This document shows, piece after piece, positions 1-64,000 of a stretch of DNA of 64,000 nucleotides. Numbering within the stretch: the first letter of the stretch is position 1; every line of letters begins with the position of its first letter. The position numbers and the translations under genes were made by a program. The DNA is from a virus. The stretch is taken from the IMG/VR virus record IMGVR_UViG_3300009183_000050, positions 32,001 through 96,000 of that record. One strand, 5' to 3'. The notes beneath the pieces are model-generated. The model was not told the DNA's origin, did not search any database, and saw nothing but the letters and a program-made list of their open reading frames with translations.

Positions 1-2136
1 ACGATTAATTACTTCGTGGCCAACCGAGTTGTAGGTCAAACATCAAACGCATTTGCTATTGTTGAAAAAGCATCATCATACTATAACCGTGACTTTCTAA
101 TCAATGAACTTTCTATCTCAAACAAATATAGAAACTTCGATGGCGGTGAGAAAATCTATTGCTTCTTTGAAGAGAATGGCCAACAGAAATTTCTCTCAGC
201 TAACCTATTCTCTGGATTTATCGACACTGTTAGTGTAATCTATGGTGGCACCGGCTATTCGGTTGGTGATAATGTTGTCATCGAAAGCAATACAGGCTCA
301 GGTGGTCTTATCGTTGTCGATACAGTAATGACAGGTAACGTTAAGACGATATATCCTGATGTTAATCCTGAATTGCGTGGTGCAGGCTTTCAAGTCAATC
401 AACAGATATTGTTTACTGGCGGTAGCGGTGGCTTCGGTGCTAATGCTCGTATCTCAGCCGTATTAGCGGATTCATCTGTTCATCCTAATTCATATGTTAT
501 GATCGCATCTGTTATCTCAGATGAGGTCAATACACGCATCGGAAATACTATTATCTCATATGAAACTTTTGCATATCAAAACCTAGCTACTCAATATATT
601 CGATCATCAAATCTAACGATTGGCACAGGCACAGGCAATTCTGTTAACGTAATCAATCTCAGCGCACAGAAAGCTAACTCAAATACATTCTTTGAAACAT
701 ATGATAGTTTGAATGTCAATGGTGTTATTGTGTTGGTTACATCATCCAATACAATCGCCAATACGATTACAGTAAGACCTGGTCTCACCGGTAATTTAAT
801 AGCCAATTCTTTCATTGTTATTAAGAAAGCTAATGATTACACCACTATCGCTAATGCGGTTGTGAGTTATGTCTATGCTAATACTGGCCCTATGGATCAA
901 TTACAGCTAGTAGCACATGGCGATTATTATCTGACCACTCCAGTAACTTCAGTTGTAGCCAATACACGAATTAGATCACTTGGTGTATTAGGTAGAATGA
1001 AGATTCATAATGGTGGTACCGGATATGCGGTTGGTGATACGATTACCTTCACTAATGTTCCATTTGGTTATGGAACTGGGGCGGCCGCCAATGTTACGAG
1101 TGTGGCTGCAAACGGTATGATTCGACAGGTTAGATTTAAACCTGTCACAGGTCAGATCACCGGTGGTTCTGGTTATGAGATGAACTTCTTACCTCTGGCT
1201 AGTGTAACATCCGCTAATGGTAATGGCGCCAACATTATGGTGACAACACTACTAGGTCAAGGTGAATCTATATCAACCATCATGAATAAAGCTGGCACAT
1301 TGATGACACTAGCTGTTGTGGCATCCGGATCTGGATATGATACAATACCGACTTTGAATCTATCTAATAGCGGTGACGGTACCGCTCAGGCGGCCGCCAC
1401 AATAATCAAGGGTGAATATAATTACCCCGGTCGTTACCTCAATGATGATGGCCATATATCTGGTTATAACTTCATTGAGGATAGAGATTATTATCAGTCC
1501 TTCTCATATGTTGTTAAGTCTCGCCAGTCCGTAGATTCATATCGTCAAGCACTTAATCAGCTTGTTCATCCATCAGGTATGAAGCTATTTGCCGAATATC
1601 TATATGATAATACTGGAGACAATAATAACGTCTCTATCCAGTCGTCCAATGGTATATACAACCAGTCAACACGCAGTGGTAAATATGTGGCGACAAGTAA
1701 TGCCAATGGTATCACAATCGTGGTTAATGCCGACTCTAATACAATCAATTTGACCTCATTATCGAACGTATATATCGAGTTTGTTACAGGTGATATGGTT
1801 AACTTGAGCAATGCAATCTATAGAGCGAATGTCATTAATACCACCTCATTCAGCGTCTATAGGGCGAATGTTCGAACAGGTACCGTAAGAGCTAACTCAG
1901 GTAATGGTAACACATTCTCACTAATGGGTACCGGAACAAACTTCAAGTCTGATCTAGCTGTTGGTGATGTGATCAAGATTGGTGGTTGGTCTAATACATT
2001 CTATGTTGGTGTTTTATCGAACGCCAGCAATCTGTATGTTACAGATACATTACCTCCATACATCACAGGTAATACATATGGTAGAGTTTACACTCCTTCG
2101 AACAGTAGCGGTACAATCTACTTTACCAGCATATAA
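1..2136 (+). CDS. Baseplate wedge protein (gp7-like), 5'-truncated by window edge
   Basis: Frame is open back to base 1. Has repeated GGTGY/GSGY motifs and the C-terminal 'IEDRDYYQSFSYVVKS...LVHPSGMKLF' motif typical of T4-like wedge initiators. Lies directly upstream of gp8. Confidence 0.75.
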   Translation, partial: TINYFVANRVVGQTSNAFAIVEKASSYYNRDFLINELSISNKYRNFDGGEKIYCFFEENGQQKFLSANLFSGFIDTVSVIYGGTGYSVGDNVVIESNTGSGGLIVVDTVMTGNVKTIYPDVNPELRGAGFQVNQQILFTGGSGGFGANARISAVLADSSVHPNSYVMIASVISDEVNTRIGNTIISYETFAYQNLATQYIRSSNLTIGTGTGNSVNVINLSAQKANSNTFFETYDSLNVNGVIVLVTSSNTIANTITVRPGLTGNLIANSFIVIKKANDYTTIANAVVSYVYANTGPMDQLQLVAHGDYYLTTPVTSVVANTRIRSLGVLGRMKIHNGGTGYAVGDTITFTNVPFGYGTGAAANVTSVAANGMIRQVRFKPVTGQITGGSGYEMNFLPLASVTSANGNGANIMVTTLLGQGESISTIMNKAGTLMTLAVVASGSGYDTIPTLNLSNSGDGTAQAAATIIKGEYNYPGRYLNDDGHISGYNFIEDRDYYQSFSYVVKSRQSVDSYRQALNQLVHPSGMKLFAEYLYDNTGDNNNVSIQSSNGIYNQSTRSGKYVATSNANGITIVVNADSNTINLTSLSNVYIEFVTGDMVNLSNAIYRANVINTTSFSVYRANVRTGTVRANSGNGNTFSLMGTGTNFKSDLAVGDVIKIGGWSNTFYVGVLSNASNLYVTDTLPPYITGNTYGRVYTPSNSSGTIYFTSI

Positions 2137-2139
2137 ATA
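2132..2139 (+). promoter_or_regulatory. T4-type late promoter
   Basis: TATAAATA 24 bp upstream of the gp8 start; the gp55 late sigma is encoded in this window. Confidence 0.75.
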
Positions 2140-2162
2140 TAATGGAATAATAGGATATAAAA

Positions 2163-3494
2163 ATGCCGTCCATCTTTACTGAAAATCTTCGTGTCTATAA
2201 TGCTGAACAGTTCAAACAGTCAATCTCTGATGTGGGACCGACTAATATCTATTTGACATTTGGTAGAACTAGACCTTGGGATAATGAGAGTGTTCCACCT
2301 CAGGCCAACTCATCTGTTGAAGGGTTCAATGATGTATGGAGAAACATGATCGGTGCAAAACTGGTCACAGGTAATGATGTTCGCCATGCTATTCCTAGAC
2401 GCGATTGGACCTCAGGTACAACTTATGCTATGTATGATAACGAAGAACAGGTTGGATATCTATTTTCTGATAATGTATCTTTTTTCGTTGTCACATCGGA
2501 TTGGAATGTATACAAGTGTCTGATGAATAACTATGGTAAACCATCGACGGTCATGCCAACTCAGACCATTCTGAACTCACCTGTTAAAGAATCTGATGGT
2601 TATATTTGGAAGTATATGTATACTGTTGCGGCTGAAGAAAGACTTAGATTTACAACCAGTGCATATATTCCTGTTAGAACACTGGTCAATAATAACAACT
2701 CGATGCAGTGGAGAGTCCAACAAGCCGCAAGAGAAGGCACTATTGATGTTGTAGAGGTGATCAGCGGTGGTTCTGGTTACATGAATGCTAATACGATCAT
2801 TGTCACTATTACTGGTGATGGTCTCGGCGCTCAAGCATTTGCTAGTATCAATACTATATCAAATACAGTTAATACTGTTACAATCACAAATCCAGGTACC
2901 AATTATACATATGGTTTCGTTGATATTGTTGATTCAGGAACAGGAGCTAATGCTATTGCTAAACCTCGCATTCCTCCTCCAGGTGGTCATGGTAGTGACC
3001 CTATGAGAGAATTAGGTGGTTCATATATCATTATCAATCCGAGAATCATTAGAACTGAAGATGGTCAGTTACCTGTCACGAACGAGTTCAGACAGATTTC
3101 TATCTTGCAAGACCCTCATGAAAGAGTTGCAGATAACGTAGCTAATTCTCTAGTCTATACACAGACAACTAGAATGATCCTAAGTACCGGTTCAGTGGAC
3201 TATTACCATGATGAAACGGTCTATCAAGGTTCATCTCTAGCTGAAGCATTATTTACAGGTATCGTATGTGCATGGGATGCTCCAAATAATTTCATTCAAT
3301 TAACAAATACAACAGGAACTCCGGCAGCGGACGTTCTTGTTGGTGCTAATAGTGCGGCAGCCCGATTCGTCGAATCTATTACAGATAAAGAACTAAAAGA
3401 CTACTCAGGTCATCTACTATATACCGATAATATCAGTCCTATCACTCGTGCAAACGATCAGACCGAGGACTTTAAGATCGTATTGAAATTCTAA
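2163..3494 (+). CDS. gp8: Baseplate wedge subunit gp8
   Basis: Motifs 'IPRRDWTSGTTYAMY', 'VYKCLMN', 'DGYIWKYMY', 'GGHGSDPMRELG' and C-terminal 'ITRANDQTEDFKIVLKF'. Confidence 0.9.
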   Translation: MPSIFTENLRVYNAEQFKQSISDVGPTNIYLTFGRTRPWDNESVPPQANSSVEGFNDVWRNMIGAKLVTGNDVRHAIPRRDWTSGTTYAMYDNEEQVGYLFSDNVSFFVVTSDWNVYKCLMNNYGKPSTVMPTQTILNSPVKESDGYIWKYMYTVAAEERLRFTTSAYIPVRTLVNNNNSMQWRVQQAAREGTIDVVEVISGGSGYMNANTIIVTITGDGLGAQAFASINTISNTVNTVTITNPGTNYTYGFVDIVDSGTGANAIAKPRIPPPGGHGSDPMRELGGSYIIINPRIIRTEDGQLPVTNEFRQISILQDPHERVADNVANSLVYTQTTRMILSTGSVDYYHDETVYQGSSLAEALFTGIVCAWDAPNNFIQLTNTTGTPAADVLVGANSAAARFVESITDKELKDYSGHLLYTDNISPITRANDQTEDFKIVLKF

Positions 3495-3511
3495 AAAGGA
3501 ACGATAAGAAA

Positions 3512-6500
3512 ATGGTTGATCCAGTATTAACAGCCGCACAGAACGCCTCTGGGAACACTACGAATCTAGGAAACACGGGGTTAACGACTAACTTTAACGT
3601 CACACCCTATTATGATGATTATGATCCCAATGATCAGTATTATAGAATCTTGTATAAACCAGGATTTGCAGTGCAGGCTCGTGAACTCACTCAGATGCAA
3701 TCAATGTTGCAGAGCCAAATCTATAGAATGGGTCGGCATGTATTCAAAGATGGTACTATTGTTCTTCCAGGTGGTTTTCGCGTTCGCACCAATGCTGGTG
3801 AGAAAAAAGGTGAACCCATCGACTATGTTAAGATTAAGACAACGAATGCTTCAAACGTTTCTGTGAATGTTAATGATCTTGTTGGTTCAACGCTTACTGG
3901 TGCAACCAGCAATATTAAAGCCTATGTTATTGATGTGGCCGATAGCGATGGTACAACACAAAATACAAAGACAGTCTACGTCAGCTATATGAGTGCGTCA
4001 TCCGTTGATTCAAATGTTCGCACATTTCTTGCTGGAGAAACTCTAACAAGTGCAAATAATGGTGGTGCTATTGTTCTCGATAGTGATCCTGTAGCCAACA
4101 CAGGATATGCTGGTTGGTTCCAGATTCAAGAAGGTGTTTACTTTGCTAAAGAACATTTCATCTATTTCCCAACTCAGTCGGTGGTTCTTGACCGCTACAA
4201 TCCTAATCCAACCTGTAAGGTTGGCTTCATTGTATCAGAAGAAATTGTCAACTATAACCAAGATTCAAATCTTCTTGACCCCGCTCTTGAAGCATCTAAC
4301 TATTCTGCCCCAGGTGCTGACCGATTTAAACTTGCATCAACACTTAGCGTTCTAAGTATTGATGATGCAGCCGGTCTACCAGATTTCGTGACATTGTTTA
4401 CCATTAAAGATGGTATTATGCAAATATCTCGTGAAAAGACTGATTATAACATACTTGGTGATGCTATTGCTGAAAGAACCTATAATGAGTCAGGCGATTA
4501 TGTTGTTCGCGGACTTAACGTTCAGGTTCAAGAGCATGATCGTGTAGAATCTCCTGTCAATAACCAAGGGAGATATGCTAACGGTAACAATCAACTTCTT
4601 ATTGTTAACGTAGATCCGGGTATTGGCTATGTTAAAGGTTATCAGATCAGCAACCAAGACATTGTTTCTATCGAAGTTGAAAAACCTACAGAATATAACA
4701 ATGTCGCATCTCAGATCACATCAACTTCGATGGGTCAATATCTAAGAGTTAATGAAGCTGTCGGTTCATGGCAACTCGATCAAGGTGCTAGAGTTAACTT
4801 TTATGATGTGGTTCAGAAAAGAATCACTAATAATGATGTGACAACAGGTCAAAAATGGTCAGTTGGTGCCCAGACTGGTAACCTTATCGGTTCCGCTGTC
4901 GTTAACTCTGTCCAGTATACGGGTTCAGGCACCCTTGGCTATGACGCTCAATATGATATCTTCTTATCAGATATCAAGATGATCGGCGCTAATAGCACAG
5001 CAAACATTCGAAGCCTGTATTATGATAACACTCCACACTCAGATGTTGGTGCTGACGTTGTTGGTGCAAGTAATTCAACATCAAATACTACGCTCAGAGG
5101 TCTTGATCAAGCAGCATTACTTTATTATGTAGGATCAAACTCTGTAAAAACTGCTAGAGATATTAATGGTAATCCTACTACAATCTATAACTTCAATAGA
5201 ACTGACGGTATTGCGGCGGCTCTGACATTCAGCACAAGCGGTACAACAACTATCACTCTTTCGGGCAACACAACTTCCCAGATTCCATATGGAACTGTAG
5301 CGTCATTGTCACAGGCCGATAAGACACAAGATTTCTTAGTGACACTGAATCAGACCTTTAATATTGGACCTCTCTGGTCAGCAACTATAACATCAAACGG
5401 TACAAGATATCTAACTAGTGCTAATGCTAACTTCACTAGAATGAATGTCGGTGATAAGATCGAACTTGCAGGAAACCCAAATACATGGTATATCTCAGCT
5501 ATCTCTGATGATAATCATATCATGGTATCAAACACAGTTCCTTCATATGCTTCAGGCAATCTTGCTTTCAAAGCCTACAAGACCGGCGACATTATCAATA
5601 TGTCAGGTAAAGGTGTGCTTGTTGGTACTGAAAGAAATATTGCCGCAACACCGACTAGCCTCGCATTTGATCTGAAAGAAACTTTCCCATCAACTGTAGC
5701 GGCCACAATCACATATCAGATTGCATCAAAACAGTCTACAGAAGTTGCTAAAATCTTGAAACCAAACCGCTTCGTCAAGATTAACTGCTCAACGGCAGGT
5801 ACATCTGGACCATTCTCTCTTGGTTTTGCTGATGTGTATCGGATTCGTAATGTTATTAAGAAAACTGGTTCAGCACCGAGTTCACTATCTGATGGTACAA
5901 ACGTAACTAGATACTTCACTCTCGACAATGGTCAGAAAGATACTTTCTATGATATTGCCAAGCTGAAGAAATTTAATGGCTACACTCTCGGCGCCACAGA
6001 CTTCTTGCTAATCGAACTCGATTACTTCGAACCAAGTTTCTCAGGTCGTGCAGGTTTCTTCACTGTAGATTCATATCCAATTCAGGATAATGATGCTAAT
6101 AGTTCAAATTCAACTATCAGAACCGAAAATATTCCACTATACATCTCACCAACTACTGGTCAGAAGTATGACTTGCGTAATAACATCGACTTCAGACCTA
6201 TTAAGGCTGCAACTGCTACCGATACAACTGTTGTCGCTTCTGCTACAATCAATCCATCATCTAACTCATCTACATATAGCTTCGGCGCAAGTGGTCTAAA
6301 ATTCCCTGTGCCTTCAACCGAAGTTATCTATGATTACTCATACTATCTCGGTAGAAAAGATGTTGTTATAGGCACAAAAAATAATAGATTTGCTGTTGTT
6401 AAAGGTGCATCATCAGCGACTCCATTGATTCCAGAAACATCCGATAACAATATGATTCTTGCGGTTATCAATGTTCCTCCATATCCAACTGTATCACCAA

Positions 6501-9500
6501 CATATGGTAATAATCTTGGTAGAAGAGACCTTGCCTGTTCTGTTCAGAAGGCCTCAAATCGTAGATATACCATGCGTGATATTGGTGTTCTAGAAAATAG
6601 AATCAAAAACCTTGAGTATTATACAGGGTTAACGATGCTTGAAAAAGATGCATTGAATCTGAAGATCACTGACGATGCGGGTAATGATCGTTTCAAAAAC
6701 GGTATCTTCTTAGACACATTTAAGGACACCTCGCTCTCTGCTAAAGGTGCGAATCCAGATTTTAGAATTGTTGTTGATCCTAATGAATTGAGCCTTGTGC
6801 CTCTATATGTTCAAGAATCATGGAAGCACGAATATCTTTCAGGCTCTACAACTGGTACGGCTGTTGCTGTTAATAATAATATCATAACCTTTGCATATAC
6901 AGAAACTTCACAGTTCGTGCAACCAAAAGTTACTGATCATAGATTGCTTGAAAGAGGTACGTTCCTTTATAGAGGAGCATTAAATATTCTTCCAAATCAA
7001 GATATGTGGATTGATACGACTTATGCTCCTGATGAAATAGTTAAAATTGAAGCAAATAACTCCGGACTAAGTATCAGTGTAGGCAATTCAGCAAACGGCT
7101 GGACTGATGATAAAGACGCACAGGTCACTAAGAGTCTTCTGAATACCGACTGGGAATCTTGGAAACAACACATTACTGGTTATAAGCTCTATAAAGGTGA
7201 AGGCGCTTCTAAGGTTCTTTATGGAACGTATGCAAATGAAGAAGAGGCTAGGGACGCTGCCGCTACTTGGACAACAAAACAAAATCAAGGTTCGGCCACA
7301 CTCGAAACACTTTATTATAATGATAGAATTGGCACAAGCTACTACGCCAACTATAGCACAGATGATGCCGCCGGCTCATATAAGATGATCTCAAGCACGA
7401 AGATTCCATATATTAGACCTCAGACACTCTATGTTATAGGTGTAGGTCTGAAACCTTATAGTAAAGTCAAAGTATTCTTTGATGGCGTTAGCGTATCTGC
7501 TTATTGCAGGCCTTTGACCTACAAACAATTCGCGGTGCTTGCGGCCGGTTATTCGCCTATTGTAGGTGAATATTATGGAAGTCTTGGTGATCCGCTAATT
7601 GTTGATGATATTGGAAGAACTTTCTTTGAGTTCCATCTCACACAGGATGGTCCTCGTTTTAGAACTGGCGAAAGACGACTGTATGTTCTCGATGGTGATC
7701 AGATTGATCCTCAGCAAATCTCAGCCGAACTCGATGCATCTACAACCGCATCCGGTATCTTCGTTGCTGATGGTACTGCTCAGACATTACAGAGAACAGT
7801 CTATTCAACGTCAGGTTATGAAAGAACATATGGACCTGCATATGACAGGGCAAAAGAAGAATCTTCATATGCGGTTATGCCTAATACATGGACACCACCA
7901 CCCAAGCATGGTCACTGTTGCTTCAATCCAGAAGCTAAGGTTCTCATGGCTGACAAGACATGGAAAGCTATCCAAGATATTGTAGAAGGTGAAAAAGTTC
8001 TTGGTGATAATGGTCAGGTCAATACTGTTCAGAAGGTTAATGCACCTCGTATCGAAGATAGAAAACTGATCAAATTTGAAGGTATTGATGGTACCACATT
8101 CTTCTCAACCGATGATCACTTGTTTATGACCGACAAAGGTTGGAAAACATGGGATATTGAGGCTGTTAAGAAGTCTTATGATGATGGATTCAAGATCGAT
8201 TATGTGTTCTTGGAAAATGACAACAAGACATGCAGCATCGACCATAATGACAAACTGAAAGTTATTAAACCTGAAACTCTATCTTATGACTTCGTTCCTT
8301 ATGAAGGTGAGATAGGTATGCATGGTTATACCTCAGAAGATTTGGTCTATGACTTGACTCTTGACGGTAATATGACCTATATCGTTGAAGGTTATGTCGT
8401 TCATAACTGTTGCGTAGCATATGTTGTGTTCATCAAAGCACCTGATGAAGAAGAAGGTATATTCGTAACAAGTATGGATGTATTCATACATTCCAAATCT
8501 ACAACAAGAGGCCTATGGTTTGAAATCAGGGAAGTTGATAAGGGTGGAGGTATTACACCTACAACAATTCCAGGAAGTTCGGTACACTATGAGAATGCAG
8601 ATATCGTCGTTTCACCAAACGGTAAAGATAGCCCAATGCATGTTGTGTTCCCAAGACCAGTATTCTTGTTCAAGGACACCAACTATGCATTTATCGTCCA
8701 TTCCGATAGCCCAAGCCCGCTTGACGTTGATCCTGACACTTCAATCTGGATCTCTAGACTTGGTGAGACTGATATTAACACTGGTCAGAAGGTATCTGAT
8801 AGGCAAGCTACAGGTACATTCTATCAGACACTCAATAACCGCTCATGGGATCTAATTGATGGTCTAGACTTGACCTGCAACATCTATAGAGCCGTGTTCC
8901 CGAAAGATACTACAGCCAACTTCATCATTGGTAATGAACCAGTCGAAAAGTTCTTCATGGCCAATGCTTCTACTTCACTGAGTGGTAAAGTTGGTAGCTG
9001 GTTTACAACAGGTGATACTCTGACTGTAACTGGTGCTAACGGAACTATCGCTCTAACAGATAGAGTTCAAGGCAATACCTCAGTAGCTAATGCTAACGGT
9101 AATGTCGTAAATGTTATTAGTGCGACACAGTTTGCTGTATCTAAAACAAGATATCAGATTGGTGAGAAAGTAAACATCTACTATTCATCAAATAGCACAT
9201 ACAAGTGTTCTGCTACTGTTACAGCCATCTCAAACAGTTCAGCTAAGTTGTCTTACTATAATGAATCGGCCTCTAGTATCTACGGTGAGTTTAAAAATTC
9301 TACTGGCGGATTCAAAGTAGGTTCTGTGATTAGTGATATGATAGAAGGTACTACATATAGTGCCCAAGTAACTACTATTGATGATTATGCATATGGCGCC
9401 TTCAGTTATGAGCCAACTGTTCTCGACTTTGTTAAGACAAATATAAAATATGAAATGAGAACATATGCTAACGGTTCAACCTCAGTAGGCAGCTATAATT

Positions 9501-10147
9501 ATATCAGCCCTTCTGATACAACATATCTCTCTGATGAAAGGTCACTCTATAGCAGAACAAATGAATTGATCAATATTGGTGGTAACAAGTCAAACCAAAT
9601 CAGAGTGACTCTTATCACAAACTCTGAATATGTTTCACCCGTATATGACCTAGATACTTCACATACAATTTTCTTAGATAGTCAGATTAACTCAGACTAC
9701 TCAGGTGAAGATGGAAAATCTGGTGGTAATGCCATCAATAAATACATCTCACAGATTGTAACTCTTGCTGATGGTCAAGATGCGGAAGACCTGAAGGTCT
9801 ATCTGACAGCATATAGACCACCAAATACAGATGTTAAGGTCTATGTCAAGTTGCTTCATGCAAGTGATACCGATCCTTTCGACCAGAAATACTGGATTGA
9901 AATGACCAAAAATGGTACTGGCGAGTCATTATATTCATCTATCTCCGATAGAAATAACTTCAGAGAGTTTGTATATAACTTACCAACCTCAGTAATGGTC
10001 GGACCTGATGGGCAATCTCAATATACTAGCAATGGTATAGCGTTTAACGGCTACAAACAGTTCGCTGTTAAAGTTGTATTGCTTGGCGACAACTCAGCCG
10101 TCTATCCAAGAGTTGCTGATTTGAGATGTATCGCGGTACAGATGTAA
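3512..10147 (+). CDS. Large virion structural protein, VrlC/DUF4815-like, containing an internal Hint domain
   Basis: Motifs 'NFNVTPYYDDYD..YYRILYKPGFAVQARELTQMQS', 'APGADRFKL', 'RRYTMRDIGVLENRIKNLEYYT', 'RFKNGIFLDTF' and C-terminal 'FAVKVVL..YPRVADLRCIA'. Follows gp8. Confidence 0.85.
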   Translation: MVDPVLTAAQNASGNTTNLGNTGLTTNFNVTPYYDDYDPNDQYYRILYKPGFAVQARELTQMQSMLQSQIYRMGRHVFKDGTIVLPGGFRVRTNAGEKKGEPIDYVKIKTTNASNVSVNVNDLVGSTLTGATSNIKAYVIDVADSDGTTQNTKTVYVSYMSASSVDSNVRTFLAGETLTSANNGGAIVLDSDPVANTGYAGWFQIQEGVYFAKEHFIYFPTQSVVLDRYNPNPTCKVGFIVSEEIVNYNQDSNLLDPALEASNYSAPGADRFKLASTLSVLSIDDAAGLPDFVTLFTIKDGIMQISREKTDYNILGDAIAERTYNESGDYVVRGLNVQVQEHDRVESPVNNQGRYANGNNQLLIVNVDPGIGYVKGYQISNQDIVSIEVEKPTEYNNVASQITSTSMGQYLRVNEAVGSWQLDQGARVNFYDVVQKRITNNDVTTGQKWSVGAQTGNLIGSAVVNSVQYTGSGTLGYDAQYDIFLSDIKMIGANSTANIRSLYYDNTPHSDVGADVVGASNSTSNTTLRGLDQAALLYYVGSNSVKTARDINGNPTTIYNFNRTDGIAAALTFSTSGTTTITLSGNTTSQIPYGTVASLSQADKTQDFLVTLNQTFNIGPLWSATITSNGTRYLTSANANFTRMNVGDKIELAGNPNTWYISAISDDNHIMVSNTVPSYASGNLAFKAYKTGDIINMSGKGVLVGTERNIAATPTSLAFDLKETFPSTVAATITYQIASKQSTEVAKILKPNRFVKINCSTAGTSGPFSLGFADVYRIRNVIKKTGSAPSSLSDGTNVTRYFTLDNGQKDTFYDIAKLKKFNGYTLGATDFLLIELDYFEPSFSGRAGFFTVDSYPIQDNDANSSNSTIRTENIPLYISPTTGQKYDLRNNIDFRPIKAATATDTTVVASATINPSSNSSTYSFGASGLKFPVPSTEVIYDYSYYLGRKDVVIGTKNNRFAVVKGASSATPLIPETSDNNMILAVINVPPYPTVSPTYGNNLGRRDLACSVQKASNRRYTMRDIGVLENRIKNLEYYTGLTMLEKDALNLKITDDAGNDRFKNGIFLDTFKDTSLSAKGANPDFRIVVDPNELSLVPLYVQESWKHEYLSGSTTGTAVAVNNNIITFAYTETSQFVQPKVTDHRLLERGTFLYRGALNILPNQDMWIDTTYAPDEIVKIEANNSGLSISVGNSANGWTDDKDAQVTKSLLNTDWESWKQHITGYKLYKGEGASKVLYGTYANEEEARDAAATWTTKQNQGSATLETLYYNDRIGTSYYANYSTDDAAGSYKMISSTKIPYIRPQTLYVIGVGLKPYSKVKVFFDGVSVSAYCRPLTYKQFAVLAAGYSPIVGEYYGSLGDPLIVDDIGRTFFEFHLTQDGPRFRTGERRLYVLDGDQIDPQQISAELDASTTASGIFVADGTAQTLQRTVYSTSGYERTYGPAYDRAKEESSYAVMPNTWTPPPKHGHCCFNPEAKVLMADKTWKAIQDIVEGEKVLGDNGQVNTVQKVNAPRIEDRKLIKFEGIDGTTFFSTDDHLFMTDKGWKTWDIEAVKKSYDDGFKIDYVFLENDNKTCSIDHNDKLKVIKPETLSYDFVPYEGEIGMHGYTSEDLVYDLTLDGNMTYIVEGYVVHNCCVAYVVFIKAPDEEEGIFVTSMDVFIHSKSTTRGLWFEIREVDKGGGITPTTIPGSSVHYENADIVVSPNGKDSPMHVVFPRPVFLFKDTNYAFIVHSDSPSPLDVDPDTSIWISRLGETDINTGQKVSDRQATGTFYQTLNNRSWDLIDGLDLTCNIYRAVFPKDTTANFIIGNEPVEKFFMANASTSLSGKVGSWFTTGDTLTVTGANGTIALTDRVQGNTSVANANGNVVNVISATQFAVSKTRYQIGEKVNIYYSSNSTYKCSATVTAISNSSAKLSYYNESASSIYGEFKNSTGGFKVGSVISDMIEGTTYSAQVTTIDDYAYGAFSYEPTVLDFVKTNIKYEMRTYANGSTSVGSYNYISPSDTTYLSDERSLYSRTNELINIGGNKSNQIRVTLITNSEYVSPVYDLDTSHTIFLDSQINSDYSGEDGKSGGNAINKYISQIVTLADGQDAEDLKVYLTAYRPPNTDVKVYVKLLHASDTDPFDQKYWIEMTKNGTGESLYSSISDRNNFREFVYNLPTSVMVGPDGQSQYTSNGIAFNGYKQFAVKVVLLGDNSAVYPRVADLRCIAVQM
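7919..8407 (+). mobile_element. Mini-intein / Hint domain (163 aa, no endonuclease) in frame within the VrlC-like protein
   Basis: Block A 'CFNPEAKVLMAD', block B 'FSTDDHLFMT' (TxxH), blocks F/G 'VYDLTLDGNMTYIVEGYVVHN' followed by Cys(+1). Confidence 0.9.
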
Positions 10148-10150
10148 GGT

Positions 10151-10354
10151 GTGATTATGAGTATTAAGACTGATGTTCCTGGTGTCTATAAAGATGGTGA
10201 GGGAGTTCTTATAAATAAAGATAACGAAGCCCTTCGCGCTTATAGACACCAGAAAATGCAACGAAATAAGTATGTTGAGATTGAAGAAGAGGTGAAGGTC
10301 ATCAAAAGTGACCTTCACGAGATAAAAGAACTTCTAAAAGGATTGATAAAGTAA
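10151..10354 (+). CDS. Small coiled-coil virion-associated protein
   Basis: Tightly packed 67-aa ORF after the VrlC-like gene, ending 'IKSDLHEIKELLKGLIK'. Confidence 0.7.
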   Translation: MIMSIKTDVPGVYKDGEGVLINKDNEALRAYRHQKMQRNKYVEIEEEVKVIKSDLHEIKELLKGLIK

Positions 10355-10999
10355 ATGGCAATCGCAAATGTAACGCTTAATGATACGTTCGATGAGTGGA
10401 GAACGAAAACTAACCAGCTTATCAATATCTATGATGAGACAAATCTTCTTGCGAGATCGTCATACAATGCTACCAATCTGTCTGTTGCAACAGCGGCTAA
10501 TATTGCGGCTAACATTCTCGTAACAAACACTATCTATACAAATATTATCTATACTGCTACGAATACAGCACTACCAATCGTTCTAACATCTAATACACTA
10601 CTGATTGCTACGATTGGTTCTTATGTCAATACAGCGGCTAACAACTTCCTATCTAACTCGAACCTAGGGCTTGCATGGCGTGGTGCCAATACCGCTCAGA
10701 CAGTTGCTAATCTAGCATTTGATAAGGCCAACACCGCAGGTCTCATCGCTAACCTAGCCTATGACAAAGCTAACACAGGCGGAGGTGGTGGAGGTGGTGT
10801 TGGTGGTTACTTCGTAGGTAATGATGGTCGTGTTGGTGCGGCTAATACGGTCAATAACATCTTCACTATTACAACACCATATCTAAACACTAATGTATAC
10901 TTCTCAACTGCTGAAAACTCATTCGCTGTTGGTCCTATCTATTTGAATGCGAATGCTTCAATCACAATCAATACTGGCGCCAGAGTCGTTATTATCTAA
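10355..10999 (+). CDS. Fibre/whisker-like structural protein
   Basis: N-terminal 'VTLNDTFDEWRTKTNQL' fibre-anchor motif, AxDKANT coiled-coil repeats and a C-terminal 'AVGPIYLN..ITINTG' domain. TATAAATA at 10210-10217 upstream. Confidence 0.65.
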   Translation: MAIANVTLNDTFDEWRTKTNQLINIYDETNLLARSSYNATNLSVATAANIAANILVTNTIYTNIIYTATNTALPIVLTSNTLLIATIGSYVNTAANNFLSNSNLGLAWRGANTAQTVANLAFDKANTAGLIANLAYDKANTGGGGGGGVGGYFVGNDGRVGAANTVNNIFTITTPYLNTNVYFSTAENSFAVGPIYLNANASITINTGARVVII

Positions 11000-11016
11000 A
11001 GAGGTTATAGAAACAA

Positions 11017-11796
11017 ATGTCAATTTTAAGAGTAGATAGTTTACAACTCAATGCCGCAGGCAATGCTGGTGTTTCTATATCAAATACTTGGAATGTATCG
11101 ATTAGTGCAGGCGGTCTAGAAGGTCTAGTTGTTCAGACAACTGGTGATGTTGTTGTTAATAACCGACTGATCATCAAAGCATCAGGTCTTAACTATGCTG
11201 TCAACACAGCTATCGAAAGCGCATTCAGCACAGCAAACACAGCACTATCTGTAGCCAGCAACTCTGGTGCAACTATTGCTATTGCGGCTTTTAACCAAGC
11301 AAACGTAGCATCTGCATCAAACCCTGTGGCGAATGCTGCATATACTCAAGCCAATGCGGCTTATGCTCAGGCTAACCTTGGCGGTAACAAACTCGGTGTT
11401 TCAGGTTTCTTCAACTTCAATGATGTTGAGCTTGGTGAAAACGTAAACATTTGGTCTAAGAACTTCACAGTAAGCATTGTATCAGCCAACAATGGTTCAG
11501 GTAACATCACAGCAAACGCTCATACATTTGTTGTCAATGATGTGGTTCAGTTCACCTCAACAGGCGGTACACCAGCTAACGTTAATACGAATGCTAACTA
11601 CTACATCGTAACATCTACCTCCAATGTCATTCAAGTGTCATCGACAAGAGCAGGTTCAACACTAAATCTACAGAACATTGGTTCAGGAACAATCGTAATC
11701 TACAAACCAGTCAATGCTTCTGCTGTAGGTCCAGTTTCACTCGCTAACGGATTTACTATCAATGTGGCCACTGGCTCCACACTAGCTGTATTGTAA
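11017..11796 (+). CDS. Fibre module protein
   Basis: Starts 'MSILRVDSL'; AxxQAN repeats; ends 'AVGPVSLANGFTINVATGSTLAVL'. Confidence 0.6.
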   Translation: MSILRVDSLQLNAAGNAGVSISNTWNVSISAGGLEGLVVQTTGDVVVNNRLIIKASGLNYAVNTAIESAFSTANTALSVASNSGATIAIAAFNQANVASASNPVANAAYTQANAAYAQANLGGNKLGVSGFFNFNDVELGENVNIWSKNFTVSIVSANNGSGNITANAHTFVVNDVVQFTSTGGTPANVNTNANYYIVTSTSNVIQVSSTRAGSTLNLQNIGSGTIVIYKPVNASAVGPVSLANGFTINVATGSTLAVL

Positions 11797-11805
11797 GAGG
11801 ATTAA

Positions 11806-12198
11806 ATGAGTACCTTTAAAGTAGACGTATTACAAAGCAGAAGTGGTGGAGCTACCACATTTACTGGTCAATATACAGCAAAAGCATGGGTAAACCTTAA
11901 TGCTTCATCAGGAACACCTACCGCTCGTTCTAGTGGAAATGTTACCAGTTTAACCGATAATGGTGTTGGAGATTTTACTACAAATTTCACAAACGCACTT
12001 TCAAGCGCAAATTATTCTGTGTCAGGATCTGCTAGTGTTTTTTCCGTTGGGGCTGGCGGGGCTACTGTTGTGGAAATATATGATGCGGCAGGAGGAGGGA
12101 CTAACCCTACTACGACTACCCTTCGGATTTATGTTCATCGTAGCGGTGTAAGTGCTGTAGACCAAACATATGTTTGTGTTAACATTATAGAAAATTAA
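11806..12198 (+). CDS. Small fibre-tip-like protein (AKAWV domain)
   Basis: 'AKAWVN...SSGNVTSLTDNGVGDFTTNFTNALSSANY'; paralogous to 12208..12597 and the C-terminus of 17410..19104. Confidence 0.65.
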   Translation: MSTFKVDVLQSRSGGATTFTGQYTAKAWVNLNASSGTPTARSSGNVTSLTDNGVGDFTTNFTNALSSANYSVSGSASVFSVGAGGATVVEIYDAAGGGTNPTTTTLRIYVHRSGVSAVDQTYVCVNIIEN

Positions 12199-12207
12199 GG
12201 AACCGTT

Positions 12208-12597
12208 ATGTCTACATTCAAAGCAGATTACATCATCGCAAGACAGGAAGAAATAGCTGGTAACACCAGCTCTATTCCAGTGAAAACCGTTGTCAATGGT
12301 ACAGCAAAAGCATGGGTAAACTTTAACGGAACTGGTACGATTGCGATTAGATCGAGTTTCAATACTTCAAGTATTACAGATGGTGGTGTTGGTATATACA
12401 CATCAAACTTCACAAACGCATTGAGTGATGCTAACTTTTGCCCAAGTGGTTCTGCCGGAGTGCCAGCAGGGTCAATAGGACAATTTCAGACTTACTGGGT
12501 AGCACCCACCGCATCGACTTGTAGTGCTTCTAGTCGCAACAATGCCGGTTCGTTTGCGGATTTTGATTATGTTGCCTTGTTGATTATGTATCGCTAA
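12208..12597 (+). CDS. Small fibre-tip-like protein (AKAWV domain)
   Basis: 'AKAWVNFNGTGTIAIRSSFNTSSITDGGVGIYTSNFTNALSDANF'. Confidence 0.65.
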   Translation: MSTFKADYIIARQEEIAGNTSSIPVKTVVNGTAKAWVNFNGTGTIAIRSSFNTSSITDGGVGIYTSNFTNALSDANFCPSGSAGVPAGSIGQFQTYWVAPTASTCSASSRNNAGSFADFDYVALLIMYR

Positions 12598-12627
12598 TAA
12601 ATATAAGAAAGATTCAGGAGTAAGTTA

Positions 12628-14265
12628 ATGTCAATTACAATTAGTGGTTCATCAGGTATCGTAGGTGCAAACGGAAGTGCAATCGCACCAGCCTTAACTG
12701 GTGGTGATTTTGATAGTGGCATTTTCTTTCCAAATCCAAATACAGTGGCCTTTTCAGCAGGTGGTACTGAAGTGTTTCGGGCGAATACTGGCGGGCTTTT
12801 TTCATCAACGACTGGTCTAATAGTTGGTGCCTCAACCAGTGTTATAGCCGATTATTTTAACGGTACAGGCTCTCAGACAGCATTCACACTTTCTGGAAAT
12901 CCAGCAACTAAAAACAACACAAGCGTGTATATTAGTGGCGTGTATCAGGCTAAGTCAACATACAGCCTAAGCACAACAACATTGACCTTCTCGACAGCAC
13001 CTCCTTCTGGCACATCTAACATTGAGGTTGTGTGGAATCTACCGCTTTCTATTGGCACACCTAGCGATGGCACAATAACAGACGCAAAGATCAATTCTTC
13101 TAGTAAACTTTACAATCGAGTTAATGATATTATTAGCGTTAAAGATTACGGTGCTACGGGTGATGGAAGCACAGATGATTCTGTTGCTATTCAAAACGCT
13201 ATTAACGCAGCCGCAAATAAATGCTTGCACTTTCCTGCTGGAATTTATTTTTGTGGAACAGCATCGTTTTCAATTACATCGCCAATTGAAATTAAAGGTG
13301 TTGGCGGTCCAGCTTCATGTAAATTAGTCAGAAGTTCAAATTCTTTTGGCAATTCATTATTTTATGCAACTAATGTTACTGGCGTTAACATCCGTGATAT
13401 ATGGTGTCATTATTCAAATGCTGCAACTGTTGTAAGCGCAGATCATGCAGCCATTCAAACATACACTTGTAACAATGTTCTTATTGAAAACGTATGGGTT
13501 ACTGGCCTTTGGTATGTTGGCATTGAAATAAGCAATTGCACAAAATCTGTAGTCAATAAATGCTCAGTTCGCGGTGTCCATAATCGCGCAATATATTGCT
13601 ACCAAGCCTGTAAAGACACTATTTTTTCCAATAACCATATAGATGGCGCAATTTATGGTGGTTCAACAAAGACAACAAGTTACGGAATAAATGTCAATCC
13701 AGCTTTAATAGGTACTATAAATAACATAGTAATATCAGATAATACAATTCGTAATACAGTTTCTCAAGGAATTTCTACTGCTGAACAAACTTATGGAATA
13801 ACTATTGTTGGCAATTCAATATCTGATGTTGGCACTTCTCATGGTATTCTTGTGCAAAAAGCTAATGGTTTTTCTACTACTCAAGTAATAGTGGTTGGTA
13901 ACAACGTAAGTGGATGTGGGCAATATGGAATTTATTTGACCGAAAGTTATTACGTTACTTGCACTGGAAACGTATCACAAGGAAACACATTAGCAGGAAT
14001 AGCTGGTAATTTTATTCAAAATTCTGTAATAAGCGGGAATATATTAGATGGTAATGGTGGAGATGGAATTTATTTAGGTAATAATTCTAATCGCAACATA
14101 GTTACTAGCAATATGTGTGTTGTGAATGTAGGTTATGGGTTAAAAATAGATGGAGCTACTAGTTTTTACACTAGATATAATGATAACTATTTTTACACAA
14201 ACACTGCTGGATCAGTTTCCGATACAGGAACAGGTTCTAGTGCCGGAACAAATCTAACAGTTTAA
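12628..14265 (+). CDS. Tailspike-like protein with pectate-lyase-3 / right-handed beta-helix
   Basis: 'ISVKDYGATGDGSTDDSVAIQNAINAA...LHFPAGIY' followed by many 'I..N.I....GI' beta-helix rungs. Confidence 0.8.
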   Translation: MSITISGSSGIVGANGSAIAPALTGGDFDSGIFFPNPNTVAFSAGGTEVFRANTGGLFSSTTGLIVGASTSVIADYFNGTGSQTAFTLSGNPATKNNTSVYISGVYQAKSTYSLSTTTLTFSTAPPSGTSNIEVVWNLPLSIGTPSDGTITDAKINSSSKLYNRVNDIISVKDYGATGDGSTDDSVAIQNAINAAANKCLHFPAGIYFCGTASFSITSPIEIKGVGGPASCKLVRSSNSFGNSLFYATNVTGVNIRDIWCHYSNAATVVSADHAAIQTYTCNNVLIENVWVTGLWYVGIEISNCTKSVVNKCSVRGVHNRAIYCYQACKDTIFSNNHIDGAIYGGSTKTTSYGINVNPALIGTINNIVISDNTIRNTVSQGISTAEQTYGITIVGNSISDVGTSHGILVQKANGFSTTQVIVVGNNVSGCGQYGIYLTESYYVTCTGNVSQGNTLAGIAGNFIQNSVISGNILDGNGGDGIYLGNNSNRNIVTSNMCVVNVGYGLKIDGATSFYTRYNDNYFYTNTAGSVSDTGTGSSAGTNLTV

Positions 14266-14277
14266 AAGGAATATGCT

Positions 14278-14622
14278 ATGTTCGCTCTTGTAAAAGATCA
14301 AAAGATATTAGCGGTTGAGCATAGTGAACTTGCTCTTGCCCCTGAGATAGAACTTCATGGCGGAAAAATACTTCCTGTAATTCAATTTGTTCCACCGACT
14401 GATCATATTGCAGATGGTTCTGCTTGGTACGAATTATCAGGTGATACAGTCTATCAAAAAGCAAACTCAGTTTTTGCATTTTCCAATTATGCAGAAGCAA
14501 GAAAATTAGCATATCCCCCAATCACTGATTATATAGACGGCATTGTGAAAAATGATACGGCGCAAATAGCTGCGTATATATCTGCATGTTTAGAAGTGAA
14601 AGTTAAATATCCTAAATCTTAA
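14278..14622 (+). CDS. Fibre-associated chaperone-like protein
   Basis: C-terminal 'YAEARKLAYPPITDYIDGIVK...VKVKYPK' motif typical of small genes following fibre genes. Confidence 0.6.
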   Translation: MFALVKDQKILAVEHSELALAPEIELHGGKILPVIQFVPPTDHIADGSAWYELSGDTVYQKANSVFAFSNYAEARKLAYPPITDYIDGIVKNDTAQIAAYISACLEVKVKYPKS

Positions 14623-14644
14623 TTTTGCACTGGAGGCTAAGTAA

Positions 14645-15736
14645 ATGGCACTGACACAAGTAACCAACTCAATGCTAGCCTTTGATGGTGGCCCTCTTGG
14701 TATGCGCAACCGCATCATCAATGGGAACATGGCAATTGATCAGCGCAATGCTGGGGCGCAGATTACAGCGGCTAATTTGACCAGCAGCACATATATGGTT
14801 GATCGCTGGCAGTATTTTTCGTCTCAAGCTGCAAAATTTACCGCGCAGCAAAACGCTGGAGCTGTAACAACGGCGGTAGGTTTTCCAAACTATCTTGGAA
14901 TGACGGTTGCATCCGCAGTCACTGTTGGCGCAACTGATTATTTTTCCATTAGTCAACCAGTCGAAGGGTTTAACTTTGCAGATTTCGCATGGGGAACGGC
15001 AAGCGCAAAAACCGTAACTCTTTCATTTGTTGTTTATAGCTCTTTGACAGGAACTTTTGGCGGCACTTTAAAAAATTCTGCCGGAACAAGGTCTTATCCA
15101 TTTACATATTCAATCCCGTCTGCAAACACTTGGACAACAATATCAGTAACAGTTGCAGGGGACACAAGCGGCACATGGGTAGGGGCAACCAATGGGATCG
15201 GATGTTATGTTCAATTTGGTCTTGGGGTTGGTTCAACTTACAGTGGCACGGCGGGTGCTTGGGCGGCAACAAACTATGTATCAGCCACTGGCGCAGTCTC
15301 CGTAGTCGGCACTGCAAGCGCAACATTCTACATCACAGGCGTTCAGCTTGAAGTTGGCTCTGTTGCTACCCCATTTGAACGCAGACAGTATGGTCATGAA
15401 ATCACTTTGTGTCAAAGATATTATCAAAAAAGTTACAATATTGATGTGGCCCCAGGTACGGCAGGTGCTGCTGGAGCCATAGGTAGTATATTAAATTCAG
15501 GAGGAGCTGGATATACAACCGCTCATCTTAAAGTGCCTATGCGAACAACTCCAACAACAGTAACAATATATAATGGATCGTTTACAGGTTCAACCGGAAC
15601 GTGGACGGACGGTGGAGCCGGAGCTCCCGCGACCAGCGCAAATCTTACTGGTGCAAGTAACATTGTATTTTATACAACTGGTGGTGCCGGATCATCAACA
15701 GTATTTGGCCATTTCACAGCAGCCGCGGAGCTTTAA
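14645..15736 (+). CDS. Fibre protein with putative carbohydrate-binding (jelly-roll) domain
   Basis: 'MALTQV..RNRIINGNMAIDQR..DRW..ITGVQLEVGSVATPFERRQYGHEITLCQRYY'. Confidence 0.7.
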   Translation: MALTQVTNSMLAFDGGPLGMRNRIINGNMAIDQRNAGAQITAANLTSSTYMVDRWQYFSSQAAKFTAQQNAGAVTTAVGFPNYLGMTVASAVTVGATDYFSISQPVEGFNFADFAWGTASAKTVTLSFVVYSSLTGTFGGTLKNSAGTRSYPFTYSIPSANTWTTISVTVAGDTSGTWVGATNGIGCYVQFGLGVGSTYSGTAGAWAATNYVSATGAVSVVGTASATFYITGVQLEVGSVATPFERRQYGHEITLCQRYYQKSYNIDVAPGTAGAAGAIGSILNSGGAGYTTAHLKVPMRTTPTTVTIYNGSFTGSTGTWTDGGAGAPATSANLTGASNIVFYTTGGAGSSTVFGHFTAAAEL

Positions 15737-15738
15737 TT

Positions 15739-15918
15739 ATGTATTCAAATGCAAAATATATTAAAACGATGGGTCAAAATGTAGTCATTGAAGTTCAGTT
15801 TAATAACGACATTATTTGCGTTCCTATATATGATGAAAATCCTGTTTATCAAGAGATTATGCAACTTGTTGAAGAAGGCAAACTTACAATCGCACCAGCC
15901 GATGAGGTATCTAACTAA
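15739..15918 (+). CDS. Small fibre-associated protein (59 aa, missing from the ORF track)
   Basis: Translates MYSNAKYIKTMGQNVVIEVQFNNDIICVPIYDENPVYQEIMQLVEEGKLTIAPADEVSN. Fills the gap exactly and its stop overlaps the next ATG. Confidence 0.75.
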   Translation: MYSNAKYIKTMGQNVVIEVQFNNDIICVPIYDENPVYQEIMQLVEEGKLTIAPADEVSN

Positions 15919-16466
15919 TGTCCACGATCAGAACACAATTTGTAGGTCCTCTAACAGGTAACACAACACCGATTGGTGCTGTTTCTCCGACATTGATGGA
16001 TGCACAGGCATCTACTAGTGGAACAGCTATCAACTTTACAAGCGTCATTCCTACTTGGGCAAAACGAGTTACAATAGCGTTTAACGGTGTATCCACAAGT
16101 AGCACAAATAATCTTATTGTTCAATTAGGCGTAGCTGGCACCTATGTAATTACAGGTTATTCCGCACAAACCACTGGTATTGCAAGTTCAGTTGGGGCAA
16201 CATCTTCTTCAACCGTTGGCTTTCCCATTTATCACAATGTCGCAACATACGCTTGGTCTGGCGTTATTACATTGCAAAATGTTTCTAGTAACATTTGGGT
16301 AGCATCAGGTATTCTTGGTAACGCGACTACCACTCCACTTTCTGCAATGACCTCTGGGGTTATATCATTAGCGGGTGCTTTGGATAGTGTCCGTGTAATT
16401 GCTAGCGCAACAGGATCGCCATCAGATACTTTTGATGCCGGCTCTATCTCTGTAATGTATGAATAA
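15918..16466 (+). CDS. Fibre module / beta-rich virion protein
   Basis: 'STSGTAINFTSVIPTWAKRVTIAFNGVS...TFDAGSISVMYE'. Confidence 0.6.
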   Translation: MSTIRTQFVGPLTGNTTPIGAVSPTLMDAQASTSGTAINFTSVIPTWAKRVTIAFNGVSTSSTNNLIVQLGVAGTYVITGYSAQTTGIASSVGATSSSTVGFPIYHNVATYAWSGVITLQNVSSNIWVASGILGNATTTPLSAMTSGVISLAGALDSVRVIASATGSPSDTFDAGSISVMYE

Positions 16467-16480
16467 AAAGGGTATATATT

Positions 16481-16969
16481 ATGAATCTACTAGATAGATT
16501 AATGTGGGCTTCTGAGAACCTAGAACCAGTTCAGACAAAGTATAGGATCGTCTATGAAGATCCATCTTTCCCTGATGAAGTCGCTAAGGTTGTTGTAGCA
16601 TCTGGTGAATGGTTAGCATGTGCTTTGCATGGCGGACTACTCCCACCAGTCGAGTCATATCATAACATGACTCTTGAATTGGTCACAGATACAGGTGAGA
16701 AGATCGTCTGCAATTACTTAGAAGCACAGCAACATCGACTAGATCATAAGATTGTTGGTGAGAGAGTTCTTAATGACCCCTGCAATACAGATGAACCATT
16801 GGGACCTATGACTGAAGAAGAAGCGATTGAGTATCTTCTGATGAAAGATGTTCCAACCAGAGTATGGTCATCTGATTATAAATACAATAGAACGTTGTTT
16901 AAGATTTGCACAATAGAACAACTACCACAGACAAGAAATTATCGGAACGCTTGGAAGCTGGCGGCATAA
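16481..16969 (+). CDS. Fibre-associated protein (xxNAW family)
   Basis: 'GPMTEEEAIEYLLMKDVP...LPQTRNYRNAW'. Confidence 0.6.
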   Translation: MNLLDRLMWASENLEPVQTKYRIVYEDPSFPDEVAKVVVASGEWLACALHGGLLPPVESYHNMTLELVTDTGEKIVCNYLEAQQHRLDHKIVGERVLNDPCNTDEPLGPMTEEEAIEYLLMKDVPTRVWSSDYKYNRTLFKICTIEQLPQTRNYRNAWKLAA

Positions 16970-17021
16970 TGCATATAAGTTGGCTGCCAAAACTTATCAT
17001 GGTGAATATGCAAGTTTTTAA
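16965..17021 (+). pseudogene. Probable C-terminal relic of an HNH-AP2 homing endonuclease
   Basis: Intergenic frame reads HNAYKLAAKTYHGEYASF-stop, matching the AP2 terminal helix pattern AY..AA..YHGE(F/Y)A. Confidence 0.5.
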
Positions 17022-17048
17022 AAGCATACAGATTAAGGATAAAAGAAC

Positions 17049-17399
17049 ATGACTACCTACATTCAGGTAAACGGGCAAACGGTAGACGCATCAGCGGTTA
17101 CAGTCCCAGCAAATAGAAAATTCAGAGATGCTTGGACCTTGTCAGGTGATGTTATCTCTATTGATGTTGATAAAGCAAAAGACATTTGGAAAGACAAGAT
17201 GAGAGCGGCTAGAGCCGAAAGACTCGTTGCTCTCGATGCACAGTTCTTCCTTGCTCTCGAAAATAGTGATGATGTAAAGAAGGCTGAGATTACAACTAAG
17301 AAACAACTTCTTAGAAACGTAACAGAATTGCCTGAGCTTCTTAATGCAACGACAGTGGAAGAAATCGAAGCCGTTTGGCCATCATACCTGAACGCATAA
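17049..17399 (+). CDS. Tail fibre assembly chaperone-like protein
   Basis: 'FRDAW..IDVDKAKDIWKDKMRAARAERLVALD..KQLLRNVT...VWP'. Confidence 0.65.
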   Translation: MTTYIQVNGQTVDASAVTVPANRKFRDAWTLSGDVISIDVDKAKDIWKDKMRAARAERLVALDAQFFLALENSDDVKKAEITTKKQLLRNVTELPELLNATTVEEIEAVWPSYLNA

Positions 17400-17409
17400 G
17401 GATCAGTCA

Positions 17410-19104
17410 ATGTCAACCCTAAGCGTTAATAAGATTACCGATCTTACAGACTTCACATTCCCACCTACGACGACACTTAGTTTGGTCGGTTTTAATGCCA
17501 GTGGTACCATTAACACGGCTAATTTAAATATCACAAGTACCAGTGGTCGTATCACTGGTGACTTCGGTAATGCGACAAATGCTAACCGTGTTATATTCCA
17601 AAATAGCACGGTTAATGGTGGTTCGCGTGTCAGCGTTATGCCAAATGGCACAGCATCAAGCTCAGGTTTTGAGGCATACAGCGGGCCAAGCACCGATCCT
17701 AATAATGCTTCTATTGCCGTAATGGCGGCGCAAGGAACAACAGATGCTCGTTTTTCGTCAACTATTTCTGGCACAGGCACATATCTGCCTATGACCTTCT
17801 ACACTGGCGGGTCAGAGCGTGTGCGTATTGACACCAGCGGCAACGTGGGAATTGGCACCCTCTCTCCAACCTATGCCTTAGATGTCTATAGATCAGCGGC
17901 CGCTGTTAAACGCATTTATTCTGACACATCGGCAACTTCAATTATTGCAAACTATTCCACCGATACCGTTGGTGGGATAGCGGCATTTTATAAATACCGG
18001 GGTACTAATGCAGCACCAACAACGGTTGTAAACGGAGATATTGCAAGTCGGGTTGTATCTTATGGATACGATGGAACATCGCTTGGGCAAGTTGCTGAAA
18101 TTCGGTCAAACTTAGATGCTACGGTTGGCACTGGTAGCACTGCTGGACGGTTAACATTTTACACCACATCAAGTGGATCTAACACTGTTACTGAGCGTAT
18201 GCGCATTGATTCCAGCGGTAATATGGGTATTGGAATGACTCCATCTCTTCCTCTAGATATTACGGCGACAACGGGAAATATACGTTTAACCTCTTCAACA
18301 GGCACAAATTACGCTCAATTACAAACCATCAACGGAAGTGGTACGGCTCGTTTTGGCGTAGAGGGTTCTGGTGGAGGTAGTATTACTGCAAATTCTACTG
18401 CGTATTCCGCTGTAGTAAACCAAGCAGGCGCATATAGTTTGCACTTTGGTACAAATAATACTGTTCGTGCAACCATCGACTCCAGCGGTAATATGGGTAT
18501 TGGAACAAATTCGTTAGGTGCAGGATACAGAGTTTCGATTGTTGGTTCTGCCGCATCATCTGTACCGCTTTATCTGCATTCTGATGCAACTAATGGATAT
18601 GTGTATTCTCCAAATCCTCTAGTTATTGGATCTACTGGTGCATATACACTTAGTTTAGTAACTAATAATACCACAAAATTCTTAATTGGTTCCGCAGGCC
18701 AGCTAGGTATTGGTGGCGCAACATATGGTACATCAGGTCAGGTTCTAACCTCTGGTGGTGCAAGTGCCGCTCCTACATGGTCAACCGTTTCTGCCGGATC
18801 AAGTGCAAAAGCATGGGCGCGTTGGGATGGTGCAAGTGGAACCAGAACATCATCTTATAACGTAAGTTCGATCACACGAAGTAGTGCCGGTCAGTATATT
18901 GTAAACTTCACCACGGCGATGGCAGATGCTAACTATGCTCCAATTATGTCATGTGCGGGCGATTCCACTGTGTATAATGGGTATGGAGTTTTTCCAGGTA
19001 TGACTTCTGCTCCAACCACTACTAGCTTTGCTATGTGGACTAAATCTTATAATGGGACGGCTACTGATCCCGCCAGTGTTCAAATTGCAGTATTTGGGAA
19101 TTAA
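17410..19104 (+). CDS. Tail fibre protein
   Basis: Repeated 'ER(M/V)RIDSSGN(M/V)GIG' shaft units and a C-terminal AKAW domain. Confidence 0.75.
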   Translation: MSTLSVNKITDLTDFTFPPTTTLSLVGFNASGTINTANLNITSTSGRITGDFGNATNANRVIFQNSTVNGGSRVSVMPNGTASSSGFEAYSGPSTDPNNASIAVMAAQGTTDARFSSTISGTGTYLPMTFYTGGSERVRIDTSGNVGIGTLSPTYALDVYRSAAAVKRIYSDTSATSIIANYSTDTVGGIAAFYKYRGTNAAPTTVVNGDIASRVVSYGYDGTSLGQVAEIRSNLDATVGTGSTAGRLTFYTTSSGSNTVTERMRIDSSGNMGIGMTPSLPLDITATTGNIRLTSSTGTNYAQLQTINGSGTARFGVEGSGGGSITANSTAYSAVVNQAGAYSLHFGTNNTVRATIDSSGNMGIGTNSLGAGYRVSIVGSAASSVPLYLHSDATNGYVYSPNPLVIGSTGAYTLSLVTNNTTKFLIGSAGQLGIGGATYGTSGQVLTSGGASAAPTWSTVSAGSSAKAWARWDGASGTRTSSYNVSSITRSSAGQYIVNFTTAMADANYAPIMSCAGDSTVYNGYGVFPGMTSAPTTTSFAMWTKSYNGTATDPASVQIAVFGN

Positions 19105-19107
19105 AAC

Positions 19108-19500
19108 ATGACACAAGTTATTATATACACCAATGAAAATGGCAATGTCTCGGTTTGCTATCCGACCGGCGAGTTACCGATTGAAGATGTATTGACAAAA
19201 GATTGCCCAGAAGACGCGATCATTATCGATGCCGACACTTTGCCACAGAGCGATAATGATTTCTTCGATGCTTGGCGACTAATCAATGGTGTAGTTGTTG
19301 TTGATCTTGAGGCGGCAAAAAATATACTGTTTGATAAGTTGAATGCACTTGCAAAAATGACGGTTGATCAACGCAACATGAATAAGGCCATCGGTATAGA
19401 AAACGTAGTGTCCGATGCTGACTTTATCGCCAGCCTGACCGCTAAACGCGCCGCTATTGCGGATGCTACATCGACTGCCGAACTTCGCACTATACTATAA
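19108..19500 (+). CDS. Tail fibre chaperone-like protein
   Basis: 'LPQSDNDFFDAW...VDLEAAK...IADATSTAEL'; follows a fibre gene. Confidence 0.65.
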   Translation: MTQVIIYTNENGNVSVCYPTGELPIEDVLTKDCPEDAIIIDADTLPQSDNDFFDAWRLINGVVVVDLEAAKNILFDKLNALAKMTVDQRNMNKAIGIENVVSDADFIASLTAKRAAIADATSTAELRTIL

Positions 19501-19503
19501 ATA
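19496..19503 (+). promoter_or_regulatory. T4-type late promoter
   Basis: TATAAATA about 20 bp upstream of the ORF at 19524. Confidence 0.75.
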
Positions 19504-19523
19504 TATAAAAATCAGGTAATCTA

Positions 19524-19862
19524 ATGGCATCATATGTAGAACTTTATGTAGATCAAGGCACAAACTTCAAGAACGTCATCTATATTACAGATGACTTGAC
19601 GAACGCCTATGTCAATATCTCTGGTTATGTCATAAAGAGTCAAATTCGCCGTTCATATTACTCAGCAAATACTTCAGCCAATATTAATTGCCAGATTACC
19701 GATGCCGCTAACGGAGAGATCACTCTAACACTAGCACCAGGCGTCACATCAAACATCAGAGCTGGTCGATATCTATTCGACGTTACTGCAACAGATTCAA
19801 ATCAATTTTCTTCTAGGATACTTGAAGGTCTCATAACACTTACGCCAAGGGTTACAGTATAA
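19524..19862 (+). CDS. Ig-like (BppU-N-like) virion adaptor protein
   Basis: 'LYVDQGTNF...GEITLTL...AGRYLFDV...RILEGLITLTPRVT'. Confidence 0.65.
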   Translation: MASYVELYVDQGTNFKNVIYITDDLTNAYVNISGYVIKSQIRRSYYSANTSANINCQITDAANGEITLTLAPGVTSNIRAGRYLFDVTATDSNQFSSRILEGLITLTPRVTV

Positions 19863-20183
19863 ATGAGAATAGTCTTAGGTTCTGAAGCAAATAGACTACA
19901 GATTAGAACTGTTACAACCAGACCTGAAACTCCGGTTACATATCTCTATGGTCTGTATGATGTTGACTTTGATAGATTTGCATTATCTAACGGGCAAATA
20001 CTCATATATAATACAGAGAGTGAAAAGTGGAATGCGGTTGACAGATTTGTGGCAGCCAGTTTACCACCAGATGAACCGCACTATGGTGATATATGGTATT
20101 ATACCGTAGAAAACAAACTGCTCATGTGGGTTACAGATGGTGTTGGTGAGTTCTGGTTTGACTTTTTACCTCCCATAGAATAA
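19863..20183 (+). CDS. Small fibre adaptor protein
   Basis: 'LYDVD..LSNGQILIYN..KW' plus 'PPDEPHYGDIWY...LLMWVTDG..FW'. Confidence 0.55.
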   Translation: MRIVLGSEANRLQIRTVTTRPETPVTYLYGLYDVDFDRFALSNGQILIYNTESEKWNAVDRFVAASLPPDEPHYGDIWYYTVENKLLMWVTDGVGEFWFDFLPPIE

Positions 20184-20196
20184 GAGTGCGTATTAA

Positions 20197-23100
20197 ATGG
20201 CTTTTCCTTCCCCCGCGACAAACGGTCAAAGATATGATGACGGTAAATATATTTACCAATACAATTCTACGCTCAAAAGTTGGTCAAAAGTAACCGCTTC
20301 AAATCCTACACCTCTAGGAAACACAACAAACGTTGTCTTTGCGTCTACGAATGCTGTTTTTGCGGCAGCCAATACAACAGCTAACACTCTAAACACAACT
20401 TCTAATACTGTAAACTCAGTATATCGTACCGCTAACAATACGGCTAACACTCTCAATACAGCCTTCAATGCGGTCAATTCTTCTTTCAGTGCCGCCAACA
20501 GTGCGGCTAACACCGCTAACGCCGCCTACAATACAACAAATTCAGTATACACACTAGCAAATACGGTGAATGCGGCGGCTATCAATGCTTCTAGAACCGC
20601 AAACCTTTCTTATGGTGCGGCTAATGCCGCTACAACTCTAGCCACAAACGCTGCTAACGCCGCATCAGCCGCATATACCACATCAAACCTATCCTATGCA
20701 GCCGCCAATACAGCGGCTGCTCTAGGTCGTGATGCGGCCAATGTTGCGGCGGCAGCTTTTACCAGCACAAATCTTGCAATTTCATCCGCCAGTTCAGCCG
20801 GCAATACCGCGGTCTCAGCCTTTGCGGCAACCAATGCATCTTTTAGCACAGCGAATACCGCTAGTGCTACGGCCGCAGCCGCTTTTGGTGTTACAAACGC
20901 ATCATACACAGCAGCCAATACAGCGGCCGCTGTTGGTCGTGATGCGGCTAATGTGGCCTCAGCGGCATATACTACAACAAATCTATCATATGCGGCCGCC
21001 AATACAGCGGCAGCCGTTGGTCGTGATGCCGCAAATACGGCTGGTCTAGCCTATGGTGGTGCTAACTCTGCTTATAGTGCCGCCAATACATCTGCAAACA
21101 TAGCCGTTGCATCATATAATACTTCAAACTTAGCATTCAATAAAGCTAATGCGGCTAATGTTCTAGCTAATGCTGCATATGCGGCCGCTAATACTAAACT
21201 ATCACTGACAGGCGGCACGGTTACAGGTGATGTTAATATCATCGGCAGTTTATTTCTTTATGGCAATACATTTGTGGCCGATGTTACAACACTTCGTGTC
21301 GATGATCCTCTCATCTATCTTGCAGGTAATAATTACTCAGCCGATATTGTTGATATCGGTTTTATCGCAAACTATGTCAATGCGAATAGCGTAAACGTCC
21401 ATACAGGTCTTGTCAGATATCATACCAACAAAGAATATTATCTATTTCAAGAATATCCTACTGAACCATTAAACAATCAGGTTGATGTTACAGCCAACGG
21501 CTTTACACTAGCCGTTCTTAATGCTGATATTATCACTAGCAACTTGACACTTGCGGGGTATAACGCCGCCGCAAAGATTGCATCTATTGAGCAATCAGCA
21601 GGTTCGGGTACCGCCTCTATCATCTTTAGCAATATTACACCTAGCGTACCTGATTCTCAGCAGCCTTGGTTCAATCCGGTAGCGAATGTATTATACGTTT
21701 ACAATAGTTCTAATAACATAAACACATATGTTGCTGTCTCTGGTGCTACAGGTGCCACAGGACCTGGAGGTGGTGCAACTGGCGCCACTGGTATCGCAGG
21801 ACCTTCTGGTGCTACTGGACCTGACGGTAAAGGTGGTGTTCCATCATATAGACAAGTTTTCACTGGTGCAGGTACCGATACATATGGTCCTTTGATCAGA
21901 ACTGCCAACTCACCTAATAATATCATCGTATCGGTTAGTGGTTCTGTAAAATTACCATTTAATGATTATAACTTAGCGACTGTAGCAAATAATCAATACA
22001 TTCTCTTCAGCGGTCCTGTAGCAAGTGGCCAGATTCAGGTTATGTATTTTGATGGTGCCGCAGCCGGTCCTGCAGGTTCAACTGGGCCAATCGGTCCAAC
22101 AGGGCTAAGAGGCCTGCAAGGCATACAAGGTATTACAGGATCTCAAGGTCCTTCTGGGCCATCTGGTGCAACTGGTCCCGCAGGCGGCCCATCAGGAGCA
22201 ACTGGTTCTACAGGACCAGCAGGAACTCCGGGTGCAACCGGTCCTGCTGGCGGACCTACTGGTTCTACAGGCGCAACAGGCTTACTTGGCTCTACTGGTT
22301 CAACAGGACCTCAAGGCACAACAGGCATCATGGGTGCAACCGGTCCCGCAGGCGGACCAACAGGAGCAACCGGCGTAACAGGACCAGCAGGTCCATCAGG
22401 AGCAACTGGTCCCGCTGGTGGTCCCACTGGTGCAACAGGAGCATCCGGTGCTACGGGTTCTCTCGGTCCATCTGGACCGCTAGGTCTTAGCGGCGGAACA
22501 GGACCTCAAGGTCCTTCTGGACCTACCGGTGCCACTGGTGCGACCGGAATACAAGGCACAACAGGTGCTACTGGCGCCACAGGTGCTAACGGCGCCACAG
22601 GTGCTACCGGTGCAACCGGTGCAACTGGTCTACAAGGTACCACCGGTGCAACTGGTGCCAATTCTATAGTTCCAGGTCCTACTGGTGCAACAGGCATTCA
22701 AGGCACAACAGGACCGCAAGGTGTAATAGGTGCCAGTGGTGCAACTGGCCCCGCTGGCGGTCCTACTGGCGCAACAGGTATAACTGGTTCTACAGGTATT
22801 CAAGGTGCGACCGGCGCAACCGGTCTACAAGGAACAACAGGTGCTACTGGTGCAGCCTCAACGATTGCTGGTCCAACAGGTATAACAGGGCCCACAGGTA
22901 TAACCGGCTTAACAGGCCCAACAGGCCCAACTGGCGCAACAGGTGCTGCCGGTCAATCGATTCAAATTACAGGTGTTGTTGCTAATCAGGCCTCGCTTCC
23001 ATCAGCCGCTGGTGTTCCTAACTTTGCTGGTTATCTAACGGCAGATACAGGCAATCTATATGTTTCAAATGGTACAACATCAGGCGGTAGTGTTGGTAAT

Positions 23101-24066
23101 GGCTGGACTAATCTTGGTGTAGTTCGTGGTCCAACTGGACCAACAGGTATTCAAGGTACAACGGGCCCTCAGGGAACAACAGGTGCTACAGGTGCCGGCG
23201 GTGTTCCAATCGGTAGAAACTCATGGGGCTATCCAGACGTTGATGGTACGGTGAATCAGTTCATATTGACACCACCAGCAGGCATTGTAAGCCCAACTGA
23301 TGTTTCAGTTATTGTATATGTAAACGGTCTAGTTATACCTCCAACAGGCATCTTGGTCGATTCAGTAAACTATAGCAACTCATACTCAATTATTGCCGGA
23401 TATCTTGTATTCACATATCCACCTTCAGCAGGTTCATATGTTGAACTTGTCTGGTTCAGTGGAGGTCCTGCTGGTGCGACTGGTGCTGTAGGACCAACAG
23501 GCATACAAGGAACAACTGGACCTCAAGGTGTCCAAGGTGCTACAGGTTCTCTTGGTGCATCTGGTGCAACAGGACCACAAGGAACAACTGGACCTCAAGG
23601 TTCTACAGGACCTCAAGGTGCAACTGGTATAGGCGCAACTGGCGCAACCGGTCCTCTAGGTCCTACAGGTGCTACAGGACCTCTTGCTTGGTCATACGCA
23701 TATGTCACATTCAGACAAACAGGTACAATTACTACAACTCCAATTCCTGCGGTAGTAAGATGGTATCCTATTCAAAATGTATGGATCGATATGGTCGACG
23801 CCTATTCATCAACACCAGCCGGCGGCAATACAGGTCTCTCATTTAAGCTATATAAATATACAGCATCAAGTAATGCATATGCAGATTTACCAACAGGCAC
23901 AGGTAGTAATTTGATCACCATTTCAACTGGTTCGAACAGATCAACGCCAATTACTCTTAGCGGTAATGGAATCTATACAACAGCTAACGACTACTTACAG
24001 TTCTCGATTGAATCTGGTACAGGATCAGATGTTGGGCTAAGAGTCAGATATCATATAACAGGATAA
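20197..24066 (+). CDS. Collagen-like fibre protein (coiled-coil ANT repeats plus Gly-X-Thr collagen segments)
   Basis: N-terminal AANTA repeats; long (GAT/GPT/GST/GTT)n tracts from about 21742 to 23683, interrupted by small globular domains. Confidence 0.85.
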
Positions 24067-24081
24067 TCGGAGTTAATTTAA

Positions 24082-25566
24082 ATGGCTAGTAGAACGAATG
24101 TAAGCACAAATCTAGATTATGTATCATGGAGCGCCGGCGATAGTGGTATTGCCATTTTTGCTCAGGTTCATGCATCATTGCTCGCCCATGGTTGGACACA
24201 ATCTTCATCAACTAACGGCACTGCCGGAAATACTTTTGATCCAACATATGCATCACCAAGCGCAATCGACTATAGACGAGTGTATCAGGCAGCATTGACT
24301 ACTACAAATGCTACCACTAATCCAGCAGGTCCTTTCTACGGATCTGGTCTTACAACTAAGTATGTTATGGTCAGAATATTCAAAACTACTCCTGATGCTA
24401 CCGCAGTTTATGCATGGCAGTCACAGACCAATGTGTGGTATATTCAAATAATCCCATTCATCTCTTGGAATAGTGGAACAGATGTTGGCACCACTCAGAC
24501 TGGTGCAATTCTTACTTCTACAAATGGTTTGAATGGTATTTATGATCAATCTAATCCTAATAATGTTAATGGCCCAAGCGGCGGCGGTGGAATATTTGCA
24601 CAATATCCAAACACTTGGATCAGCACTACCGTTAGTGGTTTCTTGTACATAGCAGTTTCTGCTAAGTGGATTTGCATGTGGCCCTACTTTTTGAATAGCA
24701 CAGTATTCAATGGACCAAGAAATGGTGTTCTTTTGTATGGTGAAATTGCAGAAGATTTTGCTTCTTACACAGGTGTAGCTCCGGTATTTGTAACCACTAT
24801 GCAAAGATTGGCTTCATGTTGTGGTGGCCCTAATGACCCAACATCATATGTGAATGGTAGCCAAAGTTATGCAGCTATGCCAATGGGCCCTCAGTTTTTG
24901 ATGCCAGCTACTCCAGCCTCTACAACCGGATATACCGGAATATCTAATACTATCAGAAGTGGTTATCAGGCCATGGGGACCACAAAGGTTATGCTAGGGC
25001 ATTATGGATGGTATGGATGGGAAGGTGCAAACTGGAATCTTGACGCCAGTGGTAGCTATATCTATCAATCTTATTATAATAGTCCGCAATATTTTGGTGC
25101 ATGCCCAGTACCTATGATTACTGCTATCTATAATAATTCATATGGTTCAGGTAAGCACGGAATATCACAACAAAATGATCCTGTAGCCGGTGTATACAAC
25201 CGACAAACTTATCGTCCTTCTAGAGCAGAAGCTCTAGGGCAAAAAGCACTAAACACTACCAACCTTAAAGGTATCGAATTGATATTTGGTGGAGGTGGTT
25301 TTGGTAGTAACTACACAGGTTATGCAGCTAACCCGTATCCTATGTATTGGGTACTTGGTAGAGCATTTGGTCTTAAATGGGTTGGTCAAGTAACAGGAGC
25401 TACAACCCTTGACACCGTTTCAATGACAGTTGATGCTAATGGTTTCTATGTTAGAACTGGAGGAACTGCTACGGATCATATTCTTATAGGATTTGCACCA
25501 ATTGGTGGTCTTGTATGTGAAGCTCCGGCCACTTCTGCTGATCTATTCTTTGCGCTTCCTAAGTAA
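24082..25566 (+). CDS. Hypothetical virion protein (G/Y/T/S-rich)
   Basis: 494-aa ORF directly after the collagen fibre; TATAAATA at 23851-23858 upstream. Confidence 0.55.
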   Translation: MASRTNVSTNLDYVSWSAGDSGIAIFAQVHASLLAHGWTQSSSTNGTAGNTFDPTYASPSAIDYRRVYQAALTTTNATTNPAGPFYGSGLTTKYVMVRIFKTTPDATAVYAWQSQTNVWYIQIIPFISWNSGTDVGTTQTGAILTSTNGLNGIYDQSNPNNVNGPSGGGGIFAQYPNTWISTTVSGFLYIAVSAKWICMWPYFLNSTVFNGPRNGVLLYGEIAEDFASYTGVAPVFVTTMQRLASCCGGPNDPTSYVNGSQSYAAMPMGPQFLMPATPASTTGYTGISNTIRSGYQAMGTTKVMLGHYGWYGWEGANWNLDASGSYIYQSYYNSPQYFGACPVPMITAIYNNSYGSGKHGISQQNDPVAGVYNRQTYRPSRAEALGQKALNTTNLKGIELIFGGGGFGSNYTGYAANPYPMYWVLGRAFGLKWVGQVTGATTLDTVSMTVDANGFYVRTGGTATDHILIGFAPIGGLVCEAPATSADLFFALPK

Positions 25567-25584
25567 TAGAAAAGAAAAACTCAT

Positions 25585-25947
25585 ATGGCTGAGGCGAATA
25601 ATACAATAGGTTCTGGTCGAGGAGATAGTGAATCTGGATTTACTATTTCTTCCACCAACTTCTCTTCTTCATTAGGAGCGAGTAGCACGGCTGTCGCCAA
25701 TAATGAATTTATCGTTCTGGTACTAACTACTCCTCCATCTACTAGAGGAGATAGTGAATCTGGATTTATTATCTCCAATACCAACTTCTCATCTTCATTT
25801 GGTGCAAGTAGCACGGCTGTCACCAATAATGAATTTGTTATTTTCTTTTCAGGAAATGCTCCTATCGCTCGTGGTGATATAGTCGCAGTTGACTACGGCG
25901 GTCTTAAAGCAACTCAAACAACATCTTACCAATTAGTTGAAGGATAA
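25585..25947 (+). CDS. Hypothetical protein with internal duplication
   Basis: Two copies of 'RGDSESGF.IS.TNFSSS.GASSTAV.NNEF'. Confidence 0.55.
   Translation: MAEANNTIGSGRGDSESGFTISSTNFSSSLGASSTAVANNEFIVLVLTTPPSTRGDSESGFIISNTNFSSSFGASSTAVTNNEFVIFFSGNAPIARGDIVAVDYGGLKATQTTSYQLVEG
25618..25836 (+). repeat. Imperfect direct repeat, 126-bp period
   Basis: gaggagatagtgaatctggattta...agtagcacggctgtc.ccaataatgaattt at about 25619 and 25745. Confidence 0.85.
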
Positions 25948-25950
25948 ACA

Positions 25951-26310
25951 ATGTCTACAAATTATGATGATCTAGCTCTGTTTCACGATCCACTTGATAT
26001 GTGGTATTTTACTGGTGTGACCAATATGGAAGCCGCATTACAATACATGTATTCCCATGCACAGGGAAGCTTTACTCATTCTGCTATCTTTACGCCTAAT
26101 GAAGATGGTGTAGGAGCAAGAGCGGATGAACAAACTGTATGGTTTATGTTTGTTGATCACGATCTTCCTACTGAATACTTCACAAAATATGAATTGACAG
26201 CGGATGGTCTGGCCACAAGAGATGCGATGAGAGCCGAAAAAGCAGCCGCTATTCAAGCTTCGATTGATGCGTTGCAGAACTTGCCGCCGATTGCAAATAC
26301 TAGTAACTGA
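25951..26310 (+). CDS. Hypothetical protein
   Basis: 119-aa ORF tightly packed between its neighbours. Confidence 0.55.
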   Translation: MSTNYDDLALFHDPLDMWYFTGVTNMEAALQYMYSHAQGSFTHSAIFTPNEDGVGARADEQTVWFMFVDHDLPTEYFTKYELTADGLATRDAMRAEKAAAIQASIDALQNLPPIANTSN

Positions 26311-26337
26311 CATTCTGCTAACTGAAAGAATTATATT

Positions 26338-28014
26338 ATGAGATTTCATGTCTTGGGGTTACCTCACACGGTAACAAATAAAGAATATTCTGCATGTGCC
26401 TATACTCAGAAGATTGTCAAGTTTGGTAAGATGATGAAAGCCCGTGGGCATACAATCATCCACTACGGTCATGAAGATAGTGTGTTAGATTGTGATGAGC
26501 ATGTTACAGTTCTTACGAACAATGACCTAGAAATCTCATATGGTAATCATGATTGGAGAAAGAACTTCTTCAAGTTTGCCATGGAAGATCATGCGTATCA
26601 GACGTTCTTTAAGAATGCAATCGTAGAAGTTGGCACCAGAAAACAACCAAATGATTTTATCTTGCCATTCTGGGGTCAAGGTGTAAGACCTGTTACTGAT
26701 GCTCATCTCGATCTTATCTGTGTAGAACCTGGAATTGGTTATGCAGATGGTCATTGGGCAAGATTTAGAATCTATGAGTCATATACCATGCACGCCGCTG
26801 TTAACGGTCTTGACAAAGTTAGATCATGCACACAAGACTGGTATCACTCAGTAATACCGAACTACTTTGATCTAGATGACTTCGAGTATAGCGAACAGAA
26901 GGATGATTACTTCCTGTATCTTGGCCGAGTCTATGAAGGCAAGGGTGTTCATGTCGCAGTCGAGATGACCAAGAAACTAGGCAAAAAATTGATCATTGCA
27001 GGTCAAGGTAGTCTTGCTGATATGGGTTATACAGAACCACCTGAGCATGTAACTGAAGTTGGTTATGCAGATTTTGAACTTCGCAAGAAGCTAATGTCAA
27101 GAGCGCAAGCACTGTTTATCGGTAGCACATATGGCGAACCATTTGGTGGTGTTCAGATCGAAGCAATGCTCTCTGGAACACCTGTCATTTCTACTGATTG
27201 GGGTGCATTCTCTGAGTTCAATGTCAACGGTTATACAGGCTATCGTTGCAGAACATTTGATGATTTCTTAGAGGCTGGTCGTAACATTCACCTGATCTCA
27301 CCTAAGAATTGTAGAACATGGGGTGAAAACTTTTCACTTGAAAAAGTTGGTTCTATGTATGAGAAATACTTTCAAGATGTTCTGAATGTCTATACAGGTA
27401 ATGGTTGGTATGAAGAAGGTAACGGCAATATAGATTGGCTGACCAAGAAGTTGCCAAACCATGAAGTTACCGATAAGTTTGATTATGAACTTATTGAACG
27501 AGAAGAGAAACCTTTCTTCAATAGACTAGCTTCTTGGGTAGCCGGAGAAATCAGACCTACTCAGGCGATAGATTTAGGTTGTGGACCTGGAATGTTTGTT
27601 CACTCTCTTAGAGATAATGATATCAGCGCATATGGTATTGATACAGATAATATTGTTTCAGGTAGATTGCACTTACAGCAAAAAAGTTTGTTTGAGAGAA
27701 ACCTTGGTCGATATGATCTCGTCTCATGTATCGAGGTTGCTGAACATATTGAAACTGATATGAATAATCAGATAGTAGATGCGGTCTATGACTATATCGA
27801 AAACCAAGGTAAACTGATTTGGTCGGCTGCAAGACCAGGTCAAGGCGGTGTCAATCATATCAACTGCCAGACAAAAGAATATTGGTCTGACAAGTTTATC
27901 GAGCGTGGCCTAACCAGAAACTATGAACTTGAGCAAGAACTAGAAAGTTACCTTAAAGAAGGTGTCTATATGGGATGGTTCATGAACAACTTTATGATTT
28001 TTGATAGGCAATAA
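26338..28014 (+). CDS. GT4-family (GT-B) glycosyltransferase fused to class I SAM methyltransferase
   Basis: 'FLYLGRVYEGKGVH', 'EPFGGVQIEAMLSGTPVISTDWGAFSE' (GT4 EX7E); C-terminal 'IDLGCGPG', 'CIEVAEHI', 'GGVNHINCQ'. Confidence 0.9.
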   Translation: MRFHVLGLPHTVTNKEYSACAYTQKIVKFGKMMKARGHTIIHYGHEDSVLDCDEHVTVLTNNDLEISYGNHDWRKNFFKFAMEDHAYQTFFKNAIVEVGTRKQPNDFILPFWGQGVRPVTDAHLDLICVEPGIGYADGHWARFRIYESYTMHAAVNGLDKVRSCTQDWYHSVIPNYFDLDDFEYSEQKDDYFLYLGRVYEGKGVHVAVEMTKKLGKKLIIAGQGSLADMGYTEPPEHVTEVGYADFELRKKLMSRAQALFIGSTYGEPFGGVQIEAMLSGTPVISTDWGAFSEFNVNGYTGYRCRTFDDFLEAGRNIHLISPKNCRTWGENFSLEKVGSMYEKYFQDVLNVYTGNGWYEEGNGNIDWLTKKLPNHEVTDKFDYELIEREEKPFFNRLASWVAGEIRPTQAIDLGCGPGMFVHSLRDNDISAYGIDTDNIVSGRLHLQQKSLFERNLGRYDLVSCIEVAEHIETDMNNQIVDAVYDYIENQGKLIWSAARPGQGGVNHINCQTKEYWSDKFIERGLTRNYELEQELESYLKEGVYMGWFMNNFMIFDRQ

Positions 28015-28018
28015 GTTG

Positions 28019-28026
28019 TATAAATA
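28019..28026 (+). promoter_or_regulatory. T4-type late promoter
   Basis: TATAAATA upstream of the ORF at 28058. Confidence 0.75.
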
Positions 28027-28057
28027 TGAAAAGAAGAGTTTTAAGGATTTGTAACAA

Positions 28058-28459
28058 ATGTCAATTCTACAAGTAGCAAACGTTCATTTCGAATCAACTG
28101 GCTCAAACAGGATCGATTATGTTGCGGGCAATAGTCTGCTTCGAATCGTTGCTACTGGCGGTGTTTCTATTCCTGCTGGTACCACAGCGCAGAGACCTAC
28201 AGCTAATGTCACCGGTACATTTCGCTATAACACAGATATTGCAGACTTCGAAATCTATACTGATACTGTGACAGACTGGAAGAAAATCTCAGGTGCTCGT
28301 GGTGGTTCAACCGATAAAATCTTCTGGGAAAACGGAACCAATGTGACTGCTAACTATGCTATTTCAACTGGTTATAATGCTGGTACATTCGGTCCTATCA
28401 CAATCAACAACAATGTCGCAGTAACGATTCCAGATGGTTCGTCATGGACAGTAGCATAA
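28058..28459 (+). CDS. Fibre adaptor module protein
   Basis: 'MSILQVANV', 'IPAGTTAQRP..GTFRYNTD..FEIY' and C-terminal 'GGSTDKIFWEN...GPITINNNVAVTIPDGSSWTV'. Confidence 0.65.
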   Translation: MSILQVANVHFESTGSNRIDYVAGNSLLRIVATGGVSIPAGTTAQRPTANVTGTFRYNTDIADFEIYTDTVTDWKKISGARGGSTDKIFWENGTNVTANYAISTGYNAGTFGPITINNNVAVTIPDGSSWTVA

Positions 28460-28487
28460 ATAATTTTAAGAATAGAGAGAGAAATTA

Positions 28488-29606
28488 ATGGCTGCTTCAA
28501 TCAAACTCATTTCACCTGCTGGAGGTTCGGTCACTCTCTCTGTGCCTATGACCGTAGATAACATATCATATGATATTGGCGGTGGTGTTTCTGCTAATGG
28601 AATGAATATCACTGGCAGTGCAAGCATCACTGGTAGTGCAAACATCTCAGGTAATTTGAATGTCAGCAGTAATCTTGTTGTTATAGGATCAGCTAATGTT
28701 GCCAATCTATCAGTAATAGGTACCTCTAATGTTGGTAATCTTGTTGTTAGAAGCACCGCCAACATCACAACTGCTAATATTGTTACAGCTAATATTACAG
28801 CCGCAACTATTACGGTAGCCAATGTTACTGCCGCAACTATTACTATGGCCAATGTTACTGCGGCTAGTATAGCCAACGTAAGTATTCCTAATGGTGGTTT
28901 AACTGTCGGCGGTACAAACATTACCGGTTCTGCTGGTAGCGGTTTTACTAATATGGCGGTCGCAACAACCACTGCGGCTTCAAACTCCACAGGCAGTTCG
29001 CTCGTTTGGAACAGCACAGGCTCACTGACATGGACTGTGCCAACTGGTATTACTACAGCTAAAGTCACTGTTATCGGCGGTGGCGGTGGTGGCGGTGGTT
29101 CTGGTGGTGTCGCAGGAGGCGGCGGTGGGTCCGGCGGGTCCTCTATTAGAGTTATTACGGGTCTTACCCCCGGTGGAACTGTCGCTGTAACTGTAGGTGC
29201 CGGCGGAACCGGCGGCGCGGCCGCCAGTGGGACGGGAGGAACTGGCGGTTCTTCTTCCTTCGGTGCTTATGCTACCGCAACAGGTGGCGCCGGTGGCGTG
29301 TATGCTGCCGCCGGCGGTGCTGGAGGAACTGGGGCCAGTGGAAATTTAAATGTTTCTGGTGGACCTGGAGGCCCTATTGTATATCTTGGTACCGCACCTG
29401 CGGTTTATATTGGTGGTTCCGGCGGGAATACAATTCTTGGCGGCGGGGGTAGAGGCGGCGCCGCGTCTGACGCAACCTATCAGGTCGGCTTGGTGGGCGC
29501 ATCAAACACCGGTGGAGGTGGAGGTGGAGCAGGATTTAATACTACTTTATCCGGAACTGTCGTTGGTTATGCCGGCGGAACGGGCGTTGTAATTATTGAA
29601 TGGTAA
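28488..29606 (+). CDS. Glycine-rich-domain fibre protein
   Basis: 'TWTVPTGITTAKVTVIGGGGGGG...GGTGVVIIEW' preceded by ANIT/ANVT repeats. Confidence 0.7.
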   Translation: MAASIKLISPAGGSVTLSVPMTVDNISYDIGGGVSANGMNITGSASITGSANISGNLNVSSNLVVIGSANVANLSVIGTSNVGNLVVRSTANITTANIVTANITAATITVANVTAATITMANVTAASIANVSIPNGGLTVGGTNITGSAGSGFTNMAVATTTAASNSTGSSLVWNSTGSLTWTVPTGITTAKVTVIGGGGGGGGSGGVAGGGGGSGGSSIRVITGLTPGGTVAVTVGAGGTGGAAASGTGGTGGSSSFGAYATATGGAGGVYAAAGGAGGTGASGNLNVSGGPGGPIVYLGTAPAVYIGGSGGNTILGGGGRGGAASDATYQVGLVGASNTGGGGGGAGFNTTLSGTVVGYAGGTGVVIIEW

Positions 29607-29612
29607 AGTAAA

Positions 29613-29834
29613 ATGAAAAAAGCATTAATTTCTCCAAATGAACAAGTCTATTCTTATGATAATACGTTGCTCGGCGAGCGTGTTGCAGAAGTAAGAGATA
29701 CATCTTTTGAAGTTGCAGGTCCATTGTTCTGGGTCGATTGCACTGATGATGTATTAGCAGATCAATACTATTGGTCGGGTTCAGAATGTATATCGATTCC
29801 TGTACCACCATCAGCTAACACAGCCAATGTTTGA
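29613..29834 (+). CDS. Small partner protein of the glycine-rich fibre
   Basis: 'MKKALISPNE...RVAEV..FEVAGPLFWVDC.DD'. Confidence 0.6.
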   Translation: MKKALISPNEQVYSYDNTLLGERVAEVRDTSFEVAGPLFWVDCTDDVLADQYYWSGSECISIPVPPSANTANV

Positions 29835-29865
29835 TAACTCAGTAAATATCGTAAAAGGATAAGAG

Positions 29866-30432
29866 ATGACTGGTACGTTAAAGACCGCATATATTCAAAA
29901 CCCATCCGCGTCTGATAGAAACATCAGTCTCTTTGCGAATAACAACGCATCCTTTGCGAACAATATCACTGTGGCTAATAACGTAACAGTCAGCGGCAAT
30001 ATCACTGTCAGTAACATCTCTTTTACAGGCACAATCACAGGTAACATCACCGGTGCATTATCTAACGCACTATCAGGAACAACTACTGCAAATAACTTGG
30101 TTGTTTCTGGCGCCGCATATCAGGCGATTGACAGTCTCACAGACAACACCACAATTCAGATTGATATGAGTCTAGGTAACAACTTCAACGTTACACTAGG
30201 TGGTAACCGCACACTAGGTACTCCAACAAATCTAAATCCAGGTCAGTCTGGTATTATCTACGTCTCACAAGATGCTACAGGTTCTAGAACCCTAGCCTAT
30301 GCATCATGCTGGAGATTCCCATTAGCCACCGCACCAACGCTTTCAACTACCGCCAATACAGTCGATGCTCTAGCATACTCAGTCAGAACAACATCCAATA
30401 TTACGGTTCAATTCATTCAGAATATAGGTTGA
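29866..30432 (+). CDS. Fibre module protein
   Basis: 'GNNFNVTLGGNRTLGTPTNLNPGQSGIIYVSQDATGSRTL...APTLSTTANTVD'. Confidence 0.65.
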   Translation: MTGTLKTAYIQNPSASDRNISLFANNNASFANNITVANNVTVSGNITVSNISFTGTITGNITGALSNALSGTTTANNLVVSGAAYQAIDSLTDNTTIQIDMSLGNNFNVTLGGNRTLGTPTNLNPGQSGIIYVSQDATGSRTLAYASCWRFPLATAPTLSTTANTVDALAYSVRTTSNITVQFIQNIG

Positions 30433-30435
30433 TTT

Positions 30436-32778
30436 ATGACTCTTCCTGTTGAAATTAACCCATTATTAGCATCATCTAGCAGTTACACGATTGCTCGTAG
30501 CGTTCGTCTACGTTCATCCAATAGCGCAAATCTGACGAGAACTCCAATCACAACAAGCGGTACAGCAAATTGGACATTTAGTTGTTGGGTTAAACGCGGA
30601 ACTCTAGGTGTTTTACAGTATATATTTTCTGCCGGAGTATCATCAGTTAATCAAGCATCGTTGTTCTTTGATAGTTCTGATAGATTAAATCTATATGCAA
30701 TGGATACAAGCATACTTCGCACCAATCTTGTCACAACTCAAGTATTTCGTGACCCGTCTGCATGGTATCATATTGTTGCTGTCTATGATGAGACCAACGC
30801 AACAAGTTCTGAAAGAGCGAGATTATATGTAAACGGTCAAAGGATAACAGCACTTTCTACAGCAACATATTCGGCCGGCGGCGCCGGCACTTATATAAAT
30901 TCAGCTAATATACATATGATAGGTAGATATATAGTCACCGCAACAAATTATTTTGATGGTTATCTAGCTGAAATCAATTCTATTAGTGGTACAGCACTAA
31001 CACCATCTAGCTTTGGCTACACAGACACCAATGGTATCTGGCAATCTAAATCCTATACAGGCATATATGGAACGAATGGGTTTTACCTGAATTTCTCAGA
31101 TAACTCGGCGGCAACAGAGGCCGCTCTCGGTAAAGACAGTTCAGGTAATAGTAACAACTGGACACTGGCAAACATCTCAGTGACAGCCGGTATTACATAT
31201 GATAGTATGCTCGATAGCCCAACTGTAAACTATGCAACATGGAATCCAATTAATCATGATGCTGGAACAGGAACACCAGTAGTAGCCAGAAGCTTGACTG
31301 ATGGAAATTTAGGTCTTGCATATGATGCTACCAGCTGGTCTGGATATCGATCAACCTTTGGTATGAGAAGCGGTAAATGGTATATGGAAGTTAACTGCTC
31401 GGCAGGCGGAGGAGGTTTCAATACAGCTTTACAAATTATAGATGCCTCACAGGCTACAGGATCCGCTCTCATTGTTGGAATTTCTCCAACTGCTGGTTCA
31501 AATATATTAGCTATCGCCTTAGATGTTGATAATTCAACCTTTAGCACATATAGGAATAATACACTCATATCAAGTGGCACTATCGTACCCTCTTCGTCAT
31601 ATCCAGAATATATGTTTAGATTGACTAATGGTAATGGTGTGAATACTTTCGCAAACTTTGGCCAGCGGCCGTTTACATATACACCACCAGCAGGATATAA
31701 TGCGGTGAACAGTAGTAATCTATCTACACCAACCATTAACAATGGTGCAAGTCATATGGCGGCAAGCACATATACGGGAAATGGCACAACTCAGTCTATT
31801 GTAAACAACGGCAACAATGCAAGCTCGACCTCGATTAGACCTGACTTCGTTTGGATTAAAAATAGATCATCAGCTTTACACCATTATCTTAATGACTCTG
31901 TGCGTGGTGTGTATAAAACATTGTATTCGAGCTTAACATCTGCTGAATATGATGGAACATCATTTAATGATGGTGTTAGTGCATTTAACAACAATGGATT
32001 TACATTATTAAATGGTACAAATGTTGCTAATTATAACGCATCAGCAAACAACTATGTCGGTTGGCAATGGGTAGCAGGTCAAGGTGTAACATCGAACAAT
32101 ACATCAGGTACAGTTACCAGTACCGTCAGCGTAAACCAGTCTGCTGGGTTTAGTATTGCTACTTTCACTTCTGCAACTGGTGGCGCCAGTTCACCTAGTT
32201 CGTTTGGTCACGGATTAGGAGTCGCACCGGCTCTCGTTATTGTAAGAAGCAGAACTAATATTATGGACTGGTATGTTTATCATCAATCACTAGGTAATAC
32301 AAAAGTTTCTTACCTGAATCAAACAGCGGCGCCCGCAACAAGCTCAACATCTTGGAACAATACTAGCCCAACATCAAGCATTGTAACTTTAGGTACTACT
32401 TTTTATGATATAGGAACAGTGGTTGCGTATTGTTGGTCAGAAGTGGCCGGATATTCTAAGTTTGGTAGTTATACAGGCAACGGCGCCGCTGATGGTACTT
32501 TCGTCTATTGTGGGTTCAGACCGAGGTTTATCATGTTTAAGATTACAAGTGCCGTTGGTAACTGGTTTATACGAGACACATCTAGAGATACTTATAACGC
32601 CGCTACTCAATCATTATATCCAAGTTTGACTGATACAGAATTTACCGGCGGCGCTCTTGATATTTTGTCAAATGGATTTAAACCAAGGGCATCTACCAGT
32701 GGACTCAATGGTTCCGGTGAAACAATCATATATGCAGCATTTGCTGAAAACCCATTCAAAATTTCAAGGGCAAGATAA
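30436..32778 (+). CDS. LamG/concanavalin-A-like lectin plus SPRY-like virion protein
   Basis: 'WTFSCWVKR', 'FRDPSAWYHIV', 'FDGYLAEIN', 'GKWYMEV', 'PDFVWIKNR', 'GFRPRFIMFK'. Confidence 0.8.
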   Translation: MTLPVEINPLLASSSSYTIARSVRLRSSNSANLTRTPITTSGTANWTFSCWVKRGTLGVLQYIFSAGVSSVNQASLFFDSSDRLNLYAMDTSILRTNLVTTQVFRDPSAWYHIVAVYDETNATSSERARLYVNGQRITALSTATYSAGGAGTYINSANIHMIGRYIVTATNYFDGYLAEINSISGTALTPSSFGYTDTNGIWQSKSYTGIYGTNGFYLNFSDNSAATEAALGKDSSGNSNNWTLANISVTAGITYDSMLDSPTVNYATWNPINHDAGTGTPVVARSLTDGNLGLAYDATSWSGYRSTFGMRSGKWYMEVNCSAGGGGFNTALQIIDASQATGSALIVGISPTAGSNILAIALDVDNSTFSTYRNNTLISSGTIVPSSSYPEYMFRLTNGNGVNTFANFGQRPFTYTPPAGYNAVNSSNLSTPTINNGASHMAASTYTGNGTTQSIVNNGNNASSTSIRPDFVWIKNRSSALHHYLNDSVRGVYKTLYSSLTSAEYDGTSFNDGVSAFNNNGFTLLNGTNVANYNASANNYVGWQWVAGQGVTSNNTSGTVTSTVSVNQSAGFSIATFTSATGGASSPSSFGHGLGVAPALVIVRSRTNIMDWYVYHQSLGNTKVSYLNQTAAPATSSTSWNNTSPTSSIVTLGTTFYDIGTVVAYCWSEVAGYSKFGSYTGNGAADGTFVYCGFRPRFIMFKITSAVGNWFIRDTSRDTYNAATQSLYPSLTDTEFTGGALDILSNGFKPRASTSGLNGSGETIIYAAFAENPFKISRAR

Positions 32779-32780
32779 CA

Positions 32781-33218
32781 ATGTTTTTACTCAACGGAAC
32801 ACCTTTAGCTTTGGACACACCTTTCACAGCTAATGATATTCAATATCCAGCCAACTGGCTAAGACTCGCATCACCAGAAGAACGAGCCGTAATCGGTATC
32901 ACCGAAGCACCTGAACCAGAATACTATGATGGTATGTTCTATTGGGGTGTAAACAATCCAAAAGATTTGACTCAACTGAAAACTCAATGGATCAGTCAGA
33001 CAAACGCCTCAGCAAATGCTCGACTCTCAACGTCTGATTGGATGGTCGTTCGCAAAGCTGAAACTGGCACAAATATGCCTGTCGGTTGGTCAACATATCG
33101 TGCGGCTGTTAGAACTTATGCAAGCACCACAACAACTGCCATCTCAAACTGTGCCGATGTTGAAGCTCTTATCGCTATTATAAATAGTATAGCATGGCCT
33201 GAAACACCAGAGGGATAA
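32781..33218 (+). CDS. Tail fibre assembly chaperone-like protein
   Basis: 'YPANWLRL...LSTSDWMVVRKAE...YRAAVR...WP'. Confidence 0.65.
   Translation: MFLLNGTPLALDTPFTANDIQYPANWLRLASPEERAVIGITEAPEPEYYDGMFYWGVNNPKDLTQLKTQWISQTNASANARLSTSDWMVVRKAETGTNMPVGWSTYRAAVRTYASTTTTAISNCADVEALIAIINSIAWPETPEG
33179..33186 (+). promoter_or_regulatory. T4-type late promoter for neck genes
   Basis: TATAAATA about 40 bp upstream of gp13, inside the end of the preceding gene. Confidence 0.65.
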
Positions 33219-33223
33219 ACTAA

Positions 33224-33967
33224 ATGGCATTACCGGCTTCCAGAGAACAGATGAAAGATTGGTGCCTCAGAGACCTTGGTTTCCCTGTTATTGATATTAA
33301 CGTAGATGATGATCAGGTAGATGACCGCATCGATGAAGCATTCTCATATTTCCAACAATTCCATTTCGATGGTGTTGAACGCTGGTACTTGAAATATCAG
33401 ATCACATCTACAGATATAGCTAATCAATACATCCCTATTCCAAACAGCATCATAGGTGTTAATCGCATCTTCCCTATCGGATCTACTAACGCATCGGTCA
33501 ATATGTTTGACTTACGTTATCAGTTGCGACTACATGAACTCTATGACTTCACCTCTACCTCATATGTCAATTATGTCTTGACACAACAGCATATTCGCAC
33601 ACTTGACATGCTTTTCTCAGGTGAAACACCAATTCGTTTCAATCGCCATACAGGTAAACTTTACATCGATCAAAACTGGATCTCAGGTGTTCAGGTCGGT
33701 GAATGGATTATCATTGAAGGTTATATCATTATTGATCCAAATACTTATACAAAGGTATATGGTGATCGTATGCTTCTGAAGTATGCTACCTCATTGATCA
33801 AGAAACAATGGGGTAACAACATGAAGAAGTTCGGTGGTATGCAACTTCCGGGTGGTATCACCATGAACGGCCAGACCATCTTTGATGAAGCGGTACAAGA
33901 GATTAAAGACATTGAAGCATTGATCAGAGATACTTTCGAAGAACCTCCCCAGTTTTTGGTAGGCTAA
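33224..33967 (+). CDS. gp13: Neck protein gp13
   Basis: 'LGFPVIDINVDDDQVDDRIDEA', 'IKKQWGNNMKKFGGMQLPGGITMNG'. Confidence 0.92.
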   Translation: MALPASREQMKDWCLRDLGFPVIDINVDDDQVDDRIDEAFSYFQQFHFDGVERWYLKYQITSTDIANQYIPIPNSIIGVNRIFPIGSTNASVNMFDLRYQLRLHELYDFTSTSYVNYVLTQQHIRTLDMLFSGETPIRFNRHTGKLYIDQNWISGVQVGEWIIIEGYIIIDPNTYTKVYGDRMLLKYATSLIKKQWGNNMKKFGGMQLPGGITMNGQTIFDEAVQEIKDIEALIRDTFEEPPQFLVG

Positions 33968-33969
33968 TC

Positions 33970-34842
33970 ATGGCAGTCTCACATTATTTTAATAACTACG
34001 CCGCAAATCAGACGCCTCAGCAAAACCTGATGCAGGATGTTATTACTGAATCCATCAAGATTATGGGTCATAACATCTACTATCTTCCTAGAGAATCTTG
34101 GACGGGTGATGACACAATCTTTGGTGAGAACACAGGTTCAGCCTTCAATCGCGCATATTCAATGGAAATGTATCTAGCCAACGTAACTGGTTACGAAGGT
34201 GATGGTGACTTTTTCTCAAAGTTTGGTCTAGAAATCCGCGATACATCTAACTTCATTGTTGCGAGACCAACCTTTCAAAAGTATATGCCTACAAACATAG
34301 CAATCAGACCTAGAGAAGGTGATCTTCTTTTCGTTCCCGCTCTTCAAAAGATATGGGAAATCAAGTTCGTTGAAGAAGAATTGATGTTTTTCTCGCTTGG
34401 TCAGAGACAACCATATATCTATGAAATGCGTTGTGAATTGTTCCGTTATAGCAATGAGAACATCGATACTGGTGTGGCTGAAGTTGATCATGTTGAGCAT
34501 ACACTAGCCTATACCATTCAGTTGAATATGAACCAAGGCACAAGTAACTATTATGCAAACGAACTGGTTTATCAGGGTGCAAACTTAGCATATTCTACAG
34601 CTAAGGCTGAAGTAAAAGAATGGGATCCGCAGACAAAAATTCTATTGCTAATGAATATCAAAGGTGATTTCGCCGCGAATACCAAATTGATTGGTGAAAC
34701 GTCTAACACTAGATATAATGTAGCAGGTGTTGATACAATCGGCGACTATCTCGATTACGATATATATGATAATAGAGAGTTGCAGAATGAAGCTAACACA
34801 TTCTTAGACCTCACAGAATCTAATCCGTTTGGGCAACCGTAA
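33970..34842 (+). CDS. gp14: Neck / head-closure protein gp14
   Basis: 'ESIKIMGHNIYYLPR', 'FSKFGLEIRD', 'RPREGDLLF', 'ESNPFG'. Confidence 0.92.
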   Translation: MAVSHYFNNYAANQTPQQNLMQDVITESIKIMGHNIYYLPRESWTGDDTIFGENTGSAFNRAYSMEMYLANVTGYEGDGDFFSKFGLEIRDTSNFIVARPTFQKYMPTNIAIRPREGDLLFVPALQKIWEIKFVEEELMFFSLGQRQPYIYEMRCELFRYSNENIDTGVAEVDHVEHTLAYTIQLNMNQGTSNYYANELVYQGANLAYSTAKAEVKEWDPQTKILLLMNIKGDFAANTKLIGETSNTRYNVAGVDTIGDYLDYDIYDNRELQNEANTFLDLTESNPFGQP

Positions 34843-35843
34843 TGTTAAGTAACAGATATTTTTATTTTCAGTTGACGAGAAAGTATGTTATCCTATTCGG
34901 TAACATGTTCAATAATATCACGCTCAAACGTATAAACAGAGCAACAAATGTTGAAGTTGAACGCATCAAGATTCCTATCATCTATGCACCTAAAGAAAAG
35001 TATATTGCTCGCCTTAGGTCAGATCCAGATTTGAATCGTGAGATTCAGGTGGCTCTGCCTCGTATGTCGTTTGAACTTCAATCGTTCACATATGACCCTA
35101 CAAGAAAGCAGAACTCACTTCTAAAGAAAGCTACACCACTATCAAACTCTCAGGTATCATCTCAGTATGTCGGTGTTCCCTATGATTTGACTTTTGACTT
35201 GCATGTCTATACCAGAAACATTGATGATGGTACACACATCGTTGAGCAGATCATTCCATACTTTAATCCCGATTATACCGTAACGGGTGTCATGATTCCT
35301 GAGATGGGATTCCTCAAAGATATTCCTATCATCCTTAACTCTGTGACAAACGATATCGAACATGAAGGTAACTTCGATGCGGTTCGTTTCGTTACATGGA
35401 GACTGAACTTCACCATGAAGGTTCACTATTACGGACCTGTTCAACCAGCTAATCTCATTCGCACAAGTAAATCAAATATCTTTAATGATCCGACATTGCA
35501 AACAGGTTACGTTATTAAGATCAATACAGATAATGGTAATGGCGCAAACTTTAAAGTATTGGATACCGTATATCAAGGTAACAACTATACAACAGCCACA
35601 GCATATGGTACAGTCATTTCATGGGATAACAACAATAACAAGCTCACAATAGGTGGAGCCCAAGGTACGTTCCAGGCCAATAGCATTATCAACTCTGTAT
35701 CAGCTAATGCACAATACAAAATTAATAGTTTCGACACATCACCAATTAAACTTGTTGGTATCAATGTTACACCTAAACCTAACACAGCCATTTCAAACTC
35801 TGCTTATGGTTACGATACAACCATAACCGAGTGGCCGTTTTGA
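34842..35843 (+). CDS. gp15: Tail sheath stabilizer / terminator gp15
   Basis: 'FGNMFNNI', 'LPRMSFE', 'VPYDL', 'IVEQIIPYFNP', 'DIPIILNSV'. Confidence 0.92.
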   Translation: MLSNRYFYFQLTRKYVILFGNMFNNITLKRINRATNVEVERIKIPIIYAPKEKYIARLRSDPDLNREIQVALPRMSFELQSFTYDPTRKQNSLLKKATPLSNSQVSSQYVGVPYDLTFDLHVYTRNIDDGTHIVEQIIPYFNPDYTVTGVMIPEMGFLKDIPIILNSVTNDIEHEGNFDAVRFVTWRLNFTMKVHYYGPVQPANLIRTSKSNIFNDPTLQTGYVIKINTDNGNGANFKVLDTVYQGNNYTTATAYGTVISWDNNNNKLTIGGAQGTFQANSIINSVSANAQYKINSFDTSPIKLVGINVTPKPNTAISNSAYGYDTTITEWPF

Positions 35844-35868
35844 CTTTGAATATAAATGATGAGGTTCA

Positions 35869-36291
35869 ATGATGAGAGATAATATATTTATAGGTTATGC
35901 TGCTAATGATGGTTCAGGTGATACTCTCAGAACCGCTTTTACCAAAACTAACAATAATTTCATAGAACTATACAGTAATACACAGTATGTAAATGCAGAC
36001 TATGCTCTCAAAATTACAGATGTGAACCAGATGTTATATGTTACCGCTGCTGGCATTGGTGCAAGAATACATATTCCTAATACAGGTCAAGTGCCATTTC
36101 CAGATGGCACGATAATCAGAATCATATCAAATTCTACCGGTAATGTTGTTGTTTCACCAAATGGTAGTGTATCACTGTATAAGTCAGGTAATAGCGTTTC
36201 AACCAGTAGAAACGTGACAACTTATAGTGTAGGTACATTATACAGCCCAACGTCTAATGTGTGGTATATTGAAGGTAATAGTATTGTATAA
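35869..36291 (+). CDS. Small structural protein with gp9/gp10-like N-terminal motif
   Basis: 'IFIGYAANDGSGDTLRTAFTKTNNNFIELY'. Confidence 0.6.
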   Translation: MMRDNIFIGYAANDGSGDTLRTAFTKTNNNFIELYSNTQYVNADYALKITDVNQMLYVTAAGIGARIHIPNTGQVPFPDGTIIRIISNSTGNVVVSPNGSVSLYKSGNSVSTSRNVTTYSVGTLYSPTSNVWYIEGNSIV

Positions 36292-36716
36292 TGAAAACCC
36301 ATGACGCACTATCAGAGGCCCTAGGTATAGAACATGAGCCTGAAACACCACCTTCTGTAGTTATCGAAACAACTGTGGTTGAAGATGTTGGAACCGAGGA
36401 TCAACAGGCTGATTATGCTCTGGCCCGTAAGACATTCCGCGCTTTGATTGATAAAGGCAATAATGCTATCGAAGATTTGACCGATTTGGCTAAGCAGAGC
36501 GAAAGCCCTAGAGCCTATGAAGTCTTGTCAACTTTGATGAAAACTGTAGCAGATACAACCAAAGACCTCTATGATCTTCAGAAAAAGACGAAAGACCTAA
36601 ATAAAGAGGATAAGGTTAGACCACAAGATGAACAACGCATCAATGTAGAGAAGGCTGTCTTTATTGGATCTACCGCAGAACTATTAAAACAGGTTAAGGC
36701 TAATGAAAACATTTAA
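36291..36716 (+). CDS. gp16: Terminase small subunit gp16
   Basis: 'DYALARK...SESPRAYEVL...VFIGSTAELLK'. Confidence 0.9.
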   Translation: MKTHDALSEALGIEHEPETPPSVVIETTVVEDVGTEDQQADYALARKTFRALIDKGNNAIEDLTDLAKQSESPRAYEVLSTLMKTVADTTKDLYDLQKKTKDLNKEDKVRPQDEQRINVEKAVFIGSTAELLKQVKANENI

Positions 36717-37137
36717 ACAGTTCATGAAAGAAAGTTCTGATGAATTGACAGGATCAACTCACAGTATCATTGATGGTTTAAACCGTGGTAAAAACGCTCT
36801 CATGAATAATCAAAACCATATTCATGCTAAGATAATTGATCAAAAAAATCTTAAACCTTTAACCAAAGATGAGGCAGATGAGCATGATAGAGTTGCCGAC
36901 GAGGCTCGAAAAAAGGGTGATTATTTTTCAGGAAGCACATTCGGCAATTCAAAGAACAGATATAGTGTCGCTCATGCTATCAATCATGCTGAGTCTGTTC
37001 CTACTCATAAAATTTCCACAAAAGGTTTTGTGTCTCAGCAAGTGAATGATCATTGGCAAGGCGACATAAAAAGAGCAAAAAGAGCTATTCCATCTAAAAA
37101 TAATCCTATTCTAATCATGAAGCATACCGATGCCTAG
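36703..37137 (+). CDS. Putative internal head protein with capsid-targeting-like N-terminus
   Basis: Starts MKTFKQFMKE and overlaps both terminase genes. Confidence 0.6.
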   Translation: MKTFKQFMKESSDELTGSTHSIIDGLNRGKNALMNNQNHIHAKIIDQKNLKPLTKDEADEHDRVADEARKKGDYFSGSTFGNSKNRYSVAHAINHAESVPTHKISTKGFVSQQVNDHWQGDIKRAKRAIPSKNNPILIMKHTDA

Positions 37138-38806
37138 ATACGAAGGTTATCAAGGTAACCCTAATCTACCTAGAGAAGATTACATTCACTCATTCACTCA
37201 GTATGAGATTGATGAGTTCATTAAGTGTGCGAATGATCCTATTTACTTTGCTACCAAGTATATGAAGATTGTCAACGTCGATCACGGTTTGATACCTTTC
37301 AAGATGTGGGACTTTCAGAAAGAAATGCTCACCACATTTCATGAGAACCGCTTCTCTATCTGTAAACTACCTCGACAGGTTGGTAAGACAACAACCGCTG
37401 TAGCATTTTTGCTTCACTTCATTCTTTTTAGTGAATCTGTAAGCATCGCCATTCTCGCCAATAAGTCTAGCACTGCTCGTGAAATTCTAGGTAGACTTCA
37501 ACTTGCTTTCGAATACCTACCTAGGTTTTTACAGCAAGGTATTAAAGAATGGAATAAAGGTTCTATCGAACTTGCTAATGGGTCTAGAGCAATCGCCGAT
37601 TCAACTTCAGGTTCATCTGTCCGTGGTAGAACATTCAACGTCATCTTCCTTGACGAGTTTGCATTCGTACCGAACAACATTGCTGAAGCCTTCTTCATGT
37701 CAACCTACCCTACAATTTCTTCTGGTTCAAATACGAAGGTTATTATCGTCTCTACACCAAACGGTATGAATCTGTTCTATAGAATGTGGATGGATGCGGT
37801 CGAGAAGCGAAGCGACTATCTTCCAATCGAGATTCACTGGTCGATGGTTCCAGGCAGAACGCAAGAATGGAAAGAGCAGGTCATCAGAAACACATCCGAA
37901 GATCAGTTCCGGCAAGAGTTTGAGTGTGAGTTCATTGGTTCTACAAATACACTCATTCATCCAACTAAGATCAGAACACTGGTGTTCCAGAACCCTATCA
38001 CAAAAGAAAACTATCTAGATATCTATGAGGTGCCTCAGATTGGTAAAACCTATCTCATATCCGTAGATGTGGCTGAAGGTCAGGAGAAAGACTACTCCAC
38101 CTTCTCTGTTATAGATGTGACTCAGATACCATATAAACAAGTGGCTAAATATCGAAACAACAAGATTGCACCAATGCTCTATCCAACCGTCATCTATACA
38201 GCGGCCAGAAAGTATAATGATGCCTTTGTATTGGTTGAAATCAACAGTATCGGTATGCAAGTAGCAGACATTCTACATAATGAACTAGCCTATGAAAACT
38301 TAATCAAGATTAGAAACGCTAAAGGTAAAGTAGGTCAGCAAGTAACACCAGGTTATACCAAGCAAATGCAGTTTGGTCTAAAGCAATCGGTTCAAACCAA
38401 GAAGATCGGTTGTGCCAACTTAAAGTCGTTGATTGAAAACGATAAGTTAATCATCAATGATGCTGATACTATCATGGAACTAACTACCTTCTCAGAACAT
38501 AAGACCAGCTTTGCGGCTGAAGAAGGTAATAATGACGATCTCGTGATGACTTTGGTTAACTTCGGTTGGCTCACCTCACAAAGATACTTCAAAGAAAATC
38601 TACAAAACGATATTCGTGCGGTATTGCAACATGAGCAATTCCAGCTTATGGATCAAGACACTGTACCTTTTGGTATCATTGATAATGGTCTAAAAGACGA
38701 TATGGAGGTTGATGTTGATGGTGATCTATGGATAACAGAACGTAAAAAGTTTTGGGCTTTCGATGAGATTGAATGGGACACACTTACAAACAAACACAGG
38801 TTATGA
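37130..38806 (+). CDS. gp17: Terminase large subunit gp17
   Basis: Walker A 'PRQVGKTT', Walker B 'IFLDEFAF', 'STPNG', nuclease 'VDVAEG...DYS', 'NDDLVM'. Confidence 0.97.
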   Translation: MPRYEGYQGNPNLPREDYIHSFTQYEIDEFIKCANDPIYFATKYMKIVNVDHGLIPFKMWDFQKEMLTTFHENRFSICKLPRQVGKTTTAVAFLLHFILFSESVSIAILANKSSTAREILGRLQLAFEYLPRFLQQGIKEWNKGSIELANGSRAIADSTSGSSVRGRTFNVIFLDEFAFVPNNIAEAFFMSTYPTISSGSNTKVIIVSTPNGMNLFYRMWMDAVEKRSDYLPIEIHWSMVPGRTQEWKEQVIRNTSEDQFRQEFECEFIGSTNTLIHPTKIRTLVFQNPITKENYLDIYEVPQIGKTYLISVDVAEGQEKDYSTFSVIDVTQIPYKQVAKYRNNKIAPMLYPTVIYTAARKYNDAFVLVEINSIGMQVADILHNELAYENLIKIRNAKGKVGQQVTPGYTKQMQFGLKQSVQTKKIGCANLKSLIENDKLIINDADTIMELTTFSEHKTSFAAEEGNNDDLVMTLVNFGWLTSQRYFKENLQNDIRAVLQHEQFQLMDQDTVPFGIIDNGLKDDMEVDVDGDLWITERKKFWAFDEIEWDTLTNKHRL

Positions 38807-38883
38807 TTTGGTGACTATAAATCTTGGTTTTTCTAAATAATAATATGGAAAGTAATAAAACTTTTTCGTAAAGGAGAAATACG

Positions 38884-40602
38884 ATGGCATTCCAACTGTC
38901 AGCAGGAGTAAGCGTTTCCGAAATCGACCTAACTACAATCGTTCCAGCCGTAGGCACCACAGAAGGTGGTTTCGCTGGCAACTTTGCTTGGGGCCCAGTC
39001 GATCAGGTAATGACACTCTCAAATGAACTCGAACTGGTTGAGAGATTCGGTAAACCAGATAGCACTACATATATCTCATTCTTCACCGCCGCAAACTTTC
39101 TGTCATATGCAAGAGCATTAAGAACCGTTCGTGTTGTTGGTGCTGGAGCCACTAATGCGACCGCAAATGGCGGCGGCGTTCTAATTAAGAATAAAGATGT
39201 ATATGAAAACTTATACTTCGGTGTAGCTGCCAACACCAATAATACATATGGTGTTGCTGCCGCTCGTTATCCGGGTGAACTTGGTAATTCACTTAAAGTT
39301 GAAATCTATGGGCAATCAAATGTATCTTCAGCAACATTCGGTACTTGGGCATATAATCAAAACTTTAACGGACCTCCAGGAACATCTGATTATGTTAGGC
39401 GTGTGGCAAGTTCATCTGCAAATGATGAAATGCATATCGTTGTTCTCGATAAAAACGGAGTATTTAGTGGTACAGCTAACTCGGTTCTTGAGAGATACGG
39501 TTATGTTTCTAAAGCTCGTGATGCCATCAACGATGACGGCTCATCAAACTACTATGTTAACGTAATCAATGAGAGATCAAAATATATCTACATCATGTCA
39601 CATCCTACAACCCCATTCTATAACTGGGGTATAGCGGCCACATCAAATGCAAGTATTATGTATGACAATATTCAATATTCAAATGCTTTGGCTAACGGTG
39701 TCACAAGCGCACCTTCAAGCGCCAATCTTATCTCTGGTTTTGACAAGTTCAAGAACCCAGAAGAAATTGACGTTTCTCTGATTCTAACAGGTGATGTTGG
39801 TGCTAACTCAACCATAGCGTCATACATCATTAATAATATCTGTGAAGTTCGTAAAGATTGCGTAGCGTTCTTCTCACCAAAAGCAGTTGATGTTGTTAAC
39901 CAAACGGCTGGAACTGAAGCAAATGCGGCTATTACATTCCGTAATGCGTTCAACTCATCTTCATATGCTGTAATGGACTCAGCATGGAAGTATCAATTCG
40001 ACAAGTATAACAATGTCTATCGTTGGGTACCTCTCAACGGTGATATTGCTGGTCTATGCGCTCGTACCGACTTTGAGCGTGATCCATGGTTCTCACCAGC
40101 TGGTTTCAATCGCGGTAATATCAAGAATGCTGCCAGACTTTCTTGGAATCCAACTAAAGCTGAAAGAGATTTACTCTATAAGAATGGTATCAACCCAGTT
40201 GTAACATTCCCCGGAGAAGGTATCGTTCTCTATGGTGACAAGACTCTTCTTGCAAAACCATCTGCGTTCGATAGAATCAATGTTCGTCGCCTCTTTATCG
40301 TTCTTGAAAAGGCTATTGCTAGAGCGTCACGTTATTCGTTGTTCGAGTTCAACGATGAATTTACACGCGCTCAGTTCGTAGCCCTTGTTGAGCCGTTCTT
40401 GAGAGATGTTCAAGGTCGTCGCGGTATCTATGATTTCCGCGTAGTCTGCGATGAAACAAACAATACTCCTGAAGTTATTGACAGAAATGAGTTTGTTGGT
40501 GATATCTACATCAAGCCTGCCCGTTCTGTTAACTTCATCCAACTCAACTTTGTTGCTGTAAGAACCGGTGTTGCATTTGATGAAATTGTTGGTAAATTCT
40601 AA
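38884..40602 (+). CDS. gp18: Tail sheath protein gp18
   Basis: 'SAGVSVSEIDLT', 'WFSPAGFNRG', 'FDRINVRRLF', 'IYIKPARSVNFIQLNF'. Confidence 0.97.
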   Translation: MAFQLSAGVSVSEIDLTTIVPAVGTTEGGFAGNFAWGPVDQVMTLSNELELVERFGKPDSTTYISFFTAANFLSYARALRTVRVVGAGATNATANGGGVLIKNKDVYENLYFGVAANTNNTYGVAAARYPGELGNSLKVEIYGQSNVSSATFGTWAYNQNFNGPPGTSDYVRRVASSSANDEMHIVVLDKNGVFSGTANSVLERYGYVSKARDAINDDGSSNYYVNVINERSKYIYIMSHPTTPFYNWGIAATSNASIMYDNIQYSNALANGVTSAPSSANLISGFDKFKNPEEIDVSLILTGDVGANSTIASYIINNICEVRKDCVAFFSPKAVDVVNQTAGTEANAAITFRNAFNSSSYAVMDSAWKYQFDKYNNVYRWVPLNGDIAGLCARTDFERDPWFSPAGFNRGNIKNAARLSWNPTKAERDLLYKNGINPVVTFPGEGIVLYGDKTLLAKPSAFDRINVRRLFIVLEKAIARASRYSLFEFNDEFTRAQFVALVEPFLRDVQGRRGIYDFRVVCDETNNTPEVIDRNEFVGDIYIKPARSVNFIQLNFVAVRTGVAFDEIVGKF

Positions 40603-40637
40603 GAAGTCAGATAAATAAAGTAAAGGAGTAATTTAAA

Positions 40638-41243
40638 ATGGCTTTCAGAGTTCAAGAATTTAGATCACAGATGCAATATGATGGGGCCCGCCCTAATCTG
40701 TTTCAATGTGAAATGACATTCCCCTTCCTCTCTCGTGTAGAAGGGGACCCTCAGAGAAAGTTTACTTTTATGTGTCGTGCGGCTCAACTTCCCGGCACAT
40801 CAATCAATAGTATACCTGTCATGTATTTTGGTCGTGAATTGAAGTTTGCTGGTAACAGAAGCTTCCCAGAATGGACAGTTACAATCATCAACGATGAAGA
40901 TTTTGTTATCCGTAAAGCTTGTGAGCGTTGGATCAATGGCATGAACTCTCATGTTGGCAACCTTCGTGATCCGCAATTTACAAACGGTCAAGGCTCAAGT
41001 AGCCTAGGCGGCGCCGGTCAGATTGCAAGTCTTGGTTATCAACAGGATGGTTATGTCACTCAGTTCGCTAAGACTGGTGATGCTATCAAAGCTTATAAGT
41101 TTGTTGGTATGTTCCCGATTGACGTATCACCAATCGACGTTGATTGGGGTTCAAACGATAATATCGAAGAGTATGCTGTGACATTTGCCTATCAGTGGTG
41201 GGAATCTGATGATGATAATCCTACAACCGACGTTTCCGGTTAA
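40638..41243 (+). CDS. gp19: Tail tube protein gp19
   Basis: 'GARPNLF', 'GRELKFAGNRSFPEWTVTIINDEDF', 'IEEYAVTFAYQWW'. Confidence 0.96.
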   Translation: MAFRVQEFRSQMQYDGARPNLFQCEMTFPFLSRVEGDPQRKFTFMCRAAQLPGTSINSIPVMYFGRELKFAGNRSFPEWTVTIINDEDFVIRKACERWINGMNSHVGNLRDPQFTNGQGSSSLGGAGQIASLGYQQDGYVTQFAKTGDAIKAYKFVGMFPIDVSPIDVDWGSNDNIEEYAVTFAYQWWESDDDNPTTDVSG

Positions 41244-41257
41244 TCATATATAAAACA

Positions 41258-41286
41258 GGGGAGAGTTTTTAGGCTCTCCCCATTTT
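41258..41286 (+). terminator. Intrinsic terminator after gp19
   Basis: Stem ggggagag/ctctcccc followed by atttt. Confidence 0.6.
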
Positions 41287-41302
41287 ATAAAGGTATTTTT
41301 TA

Positions 41303-42961
41303 ATGGTGCAACTCTTTGGCTTCGAAATAGGCCGTTCTAAGAAAAAGCAAGATGATGAGGTCAACAAATCGTTTGTGATTCCACAAAACGATGACGGTGC
41401 GGTGCAGATTCAATCTGGTTCTTATTACGGTACCTATGTTGATCTTGACGGCGTTGTTAGAAATGAAATCGAACTCATCACCCGCTATCGTGAAATGTCG
41501 ATGCAGCCAGAAATGGAAACTGCTGTCGATGAAGTCGTCAATGAAGCTATTGTAAATACCGATTCTGATAAAGGTATTGAACTCAATCTCGATGACTTGA
41601 AGCAACCCGAAGCCATTAAGAAAAAAATTATCGACGAGTTCAATCAGATTCTCAGATTGCTCAACTTTGGTAACATGGGTCATGATATCTTCCGCCGTTG
41701 GTATATCGACGGCCGTCTGTTCTATCATATTATCGTTGAAGATGGTTCAATCTCTAAAGGTATTCAAGAAGTTAGATATATCGATCCAAGAAGAATCCGT
41801 AAGATCCGCGAGATTCAAAAAGGCAAAGACGTTAAAACTGGTATCGAGATCATCAAGAGAACCAATGAATACTATCTCTATAATGAGCGTGGTGTTATTG
41901 GCGCACATTCTAACATGGGCACCAAGATCGCCGTTGATTCTGTTGTTAATGTTAACTCAGGTCTGATGGATGCCAAGAGAGCGATGGTTCTCTCATACCT
42001 ACACAAATCAATTAAGCCTCTTAACCAGCTTCGCATGGTTGAAGATGCGGCAGTTATCTATCGTCTATCACGCGCACCTGAACGCAGAATCTTCTATGTT
42101 GATGTTGGTAACATGCCTACAGTTAAGGCTGATCAATATCTTAAAGACATTATGACCAAGTATCGTAACAAGCTGGTCTATGATTCTAGCACCGGTGAAA
42201 TTAAAGATGATCGTAAACATCTTTCTATGCTCGAAGATTTCTGGTTGCCTCGCCGTGAAGGTTCTAAAGGCACAGAGATCACTACACTTCCAGGTGGTGC
42301 CAATCTTGGTGAACTGGAAGATGTTAAGTATTTTGAAAAGAAACTATATAAGTCATTAGGTGTTCCAACATCAAGACTAGAATCGTCTCAGGGTTTCTCA
42401 CTGGGTCGTTCTACAGAAATTACCAGAGATGAGTTGAAGTTCAATAAGTTCATCAGCCGTCTCCGCAATAAGTTTTCTATTCTATTCGATGATCTTCTAC
42501 GCATTCAGTTAGTTCTGAAGAAGGTCTGCACAGAAGAAGAATGGAATGATTTCAAAGAAGATATCTGGTACGACTTCAAGAAAGACAACAACTTTGATGA
42601 ACTCAAGGAAGCTGAACTTCTTACAAATAGATTGACACTGCTACAGGTTGTTGATCCTTATGTTGGTCGTTACTTCTCGAAAGAATGGGTTCGCAAAAAC
42701 GTTCTTCAATTCAGTGATGAAGATATCATGGAGATTGATGAACAGATTGCTACTGAAGCACAAGATGCTCAGCCTACAATGGATGCAATGGGTAATCCTA
42801 TTGACCCCGCTACAGGTCAACCACTAGCACCACCGGCACAACAAGGAGCGCCTCCTGTCGGTCCAAACGGTCAACCTATTGATCCCGCCACTGGCCAAGA
42901 AGCTCCGCCGCCACCTCCACCTAAGTTTGAAATTCGTGGTAATGAAATGGAAGCCGCATGA
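41303..42961 (+). CDS. gp20: Portal vertex protein gp20
   Basis: 'RRWYIDGRLFYH', 'YRLSRAPERRIFYVDVGN', 'EDFWLPRREG', 'EITRDELKF'. Pro-rich tail with two PIDPATGQ repeats. Confidence 0.97.
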   Translation: MVQLFGFEIGRSKKKQDDEVNKSFVIPQNDDGAVQIQSGSYYGTYVDLDGVVRNEIELITRYREMSMQPEMETAVDEVVNEAIVNTDSDKGIELNLDDLKQPEAIKKKIIDEFNQILRLLNFGNMGHDIFRRWYIDGRLFYHIIVEDGSISKGIQEVRYIDPRRIRKIREIQKGKDVKTGIEIIKRTNEYYLYNERGVIGAHSNMGTKIAVDSVVNVNSGLMDAKRAMVLSYLHKSIKPLNQLRMVEDAAVIYRLSRAPERRIFYVDVGNMPTVKADQYLKDIMTKYRNKLVYDSSTGEIKDDRKHLSMLEDFWLPRREGSKGTEITTLPGGANLGELEDVKYFEKKLYKSLGVPTSRLESSQGFSLGRSTEITRDELKFNKFISRLRNKFSILFDDLLRIQLVLKKVCTEEEWNDFKEDIWYDFKKDNNFDELKEAELLTNRLTLLQVVDPYVGRYFSKEWVRKNVLQFSDEDIMEIDEQIATEAQDAQPTMDAMGNPIDPATGQPLAPPAQQGAPPVGPNGQPIDPATGQEAPPPPPPKFEIRGNEMEAA

Positions 42962-43800
42962 GTAACATCAAGAAGTTCAGCAAGTTCATGAAAGAAGATT
43001 TGACTGGTGCGTTAGTAGAGCCGCAGTCAAACTCATCTGCTGAAGCTAAGAAGATGGGCCTTACATATGTAGGATTTGGTCGTTATACTGACAACACAGG
43101 TCAAGTTACTCATATTGTGCAGAATGATAATTTGATTCCTTTCTCTAAAGCGGTTAAGACCAATTCGTTTAAGCAACTCAGTGGTGATGATTATGGTTCA
43201 TATGCACAGTCTATGCAACCACAAATCAATCAGACACACCAAGATATGACAAGTTCATATCCACCAGAGAATTTTTCTAACGACGAGTTAGATGCTATCA
43301 AGGCATACACTCAGGGTTCATATTATGATATCAATGAAAAACTAGCAACACTACCTACAGGTGTGGCTTCAAATAAGATTCAGCCAGAGTTTGATGGTGA
43401 TAACAGACCTCAAATGATTGCATCTCTAGACTCAGCATTGAGTAAGAGCCAAACACCAGTAGATATGCTACTATACGCAGGTCTCAGCCAAGACTATGAT
43501 CCTCTGAGTCTTAGTGCTGGTAAAAAGTTTACGTTTAAAGGATTTCGTTCAGCAACACTAGACCCAACAGTCGTTCTGAACGGCGATAGCAAGATGGTAA
43601 TGCAGATTAGAGTTACAGCAGGTTCAAACGGAATGTATCTAGATGACTACTCCGCTGTTCCTGGTGAAAAAGAGTTTCTACTACCTAGAGGTTCACAGAT
43701 AAAAGTTATTAGTGGACCTAACAAGATGGTTGGTAGTAATGCTACAACACAGGACTCTAGTAAACAAATTGCATACTATGATTGCCAATTGGTAAAGTGA
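42958..43800 (+). CDS. VIP2/Alt-like ADP-ribosyltransferase-fold protein, probably capsid-packaged
   Basis: 'ELDAIKAYTQGSYYDINEKL', 'LDSALSK', 'KGFRSATLD', 'EKEFLLPRGSQIKV'; N-terminal 'IKKFSKFMKE'. Confidence 0.8.
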   Translation: MSNIKKFSKFMKEDLTGALVEPQSNSSAEAKKMGLTYVGFGRYTDNTGQVTHIVQNDNLIPFSKAVKTNSFKQLSGDDYGSYAQSMQPQINQTHQDMTSSYPPENFSNDELDAIKAYTQGSYYDINEKLATLPTGVASNKIQPEFDGDNRPQMIASLDSALSKSQTPVDMLLYAGLSQDYDPLSLSAGKKFTFKGFRSATLDPTVVLNGDSKMVMQIRVTAGSNGMYLDDYSAVPGEKEFLLPRGSQIKVISGPNKMVGSNATTQDSSKQIAYYDCQLVK

Positions 43801-43808
43801 TATAAATA
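43801..43808 (+). promoter_or_regulatory. T4-type late promoter
   Basis: TATAAATA followed by GGAGG RBS and ATG at 43826. Confidence 0.8.
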
Positions 43809-43825
43809 TCTAATCGGAGGATGAA

Positions 43826-43975
43826 ATGCATATTAAAGAAGCACTCAAGAACATTCTAGACAAAAAGCTAGATACGATGAAAGAAAACTTCAATGCCGCT
43901 TTGACCAGTAAGGCTGTTCAAAAACTCGAAGAAAAGAAGATCGAGATTGCACAGACTTACTTTGGAAAGAAGTAA
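43826..43975 (+). CDS. Small prohead core protein, gp67-like (49 aa, missing from the ORF track)
   Basis: MHIKEALKNILDKKLDTMKENFNAALTSKAVQKLEEKKIEIAQTYFGKK, with late promoter, strong RBS and a position downstream of the portal. Confidence 0.75.
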   Translation: MHIKEALKNILDKKLDTMKENFNAALTSKAVQKLEEKKIEIAQTYFGKK

Positions 43976-43978
43976 GCC

Positions 43979-45817
43979 ATGAAGAAGGTCGGGCAAATCA
44001 GAGAAAACTATAACATCTTGACAGAAAAAGATGATGCGGAGATGCGTAAACTCACATCTCTAGTTCGCGCTGGTTTGTTCGATGCGAAGAAACTACCGAT
44101 GCTCAAAAGAGCATTGAACAAAGACCCTAAAGATATGACACCTGCTGAACGCAAGATACTCATTGAACTACTCGACAGTTTGATGGGTGAGGTTCTTGGT
44201 TCTCAGCAGGTCTATCAGAAGGTCAGACAAGATGTAATGAAGGAAGAACTTAGTGAAGCTAAGACTTCTGACGGCTATCTATCGAAGTATGATCCACGCT
44301 ATGATAAGATGCCTAGTGAAAAACAAATTCCTACTATCATCATTCTAAAGCGTAAAGCCATTCGTATCTATCCAGATAATCAGAAGGTGGCTCTATACTA
44401 CTCTCAGGCCCTCGACAAGTATGTGACTATTCCTTTTGGTACCTTTGATGGCAGTAGTTCGATGAATGAAGAAGTCGAATACTTCTCAGAGTCTCGTGCT
44501 GTAGAGTTAATGCCTGCAAGAGAGAGATTCAAGGCGAAGAGAAAATTACAGATTGATGAATTTTATCAGGCAGCAGCACCTATAGTTGCGCCAGTAATAG
44601 GTGCCGTAGCTAGAACAGCCAGACCAATTCTTGGTCGTTTACTCGGTGGTGCAATGGCAGGTAAAATCGCTAGTGATGCGACAGAAGGTTCATCAGACAC
44701 CAAATCTAAAATAACTAGTATGCTTTTGAAGAAAGATGCTGAAAAAAAGAGCGAATCTGATAGAGAATCACAAAAAGCCAAATCTTTTTCTTTTTTACCT
44801 AAAGAGAAGCCTACTGAAGCTCCACCGGCACAACCTGAACCTTCGAAACCAGTAAAACCTGTTACAGTTCCAGATAAACCGGCTAATGATCCAGGTCATG
44901 ACCCAGCCAAGAAACCTGATTTCAAACCTTTTAAACCTTTAAGACCGGTTAGGGTTCCAAAACCGGCTAATGATCCAAAACAACCCGATAAAGCTCCGGA
45001 TAAACCTGCTCCTGTAGAAACGCCGGCTCCAGCACCGGCTCCTGTTATACCGGCTCCAGCTCCAGTTACACCGGCTCCTGTTATACCGGCTCCAGCTCCA
45101 GTTACACCGGCTCCTGTTACGGCTCCTGTTACGGCTCCTGTTACGGCTCCTGTTACGGCTCCTGGCACTAAAACTGATACAAAAACTCAAACTGATACAA
45201 AAACTAAGACAGATACTAAAACTAAGACAGATACTAAAACATCTAGTCGTCAACCGTGGCGCGAAAGACTTAAACCTTTATTGCCACCATTCTCTTTACC
45301 AGATGTTAACATCGATAAAGGTTTAAGAGATCCTGCTAAGTTCTCATTAGCCGCACACATTAGCAAACCAAAAGGTGATGTTAGAACCGGTGTGCAGCAG
45401 CGTGATAATAACATGTTTAGAAAAAGTCTACAGAACGAAGAAACACCTGCGGCGCCTGCGATCATATATAAGAAAAGAGTTGACCCCGCTAAATTCGGTA
45501 ACATTAGAGTTTCAACTAATAGACCATCCGGTAACACAGACGTTAGAACTGGTGTATCAGCCAGAGATGCTATGATGTATAGAAGATCGCTTCAGCAGAA
45601 TGAAGGTATTCTAACTAAACTAAAGAATGTAACCGAAAATAAAAACTTACATCTTACTTTAGGTGATGATTCAGTTATTATAAATAAAACAGTAGCTAAT
45701 AAAATATTGACAGTTTATGAATCTGTCAGCAAAGAAAACAAAAAGAAGATTGAAGATATGCTGAATGAGAGCGTTGATTCGGTCAAGAAGATCATAAACT
45801 TCGTAGCAAGGCAGTAA
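43979..45817 (+). CDS. Putative internal head / prohead-associated protein with low-complexity linker
   Basis: 612 aa in the head cluster; PAPVT and TKTD repeats; duplicated DPAKF...DVRTGV..RD..M.R.SLQ unit. Confidence 0.6.
   Translation: MKKVGQIRENYNILTEKDDAEMRKLTSLVRAGLFDAKKLPMLKRALNKDPKDMTPAERKILIELLDSLMGEVLGSQQVYQKVRQDVMKEELSEAKTSDGYLSKYDPRYDKMPSEKQIPTIIILKRKAIRIYPDNQKVALYYSQALDKYVTIPFGTFDGSSSMNEEVEYFSESRAVELMPARERFKAKRKLQIDEFYQAAAPIVAPVIGAVARTARPILGRLLGGAMAGKIASDATEGSSDTKSKITSMLLKKDAEKKSESDRESQKAKSFSFLPKEKPTEAPPAQPEPSKPVKPVTVPDKPANDPGHDPAKKPDFKPFKPLRPVRVPKPANDPKQPDKAPDKPAPVETPAPAPAPVIPAPAPVTPAPVIPAPAPVTPAPVTAPVTAPVTAPVTAPGTKTDTKTQTDTKTKTDTKTKTDTKTSSRQPWRERLKPLLPPFSLPDVNIDKGLRDPAKFSLAAHISKPKGDVRTGVQQRDNNMFRKSLQNEETPAAPAIIYKKRVDPAKFGNIRVSTNRPSGNTDVRTGVSARDAMMYRRSLQQNEGILTKLKNVTENKNLHLTLGDDSVIINKTVANKILTVYESVSKENKKKIEDMLNESVDSVKKIINFVARQ
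45034..45240 (+). repeat. Nested tandem repeats (36-bp x2, 12-bp GGCTCCTGTTAC x4+, 18-bp AAAACTAAGACAGATACT x2)
   Basis: Directly visible; all periods are multiples of 3. Confidence 0.9.
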
Positions 45818-45820
45818 GAA

Positions 45821-46336
45821 ATGGCAAACATAGTAAACTCACAAATTCTTGTAGATACCAGCAAGAGAACTCTAATTAGATATAGTATTGTTTCAGATGG
45901 AACTGCGGCCAATAACAGTAATGCAACTCTATTGAATGCTTCTTCTTTGAAAGGCGCACTCAATACCAACGGTTACATTATGACCAGCAATACGGATCCA
46001 AAATCTAACTATAGACTATCAATCAAGAGAGTTTTCGGCGCATCACATGCTGGTGGTTTCTTCAGAATCAAGTGGCAGAGCGATTCTAATAATGATATCA
46101 TGATTTTCCCACGAGGCCCCTTTGACTATAACTTCGAAAGTATGGGTGATGGTGCTGTAATTCCTCAACCAATAAATGAAGCTAATGTCAATGGTAATAT
46201 TCTGTATGGTGCGGTTAGTGGTGCAGCAAATGATGGTTTAACAATCTTTCTTGATCTTCGTAAAGATGCTAGAGACTATGATGCGGGCCAGACAGCGGAT
46301 CCTGTAGCATTCAACAGAGGCAGAGCGGCTCTATAA
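45821..46336 (+). CDS. Hypothetical head-cluster protein
   Basis: 171-aa ORF ending 'DYDAGQTADPVAFN'; TATAAATA at 45679-45686 upstream. Confidence 0.6.
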   Translation: MANIVNSQILVDTSKRTLIRYSIVSDGTAANNSNATLLNASSLKGALNTNGYIMTSNTDPKSNYRLSIKRVFGASHAGGFFRIKWQSDSNNDIMIFPRGPFDYNFESMGDGAVIPQPINEANVNGNILYGAVSGAANDGLTIFLDLRKDARDYDAGQTADPVAFNRGRAAL

Positions 46337-46962
46337 TGAAACAGTTAGTAGAAAAAATCACATCTAAAGATTTTGATCAGGCTAATGATCTTCTCTCAGA
46401 AGAATTGAAAATCATTCTCGAACGCAAGATGTTTGAGATGAAGAAAATGGTTGCGGCTCGTATGGAACAGAATGCACATGATGTGCGTATGAAACGCCTT
46501 CGTATGGATGTTCTTGAAGAAGATGATGATGAATCTTCTGGTGATGAAAGTTCCATGGCCCGTTCAGAACTAACCGCCATCGCAAAAGATGCTAAGACCA
46601 TTATGTCTAAGATAAAAGGCAATAAAGAACTTGAAGCTTGGACACAATCTAAGATAACAAAATCGGCCGATTATATGAATGCTGTTGCCGATTATATGGA
46701 AGGTGATGATAAGCTTGATGAGGCTCGTATCGCTATCATCAAGGCTCGTATTCGCGGCGGTAAGATTCAGCGCCGTAAAAAAGTATCTCTTGTTCCTGGA
46801 ATGACATTACGCGGTGGTAAACTCACTCGTATGTCACCAGCAGAACGTAGAGCCCGCAAGATGGGTGCCAGAAAAGGTGCTCGTAAATCAAGACAGAAGC
46901 AATCTCAGTCATTGCGTAAAAGAAGGCTCTCTCTTATGAAGAGAAAGAGATTGGGAATCTAA
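46336..46962 (+). CDS. Prohead core protein gp68-like
   Basis: Very basic C-terminus 'RIRGGKIQRRKK...RMSPAERRARK...RKRLGI' immediately upstream of gp21. Confidence 0.75.
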   Translation: MKQLVEKITSKDFDQANDLLSEELKIILERKMFEMKKMVAARMEQNAHDVRMKRLRMDVLEEDDDESSGDESSMARSELTAIAKDAKTIMSKIKGNKELEAWTQSKITKSADYMNAVADYMEGDDKLDEARIAIIKARIRGGKIQRRKKVSLVPGMTLRGGKLTRMSPAERRARKMGARKGARKSRQKQSQSLRKRRLSLMKRKRLGI

Positions 46963-46963
46963 G

Positions 46964-47611
46964 ATGAAACTTATTTCAGAAGAAGTATTAAACGTAAGAT
47001 ACCTTGTTGAAGATAATGGTAAAGGCGGAAAAGACCACTTTATCGAAGGTATCTTTATGCAGGCTGAACGCAAGAACCGTAATGGTCGTGTTTATCCACA
47101 CCAAATTCTTTCAAAAGAAGTTGAAAGATACAATCGTGATTATGTCAGTAAGAACAGAGCATTTGGTGAACTCGGTCATCCAGACTCACCAACAATCAAT
47201 CTAGATCGTGTATCACACATGATTACAAGCTTATCACCAGATGGTAACAACTTCATGGGTAAAGCTAAGATAATGGATACTCCAAACGGTAAAATTGTGA
47301 AGAGTTTATTAGACGGCGGAGCCAGTCTAGGCGTATCAACCAGAGGCGTAGGGTCTCTGAAGCCATCAAACGGGTTTCAACTCGTTCAAGACGATTTTCA
47401 CTTAGCTACAGCGGCAGACATTGTAGCAGACCCATCAGCACCAGATGCTTTCGTAAGAGGTATCATGGAGAATGCTGAATGGATTCTCGTTAACGGTAAA
47501 TGGACTCAGCAACATCTCGAACATGCTAAGAAGTTAATCACTGAAGCTAATCGAAATGATGTTGAAGCTGTAGCACTGAAAGTTTTTCATAATTTTATCT
47601 CGAAACTCTAA
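46964..47611 (+). CDS. gp21: Prohead protease gp21
   Basis: 'NRNGRVYP', 'GELGHP', 'LGVSTRGVGS', 'DIVADPSAPDAFV'. Confidence 0.97.
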   Translation: MKLISEEVLNVRYLVEDNGKGGKDHFIEGIFMQAERKNRNGRVYPHQILSKEVERYNRDYVSKNRAFGELGHPDSPTINLDRVSHMITSLSPDGNNFMGKAKIMDTPNGKIVKSLLDGGASLGVSTRGVGSLKPSNGFQLVQDDFHLATAADIVADPSAPDAFVRGIMENAEWILVNGKWTQQHLEHAKKLITEANRNDVEAVALKVFHNFISKL

Positions 47612-47615
47612 GTTA

Positions 47616-47623
47616 TATAAATA
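47616..47623 (+). promoter_or_regulatory. T4-type late promoter
   Basis: TATAAATA followed by AGGAG RBS before gp22. Confidence 0.8.
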
Positions 47624-47648
47624 ATAAAAGGAAAAGGAGTATTCTACT

Positions 47649-48884
47649 ATGAGCAAGTCTCTTACAGATGTAGCAAAACAGATCCTTGCCGAGTCAAATG
47701 ATTCTGCACCAGATCGTGATGCTAATAGCACTACACCACTTAAATCATCTCTACGCCCTAACGCAAAGGCTGTAGAAGGTCGATTTGCAAATCCAGGCGC
47801 AATGGTCGCAACTCAAGGCGCAGCCTTGCTTGACACCGCACCTACAACAGTTCCTGGTGCAACCACTAAGAAAGATACCTCAGCCTCTTCGCAATCACGC
47901 AGAGGTGTTGGCAAGGCGGATGATAAACCTGTTAAGAACAAAGATTCTGCTGAAATCATGGAAGATGATGATTCATATGCTGGTTCTGAAGTAATGGAAG
48001 AAGATTATGAAATTTCTGAAGAACTAGAAGCTTTCATCGCTGAAAAGATGGAAGAAGGTCTTTCAGAAGAAGAAATTGCTGAAGCCATTGACGAAAACTT
48101 CGAACTCGTTTCAGAAGAAGTAGTTGAAGAAGAATCCACAGAATACACAGTAGACATGTCTGAACATGTTGAAGCACTTCTTGCTGGTGAAGAACTCTCA
48201 GAAGAATTTAAAGAAAAAGCTAAGACAATCTTCGAAGCGGCTGTTAAGTCGAAAGTAGAAGAAGAAATTGCTCGTATCGAAGAAGCCTATGCTGAAACTC
48301 TCGATGAGCAAGTAGCACAGATTCAAGAAGAACTATCTTCAAACGTTGATGATTACCTGAACTATGTTGTTGAACAGTGGGTATCAGAAAACGAAGTTGC
48401 TATCGAAGCTGGCCTCCGTTCTGAATTGACAGAAGAATTTATCTCTGGTCTCCGTAACCTGTTCTCTGAACATTACATTGACATTCCAGAAGAAAAGATT
48501 TCTGTTATCGAAGAAATGTCAGAAAAAGTTGCTGAACTTGAAGAAAAACTCAATGAAGAAATTGAACGTAATGTCAATATGACAAAGGCTATCAATGAAT
48601 CAAAACAGTATGAAATTCTTGTTGATGCCTGTGAAGGTCTCACAGATACTCAGGCTGAAAAGATGAAGTCTTTGGCTGAAGGCATCAATTTCAATTCTGC
48701 CGCCGAATTTGCCCAGAAGATCAATATCATCAAAGAAAACTATTTCATCTCAAATGTTAAGTCTGAGAATGTTCTCGACAATAATGAGATTGCCAATGAT
48801 GGTAGAATGATTTCTGAAGAACTCAACGGTCCAATGGCTGCTTATGTCAAAACACTTGGTCGTCAAGTTCCTAAGTCAAAATAA
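47649..48884 (+). CDS. gp22: Prohead scaffold protein gp22
   Basis: Acidic coiled coil with 'LSEEFKEKAKTIFEAAV', 'VDDYLNYVVEQW', 'MAAYV'. Confidence 0.93.
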   Translation: MSKSLTDVAKQILAESNDSAPDRDANSTTPLKSSLRPNAKAVEGRFANPGAMVATQGAALLDTAPTTVPGATTKKDTSASSQSRRGVGKADDKPVKNKDSAEIMEDDDSYAGSEVMEEDYEISEELEAFIAEKMEEGLSEEEIAEAIDENFELVSEEVVEEESTEYTVDMSEHVEALLAGEELSEEFKEKAKTIFEAAVKSKVEEEIARIEEAYAETLDEQVAQIQEELSSNVDDYLNYVVEQWVSENEVAIEAGLRSELTEEFISGLRNLFSEHYIDIPEEKISVIEEMSEKVAELEEKLNEEIERNVNMTKAINESKQYEILVDACEGLTDTQAEKMKSLAEGINFNSAAEFAQKINIIKENYFISNVKSENVLDNNEIANDGRMISEELNGPMAAYVKTLGRQVPKSK

Positions 48885-48891
48885 AGTTTCT

Positions 48892-48899
48892 TATAAATA
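48892..48899 (+). promoter_or_regulatory. T4-type late promoter
   Basis: TATAAATA upstream of gp23. Confidence 0.8.
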
Positions 48900-48941
48900 A
48901 CCAATACGAATATCGTAAGATTTCAAAAGGAGAATACTAAA

Positions 48942-50270
48942 ATGTATCTTACAGAACACCTAGAAAGTAAATGGGCTCCGGTCCTTGACCATGACGGTCT
49001 GAATCCAATTAAGGATCAGTATCGTCGTGCTGTTACAGCAATGGTTCTTGAAAACCAAGAAAAAGCCATGGCTGAAGAATCTCGCCAGCTAAACGAAACC
49101 GCACCAACAAACAACTACGGCGGTGGTAATATTGGTTCATACGATCCAATCTTGATCTCCCTAGTTCGTCGTGCGCTTCCAAACCTACTCGCATACGATA
49201 TCTGCGGCGTTCAGCCAATGACAGGCCCAACCGGCCTGATCTTCGCAATGCGTTCACGCTATGCTTCACAGACAGGCACAGAAGCTCTCTTCAACGAAGC
49301 TAACACTGCCTTCACAGGTACCAATGCTGCCGGCGCTAACGGTAACGTTCGAGGATCATTTGCCAACACAAACCCTGTATATGATACATCTGCGGCCGCG
49401 GTATATGGTGTTGGTGCCGGTATGACAACCGCTCAGTCTGAAGCTCTTGGTGACGTTTCAACAAACATGTTTGCTGAAATGGCGTTCTCAATCGACAAAG
49501 TTACCGTTACTGCAAAGTCACGCGCTTTGAAGGCTGAATACACCATGGAACTTGCACAGGACTTGAAGGCTGTTCATGGTCTTGACGCTGAGACAGAACT
49601 TGCTAACATCTTGTCAACAGAAATCCTTGCTGAAATCAACCGTGAAGTTGTTCGTTCTATCTATCGTTCAGCTACAGTTGGCGCTCAGTATGGTGTTACA
49701 ACTGCTGGTACTTTCGATCTTGACACCGATTCAAACGGCCGTTGGTCAGTTGAAAAGTTCAAAGGTCTTGTGTTCCAGATCGAACGCGATGCTAATGCGA
49801 TTGCTCGTGCAACTCGTAGAGGTAAGGGCAACATCATCATCGTTTCTTCAGACGTTGCGTCTGCTCTTGCGATGGCCGGTGTTCTTGACTACACCCCTGC
49901 TCTTCAGGTTAACCTGAATGTTGATGATACTGGCAACACCTTCGCTGGTACTCTTCATGGTCGTATTAAAGTCTACATCGATCCTTACTTCGGTGGTTCT
50001 GCAAACGGCGACGAACTCTGCACCGTCGGTTACAAAGGTACTTCACCTTATGACGCCGGTTTGTTCTACTGCCCATACGTTCCACTTCAGATGGTTCGCG
50101 CTATCGGTCAAGACAGCTTCCAGCCAAAGATCGGCTTTAAGACTCGTTACGGCATGGTTGCTAACCCATTCGCTACCGTTGCCGGCGACGGTCAGGTTGC
50201 TGACCGCACTACAAATGCTAACAATGCGAACATCTACTATCGCATTTTCCGCATTCGTAACCTTACATAA
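48942..50270 (+). CDS. gp23: Major capsid protein gp23
   Basis: 'GVQPMTGPTGLIFAMR', 'SRALKAEYTMELAQDLKAVHGLDAE', 'FQPKIGFKTRYG'. Confidence 0.98.
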   Translation: MYLTEHLESKWAPVLDHDGLNPIKDQYRRAVTAMVLENQEKAMAEESRQLNETAPTNNYGGGNIGSYDPILISLVRRALPNLLAYDICGVQPMTGPTGLIFAMRSRYASQTGTEALFNEANTAFTGTNAAGANGNVRGSFANTNPVYDTSAAAVYGVGAGMTTAQSEALGDVSTNMFAEMAFSIDKVTVTAKSRALKAEYTMELAQDLKAVHGLDAETELANILSTEILAEINREVVRSIYRSATVGAQYGVTTAGTFDLDTDSNGRWSVEKFKGLVFQIERDANAIARATRRGKGNIIIVSSDVASALAMAGVLDYTPALQVNLNVDDTGNTFAGTLHGRIKVYIDPYFGGSANGDELCTVGYKGTSPYDAGLFYCPYVPLQMVRAIGQDSFQPKIGFKTRYGMVANPFATVAGDGQVADRTTNANNANIYYRIFRIRNLT

Positions 50271-50298
50271 TCAGAATAAGATTATTCGAAAACAAACT

Positions 50299-50326
50299 GG
50301 GCGGGGGAAACCTCGCCCTTTTTTTT
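50299..50326 (+). terminator. Intrinsic terminator after gp23
   Basis: gggcgggg-GAAA-cctcgccc plus a T-run; late promoter TATAAATA follows at 50328-50335. Confidence 0.85.
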
Positions 50327-50353
50327 ATATAAATATGTGAAAGAGGATCTTTC

Positions 50354-50872
50354 ATGGCCACTACATCAGTTATCAATACAATACCTGAGAATACCAGCAT
50401 TCTTCAATCGACAAAGTTTACCTTTGTTATTCCAGATTTGTCTTTTGCCAGATATTTCTGTCAGACGGTAAGTTTGCCTGGAGTATCCACTTCTGAAGTT
50501 GCTGTTGTTTCACCTTTCTCTAATACATACAGACATGGTGATAAGCTGGTCTATGATCCATTCACAATCAATGCTATCGTTGATGAAGAACTCCGTGTAT
50601 GGGAAGAAACCTATAAGTGGCTCTTATCGATTACAAAACCAGAATCATATGCTCAATATGGCCTATACAATGGTTCACCTAGAAATGCCTACTATGATGG
50701 CATCTTAACAATCAATACCAATGCCAACAATCCAAACATCCGCATCAAGTTTAAGAATTGTCACCCGACAGCATTAGGTGCTATTCAGTTTAACACAGCT
50801 ATCAATGCCGATACGATCCCGACAGCAGATATTAGCTTTAGATACGATAGTTTCGATATAGAACGTCTTTGA
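50354..50872 (+). CDS. gp3: Tail tube terminator / completion protein gp3
   Basis: 'YFCQTVSLPGV', 'GDKLVYDPF', 'VDEELRVWEE', 'F.NCHPT.LG'; position after gp23. Confidence 0.85.
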   Translation: MATTSVINTIPENTSILQSTKFTFVIPDLSFARYFCQTVSLPGVSTSEVAVVSPFSNTYRHGDKLVYDPFTINAIVDEELRVWEETYKWLLSITKPESYAQYGLYNGSPRNAYYDGILTINTNANNPNIRIKFKNCHPTALGAIQFNTAINADTIPTADISFRYDSFDIERL

Positions 50873-50875
50873 TGG

Positions 50876-50904
50876 TTGCCAAACTCTAAAGTTTCCTCTA
50901 TAAT
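50876..50904 (+). promoter_or_regulatory. sigma70-type promoter for uvsY
   Basis: TTGCCA-17 bp-TATAAT. Confidence 0.65.
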
Positions 50905-50930
50905 TGGATACATTTTAGATATGAGGTAAC

Positions 50931-51380
50931 ATGAAACCGCCAGTCAGTATAGATGATCTAATGGAAATGTGGAGCACCGACTCGAAGGTCGATGAGACTG
51001 AACCTTCTCGTGAGTTGGCTAAGGTATCTTCACTACATGCAAAATATCTCCGTATTCTAACTCACCACAACCTCATCGTTAAGAAAATCAACATAGATTA
51101 TGTAAAGATGAAGCGTGTCAAGTGGGAATACTACAATGGTGACTTGAACAATCCAGAAGATTTGGAAACCTACAATCTTCAACCACTGCTCAAAAAGATC
51201 ATACGGCAAGACATACCTATATACTTAGACTCAGACAACGATCTAAACAATCTGCTCATGCGAAAGGTTCTACACCAAGAGATTGTTGATTTCTGTGCTT
51301 CAGTTTTGAAAGAGATCAACAACCGCACTTGGCAGTTGAGATCATTTATAGAATGGGAAAAGTATACAAGTGGTGGATAA
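50931..51380 (+). CDS. uvsY: Recombination mediator UvsY
   Basis: 'LHAKYL', 'KWEYYNG', 'YLDSDNDL', 'INNRTWQLRSFIEWEKYTSG'. Confidence 0.9.
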   Translation: MKPPVSIDDLMEMWSTDSKVDETEPSRELAKVSSLHAKYLRILTHHNLIVKKINIDYVKMKRVKWEYYNGDLNNPEDLETYNLQPLLKKIIRQDIPIYLDSDNDLNNLLMRKVLHQEIVDFCASVLKEINNRTWQLRSFIEWEKYTSGG

Positions 51381-52827
51381 GTTATCGATATATAACATCA
51401 ATGAGGTTTATGTTGGTATAGATTGCCCTGAAGGAGCATCATATGAACTCCGTGAGCATTTTACACTTCAAGTTCCTGGTTATCAATTTACACCTCAATA
51501 CCGTAACAAACTGTGGGATGGTAAGATAAGATTATGGGATACAAGAAGTCGTAGAATCTATAGAGGTCTTGTTCCATACATTGTCAAGTTTTGTGAAGAG
51601 CGTGACTATGAGTGGGAGTATGATAATGAGGTTTATGATGAAGAGTTTTCGTTAAGTGAGGCCGAACAATTCTTCACGAAGTTAAACCTTCCTGAGAAGT
51701 ATAAACCAAGGGACTATCAAATTGACGCTTTCGTTCACGCTGTTCGCACTCGCCGTAGTCTGCTTCTCTCTCCTACTGCTTCTGGTAAGTCGCTCATCAT
51801 TTACTTACTTGTGCGCTATTACTCATCTCGGACTCTTATTATTGTTCCAACTATTTCTCTTGTCAGTCAGTTGGCTACTGATTTTGCCGATTATGGTTTT
51901 GAAAGTGATCGCTTTGTTCACCGTATCTATGGCGGAGAAGATAAACAGACAAATAAACCAATCACCATCTCTACATGGCAGTCGCTCTATAAACTCCCTA
52001 AAAAATATTTCGAACAATTTGATGTGATCATCGGTGATGAAGCGCATCTCTTTAAAGCTAAGTCACTGGCCAGCATCATGGAGAACCTTGCAAATTCAAA
52101 GTATAGATTTGGATTTACAGGGACATTAGATGGTACTAAGACACACAAGCTAGTTCTCGAAGGCCTATTTGGCACTGTTCGTAAGGTAACAACTACCAAA
52201 GAACTTATGACACAGGGTCATGTTGCAGATTTCATTATTAAGTGTTTGTTGCTGAAACATGGCGATAGTATTTGTCAAGCCGCTAAGAACTTCACATATC
52301 CTCAAGAGATTGAATATCTAGTCCTTAATGAATCCAGAAACAAGTTTATATCTAATCTAGCCTTATCTCTCGAAGGTAATACACTTGTTCTGTATCAGTT
52401 TGTCGATAAGCATGGTGTCATTCTCCATGATATTATAAATAAAGCATCAACTGGTCAGAGAGTGTTCTTTGTGTCTGGTAATGTCGATGGTGAAGCTAGA
52501 GAAGAGATTAGAAAGATTGTTGAGGGAGAAACTAATGCTATCATCGTAGCATCATACGGAACCTTCTCGACTGGTATCAATATTAAGAATCTACATAACA
52601 TCATCTTCGCCTCGCCTTCTAAATCAAGAGTTCGTAATCTACAGTCAATCGGTCGTGGTCTACGCATATCAGAAACTAAAACTTCTGCAACTCTATTTGA
52701 TATAGCAGATGATCTAAGACACAAGAAACATGAGAACTTCACCCTGAAACACTTTTCAGAACGCATAAAAATTTATAGTGAAGAGAAGTTTGATTTTAGA
52801 ATCTACAAGATAGAACTCAAAGGATAA
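51370..52827 (+). CDS. uvsW: DNA helicase UvsW
   Basis: 'PRDYQ', 'SPTASGKS', 'GDEAH', 'GFTGT', 'LQSIGRGLR'. Confidence 0.96.
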   Translation: MVDKLSIYNINEVYVGIDCPEGASYELREHFTLQVPGYQFTPQYRNKLWDGKIRLWDTRSRRIYRGLVPYIVKFCEERDYEWEYDNEVYDEEFSLSEAEQFFTKLNLPEKYKPRDYQIDAFVHAVRTRRSLLLSPTASGKSLIIYLLVRYYSSRTLIIVPTISLVSQLATDFADYGFESDRFVHRIYGGEDKQTNKPITISTWQSLYKLPKKYFEQFDVIIGDEAHLFKAKSLASIMENLANSKYRFGFTGTLDGTKTHKLVLEGLFGTVRKVTTTKELMTQGHVADFIIKCLLLKHGDSICQAAKNFTYPQEIEYLVLNESRNKFISNLALSLEGNTLVLYQFVDKHGVILHDIINKASTGQRVFFVSGNVDGEAREEIRKIVEGETNAIIVASYGTFSTGINIKNLHNIIFASPSKSRVRNLQSIGRGLRISETKTSATLFDIADDLRHKKHENFTLKHFSERIKIYSEEKFDFRIYKIELKG

Positions 52828-52831
52828 GACC

Positions 52832-53296
52832 ATGGAATTAGAACAGTCTGTCAAGTTTGTTAGAATGACCTCAGGTGAAGATTTGATCTCTCAGATCACC
52901 GAAGTGAAATCGGATGATGATTCGGAGAGCTATTATATACTAACAAACCCCATGAGACTAACATATTCTGTTGGTGGTTCTAATAGACCTGGAATGTTTT
53001 CTATCAATCTCATGCAATGGGTTTTCAATAGAATCTGTGAAGATCAAGACTTCACCATCTATCCTGTAGATATTCTCACCATTGGTAATCCTACAGATGA
53101 TATGATAGAATATTATTGGGATTGTGTTGATAACTTTGAGAAAATGAAAGAGAAGAATAAGAATAACACCGAATACGTCAAACCTTCTGATGGTGAAGAA
53201 GAGTTTGAGGAGTTTGTTGATGATACTGAAAGTCTGGAACTCCTAAAGAATTTACTGGAAGGTATCAACAAACCTTTGAAAGGAACGTTACACTGA
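52832..53296 (+). CDS. Hypothetical protein (possible Sm-like fold)
   Basis: 'FVRMTSGEDLISQI...LTNPMRL...QW'; lies between uvsW and gp55. Confidence 0.6.
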   Translation: MELEQSVKFVRMTSGEDLISQITEVKSDDDSESYYILTNPMRLTYSVGGSNRPGMFSINLMQWVFNRICEDQDFTIYPVDILTIGNPTDDMIEYYWDCVDNFEKMKEKNKNNTEYVKPSDGEEEFEEFVDDTESLELLKNLLEGINKPLKGTLH

Positions 53297-53574
53297 TGGT
53301 TGAGAAGAACAAATACCTTATCGAAGAAGGTGCATACGATTTCGGATTCACCTTCTCTAATGAAGAAGATATCGTAGCTACTCACACTGAGTATGCATCA
53401 ATGTCTGAACAGGTAGAGGATTTGAAAGAGAGACTCTATGCTCTCAATAAGATATTCTTACCTCTACTGGAGAATCTTATTAAAGACCCTGATAAACCTA
53501 TGATCAAATGGCCTAATAGGAAAGAGGTTATTGAGAAACAGATTAAGAAGCTGAAACAAATCACTAACATCTAA
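53296..53574 (+). CDS. Hypothetical protein
   Basis: 'YDFGFTF...PLLENL.KDPDKPMIKWPNR'. Confidence 0.6.
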   Translation: MVEKNKYLIEEGAYDFGFTFSNEEDIVATHTEYASMSEQVEDLKERLYALNKIFLPLLENLIKDPDKPMIKWPNRKEVIEKQIKKLKQITNI

Positions 53575-53613
53575 CCAAACCATTACACTATTTCATTAAC
53601 GGAGGACATAGCA

Positions 53614-53642
53614 GTTATAGCACAATGTCAACCAGTTGTCAA
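53614..53642 (-). promoter_or_regulatory. Minus-strand sigma70-type promoter in the gp55 leader
   Basis: Reverse complement reads TTGACA-17 bp-TATAAC with a TG extended -10. Confidence 0.55.
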
Positions 53643-53652
53643 GAGGTATTTC

Positions 53653-54246
53653 ATGATTAAGCCAAAAAAAGTTCATTATGTTGATAATCAGAAGTTTTAT
53701 CAAGCCATTGTTGAGTATCGTCAGAAGCTTCAGGATGCTAGAACTGAAGGTCTTCAAGATCCTAGAATACCAAACTATATCGGTGAATGTATTTGGAAGA
53801 TTGCGGACAAGTTGTCAACCAAACCTTGCTTCATGAACTACTCATATCGTGATGAGATGATTTCAGATGGTATAGAGAATTGTATCATGTATTTTAAGGA
53901 TTATGATCCAGTTAAAGGTCAGAATCCTTTTGCATACTTCACACAGGTCATTTACTATGCTTTCATTCGTCGAATCAGTAAAGAAGAAAAGAATCGCTAT
54001 ATAATCTATAAGAACTTCCAAAACGTTCTATGCAGCACTGATATGAGAGTTTTGGTAGATCATGAAGATAAGCACTTGCTTCCTTCTCAAATGTATGATA
54101 ATATAAATGACTTCATGAGTAGGTTTGAGAAGAAGGAAGAAGCGAAGAAAGCAAAGCGCAAGTTGATGAAAGAAAATAACTTGCTGAAGTTTTATGAGGA
54201 AAAAGAAAATGAAGGAAGAGTTTCCGAACATACCCTTTCAGGTTGA
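53653..54246 (+). CDS. gp55: Late-transcription sigma factor gp55
   Basis: 'HYVDN', 'YIGECIWKIA', 'FMNYSYRDEMISDGIENC', 'NPFAYFTQVIYYAFIRRISKE'. Confidence 0.95.
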   Translation: MIKPKKVHYVDNQKFYQAIVEYRQKLQDARTEGLQDPRIPNYIGECIWKIADKLSTKPCFMNYSYRDEMISDGIENCIMYFKDYDPVKGQNPFAYFTQVIYYAFIRRISKEEKNRYIIYKNFQNVLCSTDMRVLVDHEDKHLLPSQMYDNINDFMSRFEKKEEAKKAKRKLMKENNLLKFYEEKENEGRVSEHTLSG

Positions 54247-54403
54247 GAACCTAATCGAGAATATGATGGACAAGAATGAACGCCCACACATTCGAGATAA
54301 CTATCGATCAAGATTGGAATATATTAGAACAGCGATTGATCAAAATATCCGTAAGTATGATAACGATGCAATGATGCATGGTGGTGGAAAGAAGAGAGCA
54401 TAA
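54209..54403 (+). CDS. Hypothetical protein
   Basis: [16 protein letters not shown]...; GAGGA RBS upstream; overlaps the end of gp55. Confidence 0.55.
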
Positions 54404-54404
54404 C

Positions 54405-55481
54405 TTGAAAGTAGCTATTATCACAGATACACACTGGGGAATCAGAAATGATTCTCCAGTTTTTTACGATTACTTTAAGAAATCCTTAGAGCAATTCTGG
54501 CAAGTCATTCAAGATGAGGATGTTAAATATATTCTACATCTAGGTGATCTATTTGATCGTCGTAAGTATTTGAACTTCATGACGGCCAAACGTTGCCGTG
54601 AGGACTTCTTGGAGCCTATCGAGAGACTGAAGATACCCACAATGATCGCCTGTGGTAACCATGATGTGTTCTACAAGAACACCAATGATGTAAACGCACT
54701 GGACGAAATCTTAGGTGATAGATATGAATATATTAGACACTTTAAAAAACCTGAACTTGTCAACATCGATGGCTTGGATGTCCAACTTATACCGTGGATT
54801 ACCGAGTCGAACTACGATGAATCAATGGAAGCAATCAAGCACTCAAAAGCTGAAATCCTTATGGGACACCTCGAACTTAACGGCTTCGAAATGTTTAGAG
54901 GTAGTATCTCGGACCACGGCTTATCTGCTAATCTCTTTGATCGCTATGATATGGTTATGTCTGGTCATTATCATCATAAGTCCACTACTAGGAATATTCA
55001 TTACCTTGGTGCTTTTGCTGAGTATACATGGAGTGATTATAACGATCCTAGAGGGTTTCATATCTTCGACACCCAAACAAGACAAATGACCTTCCATAAG
55101 AACCCGCATAACATCTTTAAGATGATGGCCTATGATGATGTGAAGAACCCTAACATTCTACAGGACATTCAGGCTAAAGACTATAGTGCCTTTGCTGGTT
55201 GTTATGTGAAGATTGTCTGTGTGAACAAGACTAATCCATACTCGTTTGATATGTTACTAGATAAGCTATATCAGGTCTCGCCTCTAGATATCTCTATCAT
55301 CGAAGATGTTTCAGCATTCAAGGACAATGAAGAGGACTCTGAGATTGATCAGGCTGAAGATACGGTAACCATTCTATCAAAGTATATTGATGGCTTGACA
55401 TTACCTGTAGAAACTGATAAGATGAAGTCTTATATGAAAGATATCTATACGGAAGCTTTACAAGTGGAGTTTGCTGAATGA
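54405..55481 (+). CDS. gp47: Recombination nuclease gp47 (Mre11/SbcD-like)
   Basis: 'ITDTHWG', 'HLGDLFD', 'GNHD', 'SGHYH'; probable TTG start at 54405. Confidence 0.95.
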
Positions 55482-55741
55482 CGAAGGTGATTGTAAGACC
55501 TGAAACGACTACTCATGTCCTAGATTTCATGTTTCATATGATCAAAGATAAAGAAGAGGCAAAGAATGTTGCTGATCTTATCGGTGACAAACAGATTTTT
55601 CATGTAGCAAGAGGTATCGATCCTGACACCTTTCAACCCATCCTTTACTTCGCTATTCCTGAAGATAACACTCCGTTCAATGCTTGGTTGAAATATGGCT
55701 CTACGATGGAACTATTGGTAAAATCTGATGATACTGTTTGA
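55478..55741 (+). CDS. Hypothetical protein between gp47 and gp46
   Basis: 87-aa ORF overlapping both neighbours. Confidence 0.55.
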
Positions 55742-57443
55742 AAAGATTCGATGGAAGAACCTGCTATCAACAGGTAACATCTTTACAGAGATCAAGCTCA
55801 ATGAAACGTCTAACTCCCTAGTCATTGGCGACAACGGAGCAGGAAAGTCTACAATACTAGACGCACTGTGCTTTGCTCTTTTTGGTAAAGCCTTTCGTAA
55901 GATTAACAAGCCGGCTCTGGTCAACTCAGTCAACACTAAGGAGTGTGTGGTTGAGATTGAGTTTAAGACTAATGGTAAAGCCTATAAGATTATTCGCGGT
56001 ATCAAACCGAATGTCTTTGAAATCTACTGCGAAGGTATTGTCATCAATCAAGACTCGGCTTCTAGAGACTATCAAGAACATCTAGAAAAATTCATACTCA
56101 AGATGAACTATAAGTCTTTCACTCAGATTGTTATTCTGGGTTCGGCTTCGTTTACTCCTTTCATGCAGTTGTCGGCTAATGATCGTAGAACTGTCATTGA
56201 AGATTTGCTTGACATTCAAATCTTCTCTATCATGAGCAACATCACTAAACAGAGATCAAGCACCAATAAAGACTTGATTGAACGTAATAGACTGAATCTT
56301 TCTGCTAAAGAAGATATGAAGTCTTACATTGAAAAGAGCATCGTCAGTCTGAAGAAGAATAATGAGGACAAGAAGAATGTCTTGCTTTCACAAAAAGAAG
56401 ATCATGAACAATCGATCATCACCCACAAAGAAGAAGTTCGTTCCCTTGACGAGAGGCTCACTGGCCTTCTTGAACAGGCCGGTGAAAAAGCGAAAAGTAA
56501 AGACAAGCACAAGAAACTGATTGCGCTACAATCAAAGATTGAATCTAATTCGAATAGAATTGAATCTGAAATCTCCTTCTATTGTGATAATGACACTTGC
56601 CCAACTTGTCATCAATCTATTGACAGTGGCTTCAAAGCTGAGGCGGTTGATAGTAATACCAAAAAACTCGAAGAACTCTCTCAAGGTCTCAGAGATATTG
56701 GAGATCAAATCTCTATTTGTGTTACTACCGTCAACGAATCTGATAAGCTTGTCGTAGAGGCCAGCAATGTAAAGAATCGCATAACATCGGTCAACGCCAA
56801 CATTGCCAACTTGATTTCGCATATCAATGATATTGAGGATCAGGTTGAACAGATTGATGGTTCAGATACGATGTTGATCGATAATGAGACTTCTCTCAAG
56901 ACCATCTTTGAAGAGTTGGCTATACTCAACAAAGAAAAGTATGACTTGCTGACAGAGAAAAAGTATATTGAGACTGCTATCAGTCTACTTAAAGATGGTG
57001 GTATCAAGACTAAGATCATCAAACAATATCTTCCTATCATCAACAAACTGATCAACAAGTATCTTGCTCAGATGGGATTCTTCGTAAACTTCAACATCAA
57101 CGAACAGTTCGAAGAGACTATCAAGAGCCGTTACCGTGATGACTTCTCATACCACAACTTCTCTGAAGGTGAGAAGATGCGTATCGACCTTGCTCTCCTT
57201 TTCACATGGAGAACGATAGCTAGAATGCGTAACTCGGTCAACACGAACCTCCTTATCCTCGATGAGGTTCTGGACGGTTCACTAGATACAAGTGGTACAG
57301 ATGAGTTCCTGAAGATCATGTGGGATATGCTCGGTGATACCAATACCTTTGTTATAAGCCATAAGACGGATACACTACTCGACAAGTTTCAGAAAGTGTA
57401 TCGATTTGAGAAGCATAAGAATTTCTCTCGCCTTTCCGTCTAA
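55728..57443 (+). CDS. gp46: Recombination ATPase gp46 (Rad50/SbcC-like)
   Basis: 'GDNGAGKS', zinc hook 'CPTC', signature 'FSEGEKMRIDLAL', 'ILDEVLDGSLD'. Confidence 0.96.
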   Translation: MILFEKIRWKNLLSTGNIFTEIKLNETSNSLVIGDNGAGKSTILDALCFALFGKAFRKINKPALVNSVNTKECVVEIEFKTNGKAYKIIRGIKPNVFEIYCEGIVINQDSASRDYQEHLEKFILKMNYKSFTQIVILGSASFTPFMQLSANDRRTVIEDLLDIQIFSIMSNITKQRSSTNKDLIERNRLNLSAKEDMKSYIEKSIVSLKKNNEDKKNVLLSQKEDHEQSIITHKEEVRSLDERLTGLLEQAGEKAKSKDKHKKLIALQSKIESNSNRIESEISFYCDNDTCPTCHQSIDSGFKAEAVDSNTKKLEELSQGLRDIGDQISICVTTVNESDKLVVEASNVKNRITSVNANIANLISHINDIEDQVEQIDGSDTMLIDNETSLKTIFEELAILNKEKYDLLTEKKYIETAISLLKDGGIKTKIIKQYLPIINKLINKYLAQMGFFVNFNINEQFEETIKSRYRDDFSYHNFSEGEKMRIDLALLFTWRTIARMRNSVNTNLLILDEVLDGSLDTSGTDEFLKIMWDMLGDTNTFVISHKTDTLLDKFQKVYRFEKHKNFSRLSV

Positions 57444-57482
57444 TCTGGTATATAATAGTATATTATTTGAAAGTGAGTAGGT

Positions 57483-58784
57483 ATGTCTGAAGAAATTGAA
57501 GAAGTTGAAATTGAAGAAGTAGCCGTCAAAGATCCGTTTCTCGAAAAGCAATGGGAAGATTGGCTTGCGGCCAATGATGTTACACAACTTCAAGCACCAA
57601 CAGATGAAGAACTTCGTGATGCTGTCATCCGTGATTTGCAACATGCATCTCAGATGACTGTCGGTGAATATACTTTGTTTCAAAAGTGGTGTGAGATTCA
57701 AGAACGATATCCTACACAAGAGATATCAACACTCTTTGGTGAAGAAGTCCAGATGGACAAAGACCAAGAGATGTTCATCAAGGGTATTAAAGACAATATC
57801 TGGATTCCTAAATCACCAGAAGATTATCTCGAACTTCAGCCTGAACTAATTTACACCAAAGATTCAGAAATGTCTGAAACATGGAACGGCATCCGCACCT
57901 TTACCTCTACCATGAAGAACAATTCTAACATTGGTCGAAACCTTAACTATATCGTGATCGACCGCAAGTCTGGTAAATATCTTGGTGTCATGTGCATCTC
58001 ATCTGACTTCCTTGATTTGACTCCTCGTGATCAATATATTGGTTGGGAACGTGAGAAGAAAACTCAGGGTCATATGATCAACTACACCGCTATTGGTTCG
58101 ACCATCGTGCCGTTGCAACCTCTTGGTTATAACTATGTTGGTGGTAAACTCTTGGCCTTGCTGTGTCTGTCTGATGAGGTTCAATATCAGTGGAAGAAAC
58201 AATATGGTGATGTTCTGGCTGGTGTGACAACCACTTCACTATATGGTATGAAGAAGCAAGGCGGTCTCAGCCAGTATGATAACCTGAAGCACTGGAAGAA
58301 GATGGGCTATTCGTCTGGTTCAGTCTCATATGAAACAACCAAGCCTACAGTAACAATGATTCGTGATTGGCTGAAGAAGAACCATACTCGTAAGTATTTC
58401 GAATGGTATTCGGCTAAGAAGCAAAGTGGTCAGCCATATAAACGTGACCATAAGAATCGTTCATATACTTTCACATACAGTAAGTTGAGCATACCTAAAG
58501 AGTTGATTCGATCTGAACATCAACGCGGAATCTATTTCTCACCATTGTATAACAATACGAATGATTTCCTCTGTGGTAAGATCGGCGAAAAAGATTTGGT
58601 TAAGTCTTTCGATACTTCATATGAATACCTGACTACACTCTGGAAAGAGAAGTATGCCGCTAAACGTATTCGTAATCTACAAGAGACTGATCGAGTTTCT
58701 ACTGAAACGTTGTTCTATGATGATCAGATATACTTGAAGTGGGAAGAAGTTAAGGAAAAGTATCTAGGTCAGGTTGGTCGATGA
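57483..58784 (+). CDS. DUF4338 / Druantia DruA-like protein
   Basis: 'IGRNLNYIV.D..SGKYLG', 'RDQYIGW', 'PLGYNYVGGKLLALL', 'TTTSLYG', 'SQYD'; TATAAT at 57451 upstream. Confidence 0.7.
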   Translation: MSEEIEEVEIEEVAVKDPFLEKQWEDWLAANDVTQLQAPTDEELRDAVIRDLQHASQMTVGEYTLFQKWCEIQERYPTQEISTLFGEEVQMDKDQEMFIKGIKDNIWIPKSPEDYLELQPELIYTKDSEMSETWNGIRTFTSTMKNNSNIGRNLNYIVIDRKSGKYLGVMCISSDFLDLTPRDQYIGWEREKKTQGHMINYTAIGSTIVPLQPLGYNYVGGKLLALLCLSDEVQYQWKKQYGDVLAGVTTTSLYGMKKQGGLSQYDNLKHWKKMGYSSGSVSYETTKPTVTMIRDWLKKNHTRKYFEWYSAKKQSGQPYKRDHKNRSYTFTYSKLSIPKELIRSEHQRGIYFSPLYNNTNDFLCGKIGEKDLVKSFDTSYEYLTTLWKEKYAAKRIRNLQETDRVSTETLFYDDQIYLKWEEVKEKYLGQVGR

Positions 58785-58785
58785 T

Positions 58786-58842
58786 TTGCTATTCCGTAAA
58801 AGTTGATGTATAATCCAAGGGTTGGTGAAAACCAGCCTTTTT
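58786..58842 (+). promoter_or_regulatory. sigma70 promoter overlapping a GAAA-loop terminator
   Basis: TTGCTA-17-TATAAT (58786-58814), then hairpin aagggttggt-GAAA-accagccttt plus T-run. Confidence 0.6.
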
Positions 58843-58887
58843 CATTTGGTATGCGTTGGATGCAGGTCTAGTATTCTCTTTTTGTAG

Positions 58888-58915
58888 TTGACTTTACCTC
58901 CATCTCCGTTATACT
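58888..58915 (+). promoter_or_regulatory. sigma70-type early promoter
   Basis: TTGACT-16-TATACT upstream of the CobT-like gene. Confidence 0.65.
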
Positions 58916-58939
58916 GAAGGCATAATCAATGAGGGTCTT

Positions 58940-61153
58940 ATGTCGGAACAGAACATCCAGTCCAAATCGCAATTAGCCAAGCTGCTGGCGACCGAGAACA
59001 TCTCGTTCCAGCATGATCCTTCGGCTCGAACTGCCTACTTTGACGTTAAAAACCGTATCTTGGTTCTTCCAGTTTGGCAGAACATTTCAAACGACCTTTA
59101 TGATATGTTGGTCGTTCATGAGGTGGGCCATGCTCTTGATACACCGGCTGATGGCTGGATGAATGCCATTGATAGCATTGCTCAGAATGTCCACGGTTCG
59201 AAAAACCAAAAGTATCAAAGTGCTATCAAAGGCTTCCTCAATGTTGTTGAAGATGCCCGTATCGATAAGCGCCAGAAGCGCCGGTATCCAGGTGCCAAGC
59301 GTAACTACATTGTTGGCTACAAAGAACTGATCGAACGTGACTTCTTTGGCACTTCCAAAAAGAATGCCAATGATATGTCTTTCATCGACCGCTTGAATAT
59401 GTATTTCAAGGGCGGTTCAATGGGCACCTTGGGTCGTATCATCTTCAGTAAAGAAGAAGCACCTTTCGTCAAGCGGGTTGAAAACGCCGAGACCTTCGAA
59501 GATGTTGTCGCCTTGACCGAAGAGATTTATCGTTTCTCGAAGGACAAAGGCGAAGAACAGCAACAGCAGATGGAAGATTTCCGTATGGCTGAAGGCGAAG
59601 AAGATGGTGATGACCTCGAAGAAGGTGATGACTTCGATTTTGATGATGATGTAGAAGAAACCGAAACCGATGGTTCTGGTTCTGATGAAGGTGACTCCGA
59701 AGATGAGTCTGAGGAAGAAGATGGTTCACCTTCTGATAAGAAGGATGAACCTAAAGATTCCGAAGAAGAAGAAGAAAAAGGTCAAACCTCTAATGAAGGT
59801 GCTGGCCCTACCGATGGAGACTTTGTTCCTCAATCTGAGACTGAAAAGGCTTGGGAAGAAAACATCTCAAACATTGTCGCCGATGATAACATCAACTATA
59901 TCTACATGAACCTTCCTAAACCTAATCTCGATAATATTGTTGATGATTATAAGATTGTTCTCAAGGCAATGGAAGCCGAACTCCTCTCTCGCGGTCCTGA
60001 AGCCTTCAAGACTGTTACTGAAGAATTTGGTAAGTTTAAGGCTGAAGAAAACTCCACCATTTCTTACATGGTGAAAGAATTTGAAAGCCGAAAATCTGCT
60101 GAGGCCTATTCGAAGATTTCGGTTGCTAAGACCGGTGTCATTGATACCAACAAGCTTCACTCTTATCGGTACAATGATGATATCTTCCGCCGCTTGGCTA
60201 CTCTGCCTAACGGTAAAAACCACGGCTTCATCATGTTCCTCGATTGGTCTGGTTCTATGATCGACAACATGTCCAAGACCGTCAAGCAACTGATCAGCCT
60301 GACCATGTTCTGTAAGCGGGTTCAGATTCCGTTCGAAGTCTACTTCTTCCGTGACCCTTGCTATACTGACGGTGATCACATTAAAACTTCTTTCAATCCC
60401 GATCCAAAGGCGTTTAAGTTAAACAACTTCCGCTTGCGGAACATCCTTTCGTCTCGGATGAACCTGACGGAATTGAACAAGGCTTATAGTCTCTTGTGGT
60501 ATGCGGGCCGCCGATATAGTGTTTATCGTTGTGATGCTATGAACGGCACGCCTCTCAACCAAGCTATCATTGCCGCTGAAGGTCTGGTTAATGATTTTCG
60601 CAAGCGGAACAAGCTGGAGATCGTCAACACGGTCTTTTTGACTGACGGTGATTCCAACTGCATTGGTTACCCTGATGTAAGTAATGCACCTTATAAACCA
60701 AAAGGTAACCGTTACATTCTAAAAGATGATGTAATGAAAAAAGAATATAACCTCGGTAAGAGTTTGTATTCTGATGATGTAACCAACTCTTTACTTCGCA
60801 TCTTGAAAGACCGCACAGGTTCAAACCTGATTGGTTTCTTCCTTGCTAGTGATAGTCTGCGTCACCTCGTGTATAAAATCTTCGGTTATGGCGCTGATAT
60901 TACCAAATACACCGAAAGCTGGAAGAAAAACAAGTTCTTGCTTGTCCAATCTAAAGGTTATGATGACTACTACATCATCAATGCTAAAGAAATGGATATC
61001 TCGAAGCTTGACTACTCTATCGATACCGACAACATGAGCCGCGCCAAGATGGCTAAGGAGTTCATGAAGTTTTCTGAAAAGAAGTCCGTGAACCGTGTCC
61101 TCTTGAGCCGTTTCATTGAAAAGATTTCTTCCCAAAGCAAGAAAGTGGCTTGA
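58940..61153 (+). CDS. CobT-like protein: HExxH metallopeptidase-like N-domain, acidic linker, VWA domain
   Basis: 'HEVGHAL', 'NVVEDARI', MIDAS 'LDWSGSM', 'GTPL', 'FLTDG'. Confidence 0.85.
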   Translation: MSEQNIQSKSQLAKLLATENISFQHDPSARTAYFDVKNRILVLPVWQNISNDLYDMLVVHEVGHALDTPADGWMNAIDSIAQNVHGSKNQKYQSAIKGFLNVVEDARIDKRQKRRYPGAKRNYIVGYKELIERDFFGTSKKNANDMSFIDRLNMYFKGGSMGTLGRIIFSKEEAPFVKRVENAETFEDVVALTEEIYRFSKDKGEEQQQQMEDFRMAEGEEDGDDLEEGDDFDFDDDVEETETDGSGSDEGDSEDESEEEDGSPSDKKDEPKDSEEEEEKGQTSNEGAGPTDGDFVPQSETEKAWEENISNIVADDNINYIYMNLPKPNLDNIVDDYKIVLKAMEAELLSRGPEAFKTVTEEFGKFKAEENSTISYMVKEFESRKSAEAYSKISVAKTGVIDTNKLHSYRYNDDIFRRLATLPNGKNHGFIMFLDWSGSMIDNMSKTVKQLISLTMFCKRVQIPFEVYFFRDPCYTDGDHIKTSFNPDPKAFKLNNFRLRNILSSRMNLTELNKAYSLLWYAGRRYSVYRCDAMNGTPLNQAIIAAEGLVNDFRKRNKLEIVNTVFLTDGDSNCIGYPDVSNAPYKPKGNRYILKDDVMKKEYNLGKSLYSDDVTNSLLRILKDRTGSNLIGFFLASDSLRHLVYKIFGYGADITKYTESWKKNKFLLVQSKGYDDYYIINAKEMDISKLDYSIDTDNMSRAKMAKEFMKFSEKKSVNRVLLSRFIEKISSQSKKVA

Positions 61154-61178
61154 CAAAGCCACCTTTACCGTCTATAAT
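61150..61178 (+). promoter_or_regulatory. Consensus sigma70 promoter
   Basis: TTGACA-17-TATAAT; the -35 overlaps the stop of the CobT-like gene. Confidence 0.85.
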
Positions 61179-61212
61179 ACATATATGATTGATTGAAACA
61201 GGGAAACTGACC

Positions 61213-62433
61213 ATGCCTAAGTTAGCTAATCGTGACGCCTTCCTCGCCGCCGTCAAATCGACCTACGGTGATATCGAAACCATTGACCGCTCTAAGGTCA
61301 TCAATATCTGCTCGACCTACAATATGGATCTTCCAAACTGGCTATTGAATGACACCAGTCGCCGTGTCGCTCGTGGTGTCTATTCTCTGACCGGTGTGGT
61401 TGCTTCGACTGCTGAGAAGCCTGTCAAAGTGAAACCGGTGGCTGGTGTTCGAGCCACTGTTCCGATGGCTTCACAGCCTGTCGAAATTCTTGTCGCCGCG
61501 GAAATGGCCGCTACTATCTTGCAGATGAATCCTCAGGCCGAAACCTTCACTCTGATTCCTTCGAAGGCCACTGGCTATGTGCCATTCGGCAACTTCAATG
61601 ATGTTCGCCAGATTTTGAAGTCTGGTAAATTCTATCCCATGTATATCACTGGTCTGTCTGGTAACGGTAAGACCATGATGGTCGAGCAAGTGTGCGCTCA
61701 GGAAAAACGTGAACTGGTTCGCACTAACATCACCATCGAAACCGATGAAGATGACTTGCTCGGTGGTTTCCGCTTGCAAGATGGTAAGACGGTCTGGCAG
61801 AATGGTCCAGTCGTGGTCGCCATGGAACGTGGCGCCGTCCTGTTGCTTGATGAGGTTGACCTTGGCTCTAACAAGCTAATGTGCTTGCAACCTGTCCTCG
61901 AAGGCAAGCCTATCTACCTGAAGAAGGTCAACAAGGTGATCACGCCAGCCCCTGGTTTCACCATTGTGGCGACCGCCAACACCAAGGGTAAAGGTTCTGA
62001 TGACGGTCGCTTTATCGGCACCAACGTGATGAACGAAGCCTTCCTTGAGCGTTTCTCGATCACGATGGAACAGGAATATCCCTCGATCAAGGTTGAGCAG
62101 AAGATTGTGGCCAATGCTCTTGGTGCCAACGGCATTGCTGATAATGACTTTGTTGAAAAGCTTGTCACTTGGGCTGATGTAATCCGTAAGTCTTTCTATG
62201 AAGGTGCGGTCTCCGAGATCATCTCGACTCGCCGTCTGGTTCATATCTGTGAAGCCTATGCCATCTTCAACCAAGACCGTGAGAAAGCAATCCAGCTTTG
62301 CTTGAACCGCTTCGATATTGATACCAAGAACTCTTTCCTCGACCTCTACAAGAAGCTGGATGCCAGCCTGTCTCCTCTTCCCGAAGAAGAAACAAAAACC
62401 GAAACACAGGCCGATCCTGAGATCGCCTTCTGA
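61213..62433 (+). CDS. CobS/MoxR-like AAA+ ATPase
   Basis: Walker A 'GLSGNGKT', 'LLLDEVD', 'ATANTKGKGSDDGRF', 'NEAFLERF', 'ISTRRL'. Probable ATG start at 61213. Confidence 0.9.
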   Translation: MPKLANRDAFLAAVKSTYGDIETIDRSKVINICSTYNMDLPNWLLNDTSRRVARGVYSLTGVVASTAEKPVKVKPVAGVRATVPMASQPVEILVAAEMAATILQMNPQAETFTLIPSKATGYVPFGNFNDVRQILKSGKFYPMYITGLSGNGKTMMVEQVCAQEKRELVRTNITIETDEDDLLGGFRLQDGKTVWQNGPVVVAMERGAVLLLDEVDLGSNKLMCLQPVLEGKPIYLKKVNKVITPAPGFTIVATANTKGKGSDDGRFIGTNVMNEAFLERFSITMEQEYPSIKVEQKIVANALGANGIADNDFVEKLVTWADVIRKSFYEGAVSEIISTRRLVHICEAYAIFNQDREKAIQLCLNRFDIDTKNSFLDLYKKLDASLSPLPEEETKTETQADPEIAF

Positions 62434-62436
62434 GAT

Positions 62437-62522
62437 TGACGGGGGCTCCTTTCTCCCTCGTCATAAACTCCACGATGGCGGATTGGTCACCTGCCATCGT
62501 GGAGACTTTTATTTGAGTGACC
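62437..62522 (+). ncRNA. Structured intergenic leader: two hairpins, possible pseudoknot
   Basis: tgacggggg/ccctcgtca stem; perfect 12-bp stem ctccacgatggc/gccatcgtggag whose loop GGTCAC complements GTGACC at 62517-62522. Confidence 0.5.
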
Positions 62523-62544
62523 TTTCATTATGGAGAAAAATTAC

Positions 62545-62757
62545 ATGTCACAGTTAGCAAAAATCGAAAAGTACCTTCGCAGCAATTCTACTGGCGCAGG
62601 CGTAACCCCACAAAAGCTGGCTAAGCTGGCTGGTGTTACCAAAGAGGTTGTCTATAAGCGCATCTCCGACCTTCGCAATCTGCGTGGTGAGACCATCTAT
62701 AGCAACCATCGGACTGTCAAAGGTCAGAAGCAACTTTTCTACCGCATCGCCGCATAA
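62545..62757 (+). CDS. Small (winged) helix-turn-helix protein
   Basis: 'VTPQKLAKLAGVTKEVVYKRISDLR..GETIYSN...YRI'; GGAG RBS at 62532. Confidence 0.7.
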   Translation: MSQLAKIEKYLRSNSTGAGVTPQKLAKLAGVTKEVVYKRISDLRNLRGETIYSNHRTVKGQKQLFYRIAA

Positions 62758-62775
62758 TTTTTCTGATTGATCTAA

Positions 62776-62809
62776 AAAGGGATGCTATATATCTGTGTAG
62801 CATCCCTTT
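62776..62809 (+). terminator. Hairpin / possible bidirectional terminator
   Basis: aaagggatgcta...tagcatcccttt inverted repeat. Confidence 0.6.
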
Positions 62810-62833
62810 CGTCATATTTTAGGAGTGATCATT

Positions 62834-63652
62834 ATGGAATTATCTATCAGCGTTGAAAGTCTACGCAAACACAAACTGTTTGTAGCCACCCCCATGTATG
62901 GCGGTAACTGCAACGGTCTCTACATGAAAGCATGTCTCGACCTCCAAGGTCTATGCTCACAATACGGCATCGAGGTCCGTTTCTCTTTCCTCTTCAACGA
63001 ATCCCTTATTACCCGCGCTCGAAACTATCTGGTAGATGAGTTCCTTCGCTCCGGTTACACTCACCTTCTCTTCATTGATTCGGACATTCTCTTCAATCCA
63101 CAGGACGTATTGGCCTTGATGGCTCTGGACAAAGATGTTATCGGCGGTCCATATCCAAAGAAGTCCATCAACTGGAGGAATGTCTTTAGAGCCGCTAAAC
63201 GGGTGATCGAAGATACAAACATCGACCAAGAGAAGTTCAATCCAGGTGAACTCGAAGGTGTTACCGGCGAGTATGTATTCAATGCGGTTCCTGGAACCAC
63301 ACAGTTCAAGGTTTCTGAACCTCTTGAGGTCATGGAAATCGGCACTGGCTTCATGCTTATCAAGCAGGCGGTGTTCACCAAGTTTGCTGAAGAGTATCCA
63401 CACTTGAACTACAAGCCAGACCATGCAGGTCAGGCCAACTTCGATGGTTCAAGGTATATCCATGCATACTTCGACACCGTGATCGATCCAGACAGCCACC
63501 GTTACCTCTCTGAGGACTATATGTTCTGTCAGTATTGGAGAGCGATTGGAGGCTCTATCTGGCTCTGCCCATGGATGCGAACACAGCATGTAGGCACCTA
63601 TGCCTTCACGGGTGATATGAATGCAATCGCGGCTCTAACCGGGAATCTCTAA
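62834..63652 (+). CDS. GT-A-fold glycosyltransferase-like protein
   Basis: 'VATPMYGG', 'ESLITRARN', DxD motif 'LLFIDSDI', 'GTGFMLI', 'YLSEDYMFC', 'HVG'. Confidence 0.75.
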   Translation: MELSISVESLRKHKLFVATPMYGGNCNGLYMKACLDLQGLCSQYGIEVRFSFLFNESLITRARNYLVDEFLRSGYTHLLFIDSDILFNPQDVLALMALDKDVIGGPYPKKSINWRNVFRAAKRVIEDTNIDQEKFNPGELEGVTGEYVFNAVPGTTQFKVSEPLEVMEIGTGFMLIKQAVFTKFAEEYPHLNYKPDHAGQANFDGSRYIHAYFDTVIDPDSHRYLSEDYMFCQYWRAIGGSIWLCPWMRTQHVGTYAFTGDMNAIAALTGNL

Positions 63653-64000
63653 TGATCATAGGCGTTGTCGGATTCTTAGGATCAGGCAAGGGGACGGCGG
63701 GTGATATCCTAATCGAACAACATGGATACACCCGCGTGTCTTTTGCTGATGCACTCAAAGATGCTGTATCGGTTATCTTTGATTGGCCAAGGGACCTTCT
63801 CGAAGGTGATACCGAAACCAGCCGTATCTTCCGTGAGACGAGAGATAAGTGGTGGTCAGAGAGGTTTGGTTATGACGTAACACCTCGATACATGCTTCAG
63901 CTTATGGGAACCGAGGCTGGTCGAGATGTATTCAATGAGAACCTTTGGGTTCACACTGTCGCCAAGCGCATCCGTTCTATGCAGGATAATGAGTCAAAGG
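63652..64000 (+). CDS. Deoxynucleoside monophosphate kinase (gp1-like), 3'-truncated by window edge
   Basis: MIIGVVGFLGSGKGTAGD...SFADALKD...TPRYMLQLMGTEAGR. Confidence 0.9.
   Translation, partial: MIIGVVGFLGSGKGTAGDILIEQHGYTRVSFADALKDAVSVIFDWPRDLLEGDTETSRIFRETRDKWWSERFGYDVTPRYMLQLMGTEAGRDVFNENLWVHTVAKRIRSMQDNESK

What the first reader, a model, noticed from the sequence alone, without database searches (positions are those of the whole stretch)
7900..8480. Complete mini-intein/Hint domain inside a giant baseplate (VrlC-like) structural protein
Seen: a 163-aa insert with Cys1, TxxH, terminal His-Asn and Cys+1, with no endonuclease, lying mid-protein after a Pro-rich linker. Established: phage inteins mostly sit in conserved nucleotide-handling enzymes such as polymerases, helicases, terminases and RNR, so one in a virion scaffold is atypical. 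Recalled but unverified: VrlC-like proteins usually carry 'DPLAQ(T/S)F' just before the 'G.F.TS.D.F' motif, and here that position is taken by Hint plus 'CCVAYVVF'. Inference: the Hint may be a domesticated autoprocessing switch, possibly replacing a labile Asp-Pro site, that cleaves or splices the protein during baseplate maturation. Splicing would give H-G-H-C-C-C, a Cys/His cluster that could bind metal or form disulfides.
Basis: partly seen in the sequence, partly recalled or inferred. Interest (0 to 1): 0.85.

Follow-up and report, generated by a model that had tools for sequence, protein, structure and literature searches.

The report
Self-excising Hint domain in phage baseplate protein
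A freshwater T4-like phage carries a complete, endonuclease-free intein-type domain in the linker of its giant VrlC baseplate protein, and related domains sit at this same domain boundary in several other VrlC lineages, so the site tolerates or uses self-processing.

Summary
Residues C1470-N1632 (window 7919-8407) of the 2211-aa DUF4815/VrlC protein form a 163-aa Hint domain. It has Cys1, T-D-D-H, a block-F Asp, terminal His-Asn and Cys+1, and no endonuclease. The fold model is confident (pLDDT 92.6) and matches BIL and intein structures.

The domain is not a one-off. All 61 closest homologue clusters carry it at the same site with the catalytic residues invariant. It diverges about as fast as its flanks and has low dN/dS.

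'CCVAYVVF' is the diverged counterpart of 'DPLAQSF', not a replacement for it. Hint-less relatives have 'SCMAYSF', and several VrlC proteins carry both a Hint and DPLAQSF.

The wider idea stays open. Over 100 protein clusters encode a separate C-half that starts at this motif ('MKPIAQTF'). In the five loci examined, that gene directly follows a VrlC N-half gene. Two of those N-halves end in 2-3 tandem Hints. Other VrlC lineages have Hints here followed by Lys or Arg, which cannot splice canonically.

The Hint belongs to a large metagenome-only family (1010 representatives at E<=1e-10), often tandem or C-terminal, also found in other virion proteins.

Best reading: canonical splicing at a boundary where chain continuity is dispensable. 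Programmed cleavage is the main rival. This scan noted a related Hint in a split VrlC of another genome (e1-5881377).

The parts
2163..3494 (+). T4 gp8-like baseplate wedge gene directly upstream of the host gene
   Evidence: Pfam Phage-Gp8 scores 77.9 bits against a cut-off of 25. The same gp25-gp6-gp7-gp8-DUF4815 order is seen in related contigs.
3512..10147 (+). Host gene: 2211-aa VrlC-like / DUF4815 baseplate protein precursor
   Evidence: Pfam DUF4815 scores 159.6 bits against a cut-off of 30. phrog_358 scores 1015 bits. The N part matches the phi812 baseplate DUF4815 protein 9euf at E 4e-20, and a C-part profile matches the same chain at E 7.5e-22.
3512..7918 (+). N-extein (residues 1-1469)
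   Evidence: Aligns with homologues up to the Hint.
7880..7918 (+). Pro-rich linker 'PNTWTPPPKHGHC' ending in the -1 Cys
   Evidence: Read directly from the sequence. The pattern 'NTW.PPPPK.HC' is conserved only in the Hint-bearing clade. The -1 residue is Cys in 57 and Ser in 5 of 62 sequences.
7919..8407 (+). Hint domain / class-1 mini-intein, 163 aa (C1470-N1632)
7919..7957 (+). Block A 'CFNPEAKVLMADK' with the Cys1 nucleophile
   Evidence: C1, F2 and M10 are invariant in the 16-sequence alignment A2. Cys1 is present in 62 of 62 clade members.
8108..8119 (+). Block B T-D-D-H (T1533, H1536)
   Evidence: T64, D65, D66 and H67 are invariant in A2.
8345..8407 (+). Blocks F and G 'VYDLTLDGNMTYIVEGYVVHN', with the block-F Asp (8351-8353) and terminal His-Asn (8402-8407)
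   Evidence: D145, L146, G150, Y154, H162 and N163 are invariant. NCBIfam intein_Cterm passes its cut-off.
8408..8431 (+). Cys+1 and the motif 'CCVAYVVF', counterpart of 'SCMAYSF' and 'DPLAQSF' and first element of the C-terminal module
   Evidence: Junction alignment across 99 homologues. 'CC' is present in 62 of 62 clade members.
8456..8485 (+). Second conserved motif 'GIFVTSMDVF' (the G.F.TS.D.F motif)
   Evidence: Conserved in all three groups of homologues.
8408..10144 (+). C-extein (residues 1633-2211). The separately encoded C-half proteins begin at the equivalent of its first motif and align over its first ~400 residues.
   Evidence: Alignment A3 covers the first 400 residues, with 19-22% identity between the window and the split C-halves.

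Best explanation
This is a catalytically intact, endonuclease-free, class-1 intein-type Hint domain. It sits in the flexible linker just upstream of the motif that begins the C-terminal module of the VrlC baseplate protein. The most likely course is canonical cis-splicing in the host cytoplasm. First, an N-S acyl shift occurs at C1470, helped by T1533 and H1536. Second, the N-extein is transferred to C1633. Third, N1632 cyclises, helped by H1631. Fourth, an S-N shift gives a continuous 2048-aa protein with the junction ...KHGHC-CCVAY.... The domain was acquired once at the base of this phage clade and has been inherited vertically since. It belongs to a large, undescribed, mostly phage-borne Hint family. 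That family resembles inteins in its chemistry and bacterial intein-like (BIL) domains in its context: low-complexity linkers, tandem arrays and C-terminal positions. Hints recur at this one boundary because chain continuity is dispensable there, so either splicing or cleavage leaves a working protein. Shown here: the anatomy, fold, conservation, phylogenetic pattern and the alternative architectures in relatives. Inferred: that splicing is the dominant reaction, and that retention needs no extra function.
For: All residues needed for class-1 splicing are present and invariant: 62 of 62 sequences have Cys1, His-Asn and Cys-Cys at +1/+2, and T-D-D-H and the block-F Asp are invariant in alignment A2. 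The fold model is confident and its nearest structures are BIL domains and inteins. The position equivalent to +1 varies across the family (D, S or K) but is always Cys where this Hint subtype is present, as the splicing chemistry requires. Continuous Hint-less homologues exist (P0063-P0099), so a ligated product is a normal form of the protein. Evidence for single gain and vertical descent: the clade-A Hints form one group on the Hint tree. The host C-part tree has a 100%-supported clade of 61 Hint-bearing sequences plus one Hint-less sequence. Hint and extein distances correlate (Mantel r 0.65 and 0.59, p 0.001), with similar mean divergence of 0.42 against 0.43-0.46. GC content is within the range of the gene. 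dN/dS of the Hint is 0.05-0.10, no higher than the flanks. Evidence for a permissive boundary: more than 100 clusters of separately encoded C-halves start 'M(x)KPIAQTF'. In three loci examined (L032-L034) the N-half simply ends in a Gly-rich tail.
Against: No experiment shows splicing. The family context resembles BIL domains, which are reported to cleave more than they splice (PMC7765530). 80% of 159 family domains in the best-scoring representatives have Lys at +1, and 28 end within 5 residues of the protein's C-terminus. Hints with Lys or Arg at +1 sit at this same VrlC boundary (P0176, P0140, P0127, P0227), so cleavage is evidently compatible with function here. An element without a homing endonuclease, lying in a variable linker, should be easy to lose. 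Yet it is kept in 61 clusters, with a clade-specific conserved N-flank and a conserved -1 Cys, which hints at selection for retention. The block-F His seen in some relatives ('G[DN]HTY') is not conserved in this clade.
Confidence: 0.55

Rival explanations
1. The Hint is a domesticated autoprocessing module. It is kept because it performs a programmed maturation step. Either it cleaves VrlC into an N chain and a C chain that begins at 'CCVAY', reproducing the two-gene arrangement of relatives. Or it splices conditionally, for example gated by redox state through the four-Cys cluster C-1/C1/C+1/C+2, and so times baseplate assembly.
For: The separately encoded C-half begins exactly at this motif in more than 100 clusters. 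In the five loci examined it follows a VrlC N-half gene. In L022 and L023 the N-half ends in 3 and 2 tandem Hints. Hints of other subtypes with Lys or Arg at +1, which cannot splice canonically, lie directly before DPLAQSF or CLAYSF in other VrlC lineages. Hint presence changes at least 6 times on the host tree. Hints from different VrlC lineages interleave with Hints of other hosts on the Hint tree. Within the clade the Hint is retained without an endonuclease in a variable linker, under dN/dS 0.05-0.10. The -1 Cys is conserved even across different host proteins.
Against: Many VrlC proteins, including the sister lineages P0064/P0065 and possibly the nested P0063, work without any Hint. Three of the five split N-halves examined have none. 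No Hint function is therefore required at this boundary. Cys+1 is invariant, and cleavage alone would not need it. Purifying selection is expected for any intein whose failure destroys its host protein. A permissive site also explains the recurrence without invoking function.
Confidence: 0.28
2. The Hint acts as a thioester-driven ligase. The thioester formed at C1469-C1470 is attacked in trans by a nucleophile of another baseplate or fibre protein. This would link VrlC covalently to a partner, as Hedgehog Hint domains attach cholesterol and as was proposed for the BIL-ubiquitin-like proteins whose BIL2 domain is the best structural match.
For: The top Foldseek hits are the BIL2 domain of the Tetrahymena BUBL1 locus (6tmm, 6y75). 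The family is frequent at extreme C-termini with 0-4 residues following, and in tandem arrays. It also occurs on collagen-like and SLT-bearing virion proteins.
Against: The structural similarity is at the level of the whole Hint superfamily: identity is 16% and inteins score almost equally. There is no adduct-recognition region. A complete set of splicing residues, including Cys+1, makes the intramolecular reaction the default. There is no evidence for any partner.
Confidence: 0.07
3. The Hint is an inactive remnant that stays in the mature protein as an extra structural domain of the baseplate.
For: It lies in a surface-type linker of a very large structural protein that carries many accessory domains. 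Pfam scores fall below the gathering cut-offs.
Against: Every catalytic residue is invariant across 62 sequences at roughly 42% mean pairwise difference, which is not the pattern of a decayed intein. NCBIfam intein_Cterm passes its cut-off.
Confidence: 0.05

Closest known systems
Class-1 mini-inteins (e.g. Mtu RecA, Ssp/Npu DnaB and gp41-1 splicing domains)
   Same: Cys1, block B TxxH, block-F Asp, penultimate His, terminal Asn and Cys+1. HINT fold (Foldseek probability 1.00, TM about 0.6-0.75). No endonuclease. Absent from homologous proteins that are otherwise collinear.
   Different: It lies in a Pro-rich variable linker of a virion structural protein rather than a conserved enzyme site. 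Its sequence family is dominated by domains without a +1 nucleophile, in tandem arrays and at C-termini. Sequence similarity to solved inteins is marginal (best E 0.069).
Type-A bacterial intein-like (BIL) domains (Amitai et al. 2003; Dassa et al. 2004, as summarised in PMC7765530)
   Same: Hint domain with C-terminal His-Asn. Located in variable regions of non-conserved, often surface or secreted proteins. The wider family mostly lacks a +1 nucleophile (Lys in 127 of 159 domains). The solved Clostridium thermocellum BIL (2lwy) is among the fold matches.
   Different: The window's domain and its closest subfamily always have Cys at +1, so canonical splicing is possible. The hosts are phage virion proteins. 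BIL type-specific sequence motifs could not be tested here.
BIL2 domain of the Tetrahymena BUBL1 (BIL-ubiquitin-like) locus, PDB 6tmm / 6y75
   Same: Best structural match (E 1.4e-7, TM 0.66-0.72). Both belong to multi-Hint architectures.
   Different: Only 16% identity. It is eukaryotic and flanks ubiquitin-like domains. No functional parallel has been shown.
Inteins in actinobacteriophage virion proteins (portal, minor capsid, tape measure, baseplate-wedge-like), bioRxiv 10.1101/2025.01.02.630785
   Same: Inteins in phage proteins without nucleotide-handling activity.
   Different: Most of those carry homing endonucleases and show sporadic, horizontally moving distributions. Here the Hint lacks an endonuclease, is fixed in a clade, and related Hints recur at one domain boundary that also exists as a gene split.
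VrlC / DUF4815 double-layer baseplate proteins (phage A511 and PhiM9/PhiM12 literature, PMC4621102; phi812 baseplate, PDB 9euf)
   Same: DUF4815 N-terminal domain, position after gp8 in the baseplate module, and the conserved DPLAQSF-type and G.F.TS.D.F motifs.
   Different: None of the described VrlC proteins is reported to carry a Hint. No record in 50,697 deposited phage genomes matches this Hint at E<=1e-3.

Membership tests
Class-1 intein | N-terminal nucleophile (Cys or Ser at position 1) | tested here: met
   C1470 is present, and Cys1 occurs in 62 of 62 homologues.
Class-1 intein | Block B TxxH | tested here: met
   T1533-D-D-H1536 is invariant in A2.
Class-1 intein | C-terminal His-Asn followed by a Cys, Ser or Thr at +1 | tested here: met
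   H1631-N1632|C1633 is present, in 62 of 62 homologues. TIGR01443 scores 22.3 bits against a cut-off of 15.6.
Class-1 intein | HINT fold | tested here: met
   AlphaFold2 pLDDT 92.6. Foldseek probability 1.00 to many inteins.
Class-1 intein | Insertion relative to intein-free homologues of the host protein | tested here: met
   P0063-P0099 lack it and are collinear across the site.
Class-1 intein | Curated N-terminal splicing-region and Pfam models reach their cut-offs | tested here: inconclusive
   TIGR01445 scores 23.8 against 24.5. Hom_end_hint scores 31.4 against 32.1. Intein_splicing scores 17.5 against 35.8.
Class-1 intein | Demonstrated protein splicing | not testable with these tools
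   This needs expression of the junction or virion mass spectrometry.
Type-A BIL domain | Hint motifs with conserved C-terminal His-Asn | tested here: met
Type-A BIL domain | No nucleophile at the C-flanking (+1) position | tested here: not met
   The window and all 61 relatives have Cys at +1. The wider family has Lys in 127 of 159 domains.
Type-A BIL domain | Located in variable regions of non-conserved proteins, often multicopy | tested here: met
   The N-flank is Pro- or Gly-rich and variable. Tandem arrays of 2-6 Hint stretches occur.
Type-A BIL domain | Type-specific sequence motifs of Amitai et al. 2003 | not testable with these tools
   No BIL-specific profile is available in the libraries used.
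Hedgehog-type (Hog) Hint | C-terminal position with a sterol or adduct-recognition region and no C-terminal Asn | tested here: not met
   The domain is internal and has His-Asn and Cys+1. A degenerate third Hint without His-Asn does occur in L022.
Split intein | N- and C-intein fragments on the two halves of a split host gene | tested here: not met
   The Hints at the ends of the L022 and L023 N-halves are complete. The C-half starts 'MTKPIAQTF' with no intein fragment.
VrlC / DUF4815 baseplate protein (host) | DUF4815 domain, baseplate-module synteny, homology to a solved baseplate protein | tested here: met
   DUF4815 scores 159.6 bits. gp8 lies upstream. gp25-gp6-gp7-gp8 synteny is seen in relatives. 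The phi812 baseplate protein 9euf matches.

The most novel reading that the evidence does not exclude
Hint domains are a recurrent, selected maturation device of double-layer phage baseplates. At the N-module/C-module boundary of VrlC they either cut the chain or use the thioester to ligate it, possibly gated by the Cys cluster. On this reading the continuous, Hint-bearing and split-gene forms are alternative ways of reaching the same assembled state. The same Hint family would act as a self-removing assembly or processing module on collagen-like fibres and SLT-bearing virion proteins.
Probability: 0.22. Interest if true: 0.85.

Novelty: new variant of a known kind. Interest (0 to 1): 0.6.

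Why it matters
Inteins are usually treated as selfish passengers of conserved enzymes, and clear cases of Hint domains doing useful work outside Hedgehog proteins are rare. Here a large, undescribed, metagenome-only Hint family sits in phage virion proteins. It recurs at one inter-module boundary of the VrlC baseplate protein in several subtypes: followed by Cys, Lys or Arg, single or tandem, fused or at the end of a split half. That gives a natural comparative series for asking whether self-processing is used in baseplate assembly. It also offers compact, endonuclease-free splicing or cleaving domains from mesophilic freshwater phages for protein engineering. If it proves to be only a tolerated passenger, it still marks a boundary in VrlC where the chain can be broken, which helps in reading baseplate structures.

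Tried and rejected
1. A MAFFT alignment of all 99 full-length proteins timed out. It was replaced by BLAST-anchored extraction of the junction.
2. phmmer of the Hint against PDB sequences gave only marginal hits (best E 0.069). The fold search was needed.
3. A single-sequence scan of IMG/VR found only N-terminal halves of unrelated inteins, including RNA-polymerase inteins of giant-virus contigs. These are not relatives of the host gene.
4. A search for shorter proteins matching the window's C-part returned only contig-end fragments and no genuine split forms among close relatives. Split forms were found only in a more distant clade.
5. An AlphaFold2 model of the precursor segment (N-flank, Hint and C-flank; 6-sequence alignment) had mean pLDDT 51.8, with the N-flank below 50. 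It says nothing reliable about the linker.
6. The test of whether Hint-less P0063 is nested in the Hint clade, which would mean a loss, is unresolved. The AU test does not reject Hint monophyly (p 0.456).
7. Compositional foreignness was rejected: Hint GC is 0.378 against 0.399 +/- 0.019 for windows of the ORF.
8. The split-intein reading of L022 and L023 was rejected because the Hints are complete and the C-half has no intein piece.
10. Literature searches for intein with DUF4815, and for VrlC, found no report of a Hint in VrlC.
11. tblastn of the Hint against 50,697 phage records gave no match.
Full report
**The object**

The window is part of a 140,865-bp viral record. ORF 3512..10147 (+) encodes a 2211-aa protein. 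It has a DUF4815 N-terminal domain (159.6 bits) and matches phrog_358. A T4 gp8 homologue lies directly upstream. Related contigs show the order gp25-gp6-gp7-gp8-DUF4815.

The N part matches the DUF4815 protein of the Staphylococcus phage phi812 baseplate, PDB 9euf, at E 4e-20. A profile of the C part matches residues 806-948 of the same chain at E 7.5e-22. The literature treats VrlC as a component of double-layer baseplates (PMC4621102, PMC7029224). 'Giant baseplate (VrlC-like) structural protein' is therefore correct.

**The insert**

Residues C1470-N1632 (7919-8407) form a 163-aa domain.
- It starts 'CFNPEAKVLMAD'.
- It has T-D-D-H at 1533-1536.
- It ends 'VYDLTLDGNMTYIVEGYVVHN' and is followed by C1633.
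- It is preceded by 'NTWTPPPKHGHC'.

Curated profiles are borderline, though NCBIfam intein_Cterm passes its cut-off. An AlphaFold2 model built on 16 relatives has mean pLDDT 92.6. Its best PDB matches are the BIL2 domain of Tetrahymena BUBL1 and the RecA, Prp8, gp41-1 and DnaB inteins, all at probability 1.00. There is no endonuclease.

**Distribution among close homologues**

A search with residues 1330-1800 returned 98 clusters.
- The 61 closest (41-97% identity over the query region, 2122-2651 aa apart from one 1252-aa fragment) all carry the Hint at the same place. It is 151-167 aa long. All have Cys1, His-Asn and 'CC' at +1/+2. The -1 residue is Cys in 57 and Ser in 5 of the 62 sequences, window included.
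- The next 23 clusters (P0063-P0085) lack the Hint and read 'SC[MS]AYSF' where the window reads 'CCVAYVVF'.
- The most distant 14 read 'DP[LI]AQ[ST]F' there.

'CCVAY..' is its diverged counterpart, and the Hint sits immediately N-terminal to it.

**History within the clade**
- On a tree of the C part, the Hint-bearing proteins plus one Hint-less long branch (P0063) form a 100%-supported clade. Hint-less P0064/P0065 are sister to it.
- Whether P0063 represents a loss is unresolved (AU p 0.456).
- The clade's Hints form one group on a Hint tree (support 76).
- Hint distances track extein distances (Mantel r 0.65 and 0.59), and mean divergence is similar.
- dN/dS of the Hint is 0.05-0.10, no higher than the flanks.
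- GC content is unremarkable.

This pattern fits one acquisition, vertical descent and maintained activity.

**Other forms of the same boundary in other lineages**
- L017 has the Hint followed by 'C-DKG-DPIAQSF'.
- P0140 has two tandem Hints followed by 'R-DPLAQSF'.
- P0127 has three Hints followed by 'R-DPVSQTF'.
- P0227 has 'KGS-DPIAQSF' after its Hint.
- P0176 has 'KKS-CLAYSF' after its Hint.

Hint and DPLAQ therefore co-occur, and the proposed mutual exclusivity is refuted. Several of these Hints have Lys or Arg at +1 and cannot splice by the canonical route.

In L022 and L023 the two parts are separate genes. The first gene is DUF4815-positive in L022. It ends in three (L022) or two (L023) tandem Hints. 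The next gene starts 'MTKPIAQTFYINEP.GG..GV.LT..D.YF'. More than 100 clusters of such separately encoded C-halves begin 'M(x)KPIAQTF'. In three further loci sampled from this set the N-half has no Hint and ends in a Gly-rich tail.

Hint presence needs at least 6 changes on the host tree. Hints from different VrlC lineages interleave with Hints from other hosts on the Hint tree (FastTree on 160 columns, moderate support).

**The wider family**

A profile of 16 Hints found 4491 representatives at E<=1e-3 and 1010 at E<=1e-10 among 1.84 billion proteins. Among the best-scoring representatives, excluding the VrlC clade itself, there are 159 complete domains:
- Cys1 is present in 159.
- His-Asn is present in 156.
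- The +1 residue is Lys in 127, Cys in 16 and Arg in 5.
- 26 of 125 proteins have two or more complete copies.
- 28 domains end within 5 residues of the C-terminus.

The window's nearest subfamily has Cys at both -1 and +1. Beyond VrlC it occurs in three other kinds of protein:
- a protein of about 1450 aa with an SLT transglycosylase domain (P0107, L018);
- a collagen-like protein (L021);
- a Gly-rich protein (P0111).

No deposited phage genome matches the Hint, and the window's own genome has only this one copy.

**Interpretation**

The chemistry is that of a class-1 intein. The context is that of bacterial intein-like domains, which occur in variable regions and are reported mainly to cleave (PMC7765530).

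Cys+1 is invariant here although the equivalent host position is otherwise D, S or K. Continuous Hint-less homologues are the common form. I therefore rate canonical splicing to a 2048-aa protein as the most likely reaction (0.55).

Both continuous and split forms of VrlC exist, so chain continuity at this boundary is dispensable. That alone can explain why Hints of several kinds, including non-splicing ones, are tolerated here repeatedly.

The main rival (0.28) is that the Hint is retained for programmed cleavage or conditional splicing. In its favour:
- long retention without an endonuclease in a deletable linker;
- a clade-specific conserved N-flank;
- a -1 Cys conserved across different hosts;
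- the repeated convergence on this site.

Trans-ligation through the thioester (0.07) and an inactive structural remnant (0.05) are less likely.

**Prior knowledge and novelty**

Inteins in phage portal, minor capsid, tape-measure and a baseplate-wedge-like protein are reported for actinobacteriophages (10.1101/2025.01.02.630785). A virion location is therefore unusual but not new. I found no report of a Hint in VrlC/DUF4815.

This scan had already noted, in another genome, a split VrlC whose second gene carries a Lys-followed Hint in its leader (e1-5881377). My data agree with that note and extend it. I class the finding as a new variant of a known kind.

**Caveats**
- The homologue search was seeded with a query that included the Hint. 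The flanks made up two thirds of the query and Hint-less relatives were recovered, so the bias is limited.
- The trees use short alignments.
- All relatives are metagenomic, and hosts are unknown.
- No processing experiment exists.

Noticed in passing
L022:1-4569 and L022:4582-6978 (contig Ga0007867_1000006, 163.8 kb); L023:1-3945 and L023:3981-5045: VrlC is split into two genes at the Hint site. The N-half ends in three (L022; the third is degenerate, ending 'YAVTGWPREDDFDYD' without His-Asn) or two (L023; then 'CCP' and stop) tandem Hints, joined by short Cys/Gly linkers. The C-half starts 'MTKPIAQTF'.
   Followed up: yes
L018:1045-5574, L020:1015-5478, P0107: A virion-type protein of about 1450-1500 aa carries the same Hint subtype in a Gly-rich linker ('GGGGC|CFNPDA ... 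HN|CGQANGG'). In P0107 an SLT lytic transglycosylase domain lies downstream at residues 877-975.
   Followed up: partly
L021:2461-3546 and L021:3534-4274 (same 163.8-kb contig as L022): A 362-aa collagen-repeat protein ends in this Hint followed by a poly-Gly tail. The overlapping next ORF begins with a weaker Hint match (E 1e-5).
   Followed up: partly
L025:395-1294: A 300-aa protein has a prokaryotic N-terminal methylation (type IV pilin-like) motif followed by a Hint of this family that ends 'LVHN|V'.
   Followed up: no
window 7919-8407 against its flanks; also the pairs L008/L014 and window/L007: Synonymous divergence is consistently lower in the Hint than in the flanks (for example dS 0.35 against 0.8-1.1, and 1.10 against about 2.0). 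This could mean occasional exchange of the Hint between related phages, or extra constraint on its codons.
   Followed up: no
L002, L003, L026, L029: Weak hits of the Hint profile are ordinary inteins inserted after a 'PFSDHNQ.PRN' motif in large ORFs of viral contigs, one of them a giant-virus MAG. I recognise this motif from memory as RNA-polymerase subunit 2 and did not test it. They are unrelated to the finding.
   Followed up: no
P0100, P0103, P0129, P0142, P0145 (metagenome proteins of 1757-4119 aa): Giant proteins carry 2-5 tandem Hints, each followed by 'K-G-G-x-S/C' linkers. Several continue with a repeated 'W.G..YA.GYE' module. Their function is unknown.
   Followed up: no
window 7599-7985 and 8478-8855 (+): Two ORFs of 128 and 125 aa lie in alternative frames inside the VrlC gene. 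They are most likely chance open frames.
   Followed up: no
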